Counted from the whole stretch's first letter, positions 1 to 63,852 are shown. The stretch: 63,852 bases of DNA, filler included, from Folioceros fuciformis (GCA_049999805.1; 11 parts of 11 records of this genome joined end to end with filler, not necessarily neighbours in it), one strand, 5' to 3'. Notes: generated by a model from the letters alone, not told the origin. Made by a program: numbers and translations.

Positions 1-1292
1 ACGCCCCCTTCCTTCCGCAGCGTAAAAGGAAGCAACGGCCTCGAATCTCGTCTAAACACTCCGCAGCGCTCCACTTGCAATTCACTCACTCCCTCTCACA
101 CGACTCAGCACTAGGCTCCAAGTAGCTTGCCGTCCACTGACGACTCGCAGGCCACCTCCTCTAGGTGCTGCTCTTTATTCCAGTTACTTACAAAAGAGTC
201 TGGTGATCTACGCCCCACTGGCTACTGTCCTCGACTCTATCTGACAAGCTTGCTCTTCAAGCCCTCCACAGCTATGCCTCCAGGCTAGACTTCTCACTGT
301 TTGCCTTTTTGTGTATCAGTGTATCACAGTATCCTTAAGACCCTAACACTGGCCTATTTATACTCCACAGCTAAGCCACTGCTAAAACTGGGAATGATAC
401 ACACCACTCATCCTAGAATATTAGTGGTCATTACAACTCCATCCTTCTTAGGAGGTTTTGCCTGGAACACACATTTTGTTTCCAAAGGCAGCAAGAAGCA
501 TACTTGCTTCTTCATCAAGACAGCTCTAAATTTAGCTTTCACCTTTCTACTTTTAACTTTCACCTTGTTTCATTTATGCCATTACTCTAGAAAGGCTATT
601 TTATGTGAGACTTCAATGGAAGTAATTACCAATTAGATTAGAAAACTGAAGGGATTAAAAATAAATACATAACAATGGAATGGATCGTTAGGCGGCTTGT
701 AACCAGTGCTGGCAGAACCCAGGAGGCTTTGGCTCTGAAGTTAGCACCTTGAAACACGAAGTATGTGCTGTACATTGCTCGTGGAGATTTCTAGTTCTTG
801 AAGAAGGGATGTCCTGCTCTCCATCTGGAGAATGTCCCACAGCTTCTAAAAGTTGCATGAGTAGCACCAATTATGCACATGGCCTCCTGCCATGACCGGA
901 CAAAAACTGGAATTCAGTTGCCCTCGTCAGAAATTGAGAGCACGGCACCGTCTCCACGGGATGTTAGAGAAGCTGTGGCACACCTTTTCTCGATGCTCGC
1001 AATCAGCACGTGTGGTCCGTCTTTTTGTGCACGGGCGCAATTGCGACGGGTGGTGGTAGCCTAACACGCAGCCAACAACATAATGGTTTTGCTTAAGATA
1101 CGGTTTCAAGCCGGTGAAAATTCCAGCTGGTTGGCAGTGGCGCACTCCAGCTGCTCATGCATCGGGAGTTACTGGCATTCTTCGAATTCGGGCGCTGATT
1201 CTACGCATGGACGGAGCCTGGAGGCATGATGATGGTGTAGAGTGCCTGAACAGACGAATGCCTTGTGGTAGAACTGTCCAGCTCTAACCTGC

Positions 1293-4200
1293 ATGCTAGC
1301 TTCCAGCGCTTCGTCACGAGCTTGTTCATGGGGGACGAATCTGGTGCCGTTTAGTACTGCCCTCCATGGCGGCGAGGACATCAGGCGTCTGTGTGGAGAT
1401 GGAAATGCGAAGGAGGGGCTGGTCCGGTACGTCATTGAGGGCTCTGTGGCCTCTGTTGAGACCTGCGTGGCCAGGGAGCTGGACAGGGACATGTCCAGCC
1501 ATGGTCTGGAGTCGGAGAGGAGCTGCATGAGCAATTCTTTGGTTGCCATACAGGGTCGATCAGGGGCCCCGGAAGGGTTCAACGTTGTGGACCGACGCAG
1601 TGCGTCCTCTTGGGAAGCAGACATTTCGGGGTTTACTGCCAAAGGTCAAGGTGAAGAGGCTTTGAAAACTTTTCACCGGATGATGGAGGAAGGTCAAGAA
1701 CCGAACAAGCCCATATTTATCAGCGTGCTGAAAGCCTGCACCAGCTTGGCAGACCTGTCTCAGGGAAAGTGGATACACGGGGAATTGAGTCGGAGGGGTT
1801 ATGGGTCAGATGCCTATGTGGTCACCACCCTTATCAGCATGTATGCAAAGTGTGGGAGCGTTTTGGAAGCACGGGCAGTTTTTGATGCGATACCCCGCCC
1901 TAGAGTGGCAACGTGGAATGCTATTATTGATGGATATGCCCAGCAACAACAGGATGGGGACATGGCTTTGGGACTCTATCGGCAAATGCTGAAGGCAGGC
2001 TGCAATCCGGACAACTGGACATTCGTTGGAGTACTGAAAGCTTGCAGCAGCTCGGCAAGCATGGAGGAAGGGATTTTCATCGACGGACAGATCGTCAAGC
2101 CCAACTGCCTCCTCAAGGGTAAGGTGATTCATGTTGAAATTTCCAAGAGGGGGTTTGCATTGGATTCCTATTTGGGACCCAACTTACTACATATGTATGC
2201 GAAATGTGGGAGCATGGTGGATGCACAGCACGTCTTCAACATGATGTCACAACGGAGTGTACTATCATGGAATGGAATGATTGCAGGATTCGTTCAGCAA
2301 AAACAGTTTGAGAAGGCTTTGCAGTTGTATGACCAAATGCAGGAAGAGGATGTCCTCCCAAACAGTAGGGTATTCGTCAGTGCACTGAAGGCATGTGGCA
2401 TGTTGGCTGAGACTGCAACAGATACCCTCAGTGAGGGGCAGCTGAACAAGGTGGAGTGCCTTCAGAAGGGGAAGGCCATTCATGCAGACCTTGTCAGCCT
2501 AGGTCAGCGTTCTGACTCATTTGTTGGCAACATTCTCGTGCATATGTATGCAAAATGTGGGAGCATTTTGGATGCTCGGCATGTGTTTGACACCTTATCT
2601 GAGAGAGACCTGGTGTCCTGGAATGCGATGATTGCTGGGTATGCTGAACTAGAAGAGGGTGAGGAGGCACTACACCTGTATGATCGCATGCAGATTGAGG
2701 GTGTGATGCCAGACAATCGGACGTTTGTGTTCTTACTCAAAGCCTGTGGCAGCCTTGCAGACATGGCAAATGGAAGACCTGATGGCGTGCCAGGTGTCGA
2801 ATCGCCCGCACTTCGACAGGTTAGGTCGCTCCATGCGGAAGTCATCAGGCAGGGTTACGATTTAGACATATTTGTCGGCACCACGTTGGTGGACATGTAT
2901 GCAAAATGTGGGAGCATGCCTGATGCCCAGCGTTTCTTTGAAACATTACCCCAGCGAAATGTGGTTGTGTGGAATGCAATCATCGGTGGATATGCAGCTC
3001 AGGAAGAAGGTGATAGAGCGTTACAGCTTTATGCTCAGATGCGGCAAGAGGGGGTTATGCCAAACAATTGGATATTTGTCAGCGTACTGAGAGCATGTGG
3101 GAGCCTAGCAGCATTGGAGAAGGGGGCACTTCTCGATGGAAGACTTGTGAAACAAGTCTCTCTGCAGCGGTGTCGGAACATTCATGCTGAGCTTATCCTG
3201 AAGGGCTGTGAATCCGATGTGTTTGTGGGCACAACTCTGGTTGACGTTTATGCCAAATGTGGCAGCATGTTGGATGCACGGCGTGTATTTGACACCTTGT
3301 GGCTTCGGAACGTGGTCTCATGGAGTGCTATGATCGCTGCATATGCTGAACAAGAAGAGGGTAGCGAAGCACTCCAGCTGTATGTCCAAATGTGCACGGA
3401 GGGTGTTACGCCTAACACCCGAACCTTTGTCAGCGTCCTCACAGCATGCTGCGGCTTGGCAGCGACCGAAGAGGAGACTGTGGTCGCTGGACAGTCGATG
3501 AGGCTGAAGACCCTGGAAAAGGGAAAGGCCATTCATGCAGATGCGATTAGAATGGGCTGTGATTCTGATGTTTATGTTGGGAACAGCCTTATCCACATGT
3601 ATGCAAAATGTGGCAGCCTTGTGGATGCTCGTCAAGTGTTTGACAACCTACCCCAGAGGGATGTGGTATCGTGGAATGCAATTATTGCTGCATATGCAGA
3701 CGAACAAGGGGAGGAGGCGCTTCAAATGTTTGGCCAAGCACAGCAGGAGGGTGGAAGCTTAAACAACTGGATGTTCGTAAGTGCACTCAGAGCATGTAGC
3801 AGCTTGGCAGAAAGGGAGAAGGATACTCTGATCAAGGGTCAGTCATTGAAGCTGGACGCGTTGCAGAAGGGTAAAGCAATACATGCTGAAGTGCTGCGAA
3901 GGGGATACGGATCAAATTCAATGGTTGCCAACGCACTTGTCTACATGTATGCCAAATGTGGGAGTGTTGTGGATGCATGGGCAGTGTTTGACACGCTAGA
4001 TGAGCGGAATGTGGTGTCATGGAACTCCATGATTTCAGGATACTCATTGCAAGGGCAGGGTGAGAAAGCTATGCAGCTTTATCCTCAGATGAAGGTAGAG
4101 GGAATTGTGCCCACGGAGGCTACATTTCTGTGCATCCTGAAAGCTTGCAGCAACGTGGGAGCTTTGCGGATGTGCAGCCAGATCCACCGAGACATATGCA

Positions 4201-4970
4201 GAGATGGACAAAATTGGACTCTTGATGTGGGGAATGCTCTCATTCACGCTTATGGCAAATGTGGGAACATGCTGAATGCCCGGCATGTGTTTGACACGTT
4301 GCCCTGGCGCGACGTAGTATCATGGAATTCATTGATAGCTGGGTATGCCCGACAAGGGGAATCTGAAACAGCTTTGCAGTGTTACGAGGAAATGCAACAT
4401 GCCGGCATAAAACCAGATGCAGTCACATTCCTGTGCGTCATTACTGCATGCAGTCATGCTGGTGCAGTTGAAAGTGGCCTTAAGTTCTTCGAGTCTATGG
4501 ACAGAGACCATGCAATCAGTGCCACCCTCCAGCATTATGCCAGCTTGGTGGATCTCCTAAGCCGTGCAGGTCTCCTAAAGGAAGCAGAGGATCTGATTCT
4601 TAAACTCCCAGTACAACCTGAACTGGGCATGTGGCTATCCTTGCTGGGCGCGTGCCGAAAGTATGGCGATGTGGAGCTTGGCCGACGTGCTTTCCGCCAC
4701 GCTGTTGCGGTAGAACCAGAGCACAGAGCATCCTACATCCTCATGTCAAACATCTACGCCCATGCCGACATGCTGGAAGAGGCAGCCATGGTAGAGGACT
4801 CAAGAAGTGCTGCGGGTGCATCCAAGAAACCGGGGCAGAGCTGGATCGAGCTCGGAGGCAACGTCGAGGTGTTCGTAGCAGGCAGAAATCACAAACAGAA
4901 CCAGCAGATCACAGAAAAACTGAACCACCTTTCCGCACAAATCCTGGACGATGGGTGCGATGTTCCTTAA
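1293..4970 (+). CDS. PLS-class pentatricopeptide repeat protein, E/E+ subclass (organellar RNA-editing factor), no DYW domain
   Basis: Intronless 1225-aa ORF with repeated P-L-S triplets (MYAKCGS.xDAxxVFD, VVSWNAMIAGY, TFVxVLKAC). It ends in E1/E2 (WLSLLGACRKYGDVELG, YILMSNIYA) and a PG-box/E+ (KKPGQSWIE), then stops. The exact start codon is uncertain. Confidence 0.95.
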   Translation: MLASSASSRACSWGTNLVPFSTALHGGEDIRRLCGDGNAKEGLVRYVIEGSVASVETCVARELDRDMSSHGLESERSCMSNSLVAIQGRSGAPEGFNVVDRRSASSWEADISGFTAKGQGEEALKTFHRMMEEGQEPNKPIFISVLKACTSLADLSQGKWIHGELSRRGYGSDAYVVTTLISMYAKCGSVLEARAVFDAIPRPRVATWNAIIDGYAQQQQDGDMALGLYRQMLKAGCNPDNWTFVGVLKACSSSASMEEGIFIDGQIVKPNCLLKGKVIHVEISKRGFALDSYLGPNLLHMYAKCGSMVDAQHVFNMMSQRSVLSWNGMIAGFVQQKQFEKALQLYDQMQEEDVLPNSRVFVSALKACGMLAETATDTLSEGQLNKVECLQKGKAIHADLVSLGQRSDSFVGNILVHMYAKCGSILDARHVFDTLSERDLVSWNAMIAGYAELEEGEEALHLYDRMQIEGVMPDNRTFVFLLKACGSLADMANGRPDGVPGVESPALRQVRSLHAEVIRQGYDLDIFVGTTLVDMYAKCGSMPDAQRFFETLPQRNVVVWNAIIGGYAAQEEGDRALQLYAQMRQEGVMPNNWIFVSVLRACGSLAALEKGALLDGRLVKQVSLQRCRNIHAELILKGCESDVFVGTTLVDVYAKCGSMLDARRVFDTLWLRNVVSWSAMIAAYAEQEEGSEALQLYVQMCTEGVTPNTRTFVSVLTACCGLAATEEETVVAGQSMRLKTLEKGKAIHADAIRMGCDSDVYVGNSLIHMYAKCGSLVDARQVFDNLPQRDVVSWNAIIAAYADEQGEEALQMFGQAQQEGGSLNNWMFVSALRACSSLAEREKDTLIKGQSLKLDALQKGKAIHAEVLRRGYGSNSMVANALVYMYAKCGSVVDAWAVFDTLDERNVVSWNSMISGYSLQGQGEKAMQLYPQMKVEGIVPTEATFLCILKACSNVGALRMCSQIHRDICRDGQNWTLDVGNALIHAYGKCGNMLNARHVFDTLPWRDVVSWNSLIAGYARQGESETALQCYEEMQHAGIKPDAVTFLCVITACSHAGAVESGLKFFESMDRDHAISATLQHYASLVDLLSRAGLLKEAEDLILKLPVQPELGMWLSLLGACRKYGDVELGRRAFRHAVAVEPEHRASYILMSNIYAHADMLEEAAMVEDSRSAAGASKKPGQSWIELGGNVEVFVAGRNHKQNQQITEKLNHLSAQILDDGCDVP

Positions 4971-5771
4971 TTGCTTTGGCTGCTTGTAACTCTGCTTTAT
5001 CAGACGGCTCGCACAGTCGTGTATTCCATCCATCGCATCTCCCGAGCGTGTCGCAGGGAGTTATGTATGGATGGTTCAGTCTATCTCGCAGGTTTGCATG
5101 TTTCTCTGCGTGGGAAAAGTCGTCTCTCGTGCCAGCAACGAAAGAGGCGAGCAAGCCGGGGCCATTTGCCTGCAACTTTCCATTTTCCTCACTCTCTCTC
5201 TCTCATGGCGGGCCAACACGTTGGCCCCGTCGGAATGGGAGACCCGATGTGGATGAACTCGGCAATCCGGGACTGACCTGGCCACTGGCAACGCAGGAGT
5301 TACAGGGCCTAAACGCCCGGCATGAGAAGCTTGTGATCCCGTAGCATTACCTTCCCCGCCCCCGTGGTTGGTTTGTTGATGCTCCCGAGAGAGCCCAGCA
5401 CCGGATTCTGGTGCCTTGTCCGTGGCAGTTTCCCGAGCGGCGGTTCCTCTCCCGTTTCTGAGCTCCCGAGAGAGCCGGATCTCACTCATCTGTCCAGGAG
5501 TTGTATCGGCGGTGTGGGATTTGTAGGCCAGCTCATGGGGCGAAGGTCCCGGTGACATGGGCTCTGTGCTGTGCGTGTTGCTGTGATTGGTGTTTAACTC
5601 GCTTCGGGAGGATTAGGCGCTGAAGCGGGTCTACCCTCCTGTGGGCGCGTGGTGATGCAGCGGGAGATGGGGCTTTGATCAGCCATGTCTCATGGGCAGT
5701 ATTATGGGTTGGTAGTTGGGCTGGGTCGGAGGGCATGATGAGTCAGGGCAAAAGCAAGGGCGAGGTGAAAC

Positions 5772-8201
5772 ATGGGTAGTAATTCTGGGGAGGGAGGTGG
5801 AGAGGAGGCGAAGGAGGCAGGTTATGATGACTCTCCAATCTTCGACTCGGACGGTAGTGGCGGCCCCGAGGCGGAGCCGATCCACACTGTATCGGAGGCT
5901 GAGAAGGAGCAGGAGGTAGAGGAGCTTGTGGGTGACGGGCAGGGGCCGGGGCAGGCGCATGAGTCTGATAAATCAGGCGACGGGCAAGAAAATGTTGCTG
6001 GAGGTCAGCAGGGTCAGGTTGCTGAGGAGGGTGGGATGGAAGAGGAGGAGAAGGAGAAGGAGGTGGTGAAGGAGAGAGTTGTGACAGGGTTGTCCAGTTT
6101 CACTTTGTTTGGGAATGGGCTGCCCAAGGCCACTGTGGTCAAGACTCGTCCTGAACGATCGTCTGTACCCAAGACGGCGGTTGTGAAGGAGGAAGAGTGT
6201 GCGAGTGGTTTGGTGTCTGCGGAGTTCCAGGCTGCACGGAAATCCCTGTATGAGAGTCTGGAGAAGGCAAGGGAGTTGTCTGCGGCCCTGGAGGCTTCTC
6301 ATGTGCGGCTGAGGGGTATTGGGGAGCGTATACCCAATCTGGAGGCGGCAATGGAGCCCCTGCAGGCGCAGTCGAAGCTGGTGCGGGGCCTGAACGGTCG
6401 CATTGACCGAGCCATGGGGCCTGCTGCAGCTGTGCTGAAGGGTTTTGATAACCTGCACGATTTGGAGGTGGTTTTGTTGGACGGGGTTGGGGAGGATTTG
6501 TTTGGATACCTCACTGCAGTCGCCCGGCTGGAGGATTCGCTTGAATTTCTGGGGAAAAATTGCCCAGTTGCAGTGCAGTGGTTGCAGGAAGCTGTTGATT
6601 TTCTTGGCAAGAGTGCGGTGACGGATAAGTACCGAATGCATAGGCTGAACGAAGCTCTGTCGGTGTTGCGGCAAGCTCAGGCGGCTCCCGAGCAAACGGG
6701 GCTTGATGGCGGGCTCTTGAATTTGGCTCTGGAGCAATTGGAATCGGAGTTCGGCAACATTGTGTTGCACCACAGCACGCCTGTGTCGCTCCCTGAGGCT
6801 GCTCCTGTGGGGACGGAGGAGACTGTCCTGATGCCGCCGGATGTTGTAGAGAAGCTGCAGAGCATTGTGCACAAGCTGTCCGTGAACCGACAACTGGATG
6901 GGTGTGTGGAGGCGTATTGTCAGGCACGTAGCTCCAGTGCCCTTGGGAGTTTGAAGTATCTGGGGGGCGACTACCTGCAGTACTCCACTCCGGAGGTTAT
7001 CAATATGCTGGACTGGAATGACTTGGAAGGGTACATCGGGCTGTGGACCCAGCAGTTTGAGGTGGCAGTGAAGCTCTTGTATGGGCCTGAACGTAGTCTG
7101 TGTGCTCAAGTGTTTGCCAGGGCGGAACCTCATGTATGGCGGGATTGCTTCCTGCGCTTGTCCCAAGCTGGCATGCTCTTGTTTCTGCAATTTGGAGAAG
7201 GAGTGGCACGTAGCCAAAAGACGCCTGAGAAGCTATTCAAGCTGTTGGATATGTTTGAGGCTCTGGAGAATCTCAGCCCGAGCATTGCTGAGGTGTTCGC
7301 AGGTGAGGGTTGCACAGAGATGAGGTCACGGGCAAGGGAACTGCAGAAACATCTGGTGCATGGGTCGTGTCAGGTACTGTGGGAGTTCTCGAGGCAGCTT
7401 CTGGAGGGGCAGACTGAGGGCACTTTACCAGCGGATGGGAGCCATCCTAAGCTTTCGAGTTATGTCATCAATTACGTGAAGTATCTTGTCAGTGAATTCT
7501 ATGGGCCCATCATGGCTCAGGTGTTGAAAATAGAGCAGAGCTGGAGACAAGAGCCGCCGAAGAAGGAGGAGAGGGGGCTTGCTCACGCAGTACTCACCAT
7601 AGTGCAGGCATTGGAGAGGAATGCTGAAGCAAGAGCAAAGGGATACAAGGATCCAGCACTAGCACATATATTTCTCATGAACAACATCCAATACATGTAC
7701 GACAGGTCTAGTAAGTGTGAGCTAGGTGCCTTGTTAGGTGACTCATGGATGAGGGAGCACCGCAGGAAGGTGGAGCAGCATTCTCTGGGTTACCAAAGGG
7801 AAGACTGGGGCAAAGTGCTTGCACACCTCAGCAGAGAGGGATTGCTGGTTTCCAGTGGAGGCAGGGGTGCTGCCCGCGACTTGGTCAAGCAGAGACTCAG
7901 GTTGTTCACGACAGCATTTGAAGAGACCGTTTACAAGCAAAGCAAGTGGAGCATTCCTGATGCCGATCTCCGCAGGGATGTGAGACAAGCAGTGGTGCAA
8001 GTAGTGCAGTCCGCATATCGCAGCTACATTCAGAGCTACGGGTCACTGTTGGATCAGGGGGCAGCAGCCAGTAGGTACCTCAAGTATACGCCTGAAAGTC
8101 TAGAAACTAAGCTGAACGACTTATTCCTTGGGCCTAACAACCTGTACGGGCCTGGTGCCACATCCTCTCGGAACGGAGATAATGGTCCAAACTCATTGTA
8201 G
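5772..8201 (+). CDS. EXO70: Exocyst subunit Exo70, Exo70.3 (G/I-like) clade, with acidic N-terminal extension
   Basis: 809-aa intronless ORF with Exo70 motifs PEKLFKLLDMFE, PADGSHPKLSSYVINY, LAHIFLMNN, WSIPDADLR and YLKYTPESLE. The segments RAMGPAAAVLK, LDGGLL and SREGLL..SGG..ARDLVKQRL resemble Exo70G. Confidence 0.93.
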   Translation: MGSNSGEGGGEEAKEAGYDDSPIFDSDGSGGPEAEPIHTVSEAEKEQEVEELVGDGQGPGQAHESDKSGDGQENVAGGQQGQVAEEGGMEEEEKEKEVVKERVVTGLSSFTLFGNGLPKATVVKTRPERSSVPKTAVVKEEECASGLVSAEFQAARKSLYESLEKARELSAALEASHVRLRGIGERIPNLEAAMEPLQAQSKLVRGLNGRIDRAMGPAAAVLKGFDNLHDLEVVLLDGVGEDLFGYLTAVARLEDSLEFLGKNCPVAVQWLQEAVDFLGKSAVTDKYRMHRLNEALSVLRQAQAAPEQTGLDGGLLNLALEQLESEFGNIVLHHSTPVSLPEAAPVGTEETVLMPPDVVEKLQSIVHKLSVNRQLDGCVEAYCQARSSSALGSLKYLGGDYLQYSTPEVINMLDWNDLEGYIGLWTQQFEVAVKLLYGPERSLCAQVFARAEPHVWRDCFLRLSQAGMLLFLQFGEGVARSQKTPEKLFKLLDMFEALENLSPSIAEVFAGEGCTEMRSRARELQKHLVHGSCQVLWEFSRQLLEGQTEGTLPADGSHPKLSSYVINYVKYLVSEFYGPIMAQVLKIEQSWRQEPPKKEERGLAHAVLTIVQALERNAEARAKGYKDPALAHIFLMNNIQYMYDRSSKCELGALLGDSWMREHRRKVEQHSLGYQREDWGKVLAHLSREGLLVSSGGRGAARDLVKQRLRLFTTAFEETVYKQSKWSIPDADLRRDVRQAVVQVVQSAYRSYIQSYGSLLDQGAAASRYLKYTPESLETKLNDLFLGPNNLYGPGATSSRNGDNGPNSL

Positions 8202-9048
8202 CAGGAACAAGAGTCGCCTACTGTGCTGATTCTTGACGATGAAGTACTTATGTAGATCTGTCAATCAACCGTTCAGTCAAGGATGCCGTCACCAGGTGTG
8301 GCTTTGGTGTCACCAACACCCACACCAGAGAAAAGATTTACAAGACTTGGTGCCAGCGGACTTCCTTTCAAGCAAGACCTCTAATCAAGCCAAAAACCTT
8401 GAATGATCCTATCAGTTTAGCTTCTATCCCTGCAGGTCGAATTCGTGTCGCCAACCCCTGCAGCCGGACCTGTTGGGCCTCAATTGCTGAAAGAGGCGGT
8501 GCTACACCTGAAACTCAAGAAACCAGTGGGAGAGCATCTCATTTCCCTGCGGTTCCTTGGTCTTGAGGTTACGGCCTGTCTCTCTCAATGCAACCGAGGA
8601 TTGAGATGAAGGTTTCAGTTTAGAGTTTAGGGTTAGGCTGCCACCTCTCGGCGCACCGCCTTCTGGCCTCAAAACGTGATGCGGCTCCAGACACAGCCCT
8701 GTCATGCATTGTGCAAATAATATCACGCAAAATAATGCCAGCCCTGGCCGTCTGCAATGGAGGGTCGGGCAGAAAGCTCACCAGGGGTTAGATCAATGTC
8801 ACCAGACAAACCAGGGTGCCTCCGTGAAGAGGGGCACGGGAGCTCACTCACCAACAACTGGTCTTGGATGTTTCCTCCTCCTTTTCTTTTCTTATTCTTT
8901 CGTCGGGGTGAAGATTTATGGCACGGTGGGTTCCACAGACTGAGCGCGACACCATGGCACGAATGTTACGTTATTCATTGAGAAAAAACAGTTCACAGGA
9001 AGCCAGTTTCCCTTGAGGATAAATTAATTTTGACGGTTGGGAAAAGTG

Positions 9049-9120
9049 AGGAGGCAACCAGGATTGAACTGATGACCTATCGGACTGCAGCCGATTGCTC
9101 TACCACTGAGCTATACCTCC
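9049..9120 (-). tRNA. trnC: tRNA-Cys(GCA)
   Basis: Minus strand GGAGGTATAGCTCAGTGGTAGAGCAATCGGCTGCAGTCCGATAGGTCATCAGTTCAATCCTGGTTGCCTCCT folds into a cloverleaf: acceptor GGAGGTA/TGCCTCC, anticodon stem ATCGG/CCGAT, GCA anticodon, U discriminator. A TTTT Pol III terminator lies 3 nt downstream. Confidence 0.93.
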
Positions 9121-9717
9121 GTGGACACCGACGTGACAAATGCTATTAAAACTTTCACTAAATAAACTCTTGCTTTCATGGTAAAATCCCAAGGACCGGA
9201 TTTAAGAAAGGGAAAAGGTGAGTGAAAAGGAAGGCATCTACCTACCCTTTATTACTTACAAGATGATCCATCGCGAGTCGAGGAAGTGTAGATGGTGTCC
9301 TCCTGGACTGGCGCATTTCCGGTTCTCCAAATGTGGCTGGCATTCAGGGTTGCAGACTTACACCGCATATAGCTGGCTTTGCCACGCTGCCTGGATTGGG
9401 TTCGTGAGATGTTCATGGAGTCATGGACACGAGCACCTTGTCAGAAGAAATGTGCAGTGACAGCGACGACAACAACAGTCTGGAGAATGATGCAGATCTC
9501 TACTCTGGCCATGTCTCCTTTAGAACATCTTGCAGCCTGACGGACCTACGTCACCGTGAAGGGATGTGTAAAGAAACTCGTGACAACATTAAGGGCGATG
9601 CCGTGCGGACACGGGAAGGACACAGCCACAGGCTGTTATCCCCCACAATGACTCCACCTGCAAACTTGGCGACTTGTCTCCTGACACCGACAAGGGTGTT
9701 GCCGCCTATGATCCAGA

Positions 9718-10924
9718 CTAGTTGGTCTGGTTGCAATGCAGCCTGACTTGGCCGGCACTGCTCGCCAGAACCCCGATAGATCCCATCTTGATCATGGGCG
9801 CGCCCACTCCGACGAATTTCGAGCGAGGACTCGCCACCTGGCGCCGCACCATGGCGACAGTGTCGGGGTCGTCAAGGAGAGCATCGTCGGAGTGGAAGAG
9901 AGCCGTTTTGCCCACGATTCCCTGATAATATGTGGTGTCGACGATGGCGGAAGTGGCGTCCCTGGGCACAAACACGCCCCCGTCTCCGCCGAACGGGCAC
10001 GACTGCCGGAGCTGGGCGGAACGGGCTGGTGTCAAGAGCGGGTCCTGGATTGGGGTGCCGGAGCTGTCGTAGAGGCGGTCGGAGAATGTGAGGCACCTCG
10101 CCCGCCCGACCGTGTGAAGGCCGGAGAGCACCACCAGATCGTGCTTGTCCAGCCCCACCTTGGCGAAGATGGATTCCAGGGTGGCGATGGGGTGAAACGG
10201 GGCAGGGAGGCCCAGCAGCGGGCCCAGAAATCCGCCGGATGTAAGGCCGTCGAACCTGCCGGTGGGCACAGTGTAGGCCTCGCCTTTCAGCTGCGCGCAT
10301 GTACGTCCATGGACCGTCATACGCATGCGGACGTGTGGGCGTCAGAGTTGTGAAAGTCGTCAGTGACGGCATGGAAATTCGAACTGCGGATGTGGAAGAC
10401 TTACAAGGGCAATGCAGTCGCGTGCGGCCAGGGCGAGGATATCTGTGCACGACACAAGCGAAGGGCAGCATTTCTCCAGAGAACATTTCATGTTCTCCAC
10501 CAGGGCGAATCCTCTCAGCGAGTTGAAGTTGGGGGGCGAGTTCTTCTCGCTGTCAGGGGTGTCCAGCAGGACAGAACCGTCGCAGCCCTGCAGCCAGCCC
10601 TGTTGGATCCACCGGGACTTGTCGGAGCAACACAGTACACGCACTTACGAGAGAGGGGCACACATACTGACTGAGACTGCTCATTCTCGATCACCTGAAC
10701 GAAGCAGTCGTGGAAGTGAAGGCGGATTAAGGAAGCACAGATGGTGCGGTCGGCAAGGAATGCCTTCTTCACACCCACGGACACGATATGCTCCACGTCA
10801 CGCCCTTTGCACTTGCCGCGGTAGAATCCAACCTTGAGATCGGCCGCTGCCAACAACGCCGGCGCCAAACCCAGAAGCAGGACAACTGCGCAGCAAAGGC
10901 ATGTCCGCAGCGCTAGCGCAGATC
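9718..10924 (-). CDS. Class III secretory peroxidase, 5' end cut by contig edge; exons 10924-10695, 10587-10405, 10290-9718
   Basis: Signal peptide, then distal RLHFHDCFVQ|GCDGSVLL, VSCTDILALAARD, VPTGRFDG, proximal DLVVLSGLHTVG and C-terminal MIKMG...GQVRLHC. Two GT-AG introns (107 and 114 bp) sit at canonical positions. Confidence 0.92.
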
Positions 10925-11024
10925 NNNNNNNNNNNNNNNNNNNNNNNNNNNNNNNNNNNNNNNNNNNNTTAATTAATTAANNNNNNNNNNNNNNNNNNNN
11001 NNNNNNNNNNNNNNNNNNNNNNNN
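10925..11024. other. Artificial contig-joining spacer; nine more at 18271, 29736, 32107, 36924, 39887, 45283, 54169, 58899 and 62374 (100 bp each)
   Basis: Identical N44-TTAATTAATTAA-N44 structure each time; the 12-mer gives stops in all six frames. Confidence 0.98.
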
Positions 11025-11276
11025 AATCACCCAACCCTATGGCCTGGTACCGAACCTAAACCTTCCCAGGTCTGGGACCAAACCTATACCCACTCTTATA
11101 ACCAAACCAACTATTTCCTGGTCAATTAACCTAATTAGCACAAAGAAAAATAGGAAAAATGATCAGAAAATCAAGGAAAATTAGGAAAAATAAGTTGAAA
11201 AAGAAAACCAAACCATACCACTATTAACCCTTTTTCAACCAAAACAAACTACTACCCCAAACTTTGGAGGTTCACA
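11025..11276 (-). repeat. Terminus of a dispersed element (probable LTR starting TGTGAACCTCCAAAG); other copies start at 29182 (+) and 39824 (+)
   Basis: Near-identical sequence in three contigs, sharing an exact TG boundary and each running into a contig end. Confidence 0.8.
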
Positions 11277-12370
11277 CTACATTAAAGACAAATGCTTAGC
11301 ATGGTGGACTTTTGTTCCTAGAAGCTACTTGGCATCAAGATCCTGAACAATTCCGTCAATTTTTTAGGATGATGCTCACAACTTTCACTTACATTTGCAA
11401 CTTGGTGGCTATTGATCTTACAAGAAAGACTCCGGCACCCCTAAGGCAAATCCCAAACAGACAATTGGTGGTAGACATTCAAGTAGCCCTAGCATTGAGA
11501 CGCCTAGCTATAGGAGACACTTTCAAGTATGTCGGAGAGTTGTTTGGATTAGCTGAATCAATTGCATCAAAGATTGTATGACAATTTGTTCGAGCAATGA
11601 ATAGGAGAGCCAGAAATCTCATATCTTGGCCACAAGGAGAGACACTTGTAGTTACTAAGGCTAAGTTTGAGGAGCACCAAGGTTTGAAAAATTGTTGTGC
11701 TACTATTGATGTTACACACGTGAAGATTGAGCTTATGTCAAGAGAAGTGGCTACAGAATACTTCGATCGAAATCGTGACTATAGTGTCTGCATTCAAGGT
11801 TGTGTGGATATGGAGATGCGTTTCCTGGATATCTTTGTTGGATTTCCAGGATCAATGAACGATGCAAGAATACTGAGCAATTCAGGCTTGTATAAGAAAG
11901 CATTACAAGGTAATATCTTAAATGGGGATTCTGTGACAATGGGAAACTTCAGCATCCGCGAGTATATTGTGGGGGATGCAGGATATCCTTCATTTCCTTG
12001 GCTCCTTACACCCTTTCCTGGAAGGCATATATCTACAGAGAAAGATTATTTCAATTTCAAGCACTCCTCAACATGCATGGTAGTTGAACGAGCTTTTGGA
12101 AAGTTGAAAGGTACATGGAAGATGTTGAGTAGGACTATTTGGAAACCAGACATGGATAGACTATGGGCAATATTACTTTGTTGTTGTTACCTACACAACC
12201 TTCTCATCAATAATGGCGACTTGTCTGCAGACAATGAAGACCATCCTCATGATGTTGGATATCGAACTGTTTCGTGTTTAGCCATGGATGCAGATGGTGA
12301 TAGACTTCGACAGAACATTGCTAGAGTCTTGTGGTCCAGCCATCAACTGGCACATGACATGAGTTCCTAA
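11277..12370 (+). mobile_element. PIF/Harbinger transposase (HARBI1/DDE_Tnp_4-like), degenerate
   Basis: Motifs FRQFFRM, VALALRRLAIG, IDVTHV, GFPGSMNDARIL, YIVGDAGYP and FNFKHSSTCMVVERAFGKLKGTW. One in-frame TGA at 11579-11581; the 5' end is interrupted by the LTR-like repeat. Confidence 0.9.
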
Positions 12371-13013
12371 ATTAAATACCTACAGCAATTTGTCACCTAT
12401 CTTGCTCAAAGCTTCGCCAATTTTCATGAAAGCGGTGACAAGATTTTCATCCGTTGGGAGACACCAACTTCTTACCACAAGGTATGAAGATCTTGTAAGC
12501 AACAAGTCTCTTTAATGTTTACATTTTCCTTGCACTTGACATGCATGTTAGCTTACTACAATTGATTCTTGGAGACCAGGCCCGTAGCACAAGGCTAGGC
12601 CTCATGTTCAAGAGGGTGCCTACAACTTTAACTATGAGGTTATTGTGGTTGCAGACACCCCTAGTTCAACAAGAGAAACATCACATGGTGAAGGTCAACT
12701 CGACCCAATGGAGGAATATTTCCCCTCACCATCTGAATCTTTAAATGCTAATGGCATGGAATCTAACGATCCATCAGTCGAGAATCTTAGGAGTGCAAGG
12801 AAGAAGCGGAAAGTGCTAACAGCAAAACGAGGTGAAGAATTGTTTGCGGGCAGCAGTGCGCCAATACATCGGCACACTTCGCATGACCCGGCTAGAGTGC
12901 GCCGGTATACCGGCGCACTCCCTGCGACTCGTTAAACTACAACTCGTTAAACTGCAACAAACTGGGAACATTTGCAGCAAACATCATGAAATTAAAAAAC
13001 GGAACCCAAAAAA

Positions 13014-14360
13014 CTAATTCGTACCTTGTTTTTGTTTATCTGTTTCATAGCGAATGTTTCTCTTCAGATAATCGCATGTAGTACAAAACGAAAATCTGTT
13101 CGTTTTTGGAATACGCACCTTCGGGAAGTGCGAGGCCCATAGCTGATAGAAGTAAGAGTACAAAATGTTGTATTGTTCTACTCTGCTCATTTGCCGCTTG
13201 TAGTCTATGAAAGTTTCCTCCTTGGTGTAAGAGTCCGGCAAATGGTACAGTTCAACATTTGGCATATGCTCTGCAATGAGGAGAAACAATTGATGCATCC
13301 ATACGCACGTGGCAGCGGCGTACCCTGGAGTCCGTGGCTCAGAGTGGATGGCTCCCGACCAAACAATGTTCCCAACAGCCCGTTCTTTCGCTGCCTCATA
13401 CATGTTTGAACCAATGCAGTACACTCTTTTGAAAGCGTCTCGACAACACCTTATTTTCTCCAACCCAAGTAAGAATGGTTCTGCGATTGGACGTGCGCTC
13501 TCAGTTTTCTCGACATCAAAATGCGCCTGCAAAAAGTTTCCTGCTCTGTCCTACTCATCTTTAGAAAGCGATATCGCAACTCTCTAAATCCCGGTTGACC
13601 TAGCCGTCTCAAACATTGTCTCGCACAACATATTTTTCTATAATCAAGGGAAATGCGAAGCTCTAAACACTTATCCTCTGGTATTGTTGAAGGTCTCTTC
13701 CACCGACATCGTCGATGATCTAGCGGAGTTTTGATTATTGACTCGGACACCGGCTTACAATTAAAGGTCGATCACTGGCTAGGTGTATGTCTGGAGTCTG
13801 AACACTCTTCACTACAACGCCCTTCTTCTATCGCATTTAGTCAATGGTTCACTTCCTGCATATGTGTTCTAGCATCTCGGCCCCATTCTCCTGCGCCGCT
13901 CCCTCCCAAGAATCTACGGACATCAGCGTTCCTCCTCATAGGTGTGGTCTTCATCACTGCGCCCACAAATGAGTGTCACGGAGATGACCGGCCAAGAGAA
14001 CTATGAATTTCGTCTAGAAGACTCAGACGGATTGGTGAGGACCTCAACTCCTCAAACTGATGTGTGGAAAGATGGTCTCCTGGGGATAAGAATCATCTGC
14101 GGATTAGTACAACAGAAGCAAATCAAAGTCATATGAATCCACTTGCCCAAAGCATCGTCCGCTCTTCCTAACCTTCGTCGCTACTCTCTTCACAAGAATT
14201 CGGCATTTTGCCATACGCTGATGAAGGTTCGTTTGCCTCAGATGCATGAAAGTCCAAAGTGTGTGTATACCCTTTGGCTTGGCTGGCTTTCAAATGTGCA
14301 GCGTTGTCACAATACCTCCCCATCAAGTCCAAAAGCTCAGGTGTGTAATGCATTCTGAAC
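13014..14360 (-). mobile_element. Degenerate DNA-transposase N-terminal exon(s), Sola/DUF7869-like family
   Basis: CCARQCL...ELRYRFL...CCRDAFKRVYCIGS...HMPNVELYHLPDSYTK...LWASHFPKVRIPKTNRFSFCTTCD, with a 1-bp frameshift near 13532 and a likely GT donor at ~13024. Clearly paralogous to the copy at 20500-21900. Confidence 0.6.
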
Positions 14361-14898
14361 GTTAGACCAAAAATAGAAGTAGCTGTTCATCGAGAATCGA
14401 CGCAATAAACGACCATCATAACGCTAATTCGATTTGAACGTTTGAGACACAACATAACTACCGATTCAGCCAGAAGCGCCGCCGGATACGACCTGCATCA
14501 CGCTATAAATGAATTGGCGGCTGGTAACAGTGGATGTTCCGTGTCAGCTGAACAGGTCGTTTTCGAAAACTTTCTCGTACAAATCCGGTGATTGGGAACT
14601 TCTTCCACAATAGCTTTCGTCTCCAGAAAACACTGCCTACGGTGCGACTCTTTCTCCATCGTGGTGCACAGGAATGGCGTCTAGTCGTCGTAGCAACAAA
14701 CTTTAGGTTGTCGAGAGGGATGTTGAGGCCCTTCCAAGAGTTCAGAAGCAAAGGAACGCGGGGAAAGCAACTGCGCGAGCTTCATCTGCTCACAACCCCA
14801 ACAGAGATGGACACTGACCTGCACCACTCGGTGGCAAAGAGGCGGCTACTCCCGTTGCCCAGACTGCCGCAGGCAGAAAAGATAACTCAGGTGGGAGG

Positions 14899-16654
14899 GT
14901 GAGAGCATCCAATTCAAAAGCAAGCGAAGGACCTGTGAACCACATTCCAATGACTGTGAATCACGGAGGGAGTACTGGAGGAAGTCAGAATTATAACATT
15001 CCGAATGCCTACAACTTTGTAGAGTGCTTGAGACTGAAGAAGTTAGAAGACAGTCTAGCCAAAAGATTCAACACTGACAAGGAATGGTTTTTGATAGGTA
15101 AAGATGAGCCTGATGACTTCAACTTGTCGTGGATTCCTCTGGTTGCGTTATGGGTGAATGGGTTTCAAGGCTTGGGTTAGGACGAAGCAGGAAGGGCAGG
15201 ATGGATTCTTTGTGCGTCTGTGGACAGGGAAGACGACGAAACTCACTTGAATTTCATCCTTACCAGACACCCACCAAGCCACATTACTGATGACTACAAC
15301 AGCCACAGCTTAGTAGTTTTGAATGTTGCGATCGGCACACTCGGCCCGGCTTGAGGCCGAGTGCGCTGGTAGACCGGCGCACTGAAGACCCGAGCATGCT
15401 ACAGTAGGGTTGATTTGTAGCCAGACTAATTTTCATCATTCTGGTTGCAGAAACTCTCAGAAATTGCGAACTTAGAGTCCCTGCCGAAGCCTTTCCAGGA
15501 TTTTGTGTATTCGGCGAAAAACTGGAAAGGATGGAGGAAGAGAAACAAAAGTTGGTGGCAGCAGATATGGGTGCATGGCTGTCAGATTTTCGAGTTCCAG
15601 CAAGTAACTCGAAGGTGAAGTACCAGGTGATTCAACAAAATGTGCTTGAAATGAAGGCATTCCTTGTCAAGCGACCATACACCCTGCTATTTGCAGATCT
15701 GCCTCGAGGCTTACAGCGACACGAGTTTGACAAGCAGTTGAAGGTGGCGGATTTGGAAGACATGGTCCGAGGGTTCAGTAAATGCACCTCGAGCAATATT
15801 TATAGGGTTATCCTAATGCACGGAGTGGACATGATTTCGTAAGCCAGGGAGGCCCCGCGGCCATGGTGCAAGAAGGGGAGCATCCAGACTTTAGTATGGG
15901 AGAAGACGAATATACCCCCGAACGCAGGAGTAGTTGAAACAGTGGAGTATATCATTGTTGAAAGTGCAGTGCACATGGAGGCTCAAGAATCAAAGGCTAC
16001 ATTGTTCGCGAATCACGGATTTCTGCTCCCAAGGGTTATCAGGCACGGAGCGGTGGTGAAGAAGCACTTGTTTCATTCAGCAGATGCGCATGTCGTCTCG
16101 CCTTACCAAAACCATTGGGCTTGATGCGAATGCTGATTAACATGTTTCCGTGTGAGGAGGACTGGGAGGTGGATGCATGCGCAGGGTCTAGTTCTTTGCT
16201 CCAAAGTGCGGTGCAGGGTGGAAAGCATGCAATTGCGATTGATGTGGATGTGAGGTGCACATCCTATATCATGCAGCGGATTATTGGGCTAGGGTCCTTG
16301 CCAGATGCAGATGAGGAGATAACCACGGAGTCTTTTACACGAGGCCCATCAAAGTTTTGGGCGACGGAAGTGTGCTGAGATGGGACCGTCGATCGCAAGC
16401 TGATGGTCTTAAGTATGTTGGGCAAGAAAGGAGAGGTTATACATCAGATTGATGATAGGCCCGCGGAAGACCTATACGCCATCACTGTCTGGGATGAGAA
16501 TTGCACTCTGCCGCCTCAAACTACAGAGGACCCAAACTTCTCGGTGCTTCGGGTGGGTGCCGATGACTTTGCAGAAACTGATGCGCATCGTTTGCATGAT
16601 TTGGATGTGGTTGTGGACTCTGAAGCGAACCAGGATGACCCTGTTTTTGTTTAG
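14899..16654 (+). pseudogene. Beta-class N6-adenine/N4-cytosine DNA methyltransferase-like gene (N6_N4_Mtase fold), disrupted
   Basis: Motifs occur in beta order: YTLLFADLPRG (motif IV position, 15696), LVWEKTN...VEYIIV, SPYQKPLGLMRMLI (after a 1-bp loss at 16108-16111), VDACAGSSS (motif I, 16172) and AIAIDVD (motif II). In-frame stops at 15840 and 16376. Confidence 0.72.
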
Positions 16655-17388
16655 GGTCGAGACTTCACTTAATTTGAAATTTGTTGTCACGAAATTTAAA
16701 GTACTTTTGAAGCCTTCTTTTGCTTAATAGACAATTTCCAATAGATGTCTTGGCCGCTCAAAGGATGCTGACAGTTGTTATTAATTTTCTTCCAGTCTTG
16801 AGAAAGACTATCCCACTTGCTCTTAGCTTGGCTAGGTGTGCAAGCTACATCATTCACCTTGCAATAACTGGCTACCTCTTCCCACCGTTCTATAGCCTTC
16901 TTGTTCTTCTCCCTATATTGCCTGCTAGCATTCTAGCTTCATGGTCTAGTTTTTGGGCAGCTTGCAAAACGTGAAGCGCCTACACCGTTCAAAGTTTCCT
17001 AGGGGCCTTAAATGCTTAATTGGTAGAGGGGGCTTGAGGGACACTTGGAGCTATAGGGACATGACATACAACAGATACACCAACTGGTGTAATTGTGGGT
17101 CTACTACTACTAGCAAATGTTGGCAATGCTAATGGAAGGGACAATGGATAAGAGCTAGGAGGAACATTAAAAAGTAGGGCAGCAATTCCTATAGATGCTA
17201 GGTGCTGGCCATGGGTTGCCTCTTCAATCGTGTTTGAAGATCGCTGGAAGAGAAGACCACCTGTGCTAGTGGACCTGCACCAATCCGTTATGTACTACGT
17301 TACAACACAGCCAGCGGTAGTGAAAGCCAAGAATCACGTGATACCTAGGATTACAGGGTTTGCTTGTGCCTACACGCTCTGATCCGGG

Positions 17389-17490
17389 CAAGGCAAGGTC
17401 TTCTCCGAGCTTGCACGCTCTTCTCCAAGCCCGCACGCTCTTCTCCTGGCTTGCACGCTCTTCTCCAGGACTGCACATTCTTTGCCAAGC
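17389..17490 (+). repeat. ~20-bp tandem repeat (CTTGCACGCTCTTCTCCAAG-like, ~4-5 copies) in probable LTR sequence
   Basis: Direct inspection; lies next to a PBS-like AGGTATCA on the minus strand near 17340. Confidence 0.6.
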
Positions 17491-18370
17491 TGCGAGGAGT
17501 GCGAGGAGTGCAAGATGGCTCCAGAAAACGCGCCAAAAATCTACCAGCGAAGGCCTATCCCTTGCCACGGTGGTGTCCAGCCGAGGTAAAAAACACCGAA
17601 AGTTTCGCTAGAGGTGGGTTTTCGCGCTCATTACGGGAGTTTGCAGCAACTTCCCCTCTTTGCGGAACATTTTTGGCGTTATGCATAGGTTTGGCAATGT
17701 CAGAAATTCAGCCGGAAGTGAAAGAACATGGGACCAGATGTGAAAAAATATACTGGTCTTGTAAAATGGGGAACAAAGGAAACCCCCACCGTGGCGCAGA
17801 CACGCGCCACATGCGCTAAAAATGTACCTGGCTTGTGAAACCGGCCTCAGCTTGCTGCCTGATTGGGTAAAGGAGAGAGCGCGGAGACAGGAACTCGATT
17901 ATGTACGAATATCATAGTGTGGCTGTGAAAGTTCATCTCCCAGAATTCAAAGTTGTCGTTGAACACACGAGCCACTGGGCAGCTACGTGGCCAGAAAAGC
18001 CCGGGCTGCTCAGGCGCCCGCCCATGCACGCCAGCAGGAAGTGGAAGTCCCATCAAGTACCGATAATTTGTATAAACTCTAAATATAACATTATATAATA
18101 TAATAATATAATACAATAAGACAAAACAGAACGGTGAGCATTTTATGCCACAGTTCCCGTCTGTGATCCATTTTCCTCTAAACCAATGAAAACAAGCAAG
18201 GCAGCATCAGGTGTGACACCTCTTATCTTGTCCCTCAGCTCGTACGAAACGAGGCAGGCAACCGAAGGCGNNNNNNNNNNNNNNNNNNNNNNNNNNNNNN
18301 NNNNNNNNNNNNNNTTAATTAATTAANNNNNNNNNNNNNNNNNNNNNNNNNNNNNNNNNNNNNNNNNNNN

Positions 18371-19866
18371 CCTCAAACATGAACTGTACTCTCCAGTGGC
18401 TCGAACTTCAACAGTAAGATTTCTACTTGCTCTAATTGCTGAGCTTAATCTAGAGATTGAGCACATGGATGTCACCACAGCATTCCTCTATGGCAACCTG
18501 GAAGAGATGATCTATGTTAGCCAACCTCAAGGGTACGTGCAAAAGAAGCAGGAACGGAAAGCTTGCAAATTACTCAAGGCCCTATACAGTCTCAAACAGG
18601 CTCCAAGAGCGTGGTATAACAGAATCAATGCTTACAAACTGTCTCTTGGGTTTGTCAATGCAGACTCCGATCCTAACATGTACGTCTTGTTGAATGACTC
18701 TGGCATGGTCATAATTGCGTTATACGTAGACAAGCTAATGGTTGCTGCAACCAGCAAACCACTCATGACAAACATTAAACAGAAGCTTGCAGAGGAATAC
18801 AAAATGAAGCAGCTTGGTGACCTAAGTTATTGCTTAGGTGTTCAGGTGGATAGGAATAGAACCGCAGGCACAATCATCCTACACCAAGCAAAATACATAC
18901 ATGACATTTCAGTTCGCTTTAATCTTGAGAATGCGAAACCTATGAACACGCCCCTGGCAATGGGAGCTAAGCTCACGTCAGATGATCAGCCCACAACAGA
19001 ACAGGACAAAAAAGACATGGAGTCTATCCCCTATAAAGCTGCTCTGGGATGCTTGATCTACCTGAGTGTTTGGACTCAGTACGACATCAGTAAAGCTACT
19101 CAAAAGGTAGCTCAGTTTTCGCAAAATCCTGGTAGAGTCCACTGGTCAGCCATGAAGCGCATCTACAGATACCTGCTAGGAACAAAGAACCTCAGTGTAA
19201 CCTATAAATCTTCAAGCTCCTCAAGTCTTAAACTGCTGGGGTGGTCAGATGCAGACTGGGCTGCTAATCCCGATTCTTGAAGAAGTGTAGCATCATTCGT
19301 CTTTGCCCTTGTTGAAGCGGCTGTTTCGTGGTCTTGTAAGCTCCTGCCAACCATCTATCTGAGCTCAACCAAGAGCGAGTACGGGGCGCTCACAAGAGCA
19401 GGCAAAGAGGCGGTCTCAGGGCGTGCTACATTGGCAAGACTACACCAGTCCTAGACAGAAGCCTACGCAGCGTCAGACAAAGGTTACCACAACCTCCAAT
19501 CTGTGAGGATCTCAGCGAATTACGATCGTGGTGGTGTCAAGGAGTTAACAAGTTCCATCGACGGTTGAACTTTCGAAGACAACCGAAACAAGGATCGGCT
19601 GAGTGGGAGTGTTAGATTAGGTTTTGAGCAGCCTTATCCAAGTTATTTAATTAGGGCTTGTTCGTTTGACACTCTAGATAGTATCTCACTGGTCACGTCT
19701 TTAGGAATTGCCTGTTCAAGTCACAACGGTTTGGTTGGGCACCGTACCCCTAGTTCTCACCACGGGATCCTTTCTTAATTCATCTTTGTTTTCATCTCTA
19801 TCGAACTTCCCACGTTCACGGCCTATTCATTGAATCCCTTGACCACCTCATGCAAGAACATCAACA
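18371..19866 (+). mobile_element. Ty1/Copia RT-RNase H fragment with PPT and 3' LTR from 19610
   Basis: MDVTTAFLYG, KALYSLKQAPRAW, ALYVDKL and GWSDADWA; PPT GAGTGGGAG followed by TGTTAG. The LTR end at ~19866 is tentative. Confidence 0.88.
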
Positions 19867-20499
19867 TATGATCGGATAAATAATCCTACTTCTTGTGTTG
19901 GAGGAAGCATAGGAGCCATTTGGCTAGGCCTAGGAACTGAGCAGACGCCATCTCGCGCGTCAGCTAGCCGTTGGCCTCTCGCCCTATCGCTGCCTTGAAC
20001 AATGTTGTTGTTGCTGCCACCGTACTTCGCTTCCACAGGGATTGGATTACAATTCCTCCAGCTTCCTCCAGGCTGCGCCCATACACCACTCTAACCAAGT
20101 CCAGGTCCCAGTCCTGTGGTTTGCCCCGTATTCCTCCCATCGGCACCTTAACCCGCAGCTGCTGTGCACACTCTCGCACCAGGCTCGGGTTCGCATAGTT
20201 CCATCGCTTTGTCATGAACCCGAGACCCAACTGCTCTACTAGTTCACCTGCCCGGACCCTCCAGTGGTTCATGTTGGGCTAGAGAGCATCCTCGACTTGC
20301 ACCATAGGTCTGGGTGCGATGCTCCTGCAGGGATCAACCGCCTTTAGCTCAACTAATGACCCTGCCATCCATCGCCACTCCAGGGTTAGCTTGCGCTGGC
20401 ACCACCACCTATCCTGCTCCTCACAACCTCGCGCTTCCTCGATCCGATCAGGAGATGGACACTGTCCCGCGTCCGCTGCCTCCTCCCTGGTCACCATGT

Positions 20500-21900
20500 T
20501 TAGCTTGTACGCCTCCTTCAGCAATAACCCCTCGTAGGCATAAATCACATCCTGTATTATGTGGATTGTTAAGTTTGTATCATTATGTATATTGGGAAAG
20601 TTTACGTAAACCTTTGTCTGCATGCCTATATTGTAGACGAGACACCCAACCACATGAAAGCGAATAATCCCCTCAGCAAAATCCTTTGGGGGACCTGGAA
20701 AATGAGGCAGCTCTATCTTGCTTTGATCCATTGCATTGATAGCCATCCCCATATACTGGATGGGGCGGCCTTGACATTTCAATTGATGTTTTCCGAGCTT
20801 TTCTCGCTTGGCCTTGATTTGTGCTCGGTGGTCGCGTAGCTATCCTTCGAGGGCTTTTGGCGATTCACAGAGAGAACAACGTCCGAACCATTTGCCGCCG
20901 ACATGCTACCAATTCCCGAAGGGCCCTCACCCAACCCCCCACACATATACAAAAGTATGTTTTCTATAGAGCACAAAAATAAGAATGAGAAACATTGGTT
21001 AGTCCAGCAGTGCAAACCTCACACTTGTACTCAAGGAAAATTTTGCCTTTTGTATATGAGTCAGGTAGATGGAAGATCGATGCATTCGGTAGTCTCTCAG
21101 ACGTTAGCTTGAAGAAATGATCCATCCAGGCCAAACACTCAAGGATGTGGTTCTCTTTTGAATGACATCTTCTATTCAGTTTAGATGACCATGGAGCATT
21201 ATGCAATACACGGCTCTTCAAATCTTGGTACCTTTCTGATCCAATACAAAAAACCTTCCGAAAGCTTTCGAGACAGCATGCGACCTTCTCCTCACCGATG
21301 ACACAAATGGAAACTGATCGCATTTAACCCAAACCAGTCTTCGCCTCCAATAACCCTTCCAAATACAGTTCTTGTTGTTCCCTGGCCAAAGTTAGAAATC
21401 GGTATCGCAATTGCTCGATATATTTCTTCCCAATCTTCAACAAGCATTCATTGTTGCAATAATGAGATTCCTAAGCTCTCTGAATCAGCCTTGGAACACA
21501 TAGCTTCTTTGCTCAAACATGCGGATTGGGCACGTAAGGCTCTTCGTCTTTGAGGACTTGGATCCTTCAAGCTCTCACTGGCCACGCGTTTTGCTAAGTC
21601 GTCTCCATTGATGGCTTCAAGGAGCTCACCTCTTCCTCCTACATGCGCTCCGCCATCACTCCCAGTCTCATGCATGCCTTCCTCGAATAATCTTCTATGT
21701 CACGATTGCGGTTCAGCATCGTTCTTAGAGTCTGAGCTGTTCCAAACCTTGCTTCGACTTGAGCTTGAACTTCCTTGATGCGGAAGGCCTCCATCGATCT
21801 TTGACGCGCGCACCGGCGTTGTGTTGACAACCTTCACACTTGGGAATGTCGTCTGCTCCAGCGTTGTGTTCAAAACTCTACGACTCAATCTGCCAACAAC
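20500..21900 (-). mobile_element. Second degenerate copy of the Sola/DUF7869-like transposase, including the start of the catalytic region
   Basis: QLRYRFL, CCLESFRKVFCIGS and HLPDSYTK match 13014-13750. It continues into INAMDQSKIELPHF...FHVVGCLV...HNDTNLTIHII; broken by stops and an internal replacement. Confidence 0.62.
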
Positions 21901-23220
21901 AAAGACGAGGCCTCTTGGAAGACTTCGATAACCTCGTCTACCATCCCTGCCAGCGCAATTTCCTACTACGTGCCCTTTGGCACTTGTCTTCTGCTTCTCC
22001 GCAAAACCCAGGCTACCTCCAAGCTAGCAAATTGGAGTTGGAATGAGAATCCAGAATAGTAGTTGTCGATGCTTCCCTTACCATCTGGACGTTACCACAA
22101 GCGGCGAGTTTCAAACGGTCGTAGCCACTGCTTCCATTGGTAGTATTATTAGTAGTTTTTAATTGTTGTTCCTATTAAATGTTGGTTGGCCTGTTAGAGT
22201 AAATGCTAATGCCTTTAAACTTTGGATAACTACAATTAAGGGAATAACCTAAGGTTACGCAACTCCAATTAGATTACTTGCAAACTTTGGATTTCATTGC
22301 CACCAAACTGCCTAACCTTAAGTTTTTCAGGGCACCATCTACTACATACGTTCCCTGCCCGCACCATCTCCGTCTCCTCCCTTTTGCCTCACTGCTCTCA
22401 CTGGCAACATCTACTTAAATATGCCATTCGAAGATTCTACAAAGTGTGTGTTCGAACTGGTTTGGGTGCGCCACATCATTCCTACCAGCCTTCGTGTTGT
22501 GCTCGAAATCGGAGAGGGAGGTTGCGTCACTACACTTGCAAACACCCAACTCGTGCTCATCACCAACAGTGAAGGAGGGTGCGCCATGGGATTTGGAGCT
22601 ACACACTTTGGTTGTGGTTGGCAGCTCAAACGGAAGCGCGACACTTGTCACCGTGACCTAGGTCTCAATCTGGCTGGAATTGCAATAGGGGGAGCGCACG
22701 TCAAGATTTACAGCCAGAGGGTTCGAGTTCATCGCAAGTGCTAAATGATTGCGGAAGATGGGATTTGCACCGACATATTTGGATTGTAATAGGGTTTAGG
22801 GATGGGTGGCGCACTACAGCAGATCTCTTTGGTTCAAGCTCCACTCTAGCTGCAAGTGCAGGGAGGGGGCGGTTCTGCGGGATTTCCATCAACACTAAAG
22901 GCTTAGCTTGGTTGGAAACAGTGAAGGACGGGGCGCTACAGGTTTAGGAAAGCTGGTTTGAAACTTTGAAGGAGGGTGTTATAGGATTCATAGCAAGGTT
23001 GCTTTCCAGCCTCCCAATAACCTACCTTCTTTGGATCACAATTCATAGTGGCGCAGTCCCTCACACGCACTCAGAGGAGGTGTTCATAATCCAGCACCTA
23101 GTTACCAGACTACAGGGCCTACTTGCTTAGCTCCTACTTGCTAACCAGTCCTTGTTCGTGTGGTCTTTATTTGACCTAAACCCAACCATCCCCACATAAC
23201 AGGTTTGGATGAACATGTGG

Positions 23221-26200
23221 TATTACCAGATCCACAGAACAGCTCATGGACTTCAATTGTTGCCTTCCTAGCAGCTCAATGTCTTCCGAGAGCCTACTCC
23301 GACACCCCTTCATGGCCGCTACATTGAACTGTTAAAATCCTAGTAGTAGGATTGCATCTAATCTAGCATGATTAGGATTGCACCTAGTCTAACATGATCA
23401 AGATGCAATGCTCAGAGAGATATTTTGTGTTAGTCTCTAAAAAGTGTCTACAAAGTGTGTCTTAAATAGTGTCACTGGGTGTCTCTTCCGAAGAGGCACA
23501 CCCATTCGTAATTATTAAATACTATTAATTACGGTCTACGGTAACTAGGTAGTCGGCACGGTTACGAGCAGATTATCCATTCCATAACACTCCCTCTTAA
23601 GCTGAATGTAACCTGACCAGTGGTGGAGGCTATCTCCCATGGAGCGCGACACTCCTCTTTGATGTGCTCCCTCTAAAGGCTAATGAGAGCCTATACATGT
23701 CATCTTGAGGCACGGCACTAAAGAGGCACAAGTCAGGATTTGTGGTCCTGAAAAGGTAGCATGACTCCCTTGAAGCAAGCATCTTAAGACCGCCTTGCTT
23801 TAGCAGCTAAGTCATGGAGACCAGGTTCTTGCCCATCTGTGGGACTAGGAGCATAGGCTCCAAGGTAAGCACCAAACCGTCCTTGAGGGGAAGTTCGCAA
23901 GTGCCTTGTCCCATGATTGGCAGGCTGGATCTACTCTGTTTGTCACCGAGTAACACCCTTTCCTTGAGAGGACGAGTATCCGGCTTGGTGCATAGAGTAC
24001 GATTGTTGCATATGTGGGCGGTGGCTCCACTGTCGAGATACCACCCCGCATCCTGATGCAAATGGGTGTTGAGGCAAGCCGTAAGTATCTTAACGGTTCT
24101 CGTCTCCACTGTGCTGGCGTTCCCCTTTACTGCAATACTGGCTGTCTGTCACAAGTCAACCTTCTGCGGCTCTTCGGCCTCTTTCTTGCGGCACTCTTGT
24201 GCCCAATGGTTGGCAGCTCCGCACCAATTGCAGTTTCTAGCTCGGCGAGGAGGGGTAGAGGTAGAGTCTCCTTTAGGGGTGAAGTTCGCCTTGCCCTTCG
24301 AATTCCTCCCGGGCTTGAAGCGGGTGGAAAGTGCCTTGTCTGCTTTGGGCTTGGACCCTCCTGCAGAGCTAAGGAGGCTGTGCTCCTGCTGATACAGAGC
24401 GCCGATAATGTCCTCCACTGTTAGGGTGGGGGCGGTACTCGGCTTACCCTGAGTTGATACCAACATCATGCTAATAACAAAATTTTGGTAAGATGGTGGT
24501 AAGCTCATTAGCAGCTGTGCAGCGGCATCGGTCTTCGACATGGTTGAGCCAAGAGGAGCGAGTTGCCCTTGCAGCTATCTGAACTTCAAGGTGTGAGCAA
24601 AGATCGTATCTGTCTCCTTCATCCTTAAGGAGTTGAATTCCTGCCTTATACTATACAAGGTTAGAACATTGTTAACATTGTAGGTGTTAAACAACTGGTC
24701 CCAGATTGCAGATGCATCTAAGAGAAATTCAACATTAGACACAAGACTTGAATCCAGGCCACTAATTAGGAGTGCCATAGCTATCCCATTCAAGCTATCC
24801 CATTCAAATAGTCCCATCTCTCAACGACGCCGACTGGCAGGGGTGGAGTGGTAGAAGGGTTGGGCTTTGGAAGGGTGTCGTCGACGATCTTCCAAACGCC
24901 TCGGCCAATAAGGATCGACTTCATCCAAACGCGCCACATAGGGTAGTGCTGGCCGTTGAATCGGTCTTTCTCTTTAATGTGGTCGGTGAAGACAGGAATC
25001 GAGTTGGTGGAGAAAGTACTAGCCATGGCAGCCGAAGCGTTAATTGAAAGCGAGTTGATCCTAGAGAGTCGACATGTTGACTGAGGTGTTTGCCTCTATC
25101 GGCTCCTCTGTTGGGTCGAAAAGGGGTCCTTGGAAATGCTCGGCAGCAGGCGAAGGAGGCTCGACCTTTAGAGGTGGATTATGATCCTGATGAGGATCTA
25201 AGGTGCTCGGAAGATGTGTCCACCCTGTGGCCCAAGCTAAATCACAAGCAGGGAAGGGATCAGTAATCTGAGCGCAAAAAGGAAGTCGATTGGAGGCAGG
25301 GAAGTGTGAACCGGCACAAATTGAAACCGGTTCCGAACCAGTACACAAAAAAAACTGGATTCACATTGGTAGCGGGTGCCAAATTAGCCGATGGCGCGAA
25401 AAGGCAACTTAAGTTGCCTTTTCGTGGCGCCCTACGTTTTGCTGGCGGCCGCGCCTCCTCGGGCACGCATGCGGCCGTGGCAAGGTGGGCAACCTCCACG
25501 GCGAGCTCTTGGAGGAGCTTGTCCTCCCTGATGCCTCCAAATGTTGGCGCCCTGAGGGTTGGATGCCTTGGGGCGCTTCTATCCTTAGAATTGGAGCCTG
25601 AAATCACGGAATTTGGGGCTGGATCTGCCAAATTGCAAGAAGCAAGGTGCTCAAGATTGGGCCCAAATCCTTGGCCAATTCTCCTGCAATTGTGATGATC
25701 CTGAGGCGCTCCATCGACAGGAAGAGGCAGAGACCTTCGTGAAGCTCCCAGGGACAGGTCATCCTCGGAGAATCCATGCTGAAAGCAATCTTCTCGAGAA
25801 ATCTACGGAGATGGACAAGTGCAGGCACGGGAAACACGGGGAGGCAGTTGCCAGCCCTCCCTCTGAGGAGCAAATGTAGGAACTCCTCTCCCAGGTCTTG
25901 TGCTGCAGATTGCACCCACCTTGGAGCAGAAGGATGGGCAGAGCATGAGGGGAGGCCGTGTGCCTCTCCACCATTTTGTGTTCTTCATGTTAGACTTAAT
26001 AATCGTTCATATATAAAGTGCTTCCAATGATAGAAATGCTCAGAAGAACGGGTGGTGGGTATCCCGTCCACAATTAGACCTCCAAGTTAAGCGCCCTAGG
26101 TTTGGATCAGGACCCGGATGGGTGGCCTGCTGCAGTGCACTGCGTTTTCTTTCTTTCCTTTTTTTTTTTCTTTTTTCTTTTCATCCATCAATTTGGATTG

Positions 26201-26787
26201 GCTCTCAACTTATGGATTGGCTCCATGCTGTCTTCTACAGATCTATGGAAGGGGTCGCCGAGAGGTCGTACACTACTCGACAACAGATCCCCGACCATAG
26301 TGAAGAGATAATTATAAAAGAAGCTTTGACACCATGTTAAAATCCTAGTAGTAGGATTGCATCTAATCTAGCATGATTAGGATTGCATCTAGTCTAACAT
26401 GATCAAGATGCAATGCTCAGAGAGATATTTCGTGTTAGTCTCTAAAAAGTGTATACAAAGTGTGTCTTAAATAGTGTCACTAAGTGTCTCTTCCGAAGAG
26501 GCACACCCATTCGTAATTATTAAATACTATTAATTACAGTCTACGGTAACTAGGTAGTCGGTAGGGTTACGGGCAGATTATCCATTCCGTAACATGAACT
26601 GGGTGGGGAAGAATCGCTGCAGATCTTTAACATGTGCCTTTGTGACTGCACGGGTGTTAGCCTCTTGCTCTACACGTGTTTTTTTTATCCTTATCTCGCA
26701 TCGCAGCAGTGCCTCCAACCCAGTGCTGATCCCTGCACACAACTCAACTAGATGGATCCCTTGATCAGTTGGTTTCCATTGAATCAC
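23221..26787 (-). pseudogene. C5 cytosine DNA methyltransferase fragment (motifs I-IV start), split by a Copia insertion; parts 26787-26595 and 23324-23221
   Basis: Removing the element and one TSD gives an in-frame GIHLVELCAGISTGLEALL...QRFFPTQFNVAAMKGCRSRLSEDIELLGRQQLKSMSCSVDLVI. Confidence 0.68.
23330..26594 (-). mobile_element. Complete non-autonomous Copia LTR element (gag + protease only)
   Basis: Two 260-bp TG...CA LTRs (23330-23589, 26335-26594; about 10 mismatches by eye). TGAAC target-site duplication at 23325-23329 and 26595-26599. Met-type PBS TGGTGTCAAAGC and PPT AAGAGGGAG. Gag with CNWCGAANHWAQEC knuckle and protease WYLDSGAT; no INT/RT/RH. Confidence 0.93.
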
Positions 26788-27160
26788 CTTATTATGGTTG
26801 CAAAGCTATTCTCCCTTAAGCCTTTTTACATCTGGTAGGCAACTCTCTGGACAAACACCAGAGGCCTGCTAGGACCTTGGCTTCTCCTGTCGTTTGCGAT
26901 CTCTTAGCAACACCTGCTCCAGTTCCTGGGTGGCCCGTATGCACATGCCAGTTCTACTCTCATGTGACTCTTGCGTTTCTTCACCCATCATCTCTTGAGT
27001 TTCTGTCCACAATTCATCTCGATCCATACTCTATGCCACATAACTACCTAGCGTTGACACATTCCGTGCCTTTGCGCTACGTCTTCTCATTTCTAAAGGA
27101 ATTCAAGCTACCTGAGTGAAATCCCCATTCTGCCATCTTGGTCGATAGAACGCCACCGAG

Positions 27161-29181
27161 TGTAATGCTAATAAATACGGAAGCGTGCTTGTAAGGAAAG
27201 CATTAATTAATAAAAGGAAAGTGTCCTTTAAGTACAAAACTGAATGTGTCTTTTGAGTTATGTAATTAACCTCTAGTCTAGTAACTAGGGTATAAACTAT
27301 GTTAGGGTTTCATGCCTAACACTCCCACTAAACCAACATGGTTTATACGACCATAGGTTTGAACTTATAATCATCGTATACCATTATGTCCCAGCTACTC
27401 TCAGTAACGGGGTGTACTTCCAACGTACACAGCGTGGACCTCCTGACTGCCTTCCGTATATGCTGAGCTTGCTTCCTGATCAGTAGAACGATTACGCGCG
27501 CAAGCCTGATGACGAAGACAAGCTATGGAGCATCACACAGCGCAAGCCCTCCTCAAAGTCCTCAGCACATCAATATGAAGAGTGCTAGCAGCACTGGCGG
27601 GAGCGGAGCACGCGGACGGTCTGTAACAGGAAAAGCAACATTGCACGCAATTGAGCCTACGATGGGCGCTCTCCCACTTGATGAGCGCCTTCCAGTGAGG
27701 GCTCTGCCGCCAGCTCCGATCATAGTTGAGCTAGAATCCTATGAGCCTGAGCCCGACATGACCAACATCAACCCTGTCGCCAACACCACTGACGATGACT
27801 CAAATGCTATGGAGAGCTTCCCTTGTCGTCAAGTCGGAGCTGGAGGAAGGGCTCCCATTGCATCTGTGTTGGAGCGGCAAGTTGCTGCTGTCATAGCAAC
27901 CTTGACTGAAATGGAGGCCCTGCTGGACGTGAAGAGGGCTGAGGTGACCCGACAGCAAGCAGCCCTGGTAAAGGAAGCCGTGAATAGAGCAACAGCCTCC
28001 GCCGACAGAGCCTTTGACGACATAGAGGTCGACAGAGCTAGGAGGAACCATGACTGTAGCGTGTGTGCGCATAGAAGCTGTCTTTGCCCCCTGTGTGGGA
28101 AGAAGCTATACAAGGTATGTAATTTCCTACCTAATCCTATTCCATGCCATGCCTGCGACTCAATTTAAGCTTTACGCTTCATCCACCAGTCATGCATGTA
28201 CTGTGTTCTAACCCAAGACCTGATCTACCTCTGCAGGATGGCTAAGAGCATGAAGTTGTTCCTCGTCACAGCAGTGGCAAGAGCCACTAAGGTGAAGACC
28301 CAATGTGTGGATAGCAATGTGCTTCAGCTTTAGCCATAGAACTAACTAGGATAGTTAGTCTGCTTCCATAGGATAGCTAAACTCTTTCAGACCTAAGGCA
28401 GCCATATGCTGGAAATGTTTGGCCTTTGGGGCCCTTTTGTGAATATGTCTGCAGTGTTGAGATGAGTATTGATATAATGTACCTTGATAGCCCCTCGTTT
28501 TGCAACGTCCCTAATATAATGGTGATAGAGCTCTATGTGCTTTGTACGAGCATGAAAACGGGGATTAGACACGAGAGCTATAGCGCTCATGTTTTTACAA
28601 TGCAGCATAGTTGGTTCTTTCTGTGTTTGGTTCACTGACTCCAGAAACTGCCGTTGCCTTTCAGCCTCCTTGCAGGCATTCGTGAGCGCTTTGTACTCAG
28701 CCTCCGTAGAGGAAAGGGCAAGTGAAGTCTGCTTTTTGCAACTCCAATTGATAGTTCTAGAGGCCAACAAGCAACAATAAGCTGACAGGCTCTTCCTGGT
28801 GCCAGCATCTGATGCCTAGTCAGCATCAGCGAACGAGATAAGTTCAAGCCTATTGCTCCCATTGCCTGTAGCCCATAGGATGCTGTACCCTTAAGATAGC
28901 GATAGATCCTTTTCATGGCTGCCCAATGTTGTGACTTAAGAAACTGTGACACCATGGACACAAAGTAACTGATATCTAGTCAGGTCCAATTTACTGGATA
29001 TATCAAACAACCGACTGCCTCTGCATATGGGATAGCCTGCATGTCCACAAGCTCTTGTGCATTCTGAGGAGACATGGCAGATCTTAACTTCTCCCCCACT
29101 ACAGAGGGAGTGGCTACCGGTTTAGCCCCATCCAGGTAAAACCTCTTTAGTATCTCTTTTTTATACTTTGTCAAGTGCAGG
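27161..29181 (-). mobile_element. Copia 3' half (RT-RNase H, PPT, probable LTR 27161-27321) with an internal antisense ORF
   Basis: PYAEAVGCLIY, HWAAMKRIYRYLKGT, ALSSTEAEY and HARTKHIELYHH; PPT AGTGGGAG then TGTTAGG on the minus strand. Confidence 0.85.
27509..28168 (+). CDS. Antisense ORF inside the Copia 3' region: coiled-coil plus Cys-rich motif, probably spliced (donor 28115, acceptor 28236)
   Basis: 219-aa ORF with CSVCAHRSCLCPLC followed by AAG|GTATGT and a later CTGCAG; the putative second exon has stops. Confidence 0.45.
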   Translation: MTKTSYGASHSASPPQSPQHINMKSASSTGGSGARGRSVTGKATLHAIEPTMGALPLDERLPVRALPPAPIIVELESYEPEPDMTNINPVANTTDDDSNAMESFPCRQVGAGGRAPIASVLERQVAAVIATLTEMEALLDVKRAEVTRQQAALVKEAVNRATASADRAFDDIEVDRARRNHDCSVCAHRSCLCPLCGKKLYKVCNFLPNPIPCHACDSI

Positions 29182-29835
29182 TGTGAACCTCCAAAGTTTG
29201 AGGTAGTATTTTGTTTTGGTTGAAAAATGGTTAATAGTGGTATAGTTTGGTTTTCTTTTTCTACTTCTTTTCCCTAATTTTTCTTTATTTTCTGGTCATT
29301 TTTCCTATTTTTCTTTGTACTAATTAGGTTAATTGACTAGGAAATAGTTGGTTTGGTTATTAAAGTGGGTACAGGTTTGGTCCCAGACCTGGGAAAGTTT
29401 AGGTCCGGTACCGGGCCATAGGGTTGGGAAAGTTTGAGTCTAGGTCTAGTGATTAGTTAAATATTAATTAAATATATATTATTAAATAATAAAATAATAA
29501 TCGAATAATATTAAATAATAAAATAATAATCGAATAACATTAAATAATAAAATAATGGTATGAACATAGGAACGGGAATATGTGGGGTATGTCAGTGTCA
29601 GGGGTCAAGCTGGCTGATTGCCTGGCTGGCCTGAACGGTCAGGGAGGCCGTGCCCTAGCTAGGGCTAGAGGTAGGGGTTGCGGCCGCCCCCATCCCCCTC
29701 CCCCTTTCTCCCTTTCTCCCTTCCTCCTCCATTCCNNNNNNNNNNNNNNNNNNNNNNNNNNNNNNNNNNNNNNNNNNNNTTAATTAATTAANNNNNNNNN
29801 NNNNNNNNNNNNNNNNNNNNNNNNNNNNNNNNNNN

Positions 29836-32106
29836 GGGACGCTTGCTGCCGATCTCCCTCCAAGCTGCTCCAACTTCTCGTAGCTGCTCTAGCTTCTGGT
29901 GTGCACTCTTGCTGCCTCTTGCAGCACCTCCTACGCTGATCTTGCACCGCCTGCACCGGGCTCTGATACCATGTCAATAGGATCGACTCCAGTCTACGTG
30001 CAAGTGTAGGAGAGGAGAGGAGAGAAGAGAGGGTGGTATTGGTGATCACAACCATGAAAACAATACACATCACCATTGTCTTACTATGGAGGTCCGAGGT
30101 CTCCATTTAAGTAGTACATTTAGGGCTACACAACTTCTAGGTTCAATATGGGATAATCTACACTATCCTAAGTTCACTAATAACTAGAACTAGTCTAGTA
30201 TGAACCCAACTGGGATAACTAACACCACATGAGTTTAGCTCGTATAGAGCTCGATAACTCAACACTTTAAACGCAGTAGCCTCAGCAGTCTTGCACCGCT
30301 CTAGGAACTCCTTTGTAGTTCCCTTGGGTCTTCCCACTCCCCGCTTCACATCTCTCGCAGTAGTTGGTGTCGAAGCTCCAAGAGTGGTAGTTGTCTTAGC
30401 GGCAAACCGACCCTTGGAATCCCGTGGCTGATGGCGCTTAGGATTGGGCTCGTAATTGCAATTTGAGGAAGACATGGTGATGAGAAGAAGAACAATCGTG
30501 AGTTGCGGCAGCTCGGAGTATGGGAGAAATGAAATGAAATGAAAAGGTCGGCGTTATAAGGGATGCGGACCTCATCTTTGCCGACTTCATACTAGAGCGT
30601 AGCATCTTGATCCAAATTGACAGGAATGCGAGAGTGTAACCAAGTACAGGATATGATAGCCATTAAGCTCAAAATTGAAGGCGCAGCTGAACCACAGTCT
30701 CTCACGAGTAACCACCAGCAGACTGAAGACTGTACAAGAAATCGTTACCAACAAGTGGGAGTAAAGGAATACATGTGTTGGATAGATGATTAGGGTTCAG
30801 TAGTCTAGTTAAGTTAAGAGCTTTAAAAGACATACCTTTTCATTAGGGTTACGTCGTTTGATTAGATCACAACGTTTCATAGGATTAAGTTATTCTTATG
30901 ACTTATACATTATTATTGCATTCTTGACACAATGTGATTAATTTCATATGTTTAATTGATCTGTAATTACCTAAATTTGTTACGAGCCTCCCTCCTAGAA
31001 AATCAATATGGCCAAGTATCGCTACCCTAGAGGCACCAGCGACATAGGTATGATTCGTTGGCAGATTGCCTGGAAATTCAAACATAAGGGTACGCTGAAG
31101 CACGGAGCGGACTCGCGGGGTCCCGAAGGAGTTCTACGGGCGTACCATCCTGTAAGGCAGACCTAGTCTGGTGGGCCGCAGTTGACAAAGGCGGGGTGTG
31201 GTGCGAAGGGCGAGCAAGGCAGAGGTCGTGGAGTAGGAGTGTGTCGCGTAGCAGTCGCATAGCTGCATGCCTATCTAGCCACAAAATGTTCTTGGCCTAT
31301 GATCAAGAGCAAGGCTACAAGAAGGGCTGGGTTTGCCTAAGAGAGACATGCTATGAACGAAAAAAAAACTTTCGGAACGACGAAATGAGCAGGTTGTGAT
31401 TTTTTTTGTGAAGGGACAGGCGAATCGGCTTAGTAGGTAAATAAGACCAGGGCGTTTATGCCCAAAGTCCCTCTTGGGCTTTGGGGTTTGGGGTGTACTG
31501 AAGACCAGGACAAGGAGGAGGAATGAGCGAGTGCCTCCTTGCCTCTCGGGTCATTGAGAACATTAAGGACCAGGTTTGTAGGTAGGTGAGTGGGGCATGA
31601 CCGTGGCCTTCGGTGGTCAGGGTCCCCTTAGGTCTCTATATATGCTACCCCCCCCCCTCTTTTCTTTTGAGAAATAAGGAAATAGAAATGATTAGGGAAC
31701 AGGCTAGTTGTGGACTTACGCAAAAATAAGGGCCGAGACGACGGGGCAACGGTAGCCGGCAGGGCAACCGTCGCCGGAGGAACGACTAGTGGTAGCCCGA
31801 TGGGCGATAAGGAGAGAAAGCAGGTAGGGCATAAAAACCCTAGAGGAGGGGGAGCTTTGTCCAACGTCCGGAAGCGCGGGGAGTGGGAGTAACTTGAAGC
31901 GTGAAGCGGCTGAGGAAGGAGAAAGCGCTAGGACGACGGGACAGACGGCGCAGGGCGTAAGGGTTCAGCAGACACAGGGGAGTGGAAGACCTCCAAGGCG
32001 CGAGCGGTGGAGAGAGCTGGGCGAATAGAGGAAGAGACAGAGCGCGACCAGGACAGAAGAGTTCCGAGCCCGAGCGTGAGGGGAAGGGGACAGGTAGGAT
32101 GAGGTC
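29836..32106. mobile_element. Nested LTR-retrotransposon remnants (PBS GCTCTGATACCA at ~29960 next to a TG LTR end; short AT-hook ORF 30158-30475)
   Basis: Perfect reverse-complement tRNA-iMet PBS adjoining TGTCAATAG; ORF contains KRGVGRPKG. Confidence 0.55.
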
Positions 32107-32206
32107 NNNNNNNNNNNNNNNNNNNNNNNNNNNNNNNNNNNNNNNNNNNNTTAATTAATTAANNNNNNNNNNNNNNNNNNNNNNNNNNNNNNNNNNNNNN
32201 NNNNNN

Positions 32207-33496
32207 CACAATGTGCTATTGCAGCTTATAAAAATTATGAACCGGAAATGTTGAATGTAAAGACAGCTTTCTAGAATGGCAAGTTAGACAACGAGATCTA
32301 TATGCAATAGCCACCAGGCTATGAAGTGAAAGAAAAAGAACACTTGGCTTGTAAATTGATTAAGACTGTGTATGGACTTTAACAATCTGCAAAAGAATGG
32401 AACGCAATTTTAGATGAAGAACTACTTACCTTAGGCTTTCGCAAAAGTCAAGCAAATGACATTCTTTGTGTGTACATAAAAAATGATGTTGTGTGCTATT
32501 TAGCAGTGTATGTCGATGACTTGATATTGTGCAGTAATAGTCCACCCTACATCACCACAATTACAGACCTGTTAGCAAAGAAATTTGAGATGTCTAATCT
32601 AGGTCCATTACAAAACTGCCTAGGTATTTATATACAGAGAAATAGGGACAAAAGAGTCCTTACTTTGACTCAACCTAGATACATCCTTGAAACTGTAGAA
32701 CACTTAGGGATGAAAGAAGCTAAGTCAGCAGCTACACCTCTTCCCAGTGGTGTTAAGCTCAGTAAAGATATGTCACCCACAACACAAATAGAGAAAGATC
32801 AAATGTCAAATACCCCTTATAGACAGGCAGTAGGAAAACTTATTTATGCAGCAAACACAACAAGGCCTGAAGTTGCTTTCTCAACCAGTGCTCTATCTCA
32901 GTACTTAGAAAATCTAGGCCAAACACACTGGACTTGTGTCAAGCGAGTTTTTCCCTATCTCAAAGGAACTGCAAATAGAGGAATCAAATATGCTTATTAG
33001 CAAGGAGAACCTCTCGACCTACAAGTATTTATATACTCAGATTAAGCAGGGGATATAGACAGCAGGAAATCAGTTTCCGGGTTGTCTATTTTGTAGAGGG
33101 GCCTATTTGCTGGTCTAATAAGAAGCAACAAACAGTTGCCCTGTCTAGCACAGAGGCTGAGTACCGAGTGTTAACAGCTGTTGCTAAGGAAGTGGTTTGG
33201 TGCAAGCTATTGTTCTCTGAAATGGGGATAACATTACCTACATGTACAACAATTCAGAGTGACAATCAAGGGTCAAAAGCCTTGCTAAAAATCTAGTGTT
33301 TCATTTACGCACCAAACATGTTGCAGTGGAGTTCCATTTTATACGAGAACTAGTGTCATCTGGACAGATATCACTCGAGTATATACCCACCCAAGACAAT
33401 CTAGCAGACATTCTGACTAAAGCATTAGGAAAACAGATGCATGAAAAACATGTTACTAGTCTGGGTATGGGAGACGCTGACGTCTTCCTCAAGTGA
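32207..33496 (+). mobile_element. Degenerate Copia RT-RNase H
   Basis: AVYVDDL, PYRQAVGKLIY, ALSSTEAEY and RTKHVAVEFHFIRE...NLADILTKAL; many stops and frameshifts. Confidence 0.9.
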
Positions 33497-33672
33497 CTAA
33501 AAATACCCTATAAACTGCCTCAATCCCAACTTGGGTTCTAGATGTCTGTATCATACTCTCTCAATTAGCGAAGAATCCAGTGTTTCATGCGAAGACCAAA
33601 CATGTGGAAGTGAAGTATCACTTCATTCGAGAGGTGTTGGAAGACAAGAGGGTACAGCTTGTCAAAGTTCAT

Positions 33673-36590
33673 AAAGCCTCATCGCTACGATTGTAGCCTT
33701 GAGAAAGCATAAATGAGTGGAACTTGTAATACCACTCCCTGGGTGCCTATTTCAAACCATAAAGGCTCTTCTTTAACCTACACACCAGATTCTCTTTGCC
33801 CTTCTCAATGAAACCCTTTGGTTGCTGCATGTATACCTCTTCCTAGAGATCACCATGCAGAAACGCTGACTCCACATCCATCTGGACAAGTTCCATGTCG
33901 TTCCTCGCAACCAGACCAAGAACACATCGCAAGGTGGTTATTTTGACAACTGGTGAGAAAATCTCATCAAAGTCAATACCTTGCTGTTGCTTAAAACCTT
34001 TAGCAACCAATCGTGCCTTGTACTTGGGTTTGCCATAATGGGGTATGTTCTTCATCTTATACACCCATTTGCATGGCAACGCCTTCTTGCCCCTAGGCAA
34101 CTGAACCAACTCCCAAGTTTGGTTCTTATGGAGGGAATCCATCTATGACTGCATCGCCTTCTCCCACTTGTCCTTGTCAATCACTGACATGGCTTCTTGA
34201 TAACAAGAGGGCTCCCCACAATCCGTCAACATGACATAATCAAGAGATGCAACATACCCGTCAGGAGGACGTGAAATCCTTCCTGACCTACGAAGCACTG
34301 GCGACTCGACTGGAGCTGGTTGCACTCTCTCCTCTTCTACAAGAGGAGGACCTTGTTTTTGCACATCACGTCGTTCAATCTACGCGGGACGATCAAGTTC
34401 ATCTTCTTGGAAGACCACCCGTCGCACCTCCACAGTTGGAGTAGGCTTCTTGTGCATCGTGGTCTCATTGAAGAACACGTCATTGCTGCGAACAACCCTC
34501 TTGGCCTCAAGATCCCATAGACGATAGCCCATCTCACGAGATTCACCATAGCCAAGAAAAATACATTTTCTTGACTTGGGAGCCAACTAGTCCCGAAACT
34601 CCTTCAGAACATGGTAGTATGCCTCGCAGCCAAACACTCGTAGATGCTTGTATGACGGCTTCTTTCCATACCACATCTCCTCTCGAACCTGCTTATTCAC
34701 AGCCCTATTAGGAGATCTGTTAATAAGATGCACCGCAGTAACCACAGGTTCTGCCCAAAATCCGTTAGGTAATCCAGAGTTTGACAACAAACTACGCATC
34801 CTCTGTTGGATGGTCTTGTTCATCCGTTCAGCCACACCATTTTGGGGAGGAGTATACGAGGCAGTCAATTCTCTTTTGATTCCCTTGGAATCACAGAATG
34901 ACTGGAAAGCCTTCGAAACGTACTCTCCCCCATTGTCTGTCCTTAGACACTTCAGTGGGAGGCCAGATTGATTCTCCACAAGGGTGACGAATTTCTGAAA
35001 CACTGTCAGAACATCCTTTTTCCTCAAAGGATAAATCCACACCTTGCATGAGAAATCATCAATGAAAGTGACAAAATAGGATCCACATGCACATAGGTCC
35101 ACAAATTTCACTGTGAACCAATTCAAGAGGTTTAATTCTGTGTTTACCTCTTGCTCCATGTGGTGACTTCGTTTGTTTCCCATACAAACAGTGCTCACAC
35201 ACGGAGAAATCGGAGAAGTCAAAAGCAGGGACATAACCAAAACGAGATAGTATCTTCATTCCTTTTTGAGACATGTCCTAACCGACAATGCCTTAAGGAA
35301 ACACTTGGCTGTTTCGTTACACAAATCACATGATCCTTGACAGTGGTTACCTGAAGTGAGTACAAAGTGCCACACTTCGATCCACGAGCTAACACAAGAG
35401 AACCTTTGGAGATCTTCTAAGAATGATCTCCAAACCAACAGTGGTAGCCAGCGTCATCCAACTATCCTGCACTAGTCATGCTTTTTGTCAACTTCGGAAC
35501 ATGCCTAACATCCTTCACTAGGAATGAAGATCCGTTGTCGAGCTTCACCTGCACATCAGCAACGCCTGCAATCTCGCATGCGTAGTTATTTCCAAGCCAA
35601 ACACATCCTTTCCTAGTAGCATCATAAGTGCTGAACCACTCCCTATGCGGAGTAACATGGAAAGATGCTCCATAGTCAATTATCCAATTAGAGAATAAGT
35701 GACTCTCCACGGCTGTTAGTTGTGCAGAATCGAAGGAAGAAGAGATAAGAACATCTCCATCATCAACAGAGTTCACCTCGTCACGCTTGATACTCAGACT
35801 TGCCTTGTTGTCGCTCTGCTTCTTCTCCTTTCCTTTGTCCTTCTCGAACCTTTGGCAGTCCCTTCTGATATGACCCTTCTTGTGACAATGGTAACACTCA
35901 ACATTGTTACGACTACGAGATTTACTACGAGAAATACTTTGCTCCTTGTACTTCTCCTTTGAAGTGGACCTTGCTCTCACCATGAGGGTATTGGAACCTT
36001 TCGAAGGTTCCATATTCTTCCTATTCACCTCCTCTGTTAATAGGCTACCTTCTACATTTACAACGGTAAGACCACTGGCAGGAGCGGAAATACTCAAAGC
36101 TGTATGAAAAGTGTCCCAACTCTCTGGTAATGTGACCAACAGAAACATAGCTCTCACAGAATCTGGGAACGAGATACCTTGAGATGAGAGCTGGCTGAAA
36201 ATGGTATTGAACTCATTCAGATGATTGGACATCCTCGTCCCTTCCTTCAACTTCAAGTCCACCAGTTGTTTCAACCAGTACACTTGAGAAGCCGCACTTT
36301 GCTTCTCATATAGGTCACACAACTTCTGCCATAGCTCGTAACTTGTGGTCTTGTCTTTCACGTTAAAGTAGACCGACTTCTACAATGTTAGCATGATGGT
36401 GGACGTAGCAAGCTCATCTAGATCCTGCCACTCATCCTGAGTCATGCTAACAGGTTTCACTCCTAGCAGCTTGATGGGCTTGATCTGCTTCTTCTGTACT
36501 AGAACATTATACACTTGTTCTTTCTAGAACGAGAAGTTAGTATCATCTAACTTCTCGATATTGAACATGATGTTTTCTGAGGACGTCATG
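33673..36590 (-). mobile_element. Degenerate Tnt1-like Copia gag-pol (gag, zinc knuckle, protease, integrase, RT start)
   Basis: [53 protein letters not shown] and MDVESAFLHG in Copia order. Confidence 0.93.
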
Positions 36591-37679
36591 TTTCAAAATC
36601 GATGCAAATCAACCAAAAGGCTAGTTAAAAAGCGGTCGAAATGTAAAAAGTTACCCTCACAACGAAATGGCTGTCCACAATTTAGGCTTCCATCGCTCAC
36701 AACTGGAATATCTCCCGTCGTCCGATTGAAATTCCAACTTCCGCGGCTGGGATCAGTTCTATGCCCACACTCTTGCTCTCGGTGTCGGCGCTTCGGCAAC
36801 TGCGATTCGGTGCCCGCGACGCCCTTCGGTGCCTACGAGCGACGTCTGCGACGCCGTTCGGTGCCTGCGAGCAACGTCTGCAATGCCCACGACGTGTTGG
36901 CGCCTGCGTCCGGCGTCCAAGCCNNNNNNNNNNNNNNNNNNNNNNNNNNNNNNNNNNNNNNNNNNNNTTAATTAATTAANNNNNNNNNNNNNNNNNNNNN
37001 NNNNNNNNNNNNNNNNNNNNNNNGACTGCGAGCTGCTGGATATTAGTCACTGAGCGGAGCCAAATTGTTGCCCTTGCAGTCCAAAACGCATCCATGCGGA
37101 GTATCTGTAGGCAAGAGGCGGCGCTGGGCCAAGCTTAACAGCTGTGAAGTCGAGAATGAAAGAGTGGCCTCAGCCCTAATTGTCTTAAAGAGCAGCGCAG
37201 CAGTGGCCGAGTGCGGCGGCGGACAGTCCAATTGCAGTGCAGCACCCATAACCCTAAACTCGGAGGTAAGCAGATCAAGTTTCACAAGAATGGAGCAGCC
37301 GCCGGAGTAAAGACACAAGCCGGAGCGTAATTGCCATGTTCAAATTAGGGCTAAGCTCAAGTGGGGGTGTTGGATGAGGATTCGCTTACCCTTTAAATAA
37401 TAAATGTATTAAATAATAAGTGTATTAGGGTTAGGCGAGTAGATATGAATAGTTTCATTTATTTTTAGGGCACGTTGACGGTTGGTAGTTGGTAACTGCC
37501 GTGTCATGTGAAAGACACACGAACGTCGTTTCACCATCTAATTCTATTCTTAATTCTATCGCTTCCTCGCCTACATGTCTCTAGCGCGCGTGCGCCTACT
37601 ACAATCTACTTGCTGTTCATAAACGACAGCTGAGTGGGAGAGAAGTTTCCTTAGCGACTTGGACCAGACACAACTTCAA

Positions 37680-38900
37680 CCTACACAGCTTCTCTATGAT
37701 AATCAGTAAGCCCTTGAGTTAGTAGCTAACCCTAAATTCCATGCTCGGACCAAACATATAGAGATCCAGCATCATTATATTCGTGATGTGGTCAAGTGTG
37801 GAGTAATCAAAGTTGGTTATGTGAACAGCGAAGACAACACTGCTGATATCTTAACGAAGAGCCTATCAAAACAAAGACACTATGCCCACATGGAAGGACT
37901 TGGGCTAGCCGACTTCTCAGCCTACTTTGGACAGTGAGAGCTTATCTGGTTGTGCGGGAAAAGAGGTGGAGAGGTGGAGCAGATGGAAATTTGCGCTCTC
38001 ATCCCACCATGAAGACTCCCTTTATATAGCCAGGAACCCATCCTGTACTTCAAACCTACGCATCGGTCAGTTCATATACACACACAAGGCCAGAGCAAGT
38101 GGATGAAGCTTCTTGTTAGATTAAATCACCTCGCTGTTGGTCCAGTATTACTCTTTCCACTCGGCACACCCTCCTTCACTTTCTCCAGTAGCTTGATGGT
38201 CTTCTGTGGCTTCTGGATGAGGTTCTGTCTACCAACTTCCCCCTTATAGCTGTCCAGGAGATTGGGGCGTGATCCACCCTTCTTCACTTTCCCCACGATC
38301 ATCTTGAGGCTTAGCTCAACGTGGTAACGACCTAGGTGAACATAACGTTCCCATGCGTGTCTTGCATCCCACTCCCAGCCTCTGGCAACAGTTTCTCTCT
38401 TCTCTGCATTGCTGATGGGTGCTTCAACCGGAGATGCTGGTGGACTGTCCATAACCTTTGGTCTTGGCAATCCAGCCTCTCTTCTGCCCCTCTTCGACGC
38501 TCCTCGCCTGTGGCAGGTCTTCCCGATTCTCGTCTGCATGACTGCGAACCTAAGCAGGGTTAAGGAAGCAAAGAGAAGCAGCTGGATCACTACAATGGTG
38601 GAGGCAAGATGGGTTGTCATCTTTGCGCTGTCTGTCCTTATCCTCAGAGGCCGGCCCTGGAGCTTAACCACCTCTGTACGACTAGCCAACTCTTGAGCGT
38701 TATGCCACCAACTTTCTGGTGCGGGGATGCTTGTGGCGGCAAGGGTTTATTATTCATGGCCACGAGTTCTTTGCGCGGTGTTGTTAGAATGATGTCGTAT
38801 GTTGAGTTTAAGGGGGGGTGTTACGATAAACCAGTATCGTTTAGTTAAACCTAAACACAGAACCACACATATAGTGGTCATATAAATTAGGGTTACACAC
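37680..38900 (+). mobile_element. Copia RNase H end, antisense ORF (38126-38689, minus strand), PPT and 3' LTR from 38819
   Basis: NPKFHARTKHIEIQHHYIRD...NTADILTKSL; PPT AAGGGGGGG followed by TGTTAC. Confidence 0.75.
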
Positions 38901-39986
38901 AAAGAGTCACATAGACATAATACTTAAACATTTTTTGTATTATGTTTTTATTATCAATCAAGTCACAAAAGCTCAAGCAAGTTATCTTGCTTCTACTCAA
39001 GAATTTACTTGTTGGCCGAGCTAATTCATATACTTCATGTAACTGATAATGATTCAGCTATATCATGCAGATGTCCAATAGTCAAGTGTAGGCAAAGTTC
39101 TTGAAATCATCATTGAAGACCCTATACCAGATTTCTGTGAGAGAAGCCCAAGTTGGCGTTCCAAAATGTTGAAAAATAGCCATCCATGTGTATGCAATGA
39201 TTCTGAAGGTATGAATGAGAGCAGCTAATAGTCGAAGTGATGCCCGAAGCTTGATGAAATATTCCTTATTTTTTCTGTTGGCAATATAGACAATATAGAA
39301 GTGGATGGAAAAAGGAAGAGAAAACTTTATCCAAAAGCCGGTGATACTTCAAGTAAGCCATGTCCTTGCCTCCTAAAATTTTCCTTACCCCTGTTTATTT
39401 TTTTTTATTCATATATTAATATATTTTTGTTCCATAAATGACAGTTGATAAATGCATTGGAACTCCCTCGATTAACATATCAACTCCCACTAAGTCCATT
39501 AACTAGATAGGTTACAACATCCCTATAGGATCCATGCCAAGTTGTAACCCAACTAGTATAACTTACCTAATCTGTTCTGGCAAAGAGAATGATGCTCGTA
39601 TCCCTTGAACCTATAAATGCATTAGGATTGGGTTACACATGCTATGGATCAGGTGTGAACCTTGTAAGGAATATGAAGGCCACATGAGACACTCTTACTA
39701 TAAGTATCCTAGGCATTAAGTTTACCACTTAATTTGAATCTCTAGTTTCATATCTTATGGTGTGTGTATACTCAAGTTTTCTTTATGAAACCAAGTTCAA
39801 TATGGGTCTTACATCTAGAAAATTGTGAACCTCCAAAGTTTGGGGTAGTGGTTTGTTTTGGTTGAAAAAGGGTTAATAGTGGTATGNNNNNNNNNNNNNN
39901 NNNNNNNNNNNNNNNNNNNNNNNNNNNNNNTTAATTAATTAANNNNNNNNNNNNNNNNNNNNNNNNNNNNNNNNNNNNNNNNNNNN

Positions 39987-41271
39987 CAGGTGATTAGGAG
40001 TGCAGGGGCTGAAGGATTTAGCAACATCAGCCCAACTCCAGTTGTTGGAGCTGCTGGATCCGCAACTGTAGTGGTGAGTGCAGGCACCATGGCGGCCCCA
40101 GCTGTTGCAATGTCCACCAAGCAGTTGTACCCCTTGTATGGGGAGAAGAAGGGGTATGAGGACCCGGATGAATTTGTGGAGAGGTTTGAGCAGCTGACCC
40201 TTGCTAACCAAGAATCAGCGGATGCACAGCGCATCCAATTGTTCTATGGTGTACTGCGTGGAGGGCCTACCAAGTGGTACAGGAGAGAGTACCTCAAGGT
40301 TGGCACATTTCCAGCAACTTTTGATGTGTTGAAGAGGGCCTTTTGTGAGCGGTTCAGGGGGATAGACGTAGAGGGCTATGTGCTGTCCAAGCTGGAGACC
40401 TTGAGTAGGAGGAGGAAGGAGACCTTGCAGGCCTATGTGGAGAGGTTCCACAGCCTGCGGGATCGCTGTGGACCTCATTCAGACTTACAAGCCATTAGGT
40501 GGTTCGCTGGAGGCTTAGGATCGAGGATGGGGGGCCATGTGAAATTGTTCGCAAAAAAAGATGTGGACAGGGCTATAAGGGCAGCCCTCAATTATGAGGA
40601 GTCTCATCCGTGGGGCAAAGGGAGATCCAAGAAGGAGAAGGAGAGAGTGAGAGAGAAGGACAAGAAGAAGAACAGGCCTAGGAAGGGGAAAAAGAAGAGG
40701 GAGTCATCTTCCTCGGATGAAGATTCCTCCGAGGAGAGCGATTCTTCAGAAGAATCAGCAGCAGAGACCTCTTCATCTTCAGCAGGGGACAGCCTAGAGG
40801 AGGAGTCCTCGGAGGACGAGGCTGTCAAGAAAAGACTGAAGAAGAAGGAGCAAGAGGTGGCTAGGCGGAAGAAGGAAGCAAGGAAGGCGAAGGATCTATA
40901 GAGCCAAGGCCAAGCAAGAGGTGGCTAGTGCCAAGAGGGAGGTGGAGCAGGTCAAGAAAGAGGCTGAGGCTGCAGCCAAGAAAGTGGAGCAGCAGGAGTC
41001 CACGATGGAGGAGATGATGAGCAAGTTTGAGAAGTTTCACCTCCATGCTGTCAAGGAACATGAGAGAAGGAGGGCTGCAACTAGTGGCAGGGCTAACTTG
41101 TTTTGCTTCATTTGTGGTGAGCAAGGCCACACCAAGACCCTTTGTCAAGGGGCCAAGGTGCATTTGCTGGCCTGTGAAGGGGAAGAAGAGGAGTGGTCGG
41201 TGGAGGACTCCTACCAAATTCAGGAGTTTTCCCAAGGGCAGCAATATTCCAAGACAGTCCAGGGTTGTTGA
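39987..41271 (+). mobile_element. Ty3/Gypsy-type gag (capsid, K/E/S-rich linker, CCHC knuckle), degenerate
   Basis: EDPDEFVERFE...FDVLKRAFCERF...ETLQAYVERF..L; knuckle CFICGEQGHTKTLC. Confidence 0.8.
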
Positions 41272-42660
41272 CGAGGCCCTAGAAGAAGACTTGGCTCGCA
41301 TCGAAGACCTCCTACAAATTTGGGACCCTCAGATAAAGTTTGCTTTGTGTAGAGGCTAACCTATCTCACCAAGACAATTGCTTCTTCTCTGGCTTTCTGA
41401 TCAATTTTGAATTTTTTTTATAACTGAGTTATGCAAGCTTTTTGGTGACATCATACTTATTAGGCCCTTACACCTTTCAATGTGTCCTTGGAGATTTGGC
41501 TAAGAAACGCATAGCTTTGCCAATTGCCTTTAGAGGGGTTGGTCTTTTAGGCATGGAGGCCTTAGTCCCAGCAACCTTCTTGGGCAATTGGGTGATCTCT
41601 ACTTCAATCATGATGTCTCAATTTTTAATTTAAGGCTCCCCATTCCTTGAGGCCTTCATCTTGGGAGTTGAGAGGAGGAAAGAGGGAGGGGAGGGCTTCC
41701 CCTTACAGGTTTCTCTTTAGTAAGCTAAGGACTTCTTATCTTTACATGCTGGAGGGGGTATGCCCCCTTTCTCCTCGTTTGCTATGGAGAGGTCATGTGG
41801 CCTTCATCCCTTTTTTCAAGTAAAGGAGGATGCGCAAGCACATAAGGCTTCCCTTATGGACTTGTCCATTGCCAGGTCCTCTCGTGCTGATATCACTCTT
41901 GCTTAGGGAAGGGAGCGAGAGCTTAGCTTCTTCCTGGACTATGCATTCAATCATTTTGAAGCACACTAGCATCTTTTGCCATTGCGATGAGAAATTGCTT
42001 GGGCAAGCCTTGACCCACCCTTTTGCTTTTTCTCTCTCCATATTCTATAGTGGGGTGACTATTGATAACTTTGGGTCATACCTAGCACATTATCTTATAG
42101 AGGGAAGCACACACCCACACACGGTGTCCTTTAAGAAGTCATGTTCTTAATGGCCAGAAAGAGTGGGTTTTTCTATTATAAGAAGCGATTGTACACATTA
42201 TGGGATTTATCTTGAGGTTAATTCTTGTTCACTAGGAGAGAGTAGGTTTATAGATGTGATTATCATGGACCCTACTAGGGCACTCTATTGCTAAACAAAT
42301 CATATTATCCCTTGGGTTGGGCAATGGAGGGATGTGCAACAAGTAGGTTCACAAGTATGCCCCTTTGTAGTAGAAAGATCACATTCTTATTTTCCTTGCT
42401 TTAGAGTCCCATGGAGGCATTGGCAAGGACTTCTCAAGACTTATCAAGAATTGCGCAAAGGCTTATCATAGTCAGAGGAATGGGTTGCTCCCTTTTTATT
42501 TGATAGTGGTCTTCTTTTGGCAACGTATTTCCATTGCTCTACAAAGAGCCCTAACAAACATAATTGACATGTCAGCTACTAATACAGGTTTAAGAACATC
42601 AACAGGTAGGCCCTTCACTATATTCACTATATCCAACCATAACATCTTAGTGGTTGTAGA
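41272..42660 (+). mobile_element. Highly decayed non-LTR retrotransposon (CRE-like, RLE type)
   Basis: IALPIAFRGVGLL...PATFLGNW and C-terminal FFWQRISIALQRA resemble the CRE-type LPxxxGGLG and QRLSVALQRGN motifs. Confidence 0.5.
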
Positions 42661-44384
42661 TGCTTACTGTGCTAGTATTTATTGAGGCTGCTCCCCCTCA
42701 TTCTTTAAGGCTCTTTCTTGGTCTCTTTCCATTCTTTTTTTGAAGCATATAGGATTTCCCATCTCTTTTAAATAAAATATACAAAGTACCTATTACATAT
42801 ATGAGTATTATTATTCAAAATACATTAAGGTACCTATTGCATATATATATATATATACATGAGTATCATTATCGTATTACATATATTATATATATCAGTA
42901 TCCTTATTCAAAAATTTCAACTATTATTTATGTTTGTCGTAGTAAAACTTCGTACTTATACCTTGTTCATTAGTTAACAGTATTCCACAAGCACACATCA
43001 ACCACATTTCTAATAAAAGAATGCACTTTCAAGAAGCACTTAAGAGAATGCCCTTGAAGAAAAAGCCTATTCCATAATACAAACTGTTATAGTCAACACC
43101 GCTGAGCTAGTTTTTATGTTTGTTACTTGAGACTTACTATATCTACATCCACACATCTACTATTACATTAACTGAATATTTATTAATTATAACTAATTTG
43201 TAATTAATTTAAATTAATAACTAAATAATTACTATTTACATGCACCTAAGCGATAGCACACACTTAACATGTCTTGCAAACTACCACATAATTATGAAGA
43301 AGTGTATTATCTTTAACACTCTATAAACTTTAACTACAATATAAATTAAAATTAAAATTTTTTTTATATCCAATTTTAAGTAATGATGATTAGGTGGGTG
43401 CTACATACACAAGTACTAACGTGAACTAGTTTATTATAATATTGATGATGAGCTCTTACATAATAATAATAATATAATAAATTCATACGAATGCAATCGT
43501 GCAATGAATTAAATGAATTCATTATACAACATAGAGTATAATGTAGATTTTTTTAGTTTTTTTAATCACAAAGCAGCTATAGTAAATCAAACCATTATAT
43601 TTACTACAACCATTATCATAAGCAACCTTATAATTAGAAAGTTTGTTTGATATATTTACTATGACCATTATCATAAGTAACCTTACAATTAGCCTTTGCA
43701 TACCACTACCACCTAAGACTGAGGATTTGATGATGTGAAATGAGAAGGGCCTACAAATATTATAAATATCACATATATAGTTCCCTTAAACTAAATGATT
43801 ATATCGATTAGTTAAAATAAAATCTAATCCATTACAATTACCATGGATTAAATACAATGTATTATGTGATTATTTTGTTAAAGAAAGTTACCAAGTAGGA
43901 TGAAATAGTATATCATGATAATTAACATTAATATAAAAATTAATCACAAGATCATTATGTAAAAGGATATTCTATTCGAAAAAATTACCTATCACATTAT
44001 TATCATAACATTTACCTTTTAGCTAGCCCTAAAGTGGTAGGAATAGTTCAACCACCACGTAAAATTGAAAGGTGGTAATTGGAAACCTTGCTCAACCACC
44101 ACATTAAGAGTTTGCAACTCAAAACTTGCTTAACCACAATATAAAATATGGGAGACTCTTACTTAGAACCTCTACTCAACCACCATACTAGAAGTGGAAG
44201 ATTGCAACCTAGAACCACTACTCCTTGAATACCATTAGAAGAAAATCCAATGGTTGAAAGTGCAATGATCCTAATTATGTCTTCCACTCCTTCATAAAAA
44301 ATCTTGACATCTTGTTGTTTCGTCGTCCTTGGATTAGAAATTTGATGCTATTCCTTCATGCACGGCAAGCCTAACCTCAATCAT

Positions 44385-45214
44385 TCATTGAGATGCACCA
44401 TTTTCAATAGCACCACCAGTGCTTCTATCATTTTCAACAACACCACTAGCAATACTTCCATCATGTTCAACAACACCACCACTGCTTGCAATGATACTAG
44501 TCTCCTTTGTTATGTCCTTGTCTATTACTGTGTTTGTAGCAATACTAATCTCATCTCTTACTGTGACCTGTCTTTCCATCAACTGCCTGTTGTTGTGGTT
44601 AGCTTGCACCTGTCTTTCCATCAAATACCTGTTACGTTAACTTGCATCTCTCTTTCCATCAACTACCTGTTGCCATTAGCTTGCACCTGTCTTTCCATCA
44701 ACTGCCTGATGCGGTTAGGGTGCACCTGTCTTCCTATCAAGTGCATGATGCGCATAGCTTGCACCTGTTCGTGACACTCCAAAATAATACAAGGACGTTG
44801 ATAAGTTTCACTTGCCACCACGAATCCTTGATGATTCTCGACACATGGTATTTTCCAATGAAACGAAGTTGTAAGCTCATGAGCATAGTCTGCCAACTCT
44901 AGATAATGGTCTCTAACATACTTGGTTAGTTGCTTCTGAGTAGAGAATGTTGGTGAATGTCCTCCAGATTTAAGAAATACCCTAGGTGCTATAAGGGGCA
45001 CAACAACAAAATAGCCTTCGTTCTTAGATTTAACTCTAGAACTCCGAACAATCCTTATCCATTTGTCATTGTTACCTGGAAAGGGCATGGGTGCATATGG
45101 AAACCCTTCCCAAGTTTCACCAGTCTCCAAAATAGGCAATTCTTCATTTCGAACATCAAACCTAGGGAAGGCCCTATCTTTTGGCTCGTGCAATTTTCGT
45201 GGAATTGGCGTCAT
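44385..45214 (-). pseudogene. DUF7081-like (MBD-like) domain followed by 14-aa repeats; frame disrupted in the repeats
   Basis: GETWEGFPYAP...KW...FSTQKQLTKYV...SFHWKIP, then ~42-bp tandem repeats (44560-44770) encoding RQLMERQVQAN. Confidence 0.5.
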
Positions 45215-45382
45215 GAGGGGAAAGGAAGTGTGAACTCACGCAGCCCTACAAGATTAAAACAGAATGGTATGTTAAGTTAGGCNNNNNNNNNNNNNNNNNN
45301 NNNNNNNNNNNNNNNNNNNNNNNNNNTTAATTAATTAANNNNNNNNNNNNNNNNNNNNNNNNNNNNNNNNNNNNNNNNNNNN

Positions 45383-45795
45383 TTGCTCCTTGCTCCCTCT
45401 TGCTTCTTGCTTCCTATTGCTCCTTGCTCCCTCTTGCTCTCTCCTTCCACCTTCGCTTAGGCCTCCTTGCTTCCTCTTGCTCTTGCTCCCCCTTGCTCCT
45501 TGCTCTCTCTTGCTCTCTCTCCTTCCACCTTTGCTTGGGCCTCCTTGCTTCCTCTTGCTTCTTGCTCCCTTGCTCCCTCTTGCTCTCTCCTTCCACCTTT
45601 GCTTAGGCCTGCTTGCTCCCTCCTCCTTCTCTTGCTTTGGGCCCATCTAAGTCCTTTGTGATTGGCCTTCTCTTGCTTTGGGCCCGTCCAAGTCCTTTGT
45701 GATTGGCCTTCTCTTGCTTTGGGCCTATCCAAGTCCTGCATTGTGATTGGCCTTCTCTTGCTTTGGGCCCATCCAAGTCTCGTATTGTGATTGGA
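45383..45795. repeat. CT-rich low-complexity tract plus four copies of a 41-44-bp tandem repeat (~45626-45794)
   Basis: Repeat unit GATTGGCCTTCTCTTGCTTTGGGCCCATCCAAGTCCTTTGT. Confidence 0.85.
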
Positions 45796-47030
45796 TAAAT
45801 TAGATATTAATATTATCCATGTTATTTTAAGTATAATATATATATAATATAAAAAAATTAAAAATAACATTTATAGAATTGAATTATAGTGATTGGGAGT
45901 ACCTATTTTCCTAAAACAAGTAATATATAATATTTATAGAAAAATAACATTTAGCCTTACTTCCCAACTAGGGAGTACTCAAATATCTAACATTTATAGA
46001 GATATAACATATAGGGAGGTCACATTTTCTAACATTTATAAAGGTATAACATTTAGGGAGATCAGGTGGATTGTACTAAGATATTAAGCGTAAGCCTATA
46101 CGCCGCCCTTTACGCTCCAACGCTCTCCCTTTCTCTTCCGTTGCTCCGCTTAGACTTCATTCCGACGCCTTACCTCTCCTCCGCCTTCCCCCTTCTGATT
46201 TTCCATCTGCTTCTTCTCCGTGGCAACAGCTCCATTCACCCCTCGCTCCGACACACTTTTGCGTCCAACAGCTTCCTCCTCAATACTTTTTCTCGGAGTC
46301 AACCTTCTAATCCCATGGCGCCTCTTCTTCAACAGCGGATTGAGCACGGTCACGCGAGGTCACTACGTCTCCACCGCGGGTTGAGCACGTCGCATCAAAT
46401 ATGCATATATGTCACATCATATATGTATGTTGCAGCCATGTATGGATATAGTCCACGAAGTAGGGCGTGTGATGTGGTGTCTACTTGGAGTGGCCAGCAG
46501 GCTGTGGTGTTTTGGAGGCCTGGTCAAGTGGCGGCAACTTGGCTGAAAGGGCTGCAAAAAATGAGGATCGTAAATAGCAGTAAATAAGATTTGCTCTCGA
46601 AAGGGAATCCGAGGTGGGGCCTCGGGGCACCCACCAGGAGAGGACAGATTATGTAGCTCCTCGTAGGACGACCTGCTGAGATGGAACATCTACGAGATGA
46701 CGACGAAGAGATTCCGTTGGCTGACGCCATCAGCGGCTGACGATAAATCATGGACGGGGAACTCAGGAAGGTGCCACGGACTCGCAGCCGGCTGTGATGG
46801 ACATAGAACTTAGTACATAGGTCAGAATTGACCTGCAGTCGGCGTGGTGTTCACTTCTCACCTTCCCAAGTTCTTAGTTCATACGGCTCCGCGGAGATAG
46901 GTGAGCTGCAGCCCCTGCCATGCTTGAGCGGCAGCTTGTTTGAGTAGAATGTGGGCCTGTATCCGAGGGATGAAGTGGGCTGCACACTAGTGGTTATTGC
47001 GCGGCTTTGTGTCGCGAGCCCTCCTTCGAC

Positions 47031-49251
47031 ATGGAAGTCGACACAGCAGGGAGCACTAATCAAGTCGGGATCTGGCTGGTGTTGTTGAGTGTCCTGCTGC
47101 TTCTCTTCTGCACCATTCTGTGGGTTGTGATTCAAAGGCGGCAGCAGGATGGATTGAAGCCATCAGGTCCCAAGTGTTGGCCCATTGTTGGCTCAATGTT
47201 TGAGGTGTCATACAACTTTGAGAGGATCTATGACTGGGTTACAGACTACATGGTCACTGGATCTAGCCTCACCTTCTCCGCCCGCGTGGGGGGCCAGACC
47301 TTCGTGTTTACGGCTGATCCGGCCGTCTGTGAACATATTCTTAAGACCAACTTCCCCAACTTCCCCAAGGTACGCATACACACCACCTGCCAGCAACAGC
47401 TGTGGAGTACTACTGAACATGTATGTTCGTTATGTTGTAGTGAATGAAAACATTTGAGATCACCTCATGTGAGCAGGGGGAAGCCTTCCACACGATGATG
47501 GAACCTTTGCTGGGAGATGGCATCTTCAATACGGATGGGGAGATGTGGAAGAAGCAACGGAAAACAGCCAGCTTTGAGTTTTCGTCCAAGGTCCTTCGTG
47601 ATTTCAGCTCAGTTGTGCACCGAAGCAATGCGCTCGCTCTTGCCTCTTTGGTCACCCGTGCTTGCTTCGACCAAAAACCTCTCGAGATGCAGGTGATCCA
47701 CATGCTCACCGATTCTCTGCACTGAAAGGGACTTTTGCTCTCTGGTTAAGCCATGGTTCGACCGTCAATTTTTTTCTCTATTGTGTACAGGACCTTTTCT
47801 TGAGGCTTACCCTGGATTCCATCTGCAAAGTTGCGTTTGGGGTGGATGTGGGAAGCCTCTCACCTCATTTGCCGGATGTGCCCTTCGCTCGAGCATTTGA
47901 ACAAGCGAGCAGAAATTGCAGCGATCGATTCGTGGACCCACTGTGGAGATTGAAACGCAGATTACATCTCGGCGAGGAATCTACCCTGCCTAAGAGCTGC
48001 GCATATCTGGATGATTTTACGTATCGAGTCATCCGTATCAGAAGGAGCGAACTGGAAACCGTTGCACACTCAGACCTGGCGCAAGATGAGAAATCGGTGA
48101 GACTTCATCCCCCACCATTCGTCCATTGCTTTCATTTTTCTGCCTTCGAAGTTTGGATGTCTAGAAGGCGGTGGGTGGTTGTTCAGAGTAGGGCAGACCT
48201 TCTCTCCAGGTTGATGCTGGTAATTGAGGAGTTCAATGACGAGAAACTGAGCAAGGACGCTGCGGATAAGGCCCTCCGCGACTCAGTCTTGAACTTCATC
48301 CTTGCTGGACGTGACACTACGGCTTCCACCCTGTCCTGGTTTATGTACCGTTTGTGTTTTCATCCGGAGGTCGGTGACAAAATCTTCGAAGAGGCCTGTG
48401 CGTTTGAGAGAAAGCAACAACGAAGTGGTCAGGGTGAGGCATATATGAGACGAATGTTTGTTTCCTGTTTGTGGCCAAGCTTGCAGACTCACTTGCCCTT
48501 GCGTATTCGGTCACGAACAGGAGGTGAAAACTCCAGCCTGGAGTCCTTGGATGAGACTCAGTTCAACAAGCGAATCGAGGAGTTCGTCCAGCTTCTCGGA
48601 TACCACGGCGTTGTGTCCAGTTTCGAGTACTTGCATGCTGCTGTGACTGAAACTCTCCGGCTTCATCCCTCTGTTCCGTTGGTAAACTGATGCCTTCGAA
48701 GGGTAACGATTGATCGTAGAGTAGACCAGCTGTTGATCCTCCTTGCTCGTAACCGTCAATGCTGGCTCTCTGGTGCAGGACGTGAAGGGAATACTGGCAG
48801 ACGATGTGCTTCCCAATGGAATGAGAGTGCGCGGTGGAGACATGATCTGCTACGTGCCCTACTCTATGGGGCGGTTGACGAGTCTCTGGGGTCCCGATGC
48901 TTTGGAGTTCACGCCCGAAAGATGGCTCAAAGATGGTGTATTTCAGCCAGCATCGCCTTTCAAGTTTACTGCTTTTCAGGTGTTGGCCGCATCACATGCT
49001 CACCTTCTGTCCTGTACTTCACAAGGTCTAGGTCTGACCGTCTGTTGGGCCCCAATGCATTTTGTTAGGCGGGACCCCGTAACTGTTTGGGCAAGGATGC
49101 AGCCTACTTGCAAATCAAAATAGTTATGGCTGTGCTTTGCCGCTTCTTCAAGTTCCAGCTTGTTCCTGGCCAGAAGATACGTTATCACAAGTCTATCGTA
49201 CTCAGCATGGCGGGTGGCATCAGAGTGGCTGCAACACTACGTTCTTGCTAG
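47031..49251 (+). CDS. CYP704: Cytochrome P450, CYP704B-like (CYP86 clan fatty-acid omega-hydroxylase); exons 47031-47369, 47477-47692, 47791-48096, 48187-48433, 48521-48681, 48779-48979, 49069-49251
   Basis: N-terminal TM anchor, WKKQRKTASFEF, AGRDTT (I-helix), ETLR, PERW and heme motif FQAGPRNCLG. Six GT-AG introns keep the frame. Confidence 0.92.
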
Positions 49252-49777
49252 CGGCATGCATGTACACGACTACATGGCAAGGGTTTACAGTCTGTCACGT
49301 GCAACAGGATGCTTCGGTTCTGTTGACTGTGAACAAGTTCAAGCGAAGTCTGGCATCCGACAGACTCGCATCTTTTCGAGGAGTCACAGCACGGGGTATG
49401 GTTTATCTGCAAACAGGCAGCTAACCCTTTGAGACCTTGATTCCGTTATCCTATCTAGCGTGTCCAAGACAGCGCCCATGCCCGACAGTTTCATGGAAAA
49501 ACATTGTCCAGGGCGGCTAGCACATCATGGTCTTGAAGGTCTTTGGCAGTTGGAATCAGGCGAGTTCCGATGTGCAGTGAGGAAGAAGTGCTGCTTTCTT
49601 GTTTGACAAGGGGTAAGTTCAGAGGAAAGAGGACTCGATTAGAGTCCACTAAGGATGAAAATCGTCAATGAGCTTAGTGTTATGGCTATCTAGCTACTTG
49701 CTCCAAGGACATTCGTTCCTACACGCATCCGCATCACGAACAGGACCTTTAATAATCCTTCGGGAGTTCTTATCAAT

Positions 49778-49935
49778 ATATCCATTTGGCCTAAGGACTT
49801 GTACAGGATATGTCTCGATCTGGTTGTATCGATGTATCCATTTGGCCTAAGGACTTGTACAGGATATGTCTCGATCTGTTTGTATCGATGTATCCGTTTG
49901 GCCTACGAACTTGGATAGGAGATACCTCGATTTGC
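49778..49935. repeat. 56-bp tandem repeat, ~2.7 copies
   Basis: TATCCATTTGGCCTAAGGACTTGTACAGGATATGTCTCGATCTGGTTGTATCGATG repeated. Confidence 0.85.
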
Positions 49936-50899
49936 TGGGTAGGAGACCTTCAATTGTTTTGTTTGGATGGGGCACTGTCCTCTCCCGTTCCCCGTTGGTC
50001 ACGCTTTTTCTCCGCGCACTCCTGGGTGTTTTGGGGCAGCCCATCGCGCTGGTGCACACAAAAACATCTGTGTTACTTGAAGTTTGTAGAGATTGCAGGC
50101 AAAGGCCGCACAAGGATTTTCAATTTGGTGAATCCTCACAGATTTGTTCCGTGGCTGATGGGTACCAGCCAGCCTTGTCACTAGGATAGGGGGACCAATG
50201 CTTCCTCTGCCCTCGGTGGCACCCTGCCGTGCGCACTGTGCCCTTTTCTTGTTGCCTTCAACGATCCTTGCGGTTGTCTCCTTGAACTCCCTTATTTACC
50301 TGTGCGAACAAAAAAACCCAATCAATCTCCACAAAGGCAGAATCATCGTCTCCATAGTTGTGACCAGTGGAATCTTGCGTACCACTGCTGGTTGCCGTCC
50401 AGACAAGATACTTGGAGTGTTCGCCATTGACGTTTCGGGTTGCACCACCTGCAGCGATCAGCTTTCATTCTTGCCCTTTCGTAGAGCATCAAACCTGAAT
50501 GTCGTGACCAACAGTTCACAGTTGATTCTGTTACCTGCAAACTGTGCTCTGTGCTGTTGTCCCTCACATGGTACTCCATTTCGGATGCGAGCAGGGTTCG
50601 TTTTTTGGCCTTGCCTCTGCCGATTTTTGGTCAATGTCTCCTGCAAACCCTGTTGCCGTTGTTTGCGACGTCAGTTCGCGACGCTAGAAAGATGTCCGAG
50701 ACTACAATAGGTCATCAGCTCTCACTCGTCACGGTCCAGCTGGGTGCATCGACCCCAGTGGCCTCAGGTATCGGAGGTGCATCGTTCTCGCCACTTCCCG
50801 GTCCAGCGAAAGAGGTGTATGCTGGCAACAATGACGCCCATCCATGCTTCTACAGTCTCTAGAGTCCATCACTTTGGTAGCACCTTACATGCCCACTCA

Positions 50900-51190
50900 G
50901 TAGTTCTCATGGCTATGGATAATGAAGTTGAAGAGAAAATTGCTGAGTCGGGAACATCTGGAGACAAGGACGGGCTATGCAAGTGCTGAAGGGCGGGCAT
51001 ATCGCTGCTTTGAATGCGGTAACATCGAAAAGATTGCAAAAAAGAACTGTTCGGTACACATGGAGGGAAGGCAAGTTGTTTCTCAATGATCAGGGTGGGG
51101 CCAGGGACGTTCCTCGAGGACAGAGAAGGACTTGTGGTGAAAGTGCACAAAACCCGTGGACATTTTGGTGTGAAGAGACCCTACCTATGG
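50900..51190 (+). mobile_element. Gypsy pol remnant (integrase zinc-binding region)
   Basis: RYTWREGKLF...(frameshift) EDREGLVVKVHKTRGHFGVKR. Confidence 0.55.
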
Positions 51191-54100
51191 CATACCACAG
51201 AGACAAGGTGTCAGAACACACCACTCATGGCCGTATGGAATACCGATGGACGTATGGACTACAAACTCTTTTTTTTAATTATAATATATTTTATATGCGA
51301 GTATTCCATAGCATCTAAGGAATATTCCTTTACTCTACCTTGCCACATCATCCAACCCTACATATACACCGTATAGCAAAATTTTTTAAATATCTCTGAC
51401 TCTTTGTAGACCGAAAGGGACAGTCTTTGAAGAATCAGCTCGGGACGATTCTTTATAGAGCAACACAGCTCACCTCAGGACCCCAGCTATAGAGCAGATT
51501 CCGATGGTGGGTGTGCCTTTGTTGCATGGATTGTGCTCTCCTCCCTTGCTATTCCACTCTACCGCCTTCTAGAACCCGAAATGCAGCACTGGGTTGCTTC
51601 CAAGACCTCAGTTTTGCTTTGCAATGCTTGATTTGGCTGCAAGCAACCGTGGCGTTTAGAGGTTTCGGGTTGCCAATGTGCGGAATTTGATGTCCGGATG
51701 CTTGGAAATAGGCTGACACGAAGCATGGTTCTACAATCCCGAGGGGAGCGAGGACCAGACCACCCGGCATCAATTCCGCCCCAACTGGCCGGTTTCTCCT
51801 GAGCACTTGCAAGGTGATGATTTTCCCCCTCCCGGGCAGGCTTGGATCTCGGGGATGAGATTTGCAGCGGGAATGCCAGGGATTATGCCCAAGCTTTCGT
51901 CCTTGACGCAGTTTTGTGGCACCCGTTCCTGCAGCACTGGGAATTCTCATCTGGAAGCTGGACGCATACACTTATCTGGACACAAATCAAGTATTGTAAC
52001 TACGTGCCAGTGATGACAGAGCGCGCGACAAGCTATGCACCATCCTGGATCACTTGGTGGAGCAGAACGCTGAGAAAGCAGATGTCAACATGTCCAAGCT
52101 GCTGCTTGGACATGTGAGTGTGAGTGGAGGAGACGAGACGGACCAGGATGTGAGGGATAAAACAAAGTAGGTGTCCTGATCGAGACACCTACTTTGTGCC
52201 CTATGACCGAAGCGGGCACAAACGTTATGGCCATTATGTTTGCACCATGTACCGCCGCCTAAAAATTTCTATGAAAGAACCCCTTGTCTGTATCGGTATT
52301 CCATATGGCCGCCGTGACGCATAAGATGAATAGATTGCCGTTCAAAGGAAAATCCGACAACAGACATCCCCCATCATCCAAGAAAAAAACTCTGACCCTG
52401 ACGCCTCCCTATAGAATACCGATACAATGCAGCTGGCTTTCACACAAAGTTTAGCACGATGGTGTACGGTCCAAACATTTTGGACATAACACATTTGCCC
52501 CCTTTGGTTGTAGGCCGCCATGTAGGTGTCCCAATCATGACACCTACTTTGTGATAATATTTTATTCCTCACACATTTGGATCTGTCTCTCTCCTTCACT
52601 TTCTTTTTTTTGTTAGGGTAAGGGCTTGTGGGTTCAGCATCCAAGGTTCAACATCCATCCTCGGGTTTGGTTTACAGCGGACCTCAGCATTCACCGTGCT
52701 ATTTGCTATGCACACATCTCTCTCGCCTCCATGCATACCTCTAACCGTCTGAGTTTTCGCCACTCCAATCTAAAACCTGCTGAAGGGGACAGTCTCTTCT
52801 TGCCTTCCTTGTTATGCAATCACATGGATGTGAGGAGGACAAGGGGACAAACAAATGATAGTGGGGAATGAAATGCCCACCTTTACTTCACAGCCCATGA
52901 GGGCAAGGCAAAGCTCCATAGGGTCTCACCCCATAACACACACGCCCCTAAGGCCCTGGATAGATCCCCCCCTCCCCCCATTACTACAGAGAGCGAAGGA
53001 GGCAAATGTCTGTCCACACCCACGGAGTGCCCTCCTCCTACGTCCAAGCATGTAGGTTGGCATCCAAGGGCTCCATTATACTTTTACACTCTCTGCACAA
53101 TGTGGTCAAGGCCAAGTGCAAGCGATACATATTAGGCAGATACTCCATACCCTCCAGGCCTTTCACATAAGCGTTGTCATGACGACTTGCAATGCAACCC
53201 TAAAGCATAGAAGGGGGTGTGGGTTATAATTACCACCACCTGCAATCAGCACAACGCACAACAAGCAACTACAATGTGGAGGGTAGGTTTGCTTGCAAGG
53301 TGCAACGGTAAAAGGAAATTGCAAACAGCATACCCAGACGCCACTGCAATATTTTGCTTGGCGAGGGCCATCCAAAGCAACAACTAATGTTAATGTGGAT
53401 CGCGAGGGGCACAAGAGGGTGAGAGAGCACTGGTGCTAGCTTGCACGTGAAGGAAGAATAAAAGCGGTTATTAGTTTCACAGGAAATCCAAAGATATACG
53501 CAAAGTTTGTGTAGGTGGTTATTGTTGAGATGTCACCCCCGCCATGCTCAAAAGAGGTTAAAACAAGTTAGTTGAAGCAAGATGCAGAATCCCAAAAATA
53601 AGAGCACTATAACAAGGCTCTTAAACTCAAATAAAAGGAGAATTACAAAAAAACAACACAATACAAGTGAAGAGGGAGTTAGATTGCAAATACTAGGTGG
53701 GTTCATCCCTTCTTTTATGGACCTATGCGTGGCACTTTCATTTCGTGCCCAATATGGGATAAATGACCCCAAACCCTACAATACCTTTTTGCCTAACATA
53801 ACAAAGTCTAATAAGCTATATATATTAATCATAACCTTAATCACTCTTACCACTAATTAGTACAAACTCAATAAGCTGGATTAGCACTAATTAATCTCAA
53901 CATTAATCATGCTTAACAGTTATAACTATTCATAAAACCACAAACACTTAGTCAACCTAACTTTAGGTGACTTAACTATTTCATTACTCCCTCTTGGTTG
54001 CAATGAACAGATTTAAAAGTATATAAGAAATACATAGCCCCTCGAATGGGTTGATGTACAAACAGAACTCTAACAAAACACGTGAGTAGGATACGGGCTA

Positions 54101-55668
54101 AGTTGTTACGCCCACATCCCCTGTCCTCCGCTCACGCTCAAGCTCAATCCTTGCGCTCATCCAGCTCANNNNNNNNNNNNNNNNNNNNNNNNNNNNNNNN
54201 NNNNNNNNNNNNTTAATTAATTAANNNNNNNNNNNNNNNNNNNNNNNNNNNNNNNNNNNNNNNNNNNNACGAAGAGGGAGCGGAAACAGCGAGAGACGGC
54301 TGGGAGGGCTCCGTGCCGGCGTCAGCGGAAGAATTCCCCATCCACGCTGGAGCTCTGACAGAAGAAGTCTCTGACTGCTTAGGCGACGGAGATGGCGAGC
54401 CCGTGGGATTCACGGCCTGGGACGATATCCATCTTTCCGCCACTCCCGCTCTCGCTTCTTGCACTGAAACCGAACTCATGCTGGAAGCCATGGGCTCTCA
54501 ATCCTCCGGGCACCTCAACCCGCAACAAGCAGACGCCTTTGTGCGGACAGAAATTACAAGATCCGGCCACTCACAATCCAGCACCAGCAGCCGATGGTGA
54601 CTGAGAAGCAGCAAACACCAACCTGAGCAGGTACGGCAGCTCCAATGCCATGCACTTAATTGCCTCCAGTCCCGCTCAACCAACCCTTACAGACTGAGCG
54701 GACGCGAAGCGAAGCACAGCAGAGTGCTGCATTGTCCGACGAGACAGAAAGGGCGAAATGCGAGCCGATCAGATGCAACAGGACGGGGCGAGCGGAGCAA
54801 GAAACGGAGATTCGCCTCACGTCTCAGAGTGCAACGCCACGACGCGAGTCGCGATTCACGACTCTATGAACAGGAAGGAGGAAGGAGAGGCTGCAGAGGC
54901 GGAGACTTCCAAGGTAGAGCTGCGGGAAGGAAGCCCGCTGTCTGTACATAGTAGCAGAGGCTTCCCGCTCTCTTATGGCCATCGTGGCGCGGATAGTGGC
55001 AAAAGAGAAGCAAGTTCAAAATTGAAAACACATAGGAGACGGCTTATGCCGCCGTCCGTGTCCCCGGTTGCTCGACCTTTTTGTTTGGAGGTCTATATTT
55101 ATTCATTTGACGAGAAACACGTTGCGCTTCGCGACCCCCGGTTCTTCGCCAGGTGCACTTCTCTTCTCCACGTTCTGTATTCAAACAGTTTTCTTGCAGC
55201 AGCATCAAATAAAACTATATTCTGAGCAGGAGGCAAAATATGTGTGTTCTTCACCAGAGGCCTCGCATCCCTTGCAAGCCATGTCGGAATGCGTCCGGGA
55301 TAGCATGTACCGGCCTCTTTCTGATGGAATGGACGCCTTTATTACAAGATCCCGAAATTGTTTACTTGATGAGAATTTTATGTTGCTGAAAGATGCGTCT
55401 AGCAAGGTTTATTTTGCTCAAAGCTGCGTGCATCAATTGTAGTTGTGCAGCAATTCGTCCATCCGAGGGAAGGTTGTTTGTGAGGGGACCAGAAGGTGGA
55501 CTGAAATGGATGCAATGAAAACCTAGCCCAATCATACGCAAAGACGTCTCTTTCAAACTCGTTAGTGGAGTAACCTTGCAAATGGAGGTGATGTAGTTTT
55601 GAAAGCAATTTGTGTATCAAAGGTGTTTCATCTTGTAGTACACAAAGACAGGCCACAATTGATTCTCT

Positions 55669-55745
55669 CCTTGAGAGACCTTGAGAAATCTAGTCCTTGA
55701 GAGACCTTGAGAAATCTAGTCCTTGAGAGACCTTGAGAAATCTAG
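55669..55745. repeat. 26-bp tandem repeat x3
   Basis: CCTTGAGAGACCTTGAGAAATCTAGT repeated. Confidence 0.9.
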
Positions 55746-57626
55746 CAATGGTTAGGGAATGTGGGTTTCTTCCGTACATGAAGTGCCCATACACTTTGCG
55801 CAATGGGGTTTCACTTAGAGCCAATATCTTTTTTACTAGGGGGGAAATAGGGGGGGAAATAGGGTTGTGTCGTTTAGTTGTTATGAATCCCGCTAGGGAT
55901 TTGTGAGCATGTCATTACCAAGCCCCCTAGATGGGTAGTGGAGGGTTGTGCAACGCCAAAATCCATATATGGATATTTTCATCCCCTTTCTCTTGAGACT
56001 CATAGAGCCATGATGCAAGAAGTTTTGAAGGTTTATCAAAGTCATAGGAATGGTGTTCGTGGTGGTGGCCTTCTTTTGACAATGTGTATCCATTGCTTTG
56101 CAAACAGGATTGATCAACACAATTTTTAGAATCACAATAAGCCAATGTTAGGTAGGCCTTTGTTATGTCATATCATGTCATTTTGGAAGCAGTAAATAAG
56201 GTAGTTTTGAGAATGATGTTTAAAGGGGTACTATGCCCCTTTTGACCTGGCCTGCTCGGGCTGTTTTTATCTCTTTGGAGTAATGGGACTTTCCTTCTCT
56301 TTTTTAATACTAGAAAATAATATTTTTTCATTATGTATTTTTAATAGATGTATTTTTAATAATAAAAAATAATTAATGTTTATTAGGATTGTGTCTAATT
56401 TCTAGGAGTAGAATGTCTTCCTTGTTAGAAGAAGCTTAGTCCTGTCACCCCTTTAGTCACAAAGTTCCTCAAGGGAGTTATTTTTATTTTGTAAAATAAA
56501 ATAAAATAAAATACAAGACTAACCGGCGTTTTCTTAGCTCCAAAAGCTTACATTTTGTCTCAAAAATATTATTTTGCTGAAAGAAATGCATAAAGTGAGA
56601 ACAAAACATACTCATTCAAACTTTCACCATGATTTTTTGACAGCACTTGTCTCCAGACCTGACTTGAATAGCAGTTGACTACCATTATCTTCTGTAAAGG
56701 AAGATTTGACTAACAGTTACTTTTTACCATGCTGTAAAGACTTGGTGTCGTCCCAGACGGCACAGTCCCCAAGCCCTCCTTCGGTTCAGGTCGGCTACAC
56801 CTCCTTCCGTGTTTCCCGGCTCTTCGACTCCCTTGGGTGATTGCGTCCGTGAGTTTAGACTTGTATTAGGAAATCACGAGCCGTCTCTGTAATCGTGTAA
56901 TGTTTTCTTCTTACGTAAAACATCATGAACTATCAGGCCTATCATATGCATTTAGGATCACATGAGTTCTCGGGACTTACATATCACGGAGTTACGAGCT
57001 CTTTTCCAAGGATGGATTTAGGCGCATCGTGGTACAACAAGAACCCACCTGGACGGAAATGCTTTTTCCACGGTTACAGTGGTACCCTTTGTTCCACCTG
57101 CTTTATAGCGCTTTGAATTGGGAGCTGCCTGTGCTCCCATTTCAAACAAATCGACTTTAAGCTTCCTTATGACTGCACCGTGCAACGACCTTCGTCAGAA
57201 AAAAGCATGGATTCTTAACCAGTCGCTCCCCGGACCTGTAGAACAACATAGACCACCGTAGTCTTACATACCTCCATCCAGCAGCAGGTTTCCGTACCGT
57301 TGAAGACTGCAAAGTGAAACAGACTCCAAATCAAACTCTGCATCCTCAAGGCAGAAGTCCTGTTGTGCCAACGAGGATAAACAAATCCACAGTAGCCTGC
57401 CAAACCTCCATCTGCTGCTACCCATCCGTAGCTGAAAAGCTGCTGGCTAAGTGCACAAACCTCATACACCTGAGGCCAGTAAGGACCCTCTCACCGGCCT
57501 ACAATGGGAAGCCGACCAGCAAACTCGTTTGCCTGGATGTCTCAGGTACATGAGAAGTGCCATAACTTGTACCGCGGCAGACACAAAAAATGTCCAAGCA
57601 CCTCCACATATCGGCTATATATGCTT

Positions 57627-58898
57627 TCACATATCGGCTACAGACCACCGATACGCTTCCTTCTCGTTCGCCCGTCGCTCGTTCTGCTGCTTCACCAGTT
57701 CCTTCTCATACCCAGAGCTGCGGTCCACTCCGTCCCAGTGCCTGCCCGGCTTGATCCCATAGCGGTTAGCAGGTGGCGCAATCTTCCTCTTAATCCAGCT
57801 GTGCGCAGGTATGTCTTGAGGAATATTGAATCCCGATTCTTTCAGGTCCTCCCGTGCCCCGAAGTCCTCAACTTCAGGCTCAGCCGCGCCCTTGACAAGA
57901 TAAGCCATGGGATCGCCCCATCTGACCCTCTCCCGGAGAACTTTGTCCAGTTCAGGGTCGTCCCTGGACCGCGCAAACGGCTTACTTGCCTCCGCTTCCA
58001 GCTCCTGTTGCTTTATCTCAGCATCCCTTTTCTGAGCCAAGCCTTTGCCCCACTCCAAGGGCTTCGATTCAGGCTTCTTCGTGCCTTCCTGCTGCCGCAG
58101 CAACTCCTCCAAGCCCTCCAGCTTCCTTCCCCGTTTATCTCGGTACACGGTCTGCGCACCACGTCCACTTTGAGATGCATCCATCGACGCTAGCTCTTTC
58201 ATGTCTGCCAGTCTCTTCCGCTCTATATCCGCTTTAATGTCCTGATCTACCCTGAGTCCAGCGGCAGCCCCGTCCATCATGTTCCTCCCCCGATTCTCTC
58301 CGCCACCGTGCTCATTTCTGTTGTCCTTCCTCACAACAGTCTCCTGGACCTGTCTATCACCCCGCCTGGAAGGAAAAAGATCCACCGGATCTCCATGCCC
58401 GCTGCTCTCCTTCCCCCTCCGCGGAAGTGATACATGCTCGGGTACGCCAGCATCCTTCCTCCTCCGTGCGGGTGAAATATCCTGTGAGCGTCCACTCTCC
58501 TTCCTCCCTCGCGGAGGTGAGGGATATGCGAACTCGCCGGCAACCTTCCTTCTCCGTGGGGGAGAGAGATCATGAACTCGTCCACGCTCCTCCCTCCCTC
58601 TCGGAGATGACAGATCTTGGAGTCCGCCCGCATCCTTGCCCCTCCGCGGAGATGTCGGGCCTTGCACACGTCCACTCTCCTTGCTCCCGTGAGGAGGAAG
58701 CAAATCTTCCAGTCCAGCAGCCACCTTCCTCCTCCGCGGAGGAGACAAATCTTTGACTCTCCCATCCTCCTTCCTCCTCCGAGGAGGCGAAAGATCTTCG
58801 AGTCCTCTGGCCTCCTTCCTCCTCCGAGGGGGCGAAAGATCTTCAAGTCCCCTCGCCTCCTTTCTCCTCCGAAGAGGCGAAAGATCTTCCAGCCCCCT
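57627..58898 (-). CDS. BUD13: BUD13 homolog (RES splicing complex), 5' end cut by contig edge
   Basis: Tandem 17-aa DLSPPRRRK repeats, then TVYRDKRGRK, WGKGLAQ, RWGDPMA, PPANRYGIKPGRHWDGVDRS and C-terminal EAYRWSVADM. Confidence 0.95.
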   Translation of the reverse strand, partial: RGLEDLSPLRRRKEARGLEDLSPPRRRKEARGLEDLSPPRRRKEDGRVKDLSPPRRRKVAAGLEDLLPPHGSKESGRVQGPTSPRRGKDAGGLQDLSSPRGREERGRVHDLSPPRRRKVAGEFAYPSPPRGRKESGRSQDISPARRRKDAGVPEHVSLPRRGKESSGHGDPVDLFPSRRGDRQVQETVVRKDNRNEHGGGENRGRNMMDGAAAGLRVDQDIKADIERKRLADMKELASMDASQSGRGAQTVYRDKRGRKLEGLEELLRQQEGTKKPESKPLEWGKGLAQKRDAEIKQQELEAEASKPFARSRDDPELDKVLRERVRWGDPMAYLVKGAAEPEVEDFGAREDLKESGFNIPQDIPAHSWIKRKIAPPANRYGIKPGRHWDGVDRSSGYEKELVKQQNERRANEKEAYRWSVADM

Positions 58899-58998
58899 NN
58901 NNNNNNNNNNNNNNNNNNNNNNNNNNNNNNNNNNNNNNNNNNTTAATTAATTAANNNNNNNNNNNNNNNNNNNNNNNNNNNNNNNNNNNNNNNNNNNN

Positions 58999-59045
58999 CC
59001 TAACCCTAACCCTAACCCTAACCCTAACCCTAACCCTAACCCTAA
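58999..59045 (+). repeat. Telomeric repeat (CCCTAA)n at contig start
   Basis: CCTAA plus 7 perfect CCCTAA units, C-strand first, as at a left chromosome end. Confidence 0.93.
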
Positions 59046-62000
59046 AAAAAACTCTAATACTTTATTTTTACTACTCTATAATACTACTATAATATATACT
59101 AGCGACTTAAAATCTATAGTATATTACTACTAGATACTCTTACTTATATTTCTAACTACTATCTATCTACTTCTATACTCTTCTACTTTCTTAATTTTAT
59201 CTATTTTCTCTTTAACTCTAATTTTAACTTTACTTATAGAAACTTTCTTTATTTTATATACTCTTTAGTAATACTTTACTTATAAAGCTCTTTTCTAATT
59301 TAAGTAAGATAGAAGTAGATAAAAAAGTACTATAGTTTAGTATTTTATTATTAACCTACTCTATAAACTAGTTCTATAGAATAGCTAGAAACTAGTTATA
59401 CTACTATATAAATACTAGCTTATAGAGTCTTTTAGATACTTTCTTATATATATTATAGATTATACTATAGAACTAGTTAAAATAGGTATAGTAGTATTAT
59501 ATATATACTTAGCTATCTTAATCTTAATATATAAAGATGTTAATATTCTTACTATAGTAGTAGTAACTAATTATATAAGCTAGAGTAATAAACTACTATA
59601 TAGGTATATTATATAATATACTAAAGTAGTATTATATCTAGTACTAAAACTAGTCTATATTTACTTAATATAATACTTCTTACTTATAGTATTCTCTAAC
59701 TACTTATATATTTTACTATTTCTTTACTACTTATATACTCTTCTTCTCTAATAAGTCTATCTAGATACTATTATTATTAGTTTTATTAAGTAATTATTTA
59801 GCTTTTACTATAGTAATAGATTTATTATTATTAGTATTAGTATTAGTATCTATCTTACTATTAAGAAACTTATTATAGTAGTAGTAGATACTAATAAGAT
59901 AAATATACTTTTTTAATACTAATATCTTAGTAGTAAAGTTATATACTTTACTAAAGCTCTACTTTAATAGTAAGAGCGTAATAAAAACTATAGGTATAAG
60001 AAATACTAGCTATATTTTATTTTTAACTATAGTTTACTCTATTAGAGTTATTTAGAAGTAGTAGTATATAGTCTTAATATTAGTAGCCTTAATACGCTTA
60101 TATTAAATATCTACTATTAGATATAGTATTTTATCTATCTTAAGGCTCTTTATTAGATTCGTCTATACTATTTATTAGTAGTTAGTTATAGAGAGTATCT
60201 TTAGATATACCTAGCTTTTTTCTAGAATATAGTAAAAAAAGAGAAAAATCTTTTATATATATTCTATATAGTTATTATTAAAGTTTTAGTATAGCTCTAG
60301 TAGGCTAAAGAGAATATACTCTTAGTCTTTTTATATTACTAGAATATAACTAAATCTAGATATAGTATTAGTTATATTTTACTATAAGTAAGTAGTACTC
60401 TTTACTTATTACTATAGAAACTAGAGTAAGAAGTTACTATTACTACTTAGTAGTTATATATAGAATAGTACCTCTATTTATAATAAGCCTTTAAAGACTT
60501 CTAGAAAGTAGATATATTATAGCTATAGATTTATATTAAGTTTAAATACTAAAGAAATATTAAAAATCTATTTATTTTTCTTTTACTTTACTTATATATT
60601 AGCCTCTATAAGCTATCTCTCTAGTTATTCTATATTAGATAGTATATCTTTATAGCTTTTATTAGTATTAGATATATTAGTAATTAGTAGTAAAGACGTA
60701 GTAATTATAGTTATAGTACTATACTTAGTTACTTTAGTTAATAGTAGATTTACTTTAAAATAACGTAATATATTAGATAACTTACTACTATCTAGTCTCT
60801 TATTTAACCTAAAATATTACTAGCTAATAATATATTTAATATATAGTAGTAACTAGTTACTTTTCTTTAACTTACTTAATATATTTACTAATATAAGCTA
60901 ATATTTATTATAAAGGTAGTTTTATATATTATCTACCTATCTTTTACTACTATAAATATATCTATAATAGATATATTTTATAAACTTATATTAAGATAAA
61001 ACTAGAAATATAGATAGTAGAGAGCTATTATTATAAATAAATATAAAGTTTATAAAGAATTATTTTAGAGATAACTTTAAGCTAAGTTTATTTAGCTTTT
61101 ATTAAACTTTAAACTACTTAATTCTTTTACTTTAACTTTTATAAGCTTAGTTTCTAAAGTATTAGATTATATTAGCTAAGAGAAGAACGTAGTAGTATAA
61201 GATATAGAAAATAATACTAGATTTTTCGTTAATAGATATAAGCTTTAATAGAGTAGATATAGTATAATATAATATAAGTATATATTTAATAGATAAAGAT
61301 AAATATAGAATATATAAAATAATATTCTCTTTAATTTTAATCTATAAAGTATAATAAAATCTATTTAACTTAATAATTCTTAATTCTTTTCTAAATACTT
61401 TATTAGTTCTTTTTAATATACTCTATTAGTTATATTCTTATATTTTAATATTCTATTATACTAGATACTATATATTTAGACTATTTTAATCTCTATATAG
61501 GCTAAAACTAGGCTATATTTATATATAGCTACTAATCTTATTTAAATTAGATTCTATATTAGTTTAACTTATAAAGAAAGTTAGTAGTAAAATATAGTAT
61601 TACTCTTACTTTCTTCTCTTCTTATTTTATCTACTTTTTTATTATTTTATCTTCTTCTTCTTTTTAGTTTAATTTTTTTCTTTTATTACTTCTCTATATT
61701 TTTTAATTCTAGTATTATTATCTTTCTAACTATAACTCTACTATACTATTACTTATCTTTAAGATAGTACTAAAGCTATAATATAATTCTAAAGATACTA
61801 AAGCTTTAACTAAAATTATATATAATATTCTTTAATCTAACTTTATACTATATAGAACTCTACTTAATAATAAAGATAGTTTTTCTATCTTTATTATCTA
61901 TAGTCTAGATACTATACTAACCTAGATATATACTTATATTAATAAGTTCTATAAGAAAAGCTAATATATAACTATATAGAAAAGTAAAGTAATCTATATA

Positions 62001-62373
62001 GAAAATACTAGCGTTAAACGCGTAGAATATAGTCTTAATAGAGCTAATAAGAATAATAAAATAGACTATAATAGAGTTAAACTATAGTAGAAAAAATATA
62101 AGAAAGTAGCTATCTATTATAGTATCTATAGAGTATAACTATAATAAGTTTTAACTAATAAAATATAGTCTTATCTTACTACTAAAATAGCTAACTTATA
62201 AGATATTTAAGTTATAATAAAGCTTAGTTTAGAATAAATAGGTAAATAAGTATAATACTATATCTTTATAACTAAGAACCTTAAAAGCTTTAGTATAGAA
62301 AAGATAGTAGTAATAGTATCTTACTCTAGAGTAATTAGTAAAGTAGACTATATATATAAATAGTAGACTATTC
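59046..62373. other. RIP-like hypermutated AT-rich subtelomeric DNA, probably from an ascomycete fungus
   Basis: No ORF >=60 aa in 3.3 kb; TA very abundant; CA/TG almost absent; residual C mostly in CT and G in AG. Confidence 0.82.
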
Positions 62374-62599
62374 NNNNNNNNNNNNNNNNNNNNNNNNNNN
62401 NNNNNNNNNNNNNNNNNTTAATTAATTAANNNNNNNNNNNNNNNNNNNNNNNNNNNNNNNNNNNNNNNNNNNNTCTCTTGCTATTAGAGACTCTATTGTG
62501 AGAGTGTGACCTCTCCTCCTCCTCTCCTCCTTGCCTCCTCCTCTCATCTTCTTCACCATGCTACTCCTCCTTGCCTCCTCCTCTCATCTTCTTCACCAT

Positions 62600-63852
62600 G
62601 CTACTAATCCTGTGTTTCATGCTTGTTTGAAGCACATAGAAGTACATTATCATTTCATCAAGAAAGTGGTATTATATGAGAAGATAGATCTTCAGCATGT
62701 GAAGACCGAAGACCAGGTTGTAGAATATCTTTACTAAGTTGCTAGGTAGAGATAAGTTCTTACACTTTTGTGAACTACTAAGAGTGTTACAAATAGTCTA
62801 AGCTTGAGGGGGAGTGTTAGAAATCAAGCTCTAACTAAATTGTTATTAAGAGCATACAACACTGAGGATAGTGTAGATTATCCCATATTGAACTCGTAGT
62901 TATCTACCACCTAAGTGTTATTAGGATATTGCACCCTCGAGACTAAGGCTTACCTTATCGAGGTTGCCCCACCTGAAGGCTATATATGTAGCATCTTGTG
63001 CACCATAAGAATGTACAGTGGAGTCCATCTACGCTACTTGTGCTATTTCAACAACAACTACCTGAAGGCAAGAAACCAATAGGTTGCAAATGGGTGTTCA
63101 AGGTCAAACACAACGCAGATGGTAGTGTTAGCAAGTACAAGGCAAGGCTTGTGGCCAAGGGATATGCCCAGACATATGGAATAGATTTTGAGGAGACGTT
63201 CAGTCCAGTTGCCAAAATGGCAACAATTCGAACCGTGATCGCACTAGCGGCATCGAAAGGTTGGGTCCTACATCATATGGATGTGAAGAATGCTTTCTTA
63301 CATGGAGAATTGTTGGAAGAAGTATACATTGACCAGCCACCAAGTTATGAGGATTTGGATCATCCAAATCATGTGTGCAAGCTGAAAAAACGTTGTATGG
63401 ACTGAAGCAAGTCCCGAGGGCTTGGCATGAGTGTTTTGCTCAGCTAATTCATATTGGATCCAACATGGCAGATGCGGATCATTCGTTGTATGCGTGCAGA
63501 AGTACAAAAGGACTGGTCTTTGTGACCATTTATGTGGATGATCTAATCATTGGAGGTAATCAGTTGGATTATGTGGAGCAGATCAAGGAACTTCTGCAAC
63601 AAGAGTTGAAGATGACGGACATAGGTGAACTGAGGTTCTTCTTGGGCATTGAAATTATATGAACCAACACAGGCATTTGGCTGTCACAGCGGAAGTATGC
63701 GTCGGATGTACTAACTAAGTATTGTATGGCTGAGTGCAAGCTAATCTCGATTCCTTTGGATCAAAATCTGAAGCTCAGTGCTCATGATGGTGAAGCACTT
63801 GAAGATCCAACAATGTACAGGAAGATTGTGGGTAGCTTGATATATCTCACTC
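62600..63852 (+). mobile_element. Copia RNase H end, PPT/LTR piece and a second Copia RT fragment
   Basis: NPVFHACLKHIEVHYHF; PPT GAGGGGGAG then TGTTAG at ~62815; [11 protein letters not shown]...KARLVAKGY...[10 protein letters not shown]...IYVDDL. Confidence 0.88.

Follow-up and report, generated by a model that had tools for sequence, protein, structure and literature searches.

A decayed methyltransferase-like gene beside a DUF7869-family transposase-like relic in a repeated block of a land-plant genome

The window analysed here is the whole 63,852-nt stretch of DNA from Folioceros fuciformis, in which the contig of interest occupies positions 11025-18270 and is bounded by N44-TTAATTAATTAA-N44 linkers. 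Adjacent contigs of the window encode a PLS-type PPR protein with an E motif, a class III peroxidase and Exo70, which mark the host as a land plant and bear out the plant genome assumed in the original prediction. That prediction described a two-gene DNA transposon with a bacterial-type β-class N6A/N4C DNA methyltransferase (MTase) head-to-head with its transposase. The following features were found, the last of them on another contig of the window.

11300-12370, plus strand: flanking PIF/Harbinger transposase relic (DDE_Tnp_4; Pfam, E 8.2e-30)
12853-12920, no strand: palindrome pair P1/P2 (imperfect, 12854-12878; perfect 26-nt GAGTGCGCCGGTA/TACCGGCGCACTC, 12895-12920)
13014-14386, minus strand: decayed N-terminal Cys-rich part of a DUF7869-family transposase-like gene (ORF pieces; similarity to the protein of metagenome locus L020)
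14818-15354, plus strand: upstream ORF with no assigned family, at the position of gene B in relatives (ORF reading)
15321-15384, no strand: palindrome pair P3/P4 (15321-15342 and 15359-15384)
15452-16378 (to 16654), plus strand: β-class (PF01555-type) amino-methyltransferase-like pseudogene, here called M (family HMM, motif alignment, ORF reading)
16379-16654, plus strand: open 91-codon tail behind the TGA of M (ORF reading; placed in the repeated block by contig cover)
16696-17301, minus strand: flanking Myb/SANT-like ORF (Myb_DNA-bind_4, E 1.9e-5; 25.4 bits against a cut-off of 27)
20279-21458, minus strand: second, diverged relic of the same transposase-like family (E 2.6e-24, 36% identity to the gene at 13014-14386)

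A Myb/SANT-like gene is the usual second gene of Harbinger elements. With the Harbinger transposase relic and the Myb-like ORF on either flank, the repeated block therefore sits between two Harbinger genes. A contig of run X4 covers 16728-17288, within the Myb/SANT-like flank.

The gene at 15452-16378 belongs, in decayed form, to a small unnamed family of amino-methyltransferase-like proteins of the permuted PF01555 type. Eight relatives, all from unannotated Logan or ENA assemblies and none from curated proteomes, served to build a family HMM, with the window left out. Searched against 2444 six-frame pieces of the window, it matched only four, all collinear within 15430-16375 (E 0.0029, 4.8e-24, 8.4e-5 and 7.4e-19). 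A search of the PDB with the family profile revealed similarity with M.RsrI (2.2e-8), TTHA0409 (1.3e-6), CcrM and M1.HpyAVI/DpnA (both 1.7e-5) and N4CMT (6e-4), and the PHROG DNA-MTase families phrog_67 (1.7e-18) and phrog_498 (2.1e-14, over residues 69-312) were matched as well. The relative P0002 was modelled with AF2 in place of the broken window gene (pTM 0.70); Foldseek placed this model closest to CcrM (1.8e-10), followed by M.MboIIA, M1.HpyAVI, N4CMT and M.PvuII over 257-292 columns, and M.RsrI was also matched. The collinear HMM matches and the alignment with DPPF/DPPY enzymes give the permuted order, with motif IV N-terminal and X-I-II C-terminal. The HMM, the PDB profile, Foldseek and the alignment thus agree with the original assignment to the β-class N6A/N4C enzymes and with the motif order IV ... 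X-I-II that it had read. As for PF01555 itself, all four relatives having the C-half scored above threshold (50.1, 30.0, 47.3 and 30.5 bits), as did M of metagenome locus L016 (33.6 bits). However, the C-terminal piece of the window gene alone reached 19.4 bits (E 1.1e-3) against a cut-off of 26.7, and its N-terminal pieces gave no match in Pfam.

The peptides quoted in the original prediction are all present in the sequence where it placed them. The two stops (TAA at 15840-15842 and TGA at 16376-16378) and the one-base slip (in the A-run at 16108-16111) that it had repaired are there too, but an additional frame change lies near 15529-15537, upstream of the start of its reading. The TGA may be the natural stop of the gene, judging from the relatives, which terminate 0-30 residues past the same LPDxxEEI motif. 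Read through the TGA, the window sequence weakly resembles the tails of P0003 and P0017, and the stretch 16379-16654 is either a read-through C-terminal tail or a separate piece. The WEKTN block lies at about 15897-15911, and motif X (SPYQ/KP) straddles the frame change (16098-16120). Motif I has degraded to DACAGSSS (16172-16195), with GKHAIAIDVD next; it reads DGCSGSGS, DMCSGSGT or DLCCGTG in relatives, so that an intact x-G-x-G SAM-binding motif is missing in the window copy only.

Motif IV of the window gene reads D-L-P-R-G (15695-15709), while the consensus catalytic tetrad of the class is (D/N/S)-P-P-(Y/F/W). The tetrad D-L-P-R had been taken as a sign of doubtful activity in this single copy. 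However, it does not reflect decay of the window copy, because D-L-P-R-G is conserved in its subfamily, being common to five of the eight relatives at 31-55% identity. The other three relatives have D-x-P-Y/F, with I, V or A in the second place. The complete M ORFs from metagenomes are all intact (5/5) and have D[IV]PYGF. In the alignment, the same columns hold DLPRG, D[IV]PYG, the viral DLPYF and the canonical DPPF/DPPY, the last being those of P0018 and P0019. The genomic context of the D-L-P-R-G subfamily comes from one locus only, the one in the window. In this subfamily the stacking aromatic is replaced by Arg, and a standard writer is a less likely role for the D-L-P-R-G protein than that of a re-tooled enzyme or of a partner that binds SAM or DNA. 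The first residue of motif IV is D in all members, and an S-P-P-Y-type motif IV was not found among them. The proposed 4mC/6mA writer would accordingly be narrowed: with D in place of the S of N4C enzymes such as DN4MT1 and N4CMT, any active family member would be likelier to produce 6mA than 4mC.

The minus-strand gene, predicted to be transposase-like, is indeed real, Cys-rich and homologous to the N-terminus of DUF7869-family proteins, but its catalytic half is absent. Its pieces are spread over three frames with several stops, and it ends at 13014, just past a C-x-x-C stretch and before the start of the DUF7869 domain of relatives. The stretch 13062-13301 has 40% identity over 80 aa with residues 2-81 of the intact 672-aa DUF7869 protein of L020 (E 5.6e-17, and 1.4e-19 in a second search), which itself matches DUF7869 with 169.4 bits (E 8.9e-50). 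No part of the DUF7869 domain (PF25273) was found on the contig, and the gene has no Pfam match in any frame because it stops before the domain. The second relic, at 20279-21458, extends into the start of the domain, with matches below the cut-off (E 1.4e-4 for 20282-20839, and 6.1e-4), and has 50% identity over 121 aa with residues 143-263 of the L020 protein; no MTase-like neighbour of this relic was detectable in the window. In Pfam, DUF7869 is a domain of unknown function. We presume that the gene encodes the DDE transposase of a widespread eukaryotic transposon group; DUF7869 might conceivably be a Sola-type transposase. In the Atlas, the clusters closest to the DUF7869 protein come from eukaryotes, most commonly Streptophyta and Mollusca. 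The AF2 model of the L020 protein had a pLDDT of 30.7, too low to be of use, and a PDB sequence search with this protein gave no match. By eye, a D...D...(GHTHDQID) spacing can be picked out in it.

Intact relatives from metagenomes carry a cassette of gene A, a ParB-HTH-like gene B and M, followed by a convergent DUF7869 gene. The DUF7869 gene lies 335-470 nt downstream of M in four of six loci (L015, L016, L018 and L020); the other two, L017 and L019, break off 305 and 360 nt past M, so that all four assessable loci have it. Gene B is upstream of M in all five loci that reach so far, and A is upstream of B in two of two. The match of B to HTH_ParB (E 8.6e-4) is below the cut-off, and Spo0J was matched with E 0.22 over the same GHxRxL stretch; P0010, the N-terminal extension of an MTase relative, is similar to the second half of B (E 9e-7). 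In these relatives both M and the DUF7869 gene are under purifying selection, with dN/dS of 0.12 for M, from the single computable pair, and 0.08-0.11 for the DUF7869 gene. The physical linkage of the MTase gene to the transposase-like gene in a repeated element is thus confirmed, by the four assessable loci and by the contig cover of the block, whereas the predicted head-to-head two-gene unit is contradicted by the A-B-M order with its convergent DUF7869 gene. In the window the gene order is divergent, and no B-like sequence was found, the ORF at 14818-15354 having no significant likeness to gene B. The TAG at 15178-15180 in this ORF is absent from the other copies seen: at 15177/15178, other letters stand in all 16 contigs of run X1, in seven of X2 and in six of X3. 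Because of its divergent order and the lack of a detectable B-like gene, unlike the intact relatives, the block in the window may have arisen by rearrangement and be a fragment, not a unit.

Palindrome arrays are found in every spacer of the intact relatives, and two palindrome pairs are found in the window. There are 16 palindrome cores in L016, all in spacers, 7 in L019, 5 each in L015 and L017, and 3 each in L018 and L020. In the window, P1/P2 sits at the left margin of the repeated block and is separated from the truncated end of the transposase-like gene by about 95 nt, and nine X2 contigs cease fitting just behind 12921; 0 matches to the P1/P2 pattern are expected in 100 shuffles. P3/P4 precedes the first MTase-homologous codon by about 70 nt, the same position that palindromes take in the B-M spacers of the metagenome loci.

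Many diverged copies of the block are indicated by 14-17 distinct X1 contigs over single places inside it, against 6 at 12740 and 1 at 17149, where neither contigs nor contig depth equal copy number. Summed contig depth is 59-440 inside the block and 14-47 beyond 16833, and it drops from 191-333 in 16349-16590 to 52-95 in 16591-16832. Many differences from the window are common to most contigs. Most also have the frame change at 16108-16111, only three contigs per run having an extra A there; therefore, the copies arose once the gene was already broken, or were multiplied in another way. Some contigs connect 12923 with 16380 and 13011 with 16424 and contain filler letters. Terminal inverted repeats and target-site duplications, which the original prediction had expected to be definable, were not found: the best alignments of the left with the right end, whether inverted or direct, score 19 and 27 and do not exceed shuffles, which have a mean of 18.7 and reach 30 at most.

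Considering these results together, we think it probable that 12853-16654 represents a copy, now dead and rearranged, of a repeated element that joins a DUF7869 gene to a β-class MTase-like gene of phage ParB-MTase ancestry. It is unlikely that the block is instead a virus-like or episomal relic and no cut-and-paste transposon, with ParB and MTase as a phage/virus module, the palindromes as sites of viral type for regulation or partition, and an integrase role for the DUF7869 gene. Such an origin would suit the nearest viral MTase (L001, on a 363-kb IMG/VR contig), which has DLPYFG and DGCMGSGST like the family, as well as the PHROG phage MTase families being the best named matches. It would also suit the metagenome loci, in which same-strand genes are tightly packed, introns are few and each spacer holds palindromes in arrays, and the ParB-type HTH, which implies parS-like sites. 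However, no capsid, polymerase or packaging gene is present on the 2-5 kb metagenome contigs, the viral matches cover only MTase residues 250-320, and none of 14 viral loci has a DUF7869 gene. Furthermore, the eukaryotic Atlas clusters nearest to the DUF7869 protein are what is seen with dispersed transposon genes, and the same accessory genes occur in bona fide algal Plavaka, Mutator, Zisupton and Sola1 transposons, according to the accessible parts of those reports.

Chance is a still poorer explanation, and we consider it very unlikely that an unrelated transposase fragment and an MTase pseudogene merely ended up adjacent to each other in an unplaced contig rich in repeats, perhaps after capture by the Harbinger around them or by a hairpin-ended (Helitron-like) element that amplified them as passengers. 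Elsewhere, linkage of these two protein families holds in all four assessable independent loci, and the palindromes are shared with the metagenome loci and do not belong to a foreign element. The contig cover of the block exceeds that of the Harbinger flanks, and the sequence behind the hairpins, inspected by eye, fits no Helitron CTRR-T end. These points outweigh the position of the block between a Harbinger transposase relic and a Myb-like gene, the end of the transposase-like fragment at an exon-like boundary, the frame change common to most copies, and the GC-rich hairpins at the edge with the contigs joining 12923-16380 and 13011-16424. Least probable of all is a domesticated host gene, with the DLPRG protein cellular in some plants and the window holding a pseudogene near a transposase relic. 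In its favour, DLPRG and the rest of the fold are conserved across five relatives at 31-55% identity, the sister subfamily is under strong purifying selection, and sequence is all that ties the DLPRG protein to transposition. Against it, 14-17 diverged contigs lie over the locus in one sample, the origin of 8/8 relatives in unannotated, non-curated assemblies is as expected of repeat-borne genes, and the DUF7869 linkage holds in the sister subfamily.

If the block is such a DUF7869 element, its cassette could work like the ParB-like/PF01555 accessory systems proposed for algal transposons. By this analogy, the ParB-like protein would bind the palindromes of the element and bring the MTase to the element's own DNA, where members with D-x-P-Y would write N6-methyladenine. 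The mark might keep the element out of silent chromatin, or might time transposition. The window copy is capable of none of these functions, because M is disrupted by two frame changes and by one or two premature stops, its motif I is degraded, and the transposase-like gene is without its catalytic half. More tentatively, land plants might carry a DUF7869 transposon lineage with a phage-type ParB/MTase module and palindromic sites, whose D-L-P-R-G subfamily has long kept the MTase fold, a possibility that we regard as rather doubtful at present. If true, it would provide a transposon-borne 'pseudo-methyltransferase', maybe a sequence-specific reader or an anti-silencing factor on the palindromes of the element. 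Alternatively, the D-L-P-R-G protein might be a non-catalytic partner of a host enzyme, as METTL14 is to METTL3, or an enzyme with a new chemistry.

Among known systems, the phage and bacterial β-class MTases (M.RsrI, CcrM, M.MboIIA, M1.HpyAVI and the ParB-MTase fusions phrog_67/phrog_498) share with the present family the fold, the permuted order, motif X (P-x-QKP) and motif I (D-x-x-x-G-S/T-G). In contrast to them, motif IV here is without the first Pro (D-L/I/V/A-P) and, in the window's subfamily, also without the aromatic, which is Arg; motif I has Cys (D-x-C-x-G) where bacteria have Phe, and the context is eukaryotic and repeat-borne. Mobile elements with DNA-modification enzymes include the KDZ/Plavaka elements of fungi, which carry TET/JBP. 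Dam-type MTases are described in retrotransposons (bioRxiv 10.64898/2026.05.21.726589), and DIRS1 keeps an inactive MTase domain (PMC4738411). As far as the available portions of the sources go, all of these resemble the present element in joining a mobile element to such an enzyme or its relic, but the MTase class (Dam/α-type, PCIF1-like) or the enzyme (dioxygenase) differs, and most of the carriers are retroelements.

Permuted PF01555-type enzymes of prokaryotic origin are also known in eukaryotes as host genes, namely bdelloid N4CMT (PMC8885841; PDB 8s9m), with S-P-P-Y and a chromodomain, and Marchantia DN4MT1 (bioRxiv 10.1101/2021.02.12.428880), with TSPPY. Compared with these, as presented in the accessible sections of the two papers, the present family has D first and no chromodomain, and it is transposon-linked and multi-copy rather than a host single-locus gene. 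The family profile matched N4CMT with 6e-4 and the N6A enzyme M.RsrI with 2e-8. The original prediction had counted only few eukaryotic cases, from rotifer and Marchantia. However, ParB-like and PF01555 accessory genes with inverted-repeat arrays are already in print for red, green and brown algal DNA transposons, judging from the parts of the reports that are accessible. One close likeness is the cassette of red-algal Plavaka (EnSpm), Mutator and Zisupton elements, with PAG1 unknown, PAG2 a PF01555 methylase plus SET and PAG3 a ParB-like protein plus 2OG oxygenase (bioRxiv 10.1101/2025.02.11.637652). In the accessible part of that preprint, as here, the accessory genes of the transposon encode a PF01555 MTase, a DNA-binding protein of ParB type, putatively so here, and a product of unknown function, inverted-repeat arrays adjoin these genes, and most copies are degenerate; the movement of that cassette between transposase superfamilies is counted as a further likeness. 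It differs in that the host here is a land plant and the carrier of DUF7869 type, the MTase is without SET, the ParB-like gene is without a detectable 2OG domain, and the window's subfamily has D-L-P-R-G; A and B are set beside PAG1 and PAG3 by description only. Sola1-1_Ec32 of Ectocarpus encodes a 1104-aa accessory protein, ParB-like plus N4C/N6A DNA MTase, opposite to the transposase (PMC12477816). It shares, in the text available, the opposite strand of the MTase gene and a proposed role in self-binding and self-modification, but it is one fused protein in a 21.5-kb brown-algal element, whereas split genes in compact loci of a plant are found here. MTase cargo of mobile elements has so far been described mainly in algal transposons, as far as these sources show, and what is new here is the land-plant host, the DUF7869 carrier, the split genes without SET or 2OG domains and the conserved Arg-substituted catalytic loop.

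The peptides quoted for the plus-strand gene in the original prediction are present in the window sequence. A Pfam search matched the C-terminal piece of this gene to PF01555 with 19.4 bits, under the cut-off of 26.7, and the only PDB match of the piece was the Thermus methylase TTHA0409 (E = 0.18); the N-terminal piece had neither a Pfam nor a PDB match. A word-based protein search with the methyltransferase (MTase) C-terminal piece and a 178-aa transposase-like ORF as queries returned no match, and the family alignment, used in the same kind of search, contributed only P0017 plus two ordinary bacterial MTases. With the N-terminal piece as query, HMMER was run exhaustively over 1.84 billion representatives, revealing nine proteins at E ≤ 0.001. 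One of them, P0004 (1006 aa), is internally repetitive and was matched in nine short stretches, and it was left out of the relatives. The remaining eight share 31–38% identity with the window N-terminal piece, and all of them come from unannotated Logan or ENA assemblies. The C-terminal half is present in four of the eight, and all four passed the Pfam threshold for PF01555. An HMM built from the eight relatives, with the window excluded, was run over all 2444 pieces of the six-frame window translation and matched four of them, all collinear:

15430–15615, frame +1, HMM-matched piece, E = 0.0029
15414–15839, plus strand, HMM-matched piece, E = 4.8e-24
15843–16121, plus strand, HMM-matched piece, E = 8.4e-5
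15962–16375, plus strand, HMM-matched piece, E = 7.4e-19

Because the four matches to this window-free HMM are collinear, we conclude that the plus-strand gene, hereafter M, is a true member of the family. The gene is interrupted by frame changes at about 15529–15537 and in the A-run at 16108–16111, by TAA at 15840 and by TGA at 16376. The first frame change is an additional break that was absent from the earlier reading, and the TGA could be the natural stop of the gene. Motif I is degraded in the window (DACAGSSS) and intact in the relatives (D-x-C-x-G-S/T-G). Being a dead copy, the window locus has no function of its own; it is of value for pointing to the MTase-like family.

A PDB search with the family profile revealed similarity with M.RsrI (2.2e-8), TTHA0409, CcrM, the DpnA-type M1.HpyAVI, the bdelloid enzyme N4CMT (6e-4) and M.MboIIA. 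The predicted model of the relative P0002 (pTM 0.70) resembled the structures of CcrM (1.8e-10), M.MboIIA, M1.HpyAVI, N4CMT, M.RsrI and M.PvuII over 257–292 columns, and PHROG phage DNA-MTase families were matched over residues 69–312. The D-L-P-R-G of the window aligns in the motif IV columns together with bacterial DPPF and DPPY and viral DLPYF. Profile, model and alignment thus agree with the predicted beta-class amino-MTase identity. The DLPR sequence had been taken to make activity doubtful for this particular copy, but it is a family trait and not specific to the window, since D-L-P-R-G is shared with five of the eight relatives (P0001/P0011, P0002, P0003, P0005 and P0008). The other three have D-I-P-Y/F-G or D-A-P-Y-G, and D-(I/V)-P-Y-G-F is found in all five complete metagenome M ORFs. 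Standard catalysis has probably been lost in the MTase fold of the conserved D-L-P-R-G variant. The first motif IV residue of the family is D, whereas that of N4C enzymes is S; the motif of the Marchantia N4C enzyme DN4MT1 is reported as TSPPY (bioRxiv 10.1101/2021.02.12.428880). If the D-x-P-Y members are active, this first residue suggests that N6-adenine would be their likelier target.

Metagenome contigs were scanned once with the family alignment, which gave seven loci, six of which come from one data set and share 23–54% identity with the query; L021 (23% identity) was left out of the locus analysis. The locus maps show genes A, B and M on one strand, followed by a convergent DUF7869 gene 335–470 nt downstream of M. 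This neighbor was found in four of the six loci (L015, L016, L018 and L020); the contigs of L017 and L019 stop 305 and 360 nt after M and are not assessable for it. Gene B lies upstream of M in 5/5 loci, gene A lies upstream of B in 2/2, and M is intact in 5/5. Synonymous sites were saturated in eight of the ten M pairs; one of the remaining two gave a usable dN/dS of 0.12, and in the other the dS of 25 was implausibly high. The DUF7869 gene gave dN/dS values of 0.08–0.11. These low ratios show that selection maintains both M and the DUF7869 gene. The predicted linkage of MTase and transposase-like gene therefore recurs in the relatives, but not as a simple head-to-head unit, as the DUF7869 gene in the relatives is convergent.

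Gene B contains a putative ParB-type HTH (Pfam E = 8.6e-4, below the cut-off; Spo0J E = 0.22 over the same stretch). The N-terminal extension of the D-L-P-R-G relative P0010/P0011 resembles the C-terminal half of B (E = 9e-7), which extends B–M adjacency to the D-L-P-R-G subfamily. A gene B HMM found nothing better than E = 3.5 in the window. An upstream ORF with a "W-x-x-G-F-Q-G" likeness by eye was considered as a B homologue and dropped (E = 1.7 against B and 0.41 against P0010). Among 14 loci on viral contigs, only the C-terminal 50–70 MTase residues were common, and the DUF7869 gene was in none. Separately, an MTase at 7476–8216 of L001, a 363-kb IMG/VR contig, has DLPYFG as motif IV, DGCMGSGST as motif I, and is the closest viral look-alike of the unusual motifs of the family among the sequences seen.

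Palindromes of 26–40 nt were found in every spacer of the metagenome loci, for example GAATGTGAGGAGCGAGAC-N3-GTCTCGCTCCTCACATTC in L019 and the CCGATC-N-GATCGG type in L016. The loci contain 16, 7, 5, 5, 3 and 3 palindrome cores; none of the 16 in L016 falls within coding sequence. The window has two palindrome pairs with similar outer arms (GAGTGCG...CGCACTC):

12853–12920, palindrome pair at the left edge of the block
15321–15384, palindrome pair about 70 nt before M

Comparison with the metagenome loci identifies these pairs as part of the element. The hairpin at 15359 might lie inside an intron of one long gene, which now appears less likely than a position in a gene spacer. The view of the palindromes as a separate small repeat was dropped after the same comparison, and so was a reading of the hairpins as Helitron 3' ends, because they are not followed by CTRR and then T.

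For the minus-strand gene, Pfam found no family in three frames of 13014–14388 or on the minus strand of 12000–13015, and a language-model look-up returned only eukaryotic hypothetical proteins. A paralogue with 36% identity lies on another contig (20952–21458) and continues into an ORF that matches DUF7869 weakly. In L020, an intact 672-aa ORF matches DUF7869 in Pfam at E = 8.9e-50, and residues 2–81 of its product share 40% identity with window positions 13062–13301. The Atlas clusters nearest to the L020 protein are eukaryotic DUF7869 proteins, with Streptophyta the commonest source. Based on the paralogue, the L020 match and the Atlas clusters, the minus-strand gene can be placed as the N-terminal, Cys-rich part only of a DUF7869-family gene; the DUF7869 domain itself, the expected site of the catalytic residues, does not occur on the contig at 11025–18270. 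The motif spacing of DUF7869 proteins and their dispersed, multi-copy nature suggest that they are DDE transposases. The L020 DUF7869 protein had no sequence match in the PDB, and its structure model was unusable (pLDDT 30.7, pTM 0.17). At L020 2600–2700, one palindrome core lies within the otherwise intact DUF7869 ORF; this stretch (about residues 95–145) is without counterpart in the window paralogue and may represent a small insertion or an intron that keeps the frame. The paralogue belongs to a second, diverged DUF7869-family relic on the minus strand (20279–21458), which adjoins a Copia RT fragment (18371–19280) and has no MTase-like neighbor detectable in the window.

Contigs from DNA runs labelled with the same organism were aligned to the window contig at 80% likeness. 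Inside 12961–16590, 14–17 distinct contigs of run X1 cover single places, with a summed depth of 59–440. Outside the block there are six contigs at 12740 and one at 17149, and the depth beyond 16833 is 14–47. These figures, which are not a copy number, show many diverged copies of the block. The TAG at 15178 is missing from all 16 covering X1 contigs. One extra A in the run at 16108–16111 occurs in three contigs per sequencing run (32.7 of 170.7 depth in X1), and since so few contigs carry it, most copies have the frame change of the window. Contig joins 12923–16380 and 13011–16424, with 7–8 filler letters, resemble internally deleted copies. Run X4, guessed to be RNA, gave no cover over 12961–16590, and the data sets listed as containing the stretch include no RNA.

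No TIR or TSD was found at the block ends, where inverted matches were not above shuffles. The window gene order is divergent with no B-like gene detected, unlike that of the intact relatives. The block is flanked as follows:

One flank: Harbinger transposase relic, E = 8.2e-30
Other flank: Myb_DNA-bind_4 ORF, E = 1.9e-5

This setting looks like a nested insertion or rearrangement. In X1, X2 and X4, contigs link 12441 with 12846–12849 on opposite strands, and other copies have the piece 12659–12846 behind the Harbinger gene in reversed orientation, which points to a possible inversion or rearrangement at the left edge of the block (12441–12850). A 20-nt unit of the GCACGCTCTTCTCC... type is repeated four times in tandem at 17393–17492, downstream of the Myb-like ORF. 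Overall, the observation behind the original prediction was confirmed, and its interpretation is only partly supported.

The window is a chain of unplaced contigs with ten linkers (N44-TTAATTAATTAA-N44), and the contig in question has 7246 bases (11025–18270). Neighboring contigs carry land-plant genes, namely a PLS-type PPR protein with an E motif, a class III peroxidase, Exo70 and a P450. The usual land-plant telomere repeat is TTTAGGG; the contig at 58999–62373 begins with (CCCTAA) × 7.8, a TTAGGG-type repeat unusual in such plants, followed by very AT-rich sequence (GC about 18–37%), and may come from another organism in the assembly. A 248-nt repeat at contig ends (11030–11277, also 29181–29428 and 39824–39886) reaches a summed contig depth of 80,000–158,000 in the DNA runs and probably represents a satellite or dispersed repeat of very high copy number at which the assembly breaks. 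In X3, which shares its sample with X1 and X2, C>T was seen at 415 places and G>A at 321 over 11025–18270, with every other change at 12–64, the pattern expected of a bisulfite-type library.

Land plants reportedly possess few DNA methyltransferases of the N6A or N4C type, and the clades of Iyer et al., as given in the available text of that source, list none of such kind in land plants (PMC4738411). The known eukaryotic PF01555 enzymes are regarded as rare acquisitions by their hosts, and N4CMT is described, in the available text, as lacking eukaryotic homologues (PMC8885841). A 2026 preprint on Dam-type MTases concerns retrotransposons, according to its available text (bioRxiv 10.64898/2026.05.21.726589), and no literature on "DUF7869" was found. 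The D-L-P-R-G variant offers a natural case for asking how a transposon benefits from an MTase fold with standard catalysis probably lost, and its D-x-P-Y sister proteins, together with gene B and the palindromes, make up a compact three-part set that is directly testable in vitro. In red-algal Plavaka, Mutator and Zisupton elements, the accessory genes are reported as PAG1 of unknown function, PAG2 with PF01555 and SET, and PAG3 with a ParB-like domain and a 2OG oxygenase, with tandem inverted repeats beside the PAG genes (bioRxiv 10.1101/2025.02.11.637652). The ParB-like/PF01555 kind of transposon accessory is thus already known. New within the literature searched, to which supplements may add, are a land-plant host, a DUF7869 gene as carrier, genes that are split and poor in domains, and a conserved D-L-P-R-G loop. 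The locus takes the recently described "self-binding, self-modifying" transposon module beyond algae, adding a land-plant host, one more putative transposase family and a form with split genes.
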